DNA of 36,148 nt from a virus (IMGVR_UViG_3300008255_000266:1-36148), one strand, 5' to 3'; shown: positions 1 to 36,148, counted from the first letter of the stretch. Notes: generated by a model not told the origin, from the sequence alone. Made by a program: numbers and translations.

Positions 1-53
1 AAGTTGAAGAAATCAGTCGGAGTGGATTCGTTGACAGACGTGCTCTTGCTCAT
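1..53 (-). CDS. 5' part of a hypothetical protein running off the window (MSKSTSVNESTPTDFFN...)
   Basis: ATG at 53-51 preceded by an AAGGAG RBS; the frame stays open to the window edge. Confidence 0.5.
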   Translation of the reverse strand, partial: MSKSTSVNESTPTDFFN

Positions 54-66
54 GATCGGGTTCTCC

Positions 67-285
67 TTAGTTCAGTGGAATTCGGTTCGTTTCCACGCCT
101 TTGACGACGTAGGACTTGATGGTGTTTGGCCCGCGCCTCTCCGAGTGAATCCATATCCAGATGACGTCCCGCTGCGGATTGAAACACGAGTCGCATAAGC
201 TCCACCCATTGCGCGCCGGGGCTTCCCAGCACCAGCCGGTGCTGCCGCACAGCAAACACAACTGGAGGAGCTTACCTTCGATCAT
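67..285 (-). CDS. Small hypothetical protein with two CxxC motifs (possible zinc ribbon); start uncertain
   Basis: CLLC...CDSC within ORF 67..438; ATG at 285 chosen as start. Confidence 0.35.
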   Translation of the reverse strand: MIEGKLLQLCLLCGSTGWCWEAPARNGWSLCDSCFNPQRDVIWIWIHSERRGPNTIKSYVVKGVETNRIPLN

Positions 286-456
286 CAGGAAGCAGTCCGA
301 GTCACCCAATCGCCTCCAGCCAGCAATACGGGAACGGAATACAGGGCTGGGAAACTCCTCCGAACGGATGCCAACAAATCCTGCGCGTGCCAAAGGCTGG
401 TAGTGAGCGACCGCGCCACGGCCCTGTAGACCAATCAACCCATAGATCGCCGTCGA

Positions 457-798
457 TCACTTCCGGGCATCCCCAATAGTTTCTTCGTTGTTGATGAGCG
501 ATAGGTCGTTCGTCGAGCCTGATAGTCGGCTCGGATCGTTTGCCGCCCACGCAGGACGGGCAATTGGCTCCAGTGCCCCGTTGCCCGAGGTTTTCTGATT
601 CGAGCGCAGGTCGTGGACCATGAAGAAGCCGCCCGTTTTCACAAGTCCTACCCACTCGGAGATCATTACCGGGACATCAACCCCTTCGCACCCGTCGCCG
701 TCCTCGAGAAGCATGATCCGATACATATTCGTGGTACCGCTCCGGCTGACCTGGAGACTGACCTTCATTGAAATCATCTGCTGAATCTGGGTAATCAA
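457..798 (-). CDS. Hypothetical protein
   Basis: TTG start with AAGGAG RBS, directly downstream of a sigma70-like promoter. Confidence 0.55.
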   Translation of the reverse strand: MITQIQQMISMKVSLQVSRSGTTNMYRIMLLEDGDGCEGVDVPVMISEWVGLVKTGGFFMVHDLRSNQKTSGNGALEPIARPAWAANDPSRLSGSTNDLSLINNEETIGDARK

Positions 799-818
799 AA
801 GTGTGCTCCTTTTGATAC

Positions 819-855
819 ACCATACCCGCTTGTTTGGGCGTGTGTCAAGTCAATC
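819..855 (-). promoter_or_regulatory. Sigma70-like promoter with GATTGACTTGACACA motif
   Basis: Minus strand reads TTGACA-18 nt-TATGGT, followed by AAGGAG and a TTG start. Confidence 0.6.
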
Positions 856-1469
856 CATGAACTCCAGCACGCGGTCGGCGTAGCCGTTATCGAATGAGCA
901 GGAACCGCTCTGCCACATACTGAGCGCGGTATGCACGGACCCGCACACGTCGACCCAATGAGCGAACTGCTGGGCAACCGTGTTGATCGCCTCATCCTTC
1001 GACGCGAAGTCAATTCCGGGACCGTAACCCCAGAAGTTGTTCGCACCATACAGGTGGACTCCACCAGACTCCTTCATGGCGATTGCCCACAGGATCCCGC
1101 GTGGTAGCCCGTGCTGGTCCTCCGCAGCGTGCATGGATGGTAAGTACAGAGATAACGGACCGTCGGGCGAGACGGGCACCACGTGGGGCGTGGGGGGCAT
1201 TGCCGCCGCAACTACAAGAGGGGGAGCGACCGTGGCCGTGGAAGTTGGTACGAGCACCGCCGCGCGGGTCGGCGTGGGCGTGGTTGTCGGTGTGTTCGTT
1301 GCGGTCGCAATCGAGATGGACACCTCGAGGATAGGGCCGTCGCTGTAGTCGACGATTACTCTCTGCGCAGGTATGCCCAGGTCCGTTTGTAAGACGTACA
1401 CCAGGAGGGCGCTGGACAGAAACAGCGCACCGAGGGCAATCCTCAGACGCCCGTACCTGTAAGTTTCAT
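850..1469 (-). CDS. Membrane-anchored lysozyme-fold muralytic enzyme (SLT/glucosaminidase-like); the natural start appears frameshifted by 1 nt
   Basis: C-terminal GLPRGILWAIAMKESGG...NNFWGYG motif with catalytic Glu; Thr/Pro-rich linker; hydrophobic signal-like stretch upstream of GTG 1401; the AGGAGG-ATG at 1469 is out of frame. Confidence 0.6.
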
Positions 1470-1480
1470 GGTGGTTCCTC

Positions 1481-1795
1481 CTACGTCAAGTCACCGGGAT
1501 CGTGAGATTTCACTGGCAGCGGGGTTGCGTTAGGGTTCACTGGCAGCGGGGTTGCGTTAGGGTTCGCCACCAGCGGCGTGTAGTTGGCGGATCGATTTGA
1601 CATCATCTGGGACGCTGAGGAACCCAACGTGTTTCCTGTTCCCATGCCTCCGAGCCCCAGCACTGTGCCCCAGTCCACGATGTGCAGTATGGCATCGGCA
1701 ATGATCGCGATGAGGAACAGGGTCAGGATGAACACGAACAACGCAATTAGCATGGCGAAGGTGTTCGACTCCAGTTCTCTCAGTACCCTTAGCAT
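1481..1795 (-). CDS. Membrane protein with Pro-rich repeat tail (lysis-cluster accessory)
   Basis: Hydrophobic segment LIALFVFILTLFLIAIIA; start overlaps the upstream stop (TGATG). Confidence 0.6.
   Translation of the reverse strand: MLRVLRELESNTFAMLIALFVFILTLFLIAIIADAILHIVDWGTVLGLGGMGTGNTLGSSASQMMSNRSANYTPLVANPNATPLPVNPNATPLPVKSHDPGDLT
1509..1565. repeat. Perfect 27-bp tandem repeat, two copies, encoding NPNATPLPV
   Basis: TTCACTGGCAGCGGGGTTGCGTTAGGG at 1509-1535 and 1536-1562. Confidence 0.9.
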
Positions 1796-2031
1796 CAGGC
1801 GGGCGGCGGCGGAAGCACCGCCTTCAAATAGGGCAAGGAGTAACCAATGCCCGCCGCAAGGACGGCTGCGCCTGCACTGATGCCCCACATATTCAGATCA
1901 GTGACGGGATTCAAGGACAAGGTAACGAGCAACTGCATAAGCGTCGTTGCCGCGCCGACGAGGAACCCAAAAACTGCCCAAATAAGCGCCTGCCTTGTCG
2001 GCGAGGCCAGCGTTACCGTTCTTTCGTTCAT
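1795..2031 (-). CDS. Putative holin (two TM segments)
   Basis: 78 aa, two hydrophobic helices, GGAGG RBS, immediately downstream of the endolysin. Confidence 0.6.
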   Translation of the reverse strand: MNERTVTLASPTRQALIWAVFGFLVGAATTLMQLLVTLSLNPVTDLNMWGISAGAAVLAAGIGYSLPYLKAVLPPPPA

Positions 2032-2035
2032 GCTT

Positions 2036-3553
2036 TTACCCTCCCGTGTGGTGCCAGGTGTCACCGGTGGCGTCGCCTGCATTGATGTGCGTTTGCTGCG
2101 CGACTTGCGTGTTGCGCAGGCCCAGAGCGAAACTGAACCCTCGCCGCTGGCAGGCGAGAAGGGCGGGCTCCCCCGTGAGCGTGTAGGTTGGGCTGCCTGG
2201 CACAGCACGCCAGTTGTCGGGCGGTACGACCTGACATGGCACGGTGCCCGCCGGGAAGCCGCCTTCCACGCCGATCAAGTCCTCCCAGCCGGGGTAGCAC
2301 TCAATCTTCACGGCGTTGCCCGCCACGATGCTTTCCAGCCGAGCGAGTCTTTCGAGGTCTGCTGCCGACATTTCGTCCTCCATGAGCAGGGTTCGTGGGT
2401 CATAGCTTGCCCGGATATCGGTTGGGAAGTCGCTGTTCACGCACACCTGGAAGTGACAATGAGCACCGGCGGGTCCGGGCGGATCGACAACGCCGCTGTA
2501 CCCGGATCGCAGCACTACCTGGTCGGCTGTTACCCGCTGGCCAGGCGAAACCAATGCCTGGCCACTTCCGTGAGCAATCAGCCCATACAGGCCTGAGTCG
2601 TAGTGAATGCATACAGCAACCCCGAACGCCGGGACCATGATACCGCTGCCCAACGGCCACTCAGTCAGGCTGTTGACGAATGTAGTAACCGTGCCGGGTG
2701 CACACGCTACGAGATCCGCTCCGATGGGTGGCACGGTTTGTGCGTCTCGCCCTCGGTGAGGGTAGCCGGACGACACCTCGCCAAACTCCTGCGTGATAGT
2801 GGCGTCGTTGCCCCACGGCATACGTTCAAGAAACGGCGCTGGTGCTGGCATAACATCCCCCGGATTGAAAATAGCGCCAATCTGATACGCCGCACACGCG
2901 TCGCTGTACGGCCATGCCGGATTGTTCCCGAACAGCAGTTGCTCCATCTGTGCACGGCTGAAGTAGCAATCGCCGTGGTAGCCCCAGTTTGCACCCCACG
3001 AGTTGCGAATCACATACCGCCCGTCTAGGCAGAGGCCGTAGACACATACCTCATGTCCGCCCACGAGCGCCCCCGTGATGCTGACATTGCCTTGCCCGTC
3101 CGAGTTCAGCATTCCCTGGAACCACGGAATACCAATAAGTATCGGTCCCTGAGTGAGCAACCACTCGTCAAAGTCCTGCATCGAGGAAGCCCAATGATAC
3201 GAGCCCACCGCTGACTGTGATGCCACGACCTTCATCAAGGCGCGGCTGTAAGTGCCTTCGGTGTTCGGGATGCCGTCGATCTTCTTGCACTCACCGTACA
3301 GCCAGAACGCAAGGTTATTCGTAACCTGCTGCACAACCGGCTCCGCCTCTAGCCACGCGGCGCCCGCGAACGCCACGCACGCCCCGAGGTTGCCCTGGTT
3401 GAGCACATTATCAGGTGGCGTCCAGACCTTCGCTACCGGCAACTCAACAGGGGGGAGCGTGGCGAGCTTAGCGGCAAAAGTAAAGTTTTGATCGCGCGGA
3501 TCAAGCGGATTCGGTAATCGTCCAAATTTCAAATCGTTGGTGGGAGTGGTCAT
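2036..3553 (-). CDS. Putative endolysin: papain-like C1 cysteine peptidase + M23 peptidase + C-terminal domain
   Basis: C1 motifs NQGNLGACVAFA, GGHEV and IRNSWG; M23 motifs HRGRD, IAH and HCHF; flanked by small membrane genes. Confidence 0.8.
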   Translation of the reverse strand: MTTPTNDLKFGRLPNPLDPRDQNFTFAAKLATLPPVELPVAKVWTPPDNVLNQGNLGACVAFAGAAWLEAEPVVQQVTNNLAFWLYGECKKIDGIPNTEGTYSRALMKVVASQSAVGSYHWASSMQDFDEWLLTQGPILIGIPWFQGMLNSDGQGNVSITGALVGGHEVCVYGLCLDGRYVIRNSWGANWGYHGDCYFSRAQMEQLLFGNNPAWPYSDACAAYQIGAIFNPGDVMPAPAPFLERMPWGNDATITQEFGEVSSGYPHRGRDAQTVPPIGADLVACAPGTVTTFVNSLTEWPLGSGIMVPAFGVAVCIHYDSGLYGLIAHGSGQALVSPGQRVTADQVVLRSGYSGVVDPPGPAGAHCHFQVCVNSDFPTDIRASYDPRTLLMEDEMSAADLERLARLESIVAGNAVKIECYPGWEDLIGVEGGFPAGTVPCQVVPPDNWRAVPGSPTYTLTGEPALLACQRRGFSFALGLRNTQVAQQTHINAGDATGDTWHHTGG

Positions 3554-3651
3554 AAGATCACCTTTCGGTGACGCCAGAGCGTGAATAGCGTACCACCAAC
3601 CGACCCGATAGAAAGCCCAGCGATGAAATCATAACTCAGCCAAAGAATCAT
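3550..3651 (-). CDS. 33-aa single-TM peptide (MILWLSYDFIAGLSIGSVGGTLFTLWRHRKVIL)
   Basis: Below the ORF-track cutoff; ATGA overlaps with both neighbouring genes; hydrophobic core with a basic tail. Confidence 0.6.
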   Translation of the reverse strand: MILWLSYDFIAGLSIGSVGGTLFTLWRHRKVIL

Positions 3652-4160
3652 GACGAATTATCCTCATGGTCAGAGATGGGCGCCCGGTGCTCTTCCTTCT
3701 CCAGCGCGGCAGCGGACACCCTCACCGCTTCATCGCGCAGTCCGGTGATGTCAGATTGCAGTTGGTCAATCTTCGCCTCCTGCTTGTCGCTGTGGTCGTT
3801 CACGAGGACGTGTATCTCTTCCAGCGCAACCGCCGTCGAGGTCGCTTCTTCGCGGCTCAACATCACCCGCCAGGTGCGCCAGCCAAGCACAAGGGCCATT
3901 GCCAACGATGCTGCGGACCCGCCGTAGTAGTTCACCCACAACCTCGTTGGGCGGTGCATCTGAGTTGCCGTATGCGCGGAGTCGTAGGCAAAGATGGACC
4001 AGATGAACCCGAACAGGGCCAGCCACGCTACAGTCATGAGCGTGCTGCGTTGGTGCCCGTGCGCGGCCATCAGGAGAAACGGAACCGTTGATGTAAACAC
4101 CACGGCCCAGATGATGAGCGTTATCAGACGAATTTCCTCAACGAAATCAATGTTCGCCAT
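3648..4160 (-). CDS. Multi-TM membrane protein with C-terminal coiled coil
   Basis: Three hydrophobic segments followed by a heptad-like acidic tail; GAGG RBS before ATG 4160. Confidence 0.65.
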   Translation of the reverse strand: MANIDFVEEIRLITLIIWAVVFTSTVPFLLMAAHGHQRSTLMTVAWLALFGFIWSIFAYDSAHTATQMHRPTRLWVNYYGGSAASLAMALVLGWRTWRVMLSREEATSTAVALEEIHVLVNDHSDKQEAKIDQLQSDITGLRDEAVRVSAAALEKEEHRAPISDHEDNSS

Positions 4161-4329
4161 GGAGTTCCTCCCGTGCAAGATGTTCAACCAGTTCCTGCAC
4201 GGCCCTCGTAACGGCGTCGGCACGTACTATCGCTTCATCAACAGCCGCTACCAGCGCTGCATTATCTTTGGGTCCATTAGTTTGGCGAAGCGCTCGCGTC
4301 CACCTTCGCCACATCACCACCACCCCCAA
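4147..4329 (-). CDS. Small hypothetical coiled-coil protein
   Basis: Fills the gap between two coupled genes and overlaps both. Confidence 0.45.
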   Translation of the reverse strand: MGVVVMWRRWTRALRQTNGPKDNAALVAAVDEAIVRADAVTRAVQELVEHLAREELHGEH

Positions 4330-4604
4330 ACGCGAGAAGCAATACCCAACGCACTCAGGATACCACCAACAACAAGCGGCCAGTAATCACGGAGGAAGTG
4401 CGGGATTGCACGCAGCGTGGCAACGTCAGCGGCGCGCTGCGCACCTTTGCCCTGCGCCGTCAGGCGTTCCTCCCAAAGGATATCCACTTTTGGAAGGGCG
4501 GTACTCAGCACCAGCACGCTGCCTGCCAACTTGCCCACGCTGTCACTGAGATCGTTCAGCCGTGAGAGCAGAACAGCGATCAACCCATTTGCTTCGTCTG
4601 GCAT
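4314..4604 (-). CDS. Coiled-coil plus C-terminal TM protein (XhlA-like architecture, lysis cluster)
   Basis: GAGGTG RBS before ATG 4604; helical N-terminus and C-terminal TM YWPLVVGGILSALGIA. Confidence 0.55.
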   Translation of the reverse strand: MPDEANGLIAVLLSRLNDLSDSVGKLAGSVLVLSTALPKVDILWEERLTAQGKGAQRAADVATLRAIPHFLRDYWPLVVGGILSALGIASRVWGWW

Positions 4605-4702
4605 TGAACGCCGTTCACCTCTCCGAGTGCGGGATCGTTGTGCCCATACTCGCGAAATGTAAACGATTTGAGCACAAGTAGTCACGTTTGGCGCGCGTAG
4701 GG

Positions 4703-5176
4703 TCACGCCGACTCGTCGAGGTACTCGAGGAACGCACCCGCAAGAGGTGAGTGGTAGCCGCCCGCCTTCTCGGGCTTCGTGGCAATCGTGATCAGATCCT
4801 TGACCGCAAACGCATAGTTCCGCCCGGCGCGTTGTGCGGGGAGCTTGCCCCGGTCCCGCATGTTCGCCAGGTGGAACTCACCCACACCCAGGGCGCGTGC
4901 CGCTTGCCGAGTCGAGAGATACGGCTTGCCGTCGATCTTGGCGGCGGGGTTCTTGGCCTCGGTCTTGATCGCCGCGATGATTGCCCCCGTGTACAGGGCG
5001 TACGCGGCTTCAATCGCAGCTGCTTTGGTTAGGACCGCAGGATCCTGTTCGGCGTCGGGTATGTCGAGCACCCGTGCGTCCGTCGTCTTGAGCGCGCGCA
5101 GCATCTGCGGGCGTGCAAGCCCCACAAGCCGCCTGACGCGTTCCGGGGTAGGCAGAGCCAGGGTAACCTTGCTCAT
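4703..5176 (-). CDS. DNA-binding protein with excisionase/MerR-like (HTH_17) domain
   Basis: YLSTRQAARALGVGEFHLANMRDRGKLPAQRAGRNYAF. Confidence 0.75.
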   Translation of the reverse strand: MSKVTLALPTPERVRRLVGLARPQMLRALKTTDARVLDIPDAEQDPAVLTKAAAIEAAYALYTGAIIAAIKTEAKNPAAKIDGKPYLSTRQAARALGVGEFHLANMRDRGKLPAQRAGRNYAFAVKDLITIATKPEKAGGYHSPLAGAFLEYLDESA

Positions 5177-5310
5177 GACCGCCTCGCCCGCTGTCGGCCC
5201 CCACGTAGCGCTCCATAGGCCACAGCCGCCGTAACGCTCACTGCCGTGCCAACGATGATGATCGCCGCACTACCCGCAAGCGCCCACCAGATGATGTCAA
5301 TCGGTTCCAA
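5173..5310 (-). CDS. Small single-TM protein (45 aa)
   Basis: GGAGGA RBS and TTG at 5310; hydrophobic IIWWALAGSAAIIIVG; stop overlaps the next ATG. Confidence 0.5.
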   Translation of the reverse strand: MEPIDIIWWALAGSAAIIIVGTAVSVTAAVAYGALRGGRQRARRS

Positions 5311-5379
5311 AGGGATTCCTCCGTGCTGACCATGATCCGCGCAAAAAGATGACTTGTCAATTATGGCGATCTCGAGGAA

Positions 5380-5670
5380 GAGAGAAGAGGTATACAGGTA
5401 TACGTAAACATACAGTGTTTTACAGGTAACTATAGTGGGATCGGAGGAGAGAGGAGAAGAGAGGGAGGTAGGGGTATGGGGTATGGAGTGGGTAGGGATG
5501 GGGATCGCGCGTATGGTGTACGTATATGGGTGTATGTATGTATACCATGTATACATCTATCTCTACTGGTCCCCTCTCGCGCGCGTAGCATGGACGTTTT
5601 TTGCTGTATGTATGTATACACTGTATACATGCCCCACAGATACGAATCTCGGGAGATTCACGTATACAGG
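5380..5670. other. Putative replication origin with paired GTATAC iterons and a purine/G-rich tract
   Basis: GTATAC at 5390, 5398, 5540, 5549, 5614, 5623 and 5662; 26-bp direct repeat at 5531-5556 and 5605-5630; lies directly downstream of the primase-helicase. Confidence 0.65.
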
Positions 5671-5672
5671 GC

Positions 5673-8435
5673 TCAGTCGGACGGAGAGGATTCTGAGATA
5701 TCTATGAATTCGTGAGAGGGCACGGCAAGTAACCGCAGGTGCCCCGCTCCGTATACACGAGTGGGGTGGTCGGTTCTTTTCGCCCCGTGATCCTTGATCG
5801 CTTCCTGAATGAAGGCCGACCACGAGAAGCTCGCCTCGTGCCCCCGGCGCGACATCTGCCGTTCGTAGAACCCGAAAGTGGTGGCTTCGGACAGCCAAAC
5901 GTATACATCGTCGACGTAGCCAACAACGTCTCCGAACGAGGAACCAACCCCCGCTCCGCCGTTCAGTCGCGGAGCGAGGCGTGCCATCTGCGTACCAATC
6001 GCCTCGGTGACAACCGTCCGCAAAGACTCATAGGGAGACAGAGCCTTAGCCGCCTCAGCCTGATTTGTTGCCGCCTTGACCGTCTCCTTCCACCCCCGAT
6101 GGCTGAGTTCTTTGTACTGTTCCGCAAACGCCGGAACGCGCTCAATAAGAAACTGCTTGAACAGAAGGTCGGTCGCCAGCAAGGACGCGACGACCGACAC
6201 AACGCGCGGATGCTGCCGTCCGATGGCTGAGTCCTCGGCCTCTTTGCGGAGATGGACGTGACCCTCGCTGATACGCCGCCGCAGCGTTACCTGACCTTGC
6301 GTGGTCAACCACTGCAGCCATTCGTAGCCGAGCGCGCCGATGCACCCGTTGATCGCCATCAGTTGCGCGTCGCCCAGAACGTGCGTGTCCACAGAGTCCT
6401 TGTTCACGTCCACTACTATCGTACGAGCCATCGCCGATTGCTGACTGTCCCACACATCCTCCCCGGTAGACACAACGAGCGAGCGAGGGATCAGGAGCTT
6501 CTGTTCCTTCTGGTTGCGATCAAGGCGCGACCGCGCGGTCCCGTCCGCGTAGTTCTGTACGAGCCGGATCACCTCGCCCTTCTGGTCGCGCTTGAACATG
6601 CTTACCTTGAAGTCGTCTACCAGCAGAGGAAGGTCGCGTACCCGGTGCATTGTTGCCTGGATCGAGTTCGTTGTCCCGGTCCATGAGTCTATGTGGTCAT
6701 CCTGTTCATTCACGAATCGTCCGTACAAGGACAGCGCGCACCGGCACATCGTTGTCTTGAACGAGCCCGTCTTGGCAAACAGATGAACGATTGACCGGGA
6801 CACGCCGAGCGACGCCATCGGCGCGGCCCACATCTGCGCCATCAGAGGAACGACGATTGCCGGTTCCGCCACGGTGTACAACGTGTGAAGAACGTCGGCA
6901 AAGTCGCAGTCCGCGCGCGGTTGTACCCCGTGGCCGTATTGCATCAGCCTCTCCGGAGGATTGACGGCCTCGAACTTGATCGTGTCGTCGAACCCGCCGG
7001 GCGTGATTGCTCCTGGGGCGGAGGGCAACAAAAAGGCGTCAAGGTCTCCTACCCACCCGGACGCTGAGTAAGACTGACGGTGAGCCGCCTTGCCAAGCGA
7101 ATAGTATTGCAACCCGGTGAAGAATCGCGGCCACTGATCGTGCTCAACGATGTGGTCCAGGGGCAACGCCTCCTGCACCATCTGATGAAACCGCATGGGC
7201 GTTGACCTATCGTCTGGCGTAAGGCGCACGGTTGCGTTACCCAGATGAGCTACCCAGTCCTCGTGCCCGTCGTTCTCTGATCCATCCCACACGTTGAGGA
7301 CCTCAACCACAACAGGCTCGAAGTTACAGATACGTGTGATCGTTGGCTGGTTGCCGCGCATACCGCGATGAACGAAAGCGCCGTCCGCCCAGTCGTATGT
7401 CCGCTGCGCCGCCGGTTGCGCGGCCTGTACTTGCGGAGGCGGAGTGACGGCAGCGAGCGCTGCCGCCGCGTTCGCAATATCCTTCTGGGCCTCAGCGTAG
7501 GCTCTCACAACGAGTTCCCAATACCGCTGATTCGCATCCGCTCGCCCGACGAACTTGCGGTAGGCGACGCTGTCTACCTTCATAACCACGCCAACCATGG
7601 TCTCCTCGTCGAGCGGGAAACCCACGTCGGACGCTACTCGGAAGGCCTCGCAAGCGAGCGTAAACAGAGAGTCAGAACGATCATCCGTCGGATAGGTACC
7701 CGTCAGGAGCTGCCGTAACTTGAGCGCGTCCTGGGGCACCGCGAAGGGTATGTCGCACGGTGAGACGGGCCCACGTGCGTCCACGGACACGGTCGCAATC
7801 CGATCGGCGACGGAGATGTCAACGAGACCGAACAACCATCGGGCGAGGTCCTGGCCATCGCCCTCGTACAGCGGTATGTCGCCGCCGTCCTCGTATGGGT
7901 TTCCGTTCAGCCAACGGTAGCATCCGCTTAGGTGCAGCGACGGCGGGACGGCAACATACGCCCCCGCCGCGCGCACTTCACCAAGCGTGCGTCCGTCCTT
8001 TGTCTTGATCTTGTGGGTGGTTGTGGGTTTCTCTACGTGACCGTGAAGATGCCCGCCTCGCCGTGTGACCGTGACCGCCGCGCCGGACCCGCGCAGGCCG
8101 ATGTCCGGTTCCATGAGCGCGCGGGCGCTCGTTGTGTCGTCGATGTCGATCGCTATCTCGGTTGCCGAGGTAGCCATGCCGATGTTGATATCGTCCGGCC
8201 ACGATTCGATGATTGTTAGGTCAGACGTTGCGTCGTTGACCCCTCGGCGAACAAGGTCCTCACGGGGATGCTTACCGGCGGATCGGCACTCGGGATCTCC
8301 ACACGCGCATCCCGGCGAGCCATCCTCGTTCGTGATGATGGTGTACAGGGGGAGGAGCCTTCGGCCCGCCAGCGCGTACGTGCGGATCAGGGCGAACGTC
8401 TCTGGTTTCATGCCGCGCCGGTTCGCATTCTCCAT
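5673..8435 (-). CDS. Bifunctional primase-polymerase (AEP) fused to a DUF927/Cch-like helicase
   Basis: CACGDPECRSAGKHP, IDID, GGHLH and GAYVAVPPSLH in the N-terminus; Walker A-like AKTGSFKTT and Walker B LLVDD. Confidence 0.85.
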   Translation of the reverse strand: MENANRRGMKPETFALIRTYALAGRRLLPLYTIITNEDGSPGCACGDPECRSAGKHPREDLVRRGVNDATSDLTIIESWPDDINIGMATSATEIAIDIDDTTSARALMEPDIGLRGSGAAVTVTRRGGHLHGHVEKPTTTHKIKTKDGRTLGEVRAAGAYVAVPPSLHLSGCYRWLNGNPYEDGGDIPLYEGDGQDLARWLFGLVDISVADRIATVSVDARGPVSPCDIPFAVPQDALKLRQLLTGTYPTDDRSDSLFTLACEAFRVASDVGFPLDEETMVGVVMKVDSVAYRKFVGRADANQRYWELVVRAYAEAQKDIANAAAALAAVTPPPQVQAAQPAAQRTYDWADGAFVHRGMRGNQPTITRICNFEPVVVEVLNVWDGSENDGHEDWVAHLGNATVRLTPDDRSTPMRFHQMVQEALPLDHIVEHDQWPRFFTGLQYYSLGKAAHRQSYSASGWVGDLDAFLLPSAPGAITPGGFDDTIKFEAVNPPERLMQYGHGVQPRADCDFADVLHTLYTVAEPAIVVPLMAQMWAAPMASLGVSRSIVHLFAKTGSFKTTMCRCALSLYGRFVNEQDDHIDSWTGTTNSIQATMHRVRDLPLLVDDFKVSMFKRDQKGEVIRLVQNYADGTARSRLDRNQKEQKLLIPRSLVVSTGEDVWDSQQSAMARTIVVDVNKDSVDTHVLGDAQLMAINGCIGALGYEWLQWLTTQGQVTLRRRISEGHVHLRKEAEDSAIGRQHPRVVSVVASLLATDLLFKQFLIERVPAFAEQYKELSHRGWKETVKAATNQAEAAKALSPYESLRTVVTEAIGTQMARLAPRLNGGAGVGSSFGDVVGYVDDVYVWLSEATTFGFYERQMSRRGHEASFSWSAFIQEAIKDHGAKRTDHPTRVYGAGHLRLLAVPSHEFIDISESSPSD

Positions 8436-8680
8436 TTACCGCCCGCTTCTGAAACAGCGAGGATGGCGTATGACGCCGCAACCAGTTGGGTGTCGGTGAG
8501 GTTGAGTTGGATCTCGCCTTTCTCGTCGAGAGATACTGCATCGCCGAATCCCAACTCGAAAAACACGTTTATAGCTGTGTCACGGGATATTTTCTCACGT
8601 GCCCCGCGAATGGCAGCGACGGCTTTATCCAACCGTGCAGGCAGAATCTCGAATTCATACAGCGGCTTTATCGAGCACAC
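8408..8680 (-). CDS. Hypothetical protein
   Basis: Fills the gap between VRR-NUC and the primase and overlaps both. Confidence 0.5.
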   Translation of the reverse strand: MCSIKPLYEFEILPARLDKAVAAIRGAREKISRDTAINVFFELGFGDAVSLDEKGEIQLNLTDTQLVAASYAILAVSEAGGKWRMRTGAA

Positions 8681-8936
8681 TCAAGGCCTCCGATACTGAA
8701 TGGACAGTCGCGGCGGTTCCGCCCGCCGCCGCGATCTCGTCCAACGCGTACTGTTGAATGGCAGTCGCGGACTCGCCTGGTACTTTCACTTCGAGACCGA
8801 AGAACAGGCCTCGGTAGCAAACGATCAGGTCGGGTATGCCCCGCAACTGCATGGACTCGCCATGCGTCTTCAGCACCCACGCGCCACGGCTGCGCAGGGT
8901 CTTCTGGATAGCCGCGACGATGGTTGCCTCGCGCAC
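8655..8936 (-). CDS. VRR-NUC domain nuclease (putative Holliday junction resolvase)
   Basis: EATI...GIPDLIVC...GLEVK...QQ PD-(D/E)XK pattern. Confidence 0.85.
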   Translation of the reverse strand: MREATIVAAIQKTLRSRGAWVLKTHGESMQLRGIPDLIVCYRGLFFGLEVKVPGESATAIQQYALDEIAAAGGTAATVHSVSEALSVLDKAAV

Positions 8937-8941
8937 GGCGA

Positions 8942-9508
8942 TCAGTCGAACAGGTCGTCAACCTCTTGCGCGAGGTCGACAACTTCGGTCGGGGCAGGCA
9001 CGTCGGCCTGTACGGCTGCTGGTGCGGGTGCAGCGACGGCAGCGGCAGGAGCCGCAACCGGCGCGGGAGCCTTCGCAGCGGACGCTGGAGCTTCCGGAGC
9101 GTAGTACGCAACGAGCCGCGAGGTCAGGCGAGCGGGATAGTTGTCGTTCGCCGGGATCTCGTCGTCCGTTGCCTGACCGATGCATACGCGCCCAACCAGC
9201 TTGTCGAGGTCAACCCGCACGGCCTTCTCGGACACGCCCAGCTTCAGGGCGAGCAGGAAGGCGTGCAGCCGCTGGAGGCCGAACTTCTGGTCGGACTGAA
9301 GAACGAAGTTGTCCTTCAGACGCTTGCCGTCTTCCGCACCGCCCACAACCTCGAACGAGGCCGTGACCATGCGCTTTCCGCTCCTCGACGTACCGTCGAC
9401 GATCTCGGCGAGCCGGATCGGATAGCGACCCGGCGCAACGTGATCGGTTGATCCCCCACCTTGTGCGGGGGGAGCCCCTGTGAAATCGAAGCTCACAACC
9501 CTTGACAT
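8942..9508 (-). CDS. Single-stranded DNA-binding protein (DUF669-like)
   Basis: VAPGRY...SRSGKRMVTASFEV, Ala/Pro linker, acidic C-terminus EVDDLFD; adjacent to the Sak4-like ATPase. Confidence 0.75.
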   Translation of the reverse strand: MSRVVSFDFTGAPPAQGGGSTDHVAPGRYPIRLAEIVDGTSRSGKRMVTASFEVVGGAEDGKRLKDNFVLQSDQKFGLQRLHAFLLALKLGVSEKAVRVDLDKLVGRVCIGQATDDEIPANDNYPARLTSRLVAYYAPEAPASAAKAPAPVAAPAAAVAAPAPAAVQADVPAPTEVVDLAQEVDDLFD

Positions 9509-9550
9509 AACTAAACCTCTTTCGGCCCTTTTCGGGCATGGATTACGAAA

Positions 9551-11245
9551 TCAACCGAGGATGAACGTCTGCTCAAGAACCTCGTCTGGCCGTTCCGCGC
9601 CCGGTCGGGCGAGAAGGAACTTCAGCAGCCCCGCCAGCGACGGGTTGCGAATGATAGGCGGAACATCCTGCCCCGGTACAGCCCTCGCCTTCGTGACATA
9701 CATCGCGTGCGGACCGACACGGAGTTGGCGCTCCCACCCGTCAACGCTATGCTCGACGGACAGCCGCCCGACGAGGAGCATGGATGGTAGCAGGGCCTGA
9801 AGCGCCGCTGGGGATGTGTCCGGGCCGAGGGTGACGGGTCCAGCCCCACCCTCGTCGCCGCCGCCGCCAAACTTGCGCTCCTGTGCGATCCAGATGGTGT
9901 GTTGCTTGAGCGTGCGGAAGCGGTAGACAAGCTCTCCAACAAGTCGCCCGATCTTGCCCCATTCTTGGAGCGAGATGACGTGCGGATCGACGTCGAGGTC
10001 TCGCTCTTTGATTGTTTTCCGCTTCGCGAGTTCAGTCATCGCCGTCAGGCTGTCGATCGCTACCCATTGATATGGGTGATCGGACTTCATGAGGAACCAG
10101 TAGATCGCGTCGACAGCATCCCACGTCTCAACCGGAACGATATCGATCCGGTTGGCTTGGTCCTGCAGAACGAACGTACCGCCTTCGATCTGAGGCACGT
10201 CGATCACGAGGCCGCGTCCTGGCATCGTGCCAAGAAGCGTCGTCTTTCCAGTGTTGTGGTTCCAGAACCCCTCGGCGAGATAGTTCTCGTAAACAGGGAC
10301 GTGCATGTCGTAATAAACGCCGACACGGTTTATGGTTATAGCGGACACCACCAGAGGATAGACGCATGCCGAAAGATTCACCGAGACCCTCTCGTCAACT
10401 TGGCCTTCCAACAGATGAACTGCGCCGATGCTTGTCTCTAGGATGGAGCGTGAGCGAGATGGCACAGCACTTTGGCTGCTCGTATAGTGGGGTTGCAAAC
10501 GCACTCGAACGAGCGGACCTAAAGCATCTTGGATTGAAGGCACCTCGTCCCGAACGAAACAAGTTCTGGAAGGGAGGGAAACCGTGGACCGACGTCGACG
10601 GTTATGTGTGGGTTCGGGGCGAAGACCCAAATCATCCTTATACACCACGCGGGTTCGTTCGCGAGCATCGCCTTGTGATGGAGAGAGTTCTCGGAAGATA
10701 CCTTCTTCCAACCGAGGTAGTTGACCATCGGGACGGGAACAGGGCAAACAACGCTCCCGAGAACCTTCGCCTGTTTGCGAGTAACGGAGAGCACCTTCGT
10801 GAGACGCGGAAAGGGAAGTGCCCGAACTGGACTCCCGAGGGGTTTGCCCGCATGAAAGCCGCTGCCCAACGGAAACACGACGCAGCGGAAGCCAGACGCC
10901 TTCAGCAGTCAGGAAACGATGCTCCGCTGTTGCCGTGATACAGCGTCCATCGGATAGCGTAACGTCGAATAGCTCTTCGACTCCTTTCAGGAAGGCATAA
11001 GTAGCCGTCGCTGCTACTCGATCGCCCGTCGCCGGATCAATAGACCAGACGCGAAACGGTTTCCCGCTTGCGGCAAGGTCATCAATACGATGATTGCCGT
11101 CCGGTCCTTGAATGATGGTTTCGGGTGCTACGCAGCCCCCTTTTCCGTAGATGCAGATACCGAACGCTGCTTGCGCCGGTTTGCCGGGTTTGTATACTCC
11201 CGCGAGGGATGCACCCGTCTTTCCGTTGGTTGCTGGATTAGTCAC
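9551..11245 (-). CDS. Sak4-like AAA_24 P-loop ATPase (annealing/recombination), interrupted by an intein
   Basis: Removing residues 38-331 restores Walker A IYGKGG|TGKTT; Walker B VAIDSLT; spliced product about 270 aa. Confidence 0.85.
   Translation of the reverse strand: MTNPATNGKTGASLAGVYKPGKPAQAAFGICIYGKGGCVAPETIIQGPDGNHRIDDLAASGKPFRVWSIDPATGDRVAATATYAFLKGVEELFDVTLSDGRCITATAEHRFLTAEGVWLPLRRVSVGQRLSCGQTPRESSSGTSLSASHEGALRYSQTGEGSRERCLPCSRPDGQLPRLEEGIFRELSPSQGDARERTRVVYKDDLGLRPEPTHNRRRRSTVSLPSRTCFVRDEVPSIQDALGPLVRVRLQPHYTSSQSAVPSRSRSILETSIGAVHLLEGQVDERVSVNLSACVYPLVVSAITINRVGVYYDMHVPVYENYLAEGFWNHNTGKTTLLGTMPGRGLVIDVPQIEGGTFVLQDQANRIDIVPVETWDAVDAIYWFLMKSDHPYQWVAIDSLTAMTELAKRKTIKERDLDVDPHVISLQEWGKIGRLVGELVYRFRTLKQHTIWIAQERKFGGGGDEGGAGPVTLGPDTSPAALQALLPSMLLVGRLSVEHSVDGWERQLRVGPHAMYVTKARAVPGQDVPPIIRNPSLAGLLKFLLARPGAERPDEVLEQTFILG
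10253..11134 (-). mobile_element. Class 1 intein (294 aa) inserted in Walker A
   Basis: N-terminal CVAPETII, block B ITATAEHRFL, blocks F/G VYYDMHVPVYENYLAEGFWNHN, +1 residue Thr. Confidence 0.92.
10366..10938 (+). CDS. HNH homing endonuclease with N-terminal HTH, nested antisense inside the intein
   Basis: GAGG RBS; HTH WSVSEMAQHFGCSYSGVANAL; NKFWKGG...DGYVWV; EHRLVME...VDHRDGNRANNAPENL. Confidence 0.9.
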   Translation: MPKDSPRPSRQLGLPTDELRRCLSLGWSVSEMAQHFGCSYSGVANALERADLKHLGLKAPRPERNKFWKGGKPWTDVDGYVWVRGEDPNHPYTPRGFVREHRLVMERVLGRYLLPTEVVDHRDGNRANNAPENLRLFASNGEHLRETRKGKCPNWTPEGFARMKAAAQRKHDAAEARRLQQSGNDAPLLP

Positions 11246-12302
11246 TGATCGCCTCCTTGGGCGTTGTTTCCTCGTCGCGTTGTCCGCTCTTTTCGTAATA
11301 CAGACGAATCAAATCATCGGGATCCCCGCCCGTGATTACCGCCTCGCACAAACGCTCGTACGGGCAGTATGTGCAGTCGCGTGAAAGGGACCGTACCGGG
11401 CGGCTGACGCCGTGCTTCCATTCGAGCGTGCGTGCCCGGATACGCGCCGCTGTCACGACGTAATCCTCAAGAAGAAGATCGGGCGACGCTACGATGACGT
11501 GTTCCATACGAGGGAAGAATACCTCAAGCTCACGCGGCTCAAGATGCTCGCGCATGTCGTTGTAATCCGCCGGGTCAAGTCCCTGTTCCTTGATCGCCAA
11601 CTCGAACACGGGCCACGTGGAGTCGAGGTTCTTGGCGCGGCTGATGTCGCCGTTCTTGAGAATGTAGGGGAACGATGGTTCCTTCGTCCGCAGGTAGTTC
11701 CACAGCGTCCCGTCAATCAGCAGCCCCTTCGCTTCGAACAGGGCCGCCGCGTACAGGAGCGTCTGCATGTCGCGGATGCGCACGCGCGAGTCGGGCACGT
11801 TCACCGTACTCTTGTGCTCAACGAGGAACATGAGGTCGCGCAAGCGGTCGCGCAGTACAAGGTCGATGATGGACCGGGACTCAACGCCCTGGATGATCGG
11901 CGTCGAAATCCATTCCTCAACCATGATCACGTCATACCGCTCGGCGTCACCCTTGCCCCGTGCCCGGTAGTATCGCTCGGCGATCCGGCACACGACGTCC
12001 ATGAGGCCGAAGTATTCCTGGGCGAGGGCCTCGTCACCGGCAAAGAAGGCTGTGTTGCCCGCCGCCGTGGTTTCGGCCCCGCGCCGCTCAACCAGCTCTG
12101 AGAGTGCCGTGACGTGGGACTCGTCTGCGCCGCGCCCCGTCTTGAGTCCGGTGTAGTAGGTTGCGAGATATTCGTGCAGGAGGATGCCCCGTTGCGGAGC
12201 GAGGTCCTTTACGCGCTGACGGAGTTTGTCGATGTATGAGAAGCTGTATCGCTGCTCACAGCGTTGCCACGCTTGGTAGGCCGAAAGCGAAATCGTGAAC
12301 AA
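11238..12302 (-). CDS. Cas4/RecB-like PD-(D/E)XK exonuclease with putative Fe-S cluster
   Basis: N-terminal SAYQAWQRC, GILLHEYL, IDLV...VEHKS, QTLLY and C-terminal CTYCPYERLC. Confidence 0.85.
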   Translation of the reverse strand: MFTISLSAYQAWQRCEQRYSFSYIDKLRQRVKDLAPQRGILLHEYLATYYTGLKTGRGADESHVTALSELVERRGAETTAAGNTAFFAGDEALAQEYFGLMDVVCRIAERYYRARGKGDAERYDVIMVEEWISTPIIQGVESRSIIDLVLRDRLRDLMFLVEHKSTVNVPDSRVRIRDMQTLLYAAALFEAKGLLIDGTLWNYLRTKEPSFPYILKNGDISRAKNLDSTWPVFELAIKEQGLDPADYNDMREHLEPRELEVFFPRMEHVIVASPDLLLEDYVVTAARIRARTLEWKHGVSRPVRSLSRDCTYCPYERLCEAVITGGDPDDLIRLYYEKSGQRDEETTPKEAISD

Positions 12303-12357
12303 GTGGGGTATCCGTACATAGTGTTGACGGCAATACTGCGCGTCCTCGCGCTATCTG

Positions 12358-13752
12358 TCAAGTAAGTATTTCGGCGTGTTCGGGGCACAACCAACCGGAT
12401 GCCGTCTTGGCAGGAACTTCGTCGCAGCCAATGATCTCGCACACCTGTTCGGTTGTGGCGAACGGGCCACCCCTGAACTGATACTCGGCGTGGCCTATAC
12501 GTTGACGGGAGAGCTCGACGTACTCGGGCATGAGGTCGATTCCCACGAACCGGAAGCCGGATAGGACCGCCGCCTTGCCCGTCGACCCGGAGTCCATGAA
12601 TGGGTCGAGTATGACGCCGCCAGGAGGGGTAATGAGCGTGCAGAGATACCGCATGAGGTCGAACGGCTTCACTGTCGGGTGGTTGTTCCGCCCGCCGCGT
12701 GTACGCCCCGCACCCGCGCGAGGTGATTCCAGGCCCGCCGTACCGTCCTCGCGATCGGTAACGCTACCCGGCGTCAGGACCGGGCCATCAAGCCCTTCGT
12801 CGCGGTCCGTGGCGTCGGCCTTCGGGCAGTAGAAGAAACGCGTCACACTTCCAGTATCACCATAACCCAGTTTGGCATCCATCCTGACGCGACTGGGCAT
12901 AAACCCAACGATACCAGGAACGCCGGAGCTTGAAATACTACTTGCACTACTATTTGCACTACTACTTTCGGGGAACCCTTCAAGCACATCGTCGCTCCCA
13001 TCGTGGATCAAGTTCGCTGGCCAGCGGCCTTGATTACTTCCTCTGCCACCCCACCGCGCGTTTTTGGAGTATGTGTCTTGGGCGTAAACTAACCCCTCGC
13101 TTTTTGCTGGTTTACGAGAGGTATCATCTCCTGATTCAATCCGGCTCGCATCGATGTTCAACGCACCCGTTCCGTACTTGAGCACGTTCGCGACTACCGT
13201 ACCCTCGAGTGGTTTTCGGGCAACGATGATTGGCTCCCAGGCAGGCTTCATGGCCGTGCCCCATCCGTCCCATTGGACAGCTTCTGGGGTGGTGGGAGTT
13301 GTAATGTCTGTCTCCGTGCGAAGAATCTCGTAGGATTCTGCCGCCGTAGTACGCGCTGCCGCATGTCCACGAGCAGTTCCAGTCAGCCGTTGCTTACCGA
13401 TGACCTCTCGCTCCACCCCCGCCACTTTATCAATCGCTTTGCCCACATCCAACGACTTCGGAAACCCGCTTCCGTAAACCCACATGATCGTGTCGCGAAT
13501 CTCCCACCCAGCATCCTCGATCGCAACCATGAGCCGATGAAAGGTTCGTGTACCACCGAACGCGAGCATGTGCGTACCAGGTTTCGCTACCCGCAACGCC
13601 TCGCGCCAGAACGCCACACCGGGCACGCCATGATCCCAATCTTTGCCCATGAATCCCAAACCATATGGCGGATCTGTCACGATGGCATCCACAGAATCTG
13701 CCTGGAGTTCGGGCATGACCTCAAGACAATCGCCTGTATGCAAATCGAACAT
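12358..13752 (-). CDS. N6-adenine/N4-cytosine DNA methyltransferase, beta class; SAM motif altered
   Basis: IVTDPPY, HPTVKP, LDPFMDSGSTG; start overlaps the polymerase stop (TGATG). Confidence 0.85.
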   Translation of the reverse strand: MFDLHTGDCLEVMPELQADSVDAIVTDPPYGLGFMGKDWDHGVPGVAFWREALRVAKPGTHMLAFGGTRTFHRLMVAIEDAGWEIRDTIMWVYGSGFPKSLDVGKAIDKVAGVEREVIGKQRLTGTARGHAAARTTAAESYEILRTETDITTPTTPEAVQWDGWGTAMKPAWEPIIVARKPLEGTVVANVLKYGTGALNIDASRIESGDDTSRKPAKSEGLVYAQDTYSKNARWGGRGSNQGRWPANLIHDGSDDVLEGFPESSSANSSASSISSSGVPGIVGFMPSRVRMDAKLGYGDTGSVTRFFYCPKADATDRDEGLDGPVLTPGSVTDREDGTAGLESPRAGAGRTRGGRNNHPTVKPFDLMRYLCTLITPPGGVILDPFMDSGSTGKAAVLSGFRFVGIDLMPEYVELSRQRIGHAEYQFRGGPFATTEQVCEIIGCDEVPAKTASGWLCPEHAEILT

Positions 13753-16157
13753 CACGCCCACGTCGCACCAACTTTCAAGTCCGCCACGATGGGCACGGGC
13801 ACGGTGATGCCAAAAGCAGCCGTATCCACGTGTTCCATCGTCCATTTCAACAGGTACTGCGCCCGGTCCGCGTCGCGCTCGGAAACGTCAATCAGAATCG
13901 AGTCGTGTACCTGACCGATGATCACGGCATCGAGACTTTCCTCACGCAACCGTGCGTTGGTTTGCACCATCGCCAGAAGCGTTAGGTCCGACGCCGTTGA
14001 CTGGATCGGCGTATTGATCGCCGCATTGACGTCGGACGAGTTGGCAAACTGCCGTCGCCTCCCGAACGGTGTCACTGTGAACCCGCGTATCTCGGCGTCT
14101 CGACGCGCCCGCTCATGCCACGGCGGTAGTGCCGTGTACAGGCGGAAAAACGCCCTGTGTCCTTCTATGGCCTCTTGCTCGGTCAGGAGCAGGCCGTAGG
14201 TGCGACGGGCGTATTCGCGGAACCCCGGCGGTTGCATCCCGAAAGAGAGGCCGAAGTTGAATCCCTTGGCCCCCTGGCGGTCTTCCTTCGTCACCATCGC
14301 CTCAAACTCGGCGCGGCGCAGCATGAACGCGTCCAGGTCGATTGCGCCTCCGCGCTGGGCAATCATGAACGCCGCCGTCAGTTTGTGCAGGTCCTGCCCC
14401 TCGATAAATGCCTGAAGCATCGTTCGTTCGTGCGCGATCCAGGCGATCATGCGCAACTCGATCTGGCTGAAGTCACCGGACACGATCAGCCGCCCGGCGG
14501 GTGCGCGCACCATCTCGCGGAAGGCGACGTCGCTGGTGTTGCGGGGCGTGACTTGCAACGAGCCACCCATCTCAACCTCGGCGGACAGCCGCCCCGTGCG
14601 CGTGCCAGTCATTCTGTAGATCGTGTGCAACCTTCCGTCGCGTTGCCGGGTCAGTAGCGTGGTCCACGGTGTGAGGTACGTGCCCAGTAGCTTCGATTCC
14701 TTGCGGCAGCGGAGGATCGCCTTGACCTGCGGGTACCGGATTATGGACGTTAACGCGTCCTTGTTGGACGACTGCAGGTCTATTCCGAGGGCATTCTTCA
14801 GGTATTCTCTGGTTCTTAACGGTGAATTGGCCAGTTTGGCTGCTTGGAGTGGTGTTACCCCGATCAGGTCCGCGAGCTCCTCGGCAGCAGCATTGTGTCG
14901 CGTGTGCGCGCTCGCTGTCTCGACGGCAAGCAGATCCCCGTCGATCGGAACGCCGACGTAGGCGGCACGCAACAGGACCGGCAGCACAGGCAACAGAAGC
15001 TGCGCGTGCAACCGCTTGATCGCATCGCGGAATACCGGGTCCTCGAGATTAATAGCACGAATGAGGCCCTCAAACAGGAGCAGCGTCGCTCTCGTGTCGG
15101 CAGCGTTATACGAGAGCAAGTCCTGCCATTCCGACGCCGTGGAGGGGCGTGTGGTGCGCAGGTGGCCCTTCCACCCCGGTTCAACCCCGCCGTACTTTAC
15201 CGCCAGGGCCTCGAGGTTCTTGGGCTGTGTCTCGTCAAGCAGGTGCCCGAGGATCATGGTGTCACCCGCCCGCCGAACTTTGATCCTGTAGTGGTGAAGC
15301 CACATGCGATCCGACATAGCGTTGTGCATCACAACAGGGCACGTGATCAACAAAGCCGCGAGCGCGTCCGCAATCGCTGGTGGAGGCGGGAAGGCAAGGG
15401 CAACAGAACGAACGTTGCCTTCGATACGACCCGAAACAGAGATCGAGTAAACCTCAGCCCCCGGTGTCCACGGCCATGTGGGTCCATCTGTACCCGCCGT
15501 CCACTCGAGATCAACCGCCAGCACCTTTGCCGATCCTAGCTCCCACAAGAGGTTGACGATGTTATCCACGTCAACGCCGTACGGATCAAACAGAACAGCC
15601 GTGTCACCTGATGCCAGCGCGGGCGTACCGTTCGCCATCTTTGCATAGTGCTTCATGTTCTCGACGAGCGGTTCCATGTTCTTCGCTCGCTCGTACAGGA
15701 CCGCCGCCGGGTGATAGGTCGCGACGATGGGTACGTCGATGTGCAGACCCTTGCGGGGTGGGAGCACCTTGCCGCGCGATGCTGCCATCTTCTTCGCCCC
15801 GGTCAGCGCCTCCATAGCCGCGTTGCCGAGGCAGACAATGAGCTTCGGCTTGACCCTCTCGATCTCCTCGAGAAGGTAGGGCAAGCAGGTGTCCGCTTCG
15901 GTGCGTGACGGCGTGCGGTTCTGAGGAGGCCTGCATTTTACGACGTTCGAGATGTACACGTCCGCTCGCGTCAGGCCTGCCTGGTTGAGTACGTCGCTCA
16001 GAACCTGCCCGGCTGCACCAACGAAAGGACGTCCGTGCTTTTCCTCGTCCGCCCCCGGCGCTTCACCAACAAGAAGTATCCGCGACCCGTCAGCCCCCTC
16101 CCCCTTCAAACAAACTCGGGAGGTTGTCAGGTGAAGCGGGCAGCGCGTACAGGACAT
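13752..16157 (-). CDS. polA: Family A DNA polymerase with N-terminal family-4 uracil-DNA glycosylase and 3'-5' exonuclease domains
   Basis: UDG motifs CTRCPL, GEAPG, GRPFVG, NVVKCRPP and TYHPA; exonuclease VDLEW; polymerase motifs TGRLS, DFSQIELR, RQGAKGFNFG and VHDS; AAGGA RBS before ATG 16157. Confidence 0.92.
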   Translation of the reverse strand: MSCTRCPLHLTTSRVCLKGEGADGSRILLVGEAPGADEEKHGRPFVGAAGQVLSDVLNQAGLTRADVYISNVVKCRPPQNRTPSRTEADTCLPYLLEEIERVKPKLIVCLGNAAMEALTGAKKMAASRGKVLPPRKGLHIDVPIVATYHPAAVLYERAKNMEPLVENMKHYAKMANGTPALASGDTAVLFDPYGVDVDNIVNLLWELGSAKVLAVDLEWTAGTDGPTWPWTPGAEVYSISVSGRIEGNVRSVALAFPPPPAIADALAALLITCPVVMHNAMSDRMWLHHYRIKVRRAGDTMILGHLLDETQPKNLEALAVKYGGVEPGWKGHLRTTRPSTASEWQDLLSYNAADTRATLLLFEGLIRAINLEDPVFRDAIKRLHAQLLLPVLPVLLRAAYVGVPIDGDLLAVETASAHTRHNAAAEELADLIGVTPLQAAKLANSPLRTREYLKNALGIDLQSSNKDALTSIIRYPQVKAILRCRKESKLLGTYLTPWTTLLTRQRDGRLHTIYRMTGTRTGRLSAEVEMGGSLQVTPRNTSDVAFREMVRAPAGRLIVSGDFSQIELRMIAWIAHERTMLQAFIEGQDLHKLTAAFMIAQRGGAIDLDAFMLRRAEFEAMVTKEDRQGAKGFNFGLSFGMQPPGFREYARRTYGLLLTEQEAIEGHRAFFRLYTALPPWHERARRDAEIRGFTVTPFGRRRQFANSSDVNAAINTPIQSTASDLTLLAMVQTNARLREESLDAVIIGQVHDSILIDVSERDADRAQYLLKWTMEHVDTAAFGITVPVPIVADLKVGATWA

Positions 16158-16181
16158 CGGGGATCCTTTCGGGGTAGTGGA

Positions 16182-16205
16182 AGGGGCGGGGTTTCCCTCG
16201 CCCCT
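16182..16205 (-). terminator. GC-rich hairpin with GAAA tetraloop between DUF932 and polA (terminator or processing site)
   Basis: AGGGGCG-AGG-GAAA-CCC-CGCCCCT; no clear U-tract follows. Confidence 0.45.
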
Positions 16206-16222
16206 CGAGCGTATGCCTGGTG

Positions 16223-17185
16223 TTACCGGGTTGTGACCGGCTGCTTGAAACCAGCGATTTCGGAGAGCACCTTGAAGGCGTCCTTCTTGAACCAGGCGCT
16301 CGGTCCGTCGATGGCGTTCTGTACTCGCGTGGCCTTCGAGGTGATGCGGATCTTGTGGTCCGCGTACCCGGTGATGGCGTTCGCGAGGGCGTAGGCAGTC
16401 TCGCCGGAGTGTTCCCGTTCCTCGTTGTATACGGCGAGGAAGGATTCGATGGAGTGCCGTCGCTGCGTGGGCGTGGCATCGTCGAGCGGCCCGAACATGG
16501 CCTCCTGTACCTTGGTCACGTCGGCCTCGGTCGTCTTGACGGCGGCGAGGGCGGTCATCCATTCCTCGGGCTTGCGGTGCTCGAGGGTTGTCAGGGCGAG
16601 GGCGGCGCGTGCAGCAGCCATCTGGCTACCGATGTCGCCCGCGTGCATGATGCTGGCCGCTGCCCGTCCGCTGGTTGCGGCCATGAGGGTGTTGTTGCAG
16701 ACAACCCGGATCTGGGTGGCGCGGATGGTCAACGCCTGACTTCCGTCGTGGCTGGTCGTCGCGAGCATGTACCGTTTGTAACTGTCGCCCGCGATGGTTG
16801 CGCCTTCGGGCATCTCGGCGAGCATCCAGACCTTGCTGCCGCCGAAGAGCGTCCCAGCAGTGTTGTACAGAAGCATACCGTCCTGCACCAGGCTGTCGAG
16901 GAAGGAGAAGGCGTCGCTGTTCTGAATTGGCTTGTAGCGGGACCGGACAACCCCGAGCACCTTCTCATCGATATCGCGAGTCACGCCCCGGAAGTCGGGG
17001 ATTGCCATGCCGTTCGCGCCGAAGATCGGCTCGAGGGTGACATCCCAGTCGATGCGGGCGAGCTGTGCCGCCTCTTTCGATGTCACGGCGGAGGCAACCT
17101 TGACGCCTTCACCGTGCCAGGGGTCCGCGCCCGCATAGAACATGCTGGCAACCCCGTCTTCTTTGATTTCGAGTTCTGCTGGCAT
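16223..17185 (-). CDS. DUF932 family phage/plasmid protein (TIGR03299-like)
   Basis: PWHGEG, LGVVRSRYKPIQN, TAGTLFGG and TSHDGS...RVVCNNTL; GAGGAG RBS. Confidence 0.85.
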   Translation of the reverse strand: MPAELEIKEDGVASMFYAGADPWHGEGVKVASAVTSKEAAQLARIDWDVTLEPIFGANGMAIPDFRGVTRDIDEKVLGVVRSRYKPIQNSDAFSFLDSLVQDGMLLYNTAGTLFGGSKVWMLAEMPEGATIAGDSYKRYMLATTSHDGSQALTIRATQIRVVCNNTLMAATSGRAAASIMHAGDIGSQMAAARAALALTTLEHRKPEEWMTALAAVKTTEADVTKVQEAMFGPLDDATPTQRRHSIESFLAVYNEEREHSGETAYALANAITGYADHKIRITSKATRVQNAIDGPSAWFKKDAFKVLSEIAGFKQPVTTR

Positions 17186-17221
17186 CCTGTTTCTCCTCTG
17201 AGGTCAACTGCCTCAATGCAA

Positions 17222-17257
17222 ACAATACGAGGTCGTTGCCTATGTGTCAAGTCAATC
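17222..17257 (-). promoter_or_regulatory. Sigma70-like promoter for DUF932
   Basis: TTGACA-17 nt-TATTGT; shares the 15-mer GATTGACTTGACACA with the site at 841-855. Confidence 0.7.
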
Positions 17258-18000
17258 TAGCGGTGCCCGACGATCCACAGAAGATCGTCGGGTTCAAGAA
17301 ACGGAATACACTTCGCCTCGTAGACGGAGTCAAGGTCCACGCCGCCGATGGACCCCGTAATCCGCGTGTCGTATTTGTGTCCGGAGGGCACCAGGCGGCA
17401 GTAGGCAGGCCAGAACGGTGGTGCCCACATGTTCAGCCGAGAGATCGGGTCCGCGCCGACAACGACGCCAAGCACAGGCAAGTCCGTGCGTCCCTCGCTA
17501 AGCAAACCGACCAGGATACCGGCAAGGCTCATGGCGCTGCCTACCGGGACTACAACACGCTTCACCTCAGCGGGGATGTTCACGACCTCCTCGGCGGTGG
17601 CCGTGACAGCTTCCTCACACTCCATCCCGAACGGAACGTATGACCAACCGCGCTCGCGCGCGTCCTCACGGGAGCGCTTGATGAGCACGCTGTTATATCC
17701 GGGTATGACCGGGACGCGGCACGCTCCCGCTTCCTCGGCCTGTAGAATCTCAGGACCGGGAGCGCCGTTAGGAGTGAAGATCCGGCACGGGATCCCCAGG
17801 TGCTGGGCGAGACGCGCAACGATCATGCACTGGGGGCTAGACCGGCTCCCTGCCGTCACCACACCGCGCCTCTCACGTTCCATCAGCGTCCACGCAGTCC
17901 GTACCTTGCCGCCGCGCACACCGGCAACCTCGAACAGGTCGTCTCGTTTCAGCCAGACGTTGCCGAAGGACGCCGCACGGAGTTCAACCGGCGTGGTCAT
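17257..18000 (-). CDS. Fold-type II PLP-dependent enzyme (PALP; ACC deaminase/D-Cys desulfhydrase-like)
   Basis: TPVE...VWLKRDDL...GGKVR (PLP lysine), VVPVGSAMSLAGI, LDSVYEAK; ATGA-coupled to the MTase. Confidence 0.85.
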   Translation of the reverse strand: MTTPVELRAASFGNVWLKRDDLFEVAGVRGGKVRTAWTLMERERRGVVTAGSRSSPQCMIVARLAQHLGIPCRIFTPNGAPGPEILQAEEAGACRVPVIPGYNSVLIKRSREDARERGWSYVPFGMECEEAVTATAEEVVNIPAEVKRVVVPVGSAMSLAGILVGLLSEGRTDLPVLGVVVGADPISRLNMWAPPFWPAYCRLVPSGHKYDTRITGSIGGVDLDSVYEAKCIPFLEPDDLLWIVGHR

Positions 18001-19379
18001 TTCTCTTCCTCTGGCAAGCCGCACGCGTCAGACGCCGCACGCGGGTCGCCCTTGACGAACACGTAAACATACTGGTGGGTGTTCCCTAACTTGCGGCTGA
18101 CCTTGAACTGCGCGGACGTGCGCACGGGCAAAGAGCCGATCATGGTGACAAGCACGGCCTGGTTGTACAGGCGCAGGCCCGCAGCCTCGAAGGCGTTGAT
18201 CGTGACGTCGGGGAAGCGCGCATACGTCCCATCCGGTAGGCGATAGTCACCAACAACGATGGCAGCGAAGCGATCGTTCGCGAGCGTGGCGCAGGACGCT
18301 GCGATGATCTCGAAGTAGACCTGGTTGAAGTCCTCGCGGCTCATGGCAGAAAGGTCGCGCGGGTCATCGCTGTACTTCTCGAGGTTGCCGTATGGAGGGC
18401 ACGTCATAACGAAGTCGGACTGAAAGCCCGGAAGGACAGCGGTCGGTATCGTTGCCGCGTCCGCGTGTATCCACTGAGGACGCGGTCGTGTGCCACAGAT
18501 CGCCACCGCCTGTTCCCGGTTTGCCGCGATCTGCGGACCGGAAAGCTCGAAGCCGACGTATCGCCGGTCAAGCATGGCCGCAACGATCCCGCGCACCGAG
18601 CCGCCCGCGAACGGATCAAGGACCACCCCGCCGATGGGCGAGAACCACGTGTACAAGAGCTCACACAGCACGGGGTCGAAGATGCTCGTACCCGCAACCG
18701 CGCCGATCTCCTCGTTCTTGCGGTCATCGTATGGACCGGGAGTCATCCCGAACACGAGCCCGCCCTTGTGGGAGGCTGTCTGCTTCACACGTCCAGACGC
18801 GCGTTGCTTCTGGATGGCGTCGAGTTGAGGCTGCGAACTGAACGCCGGGTTGTACGCGGGATCCTTCTTCTTGCTCTTCCTATAGTAGGCAACGTCGGAT
18901 ATTCTCCACGTGAGCCCTTTGCTGCCTGCAGGATTGTAGGTTTCCTCTTCCACGCTCTTTTCCTTCTCAATGCGCCGGTAGTGGTCAAACTCGGCAACGT
19001 TGCCCGTAAAGGTCAATCCCTTTGGCGGTGGTTCCCCGTGCTCGTACTCGCCTCGCCCCTTGCGGTAATCCTCAAGCTGAGAGGAGAGCCCCAGGGGATT
19101 GGGGTTCGCGTTGTACCCACGCTGCCACGCGCCGTCGTTTGCAGGGTCGCGCACGGTCCCGTTCGGGACAATGTTCTCGCCGCGCCCGAGCTCAGACTGG
19201 ATACCTAGATGCATCCACGCCTCTTTGCGCTTGCGCCAGTAGCCCTGCTTCACATCGAACACGCTGAACGGAGGAGCGAGCCACTTCTTCGAGAGCTCAC
19301 CTCCGTCGAGCATCACCTTCGTTCCGAACAGGGACGTACCGAACGGGCTGTACTGCTTGTCCAGCGGCGCGCGTGACAT
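17997..19379 (-). CDS. SAM-dependent DNA amino-methyltransferase-like protein
   Basis: TSIFDPVLCE, VLDPFAGGSVRG (SAM binding) preceding MTCPPY; start coupled to the clamp stop. Confidence 0.8.
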   Translation of the reverse strand: MSRAPLDKQYSPFGTSLFGTKVMLDGGELSKKWLAPPFSVFDVKQGYWRKRKEAWMHLGIQSELGRGENIVPNGTVRDPANDGAWQRGYNANPNPLGLSSQLEDYRKGRGEYEHGEPPPKGLTFTGNVAEFDHYRRIEKEKSVEEETYNPAGSKGLTWRISDVAYYRKSKKKDPAYNPAFSSQPQLDAIQKQRASGRVKQTASHKGGLVFGMTPGPYDDRKNEEIGAVAGTSIFDPVLCELLYTWFSPIGGVVLDPFAGGSVRGIVAAMLDRRYVGFELSGPQIAANREQAVAICGTRPRPQWIHADAATIPTAVLPGFQSDFVMTCPPYGNLEKYSDDPRDLSAMSREDFNQVYFEIIAASCATLANDRFAAIVVGDYRLPDGTYARFPDVTINAFEAAGLRLYNQAVLVTMIGSLPVRTSAQFKVSRKLGNTHQYVYVFVKGDPRAASDACGLPEEEK

Positions 19380-20437
19380 CAGGCGCGCAGCAACAGGTAG
19401 AGTCGCCGTGACCCAGCCGCACGTACGAGGGCAATCGTCCCGCCGATTGCCAGGTCGAGGTCGTTGCCGGACGCCGCCTGGATCGCCGTGGTCAGATCGT
19501 CGATACCGAACGACCATGCGCCCACGGCTTCATTCTCAAAGTCGTCCTGATACCCGCCCTGCTGAGCCTCGAGCGTGCTGATGGTCATAACCCCGTTCGC
19601 ACCTACAAGTCGCAGGATTGAGGCGTCGTAGACCTTTGCAGCTGCGATGGCGGTTGTCAGAAGCGCGATGGGTAGACGCACATCCTGCGTAGCCTTCATC
19701 TCGCGGATGGCCTTCATTGTTGGCCATTCCCCGGACATGAGAGGCACGCGCACGACTGACTGGTCGGACGGCGACCGCAACACAAGGGTTCTTCCGAGTA
19801 CCGCGAACTCGACGTTCGGACCGCGCATGATACGCAGGGCTGTGACGAAATCGGTCGCCGGTACAATGACCGTGTGTTTCTCGGGAATGTGCGCCAGGGC
19901 CGGTATGGACACCTCGAGCATGACCGAGACGCCGTTCGTTGCCTGGATCCCTACCTTCCCTCCAGCCGCCGTAACCCTGATCCCCTCAAGGATGGGGTTG
20001 CCGTACGACCGCGCCGCGCACGATGCGGCCAGCGCGACTTCCGCCTTCAGATCATCGAGACAGACGGTGACGAATGGAGGAAGGGACATCAGGGAAGCAT
20101 AGTGCGCCCCTGCTTCGGGATCCTCGCCGCCGATGATACGTAGCGAAGATCGCCGCCGCCCGGAGGTCACAACGACCGCGTTCTGTGGAGAGATGGATAG
20201 CGCCGTCTCGGATCCGGCAAACACGTTCGCCAGCGCCGCGAAGTCCTCCGCGTTGACGGCAACGGTCGCGCCGAGCATGGTCCCGTCTTCAACCATCACT
20301 CCGCACGTCACGTACCCTCCCCTGTACAGAGCGACAGTCCCGCTCTCCGTCGGCATCAGAAGCAACGGGGAGGGAACGAGCTCGATCTTGGCGACCGATG
20401 CTGCGTCGGCCAGACGCTTGAGGGATGTATCACGCAT
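19379..20437 (-). CDS. DNA polymerase III beta sliding clamp homolog
   Basis: About 352 aa; PILEGI, QATNG, TVIVPA and LMSGEWP match DnaN-type motifs; AAGGAG RBS. Confidence 0.75.
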   Translation of the reverse strand: MRDTSLKRLADAASVAKIELVPSPLLLMPTESGTVALYRGGYVTCGVMVEDGTMLGATVAVNAEDFAALANVFAGSETALSISPQNAVVVTSGRRRSSLRIIGGEDPEAGAHYASLMSLPPFVTVCLDDLKAEVALAASCAARSYGNPILEGIRVTAAGGKVGIQATNGVSVMLEVSIPALAHIPEKHTVIVPATDFVTALRIMRGPNVEFAVLGRTLVLRSPSDQSVVRVPLMSGEWPTMKAIREMKATQDVRLPIALLTTAIAAAKVYDASILRLVGANGVMTISTLEAQQGGYQDDFENEAVGAWSFGIDDLTTAIQAASGNDLDLAIGGTIALVRAAGSRRLYLLLRA

Positions 20438-20474
20438 GGAAAGCTCCTTCTGTTTGTCAAGTAAGTCTAACGGT

Positions 20475-21860
20475 TCAGCGTAACAAGTCAACCGCGTACG
20501 AGAGATCCGTTGCCCTGCGTGCGATAGACTGCTTGTTTCTTAGTGCGTCGTACACTTTCACGTCGACCGTTCCAGTCGCGATGAGATGGAAATATGTTAC
20601 TTTTCGTAACTGACCTATGCGGTGTAGCCGGTCCCGCGCCTGGAGGAAGTCGTCAAGACTGAACCCGGTTGAGAAGAAGATGGCAATCGACGCCGCTGTT
20701 AGGTCGATGCCCAGCGACCCCGCCCGGATCTGTACAAGGAGCACGTCGTACTCGCCGTGACGGAACCGCTCGAGTATCGCCGTCCGCTCATGACTGGAAA
20801 CCGACCCATCGAACCGCGCCACGCGCAGCGTTTTCGGTAGCCGAACTTGCATCGCGTCGAGGTCGTGGAGGAAGCGGGCGAACACGACGACCTTCTCGCC
20901 GCCAGCATGAGCGTTCGCAATCAGATCCAGTGCTACGTCGGCCTTCTCGGTCGATAGGTCGATAGTCTCGCCGCCAACCTCGCGAGCGAACCCGGACGTA
21001 ATCTGTTGAAGTCGAAGGAGCAGCGTCAGGACCAGTTGTGCAATCACCGGACGCGGTCCTGCCCCCGTTTGTACCATCGTGATCGCCTTGCGTCTCAGCT
21101 CGTCATAGGTCGCCATAGTGTTGGGTGTAAGTGTGACCGGGATCAGGATGTCCTGTCGCTCGGGCAGGTCGATCGCCTCGGCTTTCGTACACTGAAACGC
21201 TGTCTTCGCCACAATGTCGTGCGCCCCGGTTACGTTCCGATAGCGAATGATCTGCCGCCCCTGGTAGCCTCCCATGACAAGATACGTGTTCTGAAAACTC
21301 GTCCACGACCCGAAGATATTCGGCGAGATGAAGCGAAACATGCTCCACAAATCCTCAAGCCCGTTCGTGACCGGCGTCCCGGTGAGGGCCAGCTTCACTT
21401 TGACGTGCTCTCTGTCACCGAGGATATGAGCGAAGCGAGACTGGCGTGTACCCCGATTCTTGATCCGGTGCGCCTCGTCGATGATCACCGCATCGGGCTC
21501 CCAGCGAAGGACAGCCGCGCGCAAAGGCTCGCGCCAGTAGGATTCGAAGTTACAGATGACGATGGTTGGCACCTTGCGATCGGTCTTCTTGAGCGCCACC
21601 GTCCGATCCTTGATTGTGCCACACCCGGTCAGGTCAACAATCGTGTGAGGTAGACCCACGATACGCGCCTCGCGTTGCCAGACGCCCACTGCGGACAGAG
21701 GGCATACAACGAGCACCCTCTGGCAATCTTGTTCCGTAAGGTGGGCAAGAGCAATACGAGACTTTCCGGTTCCCATCTCCATCCACAGCCCGGCTCTACC
21801 GTTGCGCGCGCGCACGAACTCGAGACCGCGCTTCTGATGGTCATACAGGTCAAAGGACAC
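20475..21860 (-). CDS. SNF2-family helicase
   Basis: MEMGTGKS, IIDEAHRIKN, LTGTP, GSLGIDLT and QARDRLHRIGQ. Confidence 0.92.
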   Translation of the reverse strand: MSFDLYDHQKRGLEFVRARNGRAGLWMEMGTGKSRIALAHLTEQDCQRVLVVCPLSAVGVWQREARIVGLPHTIVDLTGCGTIKDRTVALKKTDRKVPTIVICNFESYWREPLRAAVLRWEPDAVIIDEAHRIKNRGTRQSRFAHILGDREHVKVKLALTGTPVTNGLEDLWSMFRFISPNIFGSWTSFQNTYLVMGGYQGRQIIRYRNVTGAHDIVAKTAFQCTKAEAIDLPERQDILIPVTLTPNTMATYDELRRKAITMVQTGAGPRPVIAQLVLTLLLRLQQITSGFAREVGGETIDLSTEKADVALDLIANAHAGGEKVVVFARFLHDLDAMQVRLPKTLRVARFDGSVSSHERTAILERFRHGEYDVLLVQIRAGSLGIDLTAASIAIFFSTGFSLDDFLQARDRLHRIGQLRKVTYFHLIATGTVDVKVYDALRNKQSIARRATDLSYAVDLLR

Positions 21861-21887
21861 GGGATAGACCGCCGATGTGTTTCCCTA

Positions 21888-21921
21888 ACCGTACCACGTA
21901 TAGGAGGAAGCGTCAAGTCAA
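21888..21921 (-). promoter_or_regulatory. Sigma70-like promoter at the start of the replication module
   Basis: TTGACG-17 nt-TACGGT with an extended -10 TG, preceded by TTGAC. Confidence 0.55.
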
Positions 21922-21928
21922 AGTCAGG

Positions 21929-22165
21929 TCAGCGGACAATCTTCCCCAGCACGATGTACCCACTCCCCACCCGAGCGACGAGCACCTCGTCGTTGGTGAT
22001 GACGGTCACGCCGTCGAGCTTCGGGTAATACTGCGTGTCCGGCGCGGCCTGCCCGGTGCGCTGGATCTGGACCGTGTCTCCGCTGTTAGCAACGACAACC
22101 GCCCGGAACAGTTGCAGGTTCTGGTCCTTCTCGACCTTGCCCATGATCTCTTCGAGGATGTTCAT
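21929..22165 (-). CDS. Small tail-tip protein (OB-fold spike-like)
   Basis: Last gene of the tail module; NDEVLVARVGSGYIVLGKI pattern typical of small genes following hub proteins. Confidence 0.6.
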   Translation of the reverse strand: MNILEEIMGKVEKDQNLQLFRAVVVANSGDTVQIQRTGQAAPDTQYYPKLDGVTVITNDEVLVARVGSGYIVLGKIVR

Positions 22166-23391
22166 CCCGGCCCGAACGACGCGACGGTCGCCTTTCGTAG
22201 TTGGTGAGTCATCTCGGCCCCGACCTTATCACTGAGCGTCCAGCTATCAACCGCCCAGAGACTCCCGTATTCGACGTTCGTTACCCACAGGCGGTACGAC
22301 TCATGTGCGCCCCGGCGCGGGTCCGTGTGCGTCGTCAGCGTGCCCGAGATAGCGGACATGGCTGACTCCCGCAGTTCGGAGTCGGCATAGGTCGCCGCCA
22401 TCGCCGCGCTTAGGATATGGTCGACGGTCAACTCCTTCATCACCACCTTACCCAGCGCCAGCGTTGACGTGGGCGAGCGCCCGTCACCGTTCACCTCCAC
22501 AGCCGAGACGGGCGCACGGGCCGGGTCTTGGGTGACAACAGCGATCCGGTTCGTGCCAGACATTCGCGTCTCTTTTCGCAGGAACGGCTCGCGGATCATC
22601 CGGGGTTCCTGTTCGACGTGGTACACGACGTCCGGGGAGCGCGTGGCGTAGTCAGCGCGGGCGCGCGAGGTGAACGTGCCCGTCGCGTCCGGCCAGATCG
22701 GATACCAGTCGAGACCCACCAGCAGATCATTGATGATCTTCAGGTACGACGTCCCGGCGGGCCACGTGAAGTCGACGGGCGTGACGTCCAGCGTGCCCAT
22801 GAGGTTGTGATTCAGCCCGAGCGAGTCAAGGATCGCACGTACGGCGGCGATGTAGCCCGTCCCAGCCGCAACCGTGTATGGCGCACTCACGGGCGTCTCT
22901 GCGACTTCGGTCGTCAGGTCGGACCCGGCCAGCGACCAGTATTCGTGGTCGTTCGGCCTGAACGTCCGCGCCGGGACATCCGCCCGGAAGAGTCCAAGCT
23001 GGAACGGCGTCCAGACCCCGGCCACAAGCGCATCCATCGACACGCTGAAGTACGAGCCGGGAGCAACAAACGAGGCGGGCAGGTCGTTCGCATGGATCGA
23101 GAGGCTGGCCGTCCGTGATACTGACCGCTTGTTGTCGAGCGTCACCTCAGCCGAGATGACCGCCGTCGTCAGCTTGGCCAACACCGCATTGTTACGGGTG
23201 CGCTGCTCGTAGCGGAAGCGGATCGTCGACGCGCCGGACGAACCGGCAAGGGCTTGCGCGACAGCCAGTTGTGCGGCACTGAGGGACGGATCGCCGACGG
23301 TCGACGGACCAACGCCGCCGGGACGAGTCCAGACGACACGGCTGCGGGAAACGACAGGCTGGGGACGAGTCGTACGGACCGCCGTAGCCAT
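22162..23391 (-). CDS. Minor tail / baseplate hub-like protein
   Basis: Position in the module; beta-rich sequence with FQLGLF, IWPDATG and NRIAV segments. Confidence 0.65.
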   Translation of the reverse strand: MATAVRTTRPQPVVSRSRVVWTRPGGVGPSTVGDPSLSAAQLAVAQALAGSSGASTIRFRYEQRTRNNAVLAKLTTAVISAEVTLDNKRSVSRTASLSIHANDLPASFVAPGSYFSVSMDALVAGVWTPFQLGLFRADVPARTFRPNDHEYWSLAGSDLTTEVAETPVSAPYTVAAGTGYIAAVRAILDSLGLNHNLMGTLDVTPVDFTWPAGTSYLKIINDLLVGLDWYPIWPDATGTFTSRARADYATRSPDVVYHVEQEPRMIREPFLRKETRMSGTNRIAVVTQDPARAPVSAVEVNGDGRSPTSTLALGKVVMKELTVDHILSAAMAATYADSELRESAMSAISGTLTTHTDPRRGAHESYRLWVTNVEYGSLWAVDSWTLSDKVGAEMTHQLRKATVASFGPG

Positions 23392-23399
23392 CAGCTACC

Positions 23400-23849
23400 T
23401 CATTCGTCCCAGATGCAGCCCACGGCGACGTTGACGACCTGTGCTGCCGTGAGACGCATCCGCCAGAAGCCGGAGACGGGGAGCAGGATCTCGTTCCCGC
23501 CAACCGCCTGATAGTAGAACCCGCTCGTGGGCGGGATGCGGAAGATCGGCATGTTCGCCGTCACCGTGCCAGCGCCTTCGACCGTGGCCGTGTGCTTCAC
23601 CGTCAACTGCGACACGCCGTCGGCGGCATCTGCCTGCGCTGGCGTGATCGTCGTCGCTGTGGTGATCGCAGCGGAGAACCGGCCCACCTCGCACTTGACT
23701 GGCGTGTTCGCGGCTGTGACGCCATCGAACATGATCCACCACTCGAGAATCTTGGCGCGGGCGGTCGCCGGAGTTGCCAGTTCGAGAACGGATTTCGCGA
23801 CTCCAGCGGCAAGGGCGATCGCGTCCACCGAGGCTATATATTTGGGCAT
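23400..23849 (-). CDS. Putative virion structural protein
   Basis: AGGAGG RBS; Ala/Thr/Val-rich; within the tail module. Confidence 0.65.
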   Translation of the reverse strand: MPKYIASVDAIALAAGVAKSVLELATPATARAKILEWWIMFDGVTAANTPVKCEVGRFSAAITTATTITPAQADAADGVSQLTVKHTATVEGAGTVTANMPIFRIPPTSGFYYQAVGGNEILLPVSGFWRMRLTAAQVVNVAVGCIWDE

Positions 23850-23858
23850 TGCATCCTC

Positions 23859-24917
23859 CTAGACAGCTTCGCTGTACTCGATTTCGATCAGGGACAAGTC
23901 GGGCGCGTATTCCATCTGTCCTGTTTTACGACTCAAACCGGCGATTGAACAGAACCAGAGCTCACGCGCTGCACCCATGCGTACACAATACACCGCCGAG
24001 GCCGTTCGCTGGCGAGCCAGCATATCGCGTAGCCCTTGCCAGCGTGCTCGATCGCGAAGGTGCCTGGACAACCCCGGTAGCGATATCTGGTGAAACTGCT
24101 TCTCGCCAACCTGAACAGTCGGTGCGCTCCGGCCCCAGGTAAGGATCGTCTGAATGTCTTGTATCACGGAGATGTCAGCCTCGAACTGGTCGAATCGAGC
24201 GTTTGTTGTCCCCGCGCCGACCTCGTGAATCCAGCAATGATCGAAATCGACGTAACCGTTCACGGCGACTTCGGTCGAAATCAGCGTGCCACCTGCCGTA
24301 GTTGCTTCCCATACGATCGCGTACTGGTACACCGCCCGCGAGCGGACGTTGTAGTCGACATAGCTGAGCGTCCCGACGGCTGTGACCGTGGCGATGCGCG
24401 TCCAGACAGTATCCCCGCCCTCGCGTCGCTTGACGTAGTAGCTCACGAACGTCTCGCCAGCGCCGGGAACAACCTGCGTCCACGCCAGCCGGAAAGCCGG
24501 GATTGAAGCCGGATCTGCGCAGCCCCCCTGTACCTTGACAGTCAACCCGGTAACATCGACAGACGGAGCGAACGCCGTCAGGAACGAACAGGCCGCGCCG
24601 CCCGCCTGCCCCGTCTGCCCGAGCGTGTTCACGAAGTCGACGAGGACGTAGTACGTGACACCGTTCGACAGCGAGCCTGCCGGGATGACGTGGCTCTGCG
24701 TGGCCGACGCAACGACGCCGCTGTAGTAAGCGAGGACCGTCAGGGCGGCGTCCGTGAACACCTGTACGGTGAACGACTGTTGCGGACCGGGAGCGAACGT
24801 CCACGAAACCGTTATCGCTGCACTCGTGGCAGAGCCGCCGCAGGTCGGAGCCGTGATGGTCCCTGCCAGTACGGGCGTGCCAAGAAACAGCGCGTAGTGG
24901 CGGGTAGTCTCGCTCAC
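23859..24917 (-). CDS. Minor tail protein with fibronectin type III-like domains
   Basis: ITVSWT...TYYVLV and RLAWT...YYVKRR...YVDY...YQYAI FN3 patterns. Confidence 0.7.
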   Translation of the reverse strand: MSETTRHYALFLGTPVLAGTITAPTCGGSATSAAITVSWTFAPGPQQSFTVQVFTDAALTVLAYYSGVVASATQSHVIPAGSLSNGVTYYVLVDFVNTLGQTGQAGGAACSFLTAFAPSVDVTGLTVKVQGGCADPASIPAFRLAWTQVVPGAGETFVSYYVKRREGGDTVWTRIATVTAVGTLSYVDYNVRSRAVYQYAIVWEATTAGGTLISTEVAVNGYVDFDHCWIHEVGAGTTNARFDQFEADISVIQDIQTILTWGRSAPTVQVGEKQFHQISLPGLSRHLRDRARWQGLRDMLARQRTASAVYCVRMGAARELWFCSIAGLSRKTGQMEYAPDLSLIEIEYSEAV

Positions 24918-25234
24918 AGGGACTCAAGGCTCCACGGGAAGTTGCGGAAGCCACCGACCGTCTGCTGCAACGTGGCGGATGCTTGGAACGGCGACGGGAA
25001 CGGGATGCTGATGGCTACCGGGTCCGTCTGAGCGTCGACGTAGGACTGCCGCGCGTAGAGCACGAGCGCGCCCGTCGTGAGCACCTTGCGGTACACCTTC
25101 AGGATGACTGTGTCGCCCGCTTGCATGAGCGTCAGGTCGACAACAAGCAACAGGTTGCGATTGCTGGAGACGGTCGCGAGCGTCTGCTCCGCTGCGGTTG
25201 CCAGCAACGTACCGGACGCTTCAACAGTGGGCAT
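24914..25234 (-). CDS. Putative virion protein (MPTVEASG...)
   Basis: AGGAGG RBS before ATG 25234; beta-rich. Confidence 0.65.
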   Translation of the reverse strand: MPTVEASGTLLATAAEQTLATVSSNRNLLLVVDLTLMQAGDTVILKVYRKVLTTGALVLYARQSYVDAQTDPVAISIPFPSPFQASATLQQTVGGFRNFPWSLESL

Positions 25235-25242
25235 GGAGCCTC

Positions 25243-25623
25243 CTACTCGGTCAATGCGTCGGCATATGCCGCCGCAAGCCGTCGCGCTTTCTGATATGCC
25301 TTGTCGAGCATCGCCGTCGAGCCTGTCTTTTGCTTCGCTGTCCCGGTCGCTTGAATCGTTGCGTCGAGCGCCGCCATCGCCGCCCATCGCTGAGCGGCCA
25401 CGTCATACGCGGCGAAGATGTCCCGCTTGGTCGAGATGCTTGATGGCTCGATGTCCACCGGCTTCGGAAGCTGCGCGGCGATCTCATCATCGGTCGGATC
25501 GTGGTCGAACATCAGCGGATTGGCTGCACCATCGACTTCTACTTTCCACATCGACGGGAGCGGAGTCTCGCTAGTTCCGTTCCATATTCCTCTGCGAATC
25601 TCTGTCTTAACGGCCCTGCTCAT
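25243..25623 (-). CDS. Hypothetical protein (possible fibre/RBP chaperone)
   Basis: ATGA-coupled to the upstream tail gene; helical C-terminus. Confidence 0.55.
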   Translation of the reverse strand: MSRAVKTEIRRGIWNGTSETPLPSMWKVEVDGAANPLMFDHDPTDDEIAAQLPKPVDIEPSSISTKRDIFAAYDVAAQRWAAMAALDATIQATGTAKQKTGSTAMLDKAYQKARRLAAAYADALTE

Positions 25624-26555
25624 TTCCAATACCCCAAAATCGTGTAGATTCGCATTGAGTCCGTAGCATCCGCCGCAATATTCACCGCACCTATATTGGC
25701 GATAATTGCCGAGCCATCCGACGCCGGAATCTTTACTGTTCCAGTCGCCTTTAGGACGTCATCTATGTAGAGTTTGACGTTTGCGCTTGTCCACTCCAGC
25801 CGAGCTATGTGGCGATTGCCGTCGCTCGTGTCGCTTACTTCGTTGTTCTCTGTCTTCCCCGTGGCATCGCCGGTTGCAAGCACCCATCCAACCCCGGTCT
25901 TGCGATAGAACATCGCCCAGTGGTACGCCGCCCCAAACGGAGTAGCCGAGAATGACCTGTTAGAGAATCCTATTCCGCGCGTATCGTCAATAGCTGCAAC
26001 GGCTCCCAATGCAAACTCAAACTCTACCACGAATGTCGTATAATCTGAGCGAGGCAAGGTAAGTTCTGACGCATTGAAGCTCGCGAATGCACCGCCCGGT
26101 CCAGTTGGAAGAACGCCAGCGAATACCTGCGATAGTGAAACCTTGAATGCCGCCGCTGTAGTGTTTCGCACGTACCATTTTTTCGCGGTGGTATCAGCAA
26201 CCACCGTTGTCGATGCGTTGCTCATCCCACCCGGTCCGCCCATTCCGTTGCCGCCGGAATCGAAACGCCACCAAACAACGGGAGAAGCTACCCCGATCGT
26301 AAGAACCGAGTTTTGCTCAATAGGAACGGAGTTCCACGAGTATCCCACGGGGGGATTCGCGATCTGGTATTTGATCATCTGCGCGATGTCGCCTGACGCG
26401 CTCGCGGCACCAGCCGGAGCGGTGCCATTGAGGATCTCGGAGATGAGCTTCGCCAACTGCTCACCAAGCGAGCCGGTAATGGACGGGGTCATCGCCCCGA
26501 GGTCGGTCGTGCCTACGAGTTTTGGATCGCCTTGCGGAGCGGGCCAATCGGGCAT
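25620..26555 (-). CDS. Minor tail protein with a beta-sandwich (ConA-like) C-terminal domain, possible receptor-binding protein
   Basis: Directly follows the tape measure gene; RHIARLEWTSANVKLYIDDVL is a lectin/LamG-like strand pattern. Confidence 0.55.
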   Translation of the reverse strand: MPDWPAPQGDPKLVGTTDLGAMTPSITGSLGEQLAKLISEILNGTAPAGAASASGDIAQMIKYQIANPPVGYSWNSVPIEQNSVLTIGVASPVVWWRFDSGGNGMGGPGGMSNASTTVVADTTAKKWYVRNTTAAAFKVSLSQVFAGVLPTGPGGAFASFNASELTLPRSDYTTFVVEFEFALGAVAAIDDTRGIGFSNRSFSATPFGAAYHWAMFYRKTGVGWVLATGDATGKTENNEVSDTSDGNRHIARLEWTSANVKLYIDDVLKATGTVKIPASDGSAIIANIGAVNIAADATDSMRIYTILGYWK

Positions 26556-26558
26556 CTC

Positions 26559-29500
26559 TCACCTCACTCCATGCAGGTAGGCGTCACGACCCACCGCGTC
26601 GTCAAGGGCGTCACTCACCACACGTCGCATCATAGCCTCGTTCTCTGCGGGCGTCCCGGTCATCTGAGCGCCGCGCATGTCGATTGTAACAGTCGGGCCG
26701 TTCGGCGTTGCAGATCCCCCCGACGCCCCGGAAGACATAGCAAGAAACGCCCGGTTGACCGCCGCCGGAATGATCGCCTCGTCCTTGTGAATGAACGCAA
26801 GCATGTCGTAGGGAACGAGGTTGGTACCGAGTCCATAGCTGTTGAAGTGGTTCCCTGTAATACGTGAATCGGTAGGGAACATACCGATCGTCGTCGGGTT
26901 CGGAGCTTGGTTTGGGTGGTCTTTGTCGGGATTGGCCTGGTAGTTACCAGCGTTGTCGTAGTACACGGGATCGATGGGAACGGCTGAGTTATTCATGACG
27001 GTACCGTCTGGAGCAACCATCGCCTTCATACCGCCGCCGATAGCCACGTAACGGTAGGTATTCCCAAACTGCAATCCCGTTCCCAGATCTACTCCGCTGC
27101 CTGCATTGGGACCGCCCGCACCTCCAGCCACGCCAGGTATAGTTACTTTCTTTCCCAAACCAGAACTGGCTCCTGAGGTAGCGCCTGCTATCCTGTTAAG
27201 TTCTTTCACAACAGCGTCGGCGTAAGCCCTCGCGCTGATCACACCATCGGCGTAGAGCTTAGCGAGGTGATCCAGCGCAGCGGCTGTTGCTGCGGGTATC
27301 TTATCCAACTTACCCACAACAGAGAGGATTCCTGAATCGACAATCGCATTCAGGTTCTCTACGATCCAGTCCGCTGAGACACCGAGCTTCTTGGCGAGGT
27401 CCTCGATGGCGTCGGCGGCGATCACTGTACCGTCACGAATGTCGATTGCCGCCCCGTTCATCAGTTCGTTGATTTTGCCCATCATTGCCTCGAGCGCCGC
27501 GATGGACTCAGGCGACTTCGTGTCGATGGCAGTTCGGAGGGCATTCATGAACTCGTTGCCGACGTACTCGGCCTGCTCGGGCTTGAGCTTGTCTTTGAGC
27601 TTGAGCGTGATATCGGCGGCTGTGTTGCCCACGGCGAGGATGGCCTTTGACCCGCCCTTCTCGAGCGCCTCGGTGAACGTCGCCATGAACTGTATGCCCG
27701 CCGAGCCGATATCGCTCTCGCGCTTGGCGGATTTCATCGCCTTGCCGAATGAGGCCGAGAACGAGTCCGCCGTCAGTTCCGCCATACCGCTCAGTTGCGT
27801 GAGAAGCGAGGCAATTCCACTCGAGTCTTTGGAACCGAGGCCGTCCGCAACCGCTTGCATCAGGGACGCCCCGAACTCCTCCGCGTTAGGTACACCGAGC
27901 TCTTTCGCCGTGTCGATGGCTTCCTGAACCGTCTTGTACAGGGCGTTACCTGCGGACGCGTCGTTCTTCGTGATGGCCTCGCCGAACGCCGTCATGACAG
28001 CCGCGCCCGCCTCGCCAAACTTCGCGGTCAGATCACGTGATGCAAGCTCGGATGCGACGTTCCCGAGGAACGTTTCGAGCGCGTCGGCTACGTCCTTCGC
28101 AGATCCGCCGCCCTTGCCTCCGCCCTTTGCTGGTGACGCGGAATCGGACGATAGCTTGAGACTCTTTTCCCACTCCGTCATCGTCTCCGCAGTGGCAAGC
28201 TCGGCCCACGGATTGATTATGCCGGTGAAGTCCTCAGCCTGTATTCCATAGCCGCTCACGAGGTCGCCGAGTCCAGCCATCGTATACTCGATGCGGTCAA
28301 CCGTGTTGGCGGCACTCAATACTGCTATGTCACCAAGGCGGTCCATAGCGGCACCGACCCGGTAGCCCTCTCTGTCTATGCCTAGCTCAAGACCTTCCGG
28401 TATTGACTCTCCGATTTCCGCCATGACTTCGGAAGGTGAATGAATACCGAGGAACTTTTTGAGCACACCGGGAATATCGTCGGCTTTGTCCCAGAGCCAG
28501 TCGATGAAACTTCCCCACCTGTCGCTGATCCCATCCCAGAGACCCTGAACGATGTCTATGCCGATCTGGAGCATGTCGCCCGGTACACCGCTGAGGGCGT
28601 CGTTGACCTCACCAGGGAACTCGAGGAAGGGGCGAACAATGTCCACAAAGTAATCGACAACAGCACCAGCCAAGTCACCAAGAGCCCCGCCAATGAAATC
28701 GGCGGCAGCACCTACGGCATCCATGATGTCGTCGAAATGTTTGATGACTTGCTGTATGCCTTTGCCGAGTAGTACGAACGGGGCAAGGGCGAGACCGACA
28801 GCGATAATGAGAGGACTGAGTGCCAGCACAAGAGATTTTGTGGCCGTCTCGTGCTTCCGAAACCAGCCAACAACGCCTTCGATTGCGCCCTTGATGGCGT
28901 TGAACGCGGCAACGCCGAGATTGATCGCTCCCGCGATGGCGTTGATTGCACCTGCAATCAACGTCGACGTTAGCTGTATTTGGAGATCCAACAACACCAG
29001 TCGGAACGCTATACTAGCAACCACAACAGTTCCAAGAGCCTTCGCCAGAGGCTCAAACAAAGGAGCGAGCGGTGCAAGTGCAGTACCGAGATTACCGAAC
29101 GCCTTGCCGATGTCGTTCAACCCCTGACGGAGGTCCACAAGTACCTTCTCGACGAACGGGGTCAGGAACTCGATCGCGGGTTGCAATGCGTCAACGAGAC
29201 CAGAGAACGTGTTACCCCAATCGATCCCAGCAACCGCCGTCTGCGTCTGGTTCATTAGGCCAACGAACTTCTGCATTTCTGGGGTTGACGCCAGCGATGA
29301 CCACATATCCTGAATCGCGGGGATGGCCGTGCCCCGGATCCAGTCAATCGCCACACCGAGCCCAGAAACGATCATCTCACCAGCAGCGGACACGGCTGAT
29401 CCGATAGCCTCGGCGGCTGCTGTAGCTCCCGCAATGAACCTGGGATCATCCAGTACCGACGAGATCTTTGCCATCCCAGCGATAGCCATGTCATACAAGG

Positions 29501-30302
29501 GCTTGGTTGCGATGGCAGAGAGCTGCGTTAGCTGGTCCTTCAGTGTAGACACCCGCCCCTGGAACGTCTTCGCACCCTGTTCCATCGCGCCTGCGTTGCG
29601 CTTTTCCATCCCCGCTATCAGGATAGCGATGGACTTGTCTGCTCGAAGCAGCCCCTTCTGCCCCATTTCCTGAATCTCGCCCATCGTCTTACCCATACCC
29701 TCGGCAAGTATCTGCCATGCGGGTATTCCGGCTTCGGCGAGCTGCATCATTTCCTCGGCGGAAACTTTGCCCTTGCTCTTCATCTGCGTGATGGCACGAG
29801 TGACACGCTCAATCGATTCCGTACCACCGCCCATGCGAGACACGGCGTCGCCGATCGCAGTCAGGGTAGGGATGACTTCCTTCGCAGCGAATCCCATGTT
29901 GAGAAGTTGCTGTGCCTGTTTGACAAGCGGGCCAGTCTCGAAGGGCGTGTACTTGGCGAACTCCGTCAGTTCATTCATGAACGCTTTGGCTTTGTCGGCA
30001 GACCCAAGCATGGACTCGAAGGCCATCAGAGAGTTCTGTTGAAGCTGGTTGAAACCGAAACCCGTCTTGACTGCGGCCATGCCGAGCCCAGCAATAGCCG
30101 TCGCTGCTTGCGCCGCAATCTGTCCGACGGCCATCGCAGAGGCGAGCTTGCCGAAGCCCATCGATCCGTGCTGCGCCTGACCGCCCGCGTGTTGCGCCGC
30201 TGCACCAAGCTTCGTGGTTGCCGCCGCAGCCACGTTTACCTGGTGGATATAGACGTTAGCGCCCTCGAATACGCCTTTCAGTCCGACGGTTTCAAAGCTC
30301 AT
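26559..30302 (-). CDS. Tape measure protein
   Basis: 1247 aa, Ala/Gly-rich helical; FAKYTPF, QMKSKGKVSAEEMMQLAEAGIP and LGIHSPS motifs; follows the chaperone genes. Confidence 0.95.
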   Translation of the reverse strand: MSFETVGLKGVFEGANVYIHQVNVAAAATTKLGAAAQHAGGQAQHGSMGFGKLASAMAVGQIAAQAATAIAGLGMAAVKTGFGFNQLQQNSLMAFESMLGSADKAKAFMNELTEFAKYTPFETGPLVKQAQQLLNMGFAAKEVIPTLTAIGDAVSRMGGGTESIERVTRAITQMKSKGKVSAEEMMQLAEAGIPAWQILAEGMGKTMGEIQEMGQKGLLRADKSIAILIAGMEKRNAGAMEQGAKTFQGRVSTLKDQLTQLSAIATKPLYDMAIAGMAKISSVLDDPRFIAGATAAAEAIGSAVSAAGEMIVSGLGVAIDWIRGTAIPAIQDMWSSLASTPEMQKFVGLMNQTQTAVAGIDWGNTFSGLVDALQPAIEFLTPFVEKVLVDLRQGLNDIGKAFGNLGTALAPLAPLFEPLAKALGTVVVASIAFRLVLLDLQIQLTSTLIAGAINAIAGAINLGVAAFNAIKGAIEGVVGWFRKHETATKSLVLALSPLIIAVGLALAPFVLLGKGIQQVIKHFDDIMDAVGAAADFIGGALGDLAGAVVDYFVDIVRPFLEFPGEVNDALSGVPGDMLQIGIDIVQGLWDGISDRWGSFIDWLWDKADDIPGVLKKFLGIHSPSEVMAEIGESIPEGLELGIDREGYRVGAAMDRLGDIAVLSAANTVDRIEYTMAGLGDLVSGYGIQAEDFTGIINPWAELATAETMTEWEKSLKLSSDSASPAKGGGKGGGSAKDVADALETFLGNVASELASRDLTAKFGEAGAAVMTAFGEAITKNDASAGNALYKTVQEAIDTAKELGVPNAEEFGASLMQAVADGLGSKDSSGIASLLTQLSGMAELTADSFSASFGKAMKSAKRESDIGSAGIQFMATFTEALEKGGSKAILAVGNTAADITLKLKDKLKPEQAEYVGNEFMNALRTAIDTKSPESIAALEAMMGKINELMNGAAIDIRDGTVIAADAIEDLAKKLGVSADWIVENLNAIVDSGILSVVGKLDKIPAATAAALDHLAKLYADGVISARAYADAVVKELNRIAGATSGASSGLGKKVTIPGVAGGAGGPNAGSGVDLGTGLQFGNTYRYVAIGGGMKAMVAPDGTVMNNSAVPIDPVYYDNAGNYQANPDKDHPNQAPNPTTIGMFPTDSRITGNHFNSYGLGTNLVPYDMLAFIHKDEAIIPAAVNRAFLAMSSGASGGSATPNGPTVTIDMRGAQMTGTPAENEAMMRRVVSDALDDAVGRDAYLHGVR

Positions 30303-30595
30303 CGCTTGAACGTCCTGCGCTTGCGGCGCGTTTCTGACTCCCGCTCAACCGCGTCCTGCGAGTGTAACTGCACGAGGCTGTGTACACGCCGATGGGCAAC
30401 CGCTGTCGCACGCTCCCGCTGCGTCAGCTCTTGCCAGGCAGTCCACGGGTATCCGGCGAAGATGGCGGTCTCCCTTTCCTCGTACTCGGACACGAGCCCG
30501 AGTTGGCTGCACAAGTCATCGTACGCGATGCCGGTCGTTACGCTGTTCTTGACCGGGACCACGTAGATTGGTTCACCGTTCCTCTCGACCCCGAA
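30299..30595 (-). CDS. Tail assembly chaperone C-terminal (GT-like) extension, probably reached by frameshift
   Basis: Open +1 frame with no start of its own; overlaps the chaperone end and is coupled to the TMP ATG. Confidence 0.65.
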   Translation of the reverse strand, partial: FGVERNGEPIYVVPVKNSVTTGIAYDDLCSQLGLVSEYEERETAIFAGYPWTAWQELTQRERATAVAHRRVHSLVQLHSQDAVERESETRRKRRTFKR

Positions 30596-31136
30596 AGGCA
30601 ACGATTGCTCGCTGGACCTCCGATTCCTGTACCCCGGACCGCGAGATACACGCCGCAACAAGGTCGCGAATGTCGACTTCGGATACCAGCACGTAGTACC
30701 GGAGCCATGATAAGTAGCGCAGGTGTTTGTTCTCCGGGATCTCAATCCCGAGTGCCACGAGCGCTTCGGTCCATTCAGTGTCATCCGGGCGCTGACACCC
30801 CGCCGGAATGATCTCCGGCTTCGTACCGAGCACAAACATGACGTTGGTTGCCGCGAGCATCCTTTCGGACGCGTTCGCTTCGACCGCAGCCAGGTAGTCG
30901 GGATCGTTCGGGTTGAGTTCGTCCCGATTCTTGTCCTTGATGTGAACAATGGGAACGGACGGTACCGGGATGCGCATTGCTGCTTCGCGAATAGCGAACG
31001 GCGGGACCGGCACAATGCGCAGAGTAATGCCCCTGCTCAACGTAACCAGGTCCCGCTCTTCGCTTTCGGCGGTTACGACAGCAGCCGCCTCGGCTGCAGC
31101 GATTTCAGCTGCTGGATGCGAGGCTTTTGCTGCCAT
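30573..31136 (-). CDS. Tail assembly chaperone (G-like)
   Basis: Lies between the tail tube and tape measure genes; ends ...GCC TTT CGG GGT CGA GAG GAA CGG TGA. Confidence 0.7.
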   Translation of the reverse strand: MAAKASHPAAEIAAAEAAAVVTAESEERDLVTLSRGITLRIVPVPPFAIREAAMRIPVPSVPIVHIKDKNRDELNPNDPDYLAAVEANASERMLAATNVMFVLGTKPEIIPAGCQRPDDTEWTEALVALGIEIPENKHLRYLSWLRYYVLVSEVDIRDLVAACISRSGVQESEVQRAIVAFRGREER

Positions 31137-31139
31137 GGA

Positions 31140-32648
31140 TTAGGCCCCCTTGACCAGAATTCCGTCGACGCCGTTTGCACCCAGACCGCCAGCCCATAGG
31201 AGGTTGGGATCTTCGCCGCAAGCAGCGATGGCAACGAACGAATCCGACGTGGGCACGGTCTGCCCGGATGTCTCGGGCAGCACGTACCACGTGTTACCGC
31301 CGTTGATAGTGCGCAAGAGCTTACCGGCAGGACCGGCAGCGCCTCCCGCAATGTAGCCGACAGACGGCGTCGCGAACGCAATGTCCGTGATCGAGGTCAG
31401 CGACCCCGGTACGGTCTTCTGCGTCCAGGTCACGCCGCCGTCGATGGTGTAGTCGAGGTCGCCGTCGGCATAACCAACGAGCCAGACGTTCTCGCCGAGC
31501 ATCCAGACCGCGTTGATTGCAACAGCCGCCTGAGCTGCACGCACCGTGACCAGGGACCACGTTGCGCCACCGTTCCGGGTCAGAAGCAGGGCACCCGCAG
31601 CACCGCCGACGAGAAGATTCTCTTCGTCGAAGCCATGAATGCAGTTCAGGTTCTGCGCCGTCACGTCACCAGACGTTTGAGCCGTCGCGCCCGCCGTGAT
31701 ATCCGCCGAGAAGTAGATGTACCCGCCATCACCGACGATCCAGGTCTGCGTACGAGACACGGAGAAGAGATCGTTGGGTGCGCCAGTGGCACAAACAAGA
31801 CCCGTCACGATTTCGGTCCACGTCTCGGTGCCTGTGAGAATGTCCGCAAGCAGCGCGTAGTGGATCGAGCAGTCGCCGTTGCTGACCGCAGCGAGGTACG
31901 GACCTACGCAGGCGATTGCGTCTGGACTCTTGTTCGCAGCCAGAGACGTGATATTCGTCTCGTCCCAGGTTGCCCCGCCATCATCCGTGAACACTACCTC
32001 GGAAGGCAGTCCAGGCGAACCGGCGGTTGCTGACTGGATGGCGAAGACCTTCTGGCAACCGTCGCTGACGATGCCGCACGCGCCGCACGCCTTCGAATCG
32101 CAGATCACAACGTCGAGGACCGTTTGCACGATCTGTGACGCGGCTTGTTCCGCGAACACGAGCGGCTTCAGCTCGTAGTAGTCCTCACCAACAATGTCGA
32201 TGGTCTCCATGACCGGCGCTTCCTGGTCCGCGTCAAACGCACCAAGTTCGCCAGTGGAGTAGTTCGTGATTTCGGCTCCCTCGAGTACCAGGATCTTCTC
32301 CCAGCCCGCGTCAAAGTCCGAAGGATCTTTGCACGCGCCGACATGGATCTGGATATCGAGAGGGCACCCCTTGCGTACGAGCGCCAGCACGTCTGACAGA
32401 TCACGGGTCGTTCGAAACTCGAGCGACAGACCAGGCAAGCCCGGCTGACCGTGAATTTTGTCAACAGTGAGGAACTTCCCGTACTGCCTCGGGTCGGGGA
32501 TACGGATCGGAGTGACGTCGCCCTGGGACCACGTCAGAGCCGTGGCACGGGTGAGCGTCTGATACTCCGGCGTATGCCCCGGCGCGGCGCGGTCCTCGAT
32601 TGTGAAGACTCGCGACTGCGCCGTCCTCTGCAAGTTTGTGCGAACCAT
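31140..32648 (-). CDS. Probable major tail tube protein with C-terminal Asp-box (BNR) beta-propeller
   Basis: Position upstream of the chaperone; Asp-boxes TDDGGATW, TRNGGATW, TIDGGVTW and TINGGNTW. Confidence 0.7.
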   Translation of the reverse strand: MVRTNLQRTAQSRVFTIEDRAAPGHTPEYQTLTRATALTWSQGDVTPIRIPDPRQYGKFLTVDKIHGQPGLPGLSLEFRTTRDLSDVLALVRKGCPLDIQIHVGACKDPSDFDAGWEKILVLEGAEITNYSTGELGAFDADQEAPVMETIDIVGEDYYELKPLVFAEQAASQIVQTVLDVVICDSKACGACGIVSDGCQKVFAIQSATAGSPGLPSEVVFTDDGGATWDETNITSLAANKSPDAIACVGPYLAAVSNGDCSIHYALLADILTGTETWTEIVTGLVCATGAPNDLFSVSRTQTWIVGDGGYIYFSADITAGATAQTSGDVTAQNLNCIHGFDEENLLVGGAAGALLLTRNGGATWSLVTVRAAQAAVAINAVWMLGENVWLVGYADGDLDYTIDGGVTWTQKTVPGSLTSITDIAFATPSVGYIAGGAAGPAGKLLRTINGGNTWYVLPETSGQTVPTSDSFVAIAACGEDPNLLWAGGLGANGVDGILVKGA

Positions 32649-32651
32649 ATG

Positions 32652-33035
32652 CTATTTCCTCTTCGGTTCGACTGTTACGGGTACAGGCTTCCCGTTAACG
32701 GTGCCCACACCCTGATAAACGTTCACGATCCGCACGGCATCGACCCGGAACGCTGCGGACAGCGCGGAGATGATTTCTTGCGGTCGTTGGCGAGCATCGT
32801 TGGCGGTCAGGATCCGGCGAGCAAAGAGTTCGTTGTGCAGCCGAATCAGGACCTCCTTCGGAAGCCCAAGGTCGTCAAGCGGTGGCGGGCCGAGCGGTAC
32901 GCCGCTTGACGCGTGGGCATCCGAAAGATGTTCGGGCACCCCGCGCAGCCAGCGCCTACCTGATCCGTCAACGTACTCGACTTGTCGCAGTCCCATGCAA
33001 GGGTAAGGATCGGGGTTACGAGGGCGATTCGTCAA
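32652..33035 (-). CDS. Hypothetical protein
   Basis: Fills the gap in the structural operon. Confidence 0.6.
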   Translation of the reverse strand: MTNRPRNPDPYPCMGLRQVEYVDGSGRRWLRGVPEHLSDAHASSGVPLGPPPLDDLGLPKEVLIRLHNELFARRILTANDARQRPQEIISALSAAFRVDAVRIVNVYQGVGTVNGKPVPVTVEPKRK

Positions 33036-33054
33036 ACGGCGTGCGCAAACCCGG

Positions 33055-34308
33055 TTAGACGAGGACCGTGGACCGGGCAGCGGCTACACCTTGCGCTCGT
33101 ACATGCCGCCACGCGTAGATCTCTCCACGCCGTGTACCGAACGGGTTGTTCAGGTCCGAATCACCGAGAGTGAACGTAGACAGCTCCTCGGCTCCGCCGG
33201 TTGCGGCAAGGTCCGCCTGCCAGTGAGCAACACGCGCCGCGTTGCACGAGCATGTCTCCCGGTCGAGGAGCGCGGTCGCGTAGTACGCAACCGTCCGCTG
33301 CCAGGCGGGTGTCATCTCAAGTGTGGGACACGTCGCGTCAAGGTCTCGCAACCCGGCGTAATACCAGAGCCGCGTAATGTCGGGTTGACGTCCGACGGAC
33401 CATGCTACCGAATCGAACGACAGCGTCGTGGTGTTCCACGTAGCCGGGCTGTACGCAACGATTCCCGAGCGATGATCGCCGCGCGAGTGCAGGCACCCAT
33501 ACTGGCTTGAATATGCGCAGACAGTACAGCCGTCCGACCCGCAGCCACAGTTGTCGCTGAACGGCTCCCACAAGAACTGAACTTGCTGTGAAGGGTCGTT
33601 GTACACCCGGTACACGTCTGCCGTGGCGAGGAAGTCGGCGTCGGTGAGCCCATCGGCTATCGGTACGTCAACGTTCGCAAGTGACTCGAGGATGCTCTCG
33701 AGAACGCACAATTCGCGCCGGAAGGTGATCGTCGCCGTACCCGCTGCGATGGCAACCGTGATCGGGCGGATCTCCCACTTCGTATTGCCTGACTTTCCTG
33801 GGTAGAAGAGGTGAACTTCGCACGGGTCCGTAACCGTTGTCACTGCCGTGACGGTGCCCGTCTCCTTGTACCCATCGCCGTCGGCGTCACTCCAGACGAT
33901 CGCCGCTGCCGCATCGATAACTGTTGACCCGCGTATGCCGCCGGAGATGAGATGCTTCCACCGCGTCTGGACAGTGGGTGCATACGCGCGCACGTCTCCC
34001 TGTGAGAGGATCACAGCCTCAGGACGCCACGCGCGCGGCGCATCTCGCCACTCGTCCTGTTCCCACGTTGGGATTAGCCGGTACCCGAGCTCTCGCTCGA
34101 TGTTCGACTCGGCTTCGGCAATGGCAAGCGCAACGTCTTCGCGGGACACCCGGTCCGCCTCTTGCCACGGGTGCTGGAACCATGCCGTTTCGCACGTCGC
34201 CGTCTGGAGCGAGTTTAGTTGAACTCCCTCGAAGTGAAGTTTGTTAATCCCCATGATGCGAGCCCACGTCGCGAGGGGCAGTTTCGTTCGTGTTTCCGCG
34301 CGTGCCAT
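33055..34308 (-). CDS. Putative head-tail connector / virion structural protein, Cys-rich
   Basis: Adaptor-like AIAEAESNIERELGY and YYAG...VAYYATA segments; GAGGTG RBS. Confidence 0.55.
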   Translation of the reverse strand: MARAETRTKLPLATWARIMGINKLHFEGVQLNSLQTATCETAWFQHPWQEADRVSREDVALAIAEAESNIERELGYRLIPTWEQDEWRDAPRAWRPEAVILSQGDVRAYAPTVQTRWKHLISGGIRGSTVIDAAAAIVWSDADGDGYKETGTVTAVTTVTDPCEVHLFYPGKSGNTKWEIRPITVAIAAGTATITFRRELCVLESILESLANVDVPIADGLTDADFLATADVYRVYNDPSQQVQFLWEPFSDNCGCGSDGCTVCAYSSQYGCLHSRGDHRSGIVAYSPATWNTTTLSFDSVAWSVGRQPDITRLWYYAGLRDLDATCPTLEMTPAWQRTVAYYATALLDRETCSCNAARVAHWQADLAATGGAEELSTFTLGDSDLNNPFGTRRGEIYAWRHVRAQGVAAARSTVLV

Positions 34309-34356
34309 ATCGAGAACACCTCTTCGCCTGATTATCGTCCCAGCAGGGGCAAGGCG

Positions 34357-34641
34357 TCACGTTTCCCGCGCGTAGACCTCATGAATGAATACCGTGATGG
34401 CGGAAGCAGCAAGGACGTAGACTGGCGGCGACCAGTACCGCCACACCGCGAACACGACCGGAGCAGTCCACATGCTCATGCAATACGGACAGGTGAACAG
34501 TTGCCGCAGCCCCGTGACCTTGCCGGGCTTCTCGGTTCCAACCAGTTGCCGAACCCGGTCAAGCATCCGGAACGGACCATCCTCGTGCAGGATGAGGTTC
34601 GTCAGCCGCCACGTCGCGAGACCGAGAAGGAGGAGCGTCAC
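34357..34641 (-). CDS. DUF1360-family membrane protein
   Basis: LATWRLTNLI..EDGPF...LFTCPYCMSMW. Confidence 0.75.
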   Translation of the reverse strand: MTLLLLGLATWRLTNLILHEDGPFRMLDRVRQLVGTEKPGKVTGLRQLFTCPYCMSMWTAPVVFAVWRYWSPPVYVLAASAITVFIHEVYARET

Positions 34642-36148
34642 GCGTTGAGCGTCGGTTCGGTGGATACCGGGAGCGGGGCATCACCCACGTACACGCGAAA
34701 GTCTTTGAGTCCCGCAAACAGCGGTGCGTCGTTAGCCAGGACCCACGACGGTTTGTCACCCGCCGCGAACAGGTAGATAGCCCCCGACTGCCCCCGGTAG
34801 CTGACGGACCCAGCTCGCAGACCAATGTATTCGACCAGCAGAGCGTCACCGCCAGTTGGCTTCTCGAGTGATCGTTGCGTGGTTGCCGGGCGTATCGTTT
34901 GGCGCGCGCCGCCGCAGCTACTACATGCCATGAACTTCTTTCTCCCATCGAAGTATTCGGCCCAGCGCGACCGGATTTCAGCCAGGCGGCGCTTGAACTC
35001 ATCCTCATTATAGTTGCGCCTGGTACCAGTCCACTTTCGGTACGTGAACAATGGCGCGGCAAGGCGGCGCGAGCAGTACCCGGCGTGAGCGAGACGCAGT
35101 TGAAAGTCCCAGTCCTCCCACCCGATCTTTTCGGCATAACCGCCCGCCGCTGCCCACGCCGCACGGGGAACAAGCTGGACGATAGTGCCCCTCATCTTGG
35201 TCGTCAGTTGTTCACAATTCCAGTCCAAGAGCTCGTACGGTTTGAACACACCCTCGCGGTCGGGATCTTCCCAGAAATCCGGGTAGATGATGTCACCCTT
35301 TGACTCGACATACGCCGTCAATAGCCATTGCAACGCGTCCGGCTGAAGGTAGTCATCCGCGTCGAGCGGCAAGTATAAAGGGGTGGTTGCGGCTGCTATG
35401 CCAACGTTCCGTGCAGCCCCCACGTCGCGCACATTCGTCTCGATCACGCGTACCCACGTAGGCAGGTGCAACGGCTTGCCCGAATCGTTGACGACGATGC
35501 ACTCCCAGGACGGATACGATTGTGCTTGTACCGAGTCAACGGCGTCCTGGACAACCTTCTCATGCCCAGGACCTACCGGGATAATGATGGACACACGTGG
35601 GTCGTAGAGGGACACGTGCTGCTTACCGGACAGCCCCGCCGGAGCAGGAACCGCGCCGCGAGCCCACGGGAACCAGCGAATGTAGTCAAATCGCTTGCGC
35701 TCGTTGGCGCGTGACATGGATCCCTCGCGGTTGCGATAGATGAGCGTGTCGTGAGACGTGACGTAATCCGCCCGGAACCCGTAACTGGTGAGGCGAGTCC
35801 AGAAGTCCGCGTCCTCGGCTGTCTTAAGACGTCGCCTGTACCCGCCGGTCAGTTGCCACGCCTCGCGCCTATACATGGACGCATACGGCAGGAGATTGTA
35901 GCCCTGCACCTGGCGGTCGCCGTCAAACGTTACCGGCCACCCGGAGTGCCCCGGCTCCTGCGACGGAACGCCATAGTCGGTAGGCGTACGTCCGTCCTCA
36001 TCCACGAACCGGACGTTACCGTATGCAACATGCAGTGTCCGGTCGGTGCAAAGGGCGTCGGCCAGAAGCTGTACCGCGTTCGGATCCAGCATGTCGTCGG
36101 CGTCCAGTGGTAAGATGTACCGCCCCCGTGCCTGTTCGATTGCGACGT
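34638..36148 (-). CDS. Tandem GT2 glycosyltransferase, 5'-truncated by the window edge
   Basis: Two GT-A domains: YILPLDADD...AEDADFW and VSIIIPV...ARNVGI...LDADD...WEDWDF; the frame is open to the window edge. Confidence 0.88.
   Translation of the reverse strand, partial: VAIEQARGRYILPLDADDMLDPNAVQLLADALCTDRTLHVAYGNVRFVDEDGRTPTDYGVPSQEPGHSGWPVTFDGDRQVQGYNLLPYASMYRREAWQLTGGYRRRLKTAEDADFWTRLTSYGFRADYVTSHDTLIYRNREGSMSRANERKRFDYIRWFPWARGAVPAPAGLSGKQHVSLYDPRVSIIIPVGPGHEKVVQDAVDSVQAQSYPSWECIVVNDSGKPLHLPTWVRVIETNVRDVGAARNVGIAAATTPLYLPLDADDYLQPDALQWLLTAYVESKGDIIYPDFWEDPDREGVFKPYELLDWNCEQLTTKMRGTIVQLVPRAAWAAAGGYAEKIGWEDWDFQLRLAHAGYCSRRLAAPLFTYRKWTGTRRNYNEDEFKRRLAEIRSRWAEYFDGRKKFMACSSCGGARQTIRPATTQRSLEKPTGGDALLVEYIGLRAGSVSYRGQSGAIYLFAAGDKPSWVLANDAPLFAGLKDFRVYVGDAPLPVSTEPTLNA

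Follow-up and report, generated by a model that had tools for sequence, protein, structure and literature searches.

Introduction

How inteins gained their homing endonucleases is a long-standing question. Contiguous inteins with an anti-sense LAGLIDADG or VSR-like endonuclease are already known (Gosselin, Arsenault and Gogarten, bioRxiv 10.1101/2025.01.02.630785); the preprint attributes the inteins of Synechocystis DnaX and of the Chloroflexus SpoVR-like protein to Gorbalenya 1998 and Gogarten 2002. In its accessible portions, the anti-sense layout is called rare and HNH endonucleases are listed in frame only. The dCTP deaminase of cyanophage CL131 carries a canonical intein with an in-frame HNH_3 domain (PMC6293099). 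The ShiLan domain is an HNH endonuclease concealed out of frame within a phage DNA methylase (Arsenault et al. 2025, PMC11855218), and I-HmuI is a nicking HNH homing enzyme (PMC3017599). These papers are represented here by the accessible portions of their text. A further candidate precedent (PMC8966425) was set aside, as the "opposite strand" of its accessible text refers to cleavage sites and not to gene layout. Our literature search, with most subscription journals outside its coverage, returned no paper on an antisense HNH gene in a contiguous intein or on a Sak4 intein. The two-strand architecture is already published; relative to the accessible literature, the antisense HNH version and the Sak4-like host are new.

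Antisense intein nucleases have so far been treated as rare intermediates. Here we describe an insert in a viral contig whose family has this layout as its normal, selected state and crosses ATPase families. We consider it very probable that this 882-bp insert is a two-strand mobile element, combining a self-splicing intein on the minus strand with a homing HTH-HNH nuclease on the plus strand.

Results

The window that we analyzed is a whole contig of 36,148 bp. Among its genes are those for a tape measure protein, a DNA polymerase, a primase-polymerase and a helicase, every one of them on the minus strand; its source is therefore most likely a tailed phage. The interrupted gene, its two exteins and its neighbors are as follows.

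9551..11245, minus strand: host gene, predicted Sak4-like (AAA_24) ATPase precursor, 564 aa (Pfam and PHROG matches)
11135..11245, minus strand: N-extein, 37 aa; its last residues, GKGG, are the first half of Walker A
9551..10252, minus strand: C-extein, 233 aa plus stop; first residues TGKT (PHROG 124)
11238..12302, minus strand: upstream PD-(D/E)XK nuclease gene, overlapping the host start (PDDEXK_1, E = 6e-16)
8942..9508, minus strand: downstream gene with a weak DUF669 match (E = 0.0054), whose product we take to be possibly an ssDNA-binding protein

The host ORF matched Pfam AAA_24 (E = 4.9e-10) and its C-extein matched PHROG 124, Sak4-like ssDNA annealing protein (E = 2.3e-26). By annotation transfer from these profiles, the product is predicted to be a Sak4-like ssDNA annealing ATPase. 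The predicted spliced protein has 270 aa, and intein-free relatives have about 260 to 290 aa. The original prediction had proposed collecting homologous AAA_24 genes in search of intein-free alleles and further antisense-HNH alleles. The former were readily found, as Walker A was unbroken in 112 of 150 C-extein homologs, and the intein-free homolog P0128 has an intact GKGGSGKT; no second AAA_24 host appeared among the family loci listed. Of the intein-free AAA_24 homologs whose Walker A is readable, the 18 closest include 13 with Val or Ala at the +1 position. Since these residues cannot support class 1 splicing, usable homing targets are a minority in AAA_24.

Two AAA_24 relatives (P0273 and P0173), whose N-termini are cut in the gene calls, contain canonical LAGLIDADG inteins whose C-terminal end lies just ahead of the Walker A Thr. 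These apparently sit just after GK, three residues from the site in our contig and in the same Walker A loop. Elsewhere in the contig, the DNA polymerase A gene (13752-16562, minus strand) has a uracil-DNA-glycosylase-superfamily domain fused ahead of the 3'-5' exonuclease. The cluster at 16223-21860 (minus strand), which encodes a DUF932 protein, a PLP-dependent PALP enzyme, a second DNA methylase, a beta-clamp-like protein and an SNF2 helicase, is possibly a DNA-modification module.

The intein interrupts Walker A between GKGG and TGKT and is composed of the following parts.

10253..11134, minus strand: class 1 intein, 294 aa (host residues 38-331), 882-bp insert
10847..11134, minus strand: N-terminal splicing (Hint) region, residues 1-96; block B at 10919-10930
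10364..10846, minus strand: linker, residues 97-257, 161 aa, predicted coil (pLDDT about 50)
10253..10363, minus strand: C-terminal splicing region, residues 258-294 (Asp276, His293-Asn294)

Both Pfam Intein_splicing (E = 2.3e-9, over the curated cut-off) and TIGR01445 (E = 5e-7) matched this region. The splicing residues are C1, T69-x-x-H72 in block B, D276 in block F and H293-N294, followed by Thr at +1; Cys1 and the block B His72 are invariant in 48 aligned members. Class 1 inteins are recognized by an Asp in block F rather than the Cys of class 3. In block F of this intein, Glu283 takes the place of the His found in many relatives. AlphaFold2 modeled both splicing halves at a pLDDT of about 98 and the linker as coil, and the best Foldseek matches were the DnaB and RecA mini-inteins (E = 4e-9 to 6e-7). 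Profiles, catalytic residues and Hint fold thus agree with the prediction of a complete class 1 intein splitting the Walker A motif of a Sak4-like ATPase. On the basis of the motifs, the fold and the presence of the element in the terminase gene of cultured phages, the intein is predicted to splice itself out and restore the Walker A loop of the ATPase.

The linker had been described as about 170 aa of Ser/Arg/Pro-rich sequence with no recognizable domain. Its presence between the splicing halves stands, the length being corrected to 161 aa; 36% of its residues are Ser, Arg or Pro, and a Pfam search of the intein frame gave no nuclease match. With no in-frame nuclease match and a linker predicted as coil, a canonical bifunctional intein is ruled out. 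A fractured gene with a split intein is ruled out as well, since the host is one continuous ORF. The linker is the antisense shadow of the HNH gene.

GC3 in intein codons 1 to 65 is 0.48, against 0.71 to 0.77 in four phage coding regions, which suggests a foreign origin and a recent arrival. A protein search with the whole precursor matched the precursor itself and one mini-intein protein (P0002). The latter is a 684-aa phage protein with precomputed PF14594 and PF14890 matches; its mini-intein, which shares 52% identity with a portion of our contig's splicing domain, has no linker and lies outside any Walker A.

The opposite strand of the intein encodes the nuclease, with the following features.

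10366..10938, plus strand: HTH + HNH endonuclease gene, 190 aa; HNH_3 at residues 101-137
10353..10358, plus strand: ribosome-binding site AGAGGA of the HNH gene
10847..10938, plus strand: dual-coded stretch, HNH C-terminal tail (predicted helix) opposite intein residues 66-96

The plus-strand ORF matched HNH_3 (E = 2.3e-10). Profile searches of both strands, which had been suggested as a check, thereby recovered Intein_splicing on the minus and HNH_3 on the plus strand. The product has the traits of an HNH homing endonuclease: an HNH core with conserved His and Asn residues and a predicted DNA-binding part, the N-terminal portion being helical and HTH-like. It has 431 protein homologs, and H101, H121, N129, N133, N140 and H143 are invariant in 42 aligned relatives. 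The best solved fold was that of I-HmuI (1u3e), a weak match (Foldseek E = 0.018; profile E = 0.012). The GAGG of the ribosome-binding site (10354-10357) lies 8 nt ahead of the ATG, and the frame contains no stop, as expected for the intact antisense gene that had been proposed. That gene had also been called the only convincing one on the plus strand; none of 59 other plus-strand ORFs, a set made up of most of those with at least 100 aa plus one shorter, had a PHROG match at E = 1e-4. Contig pieces from 7 other runs, which cover the region in part, match it without differences.

HNH-based scans listed 216 loci, one of which (L090) is the contig itself; the two large scans covered the best 80 of about 2300 and the best 80 of about 4200 matching stretches (estimates). 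Loci were fetched on HNH similarity alone, and 196 of the 216 listed have a stop-free antisense frame in the phase of our contig. At 90% identity, and with the contig excluded, both intein halves were present in that frame in 142 of 173 clusters among the matches listed, the remainder being 22 without an intein and 9 with one half or a break; the intein models used for this count were seeded from the same loci. By HNH score tier, at least one intein half was found in 103 of the 105 top-scoring clusters, in 42 of 44 and in 6 of 24, again among the matches listed. Pfam Intein_splicing, which is independent of the seeded models, matched 34 of the 46 host ORFs that we chose to represent the range of host types. 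Within this large family, whose size we estimate at thousands of stored stretches, the antisense HNH layout is the norm.

Most insertions (117 of 134 boundaries) lie before an [STC]xK-type Walker A end, 12 lie after GK and 5 are unclassified. Hosts belong to at least 10 types of P-loop ATPase, mostly terminases (about 102 of 128 tree tips, counting unlabelled tips as terminase); the others are AAA_34, FtsH/CDC48-like AAA, DnaX, DnaB, SNF2, AAA_25, ClpX-like, SMC-like and one unassigned ATPase. In trees built with FastTree, whose deep nodes are poorly supported, our element is sister to an element in an AAA_25 helicase-like gene (L091; support 0.955), with 53% identity in Hint and 64% in the HNH core. 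The L091 extein is otherwise dissimilar to our host, and the two target sites have in common the codons for GxGG before and TGK after the insertion point. Host labels change 15 times on the tree; shuffled labels gave at least 23 changes, and the minimum is 10. Across the family, the correlation between Hint and HNH identities is weak (Spearman 0.20).

Several family loci depart from the common pattern. In L124 the two intein halves lie in different ORFs (split or frameshifted), and the intein of L105 reaches about 530 aa, with additional linker sequence in which a second antisense ORF could be concealed. Two loci have open N6/N4 DNA methylase ORFs on the minus strand without an intein (L200:1446-3170 and L208:882-3848), with antisense HNH_3 genes in the same phase (L200:2348-2773 and L208:2363-2830, plus strand). 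These insertions are the antisense counterpart of the ShiLan insertion. The matching FPKSL motif is present in the methylase of our contig (12358-13845), whose frame showed no Pfam HNH.

Public records contain a systematic annotation trap, in that the HNH gene is called and the host gene is truncated or marked as a pseudogene. This was seen despite an open host frame in phage PHS3 (L218), in the Escherichia coli MEI003 prophage (L221) and in the gene calls P0274, P0276 and P0003. A search of annotated phages with the intein frame found no family members, while a search with the HNH frame does find them.

The original prediction had confined the HNH ORF to the space between the splicing halves. 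This does not hold: the stop lies opposite intein residue 66, and the ORF reads through block B. About 30 codons at the end of the HNH gene overlap the splicing domain, block B included, and part of the splicing domain itself is therefore dual-coded. Of 123 family members scored, 95 have an HNH ORF that extends across the block B His. Because HNH codon position 3 stands opposite intein codon position 2, a substitution that is silent in one frame will usually be a coding change in the other. Across the HNH gene of the contig, a stop-free antisense frame arose in 0.2% of codon permutations and in 1.9% of resamplings from genome codon usage.

A Phe followed by I, M, T, N or K in the HNH protein creates a stop in the host frame. 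In 119 HNH homologs, picked by protein similarity alone, 1 of 365 Phe residues is followed by one of these, against 65.8 expected from composition, a contrast inflated by shared ancestry. In 22 non-intein loci the count is 7 of 36, against 9.1 expected. An apparent excess of open frames (141 versus 1.3 expected) was set aside as evidence; the figure is circular, because the loci had been chosen as open.

Since the element of our contig has no close relative, selection was assessed in its relatives, using 20 close pairs of up to 30% divergence that do not include it. Substitutions in the HNH core number 337, 119 and 83 at HNH codon positions 3, 1 and 2, respectively. Synonymous and non-synonymous codons in the core number 260 and 160 in the HNH frame, and 31 and 387 in the intein frame. 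Conversely, the intein frame of the splicing ends gave 53 synonymous to 32 non-synonymous codons in the N-terminal and 115 to 60 in the C-terminal region. In these family pairs, each strand is under purifying selection in its own part, the HNH frame across the linker and the intein frame at the splicing ends; the intein frame of the linker is unconstrained. Stops expected in the phase of our contig number 671, versus 959 and 743 in the other two. Because the universal phase is only slightly more permissive than the others, a single ancient capture probably founded the family.

Cultured phages provide full and empty alleles. In Ymer and PHS3 the element sits within the terminase gene, and seven further Pectobacterium/Dickeya phage records have similar HNH matches at the level of the record; in the main text of the Ymer paper (PMC11445585), as far as it is accessible, the words "intein" and "HNH" are absent. 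Relative to phage AL, which has the precise empty site, PHS3 contains an exact insert of 900 bp between GGAG and SGKS. In the flanks, the 108 upstream bases compared include 2 mismatches and the 180 downstream bases are identical; both phages infect Pseudoalteromonas marina. A second pair is L183 and phage PHB10, which is the empty counterpart of an exact 1008-bp insert. In E. coli, 1 of 783 genomes with a matching terminase region has the element. The PHS3 and Ymer elements share 50 to 56% protein identity, and their terminase C-exteins have no significant BLASTP match to each other. From the patchy distribution and the tree, we infer homing as well as jumps between ATPase genes. For the gene of our own contig, no intein-free DNA allele was found in scans of viral contigs with the AAA_24 host, and no joint skipping the intein was found in the contigs of 8 runs, which cover the site in part.

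Expression signals are enriched across the family. Starts preceded by at least 4 Shine-Dalgarno bases occur in 84 of 121 members, compared with 31.6 for random positions. Antisense sigma-70-like promoters were detected in the last 50 intein codons of 60 of 125 elements (22.4 expected), or of 34 at a match of 10 of 12 (5.6 expected); in the first 50 codons the count was 6, with 4.9 expected. The sigma-70-like promoter match in PHS3 is TTGACA-17-GATAAT. These ribosome sites and promoters make it likely that the antisense HNH gene is expressed from its own signals. The candidate in our contig is weaker.

10308..10342, plus strand: weak candidate promoter in the intein C-terminal codons, TAAACG-17-TATAGC or TCGTAA-17-TATGGT (each 7/12)

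A scan for consensus promoters found no site upstream of the HNH start of the contig, and because the promoter match is weak this copy may be poorly expressed. A subgroup (L089, L138, L150 and L151) has TTGACA promoters with an ATG close behind and no ribosome site upstream of the HNH gene, an arrangement that suggests leaderless translation.

A two-strand composite selfish element had been proposed from this one locus. The layout and phase fixed throughout the family, the opposite selection on the two strands, the enriched antisense promoters and ribosome sites, and the precise pairs of full and empty alleles all speak for it.

Discussion

The element of this contig is real and conserved and, judging from its sequence and that of its relatives, probably functional. 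According to our model, the precursor would splice and free a 270-aa ATPase with a restored Walker A, while the antisense HNH gene would be transcribed from signals within the intein 3' codons. During co-infection, the HNH product would nick the intein-free Walker A allele, and recombination or repair at the nicked allele would copy the whole insert. The weak likeness to I-HmuI makes nicking, instead of double-strand cutting, the likely activity. The family would have been founded when a free-standing HNH gene was captured once, long ago, in reverse orientation; the overlap with block B would then have locked the phase. A broader form of this model, to which we assign an even chance, holds that the element is large in number, ancient and Walker-A-seeking. 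Its nickase would read generic P-loop codons and jump between unrelated ATPase genes, and the layout would be a stable end state of nuclease capture and not a passing intermediate. Under this broader model, the promoter, the ribosome site and the C-terminal helix all lie in splicing-domain codons, and the nuclease would therefore be timed independently of the host gene.

Other explanations deserve consideration. The family may be truly homing and the copy in our contig a dormant passenger, its intein splicing and its HNH unexpressed or without a target. The 7/12 promoter, the absence of an empty allele from the partly covered site in the contigs of 8 runs, and the Val or Ala at +1 in 13 of the 18 closest homologs all point that way. 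On the other hand, the HNH ORF is full length, keeps every conserved residue, has a ribosome site and is free of stops, the low GC3 suggests a recent arrival, and the host bacterium may use other promoters; overall, we regard dormancy as unlikely, while giving it some weight. It is more doubtful still that a free-standing HNH gene merely shelters in a tolerant intein loop and spreads its surroundings by marker exclusion or distant nicking, with the insertion site untargeted. I-HmuI nicks intron-plus targets too (PMC3017599, accessible portion), Hint and HNH identities are loosely correlated, and related antisense HNH genes occur in methylases without an intein (L200 and L208). Nevertheless, in both full/empty pairs the intein and HNH move as one exact unit, phase and layout are constant over at least 10 host types, and the start signals and tail of the HNH gene lie in splicing-domain codons.

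It appears very improbable that the nested HNH has been domesticated and works for the phage, in DNA packaging or recombination or as an antisense control on the host gene, instead of for mobility. HNH proteins assist some terminases, and about 102 of 128 tree tips are terminases or presumed terminases, which would fit such a role; yet the element is missing from phages AL and PHB10, both close relatives of carriers, and it occurs in unrelated hosts, the Sak4-like gene of our contig among them. As for a chance antisense ORF or an assembly artefact, GC-rich genomes yield long shadow ORFs, and this contig has 218 ORFs of at least 60 aa. The 431 homologs, the invariant catalytic residues and the purifying selection in family pairs nevertheless refute both, identical contig pieces from other runs further oppose an artefact, and we give this explanation practically no credence.

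Returning to the two-strand mobile element, the family is a naturally occurring example of coding on both strands, catalytic residues included. The cultured donor and recipient PHS3 and AL, in the marine host P. marina, make splicing, antisense expression and homing directly testable; if the Walker-A-seeking model is true, PHS3 versus AL would be the first direct homing test for an antisense intein nuclease.

How does this element compare with known systems? With canonical LAGLIDADG and HNH inteins it shares the class 1 splicing motifs and the insertion in a conserved motif. In those inteins, however, the nuclease is within the excised protein and is made with the host gene, whereas in our element it has a gene of its own, and the intein, once excised, would bear a predicted unstructured loop. 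Like ShiLan (PMC11855218), the element has an HNH gene nested in a host ORF that remains open and a homing-like distribution. In the accessible text, ShiLan uses an alternate frame, antisense orientation is not mentioned, and there is no intein, so that the insert stays in the host protein. The fractured genes described by Dassa et al. 2009 (PMC2677866, accessible portion) likewise have a separate nuclease gene between intein halves, with short coding overlaps; they differ in having a split intein, three coding regions on the same strand and a GIY-YIG or Vsr-like nuclease. I-HmuI and I-BasI, both intron-encoded, are nicking HNH enzymes, the former being the closest, if weak, solved match (E = 0.012 to 0.018; PMC3017599, accessible portion). 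The closest resemblance in layout is to the inteins of Gosselin 2025, as far as the preprint is accessible: these too are contiguous, with the nuclease as a separate ORF on the opposite strand and with phage ATPases as hosts, the proposed origin is also invasion by a free-standing nuclease, and there are phylogenetic signs of continued transfer. Because its nuclease is HNH_3 and not LAGLIDADG or VSR-like, our element is a variant that belongs to neither described anti-sense type. In contrast to those rare inteins, its family combines an HTH-HNH nuclease with a layout that is normal across at least 10 host types.
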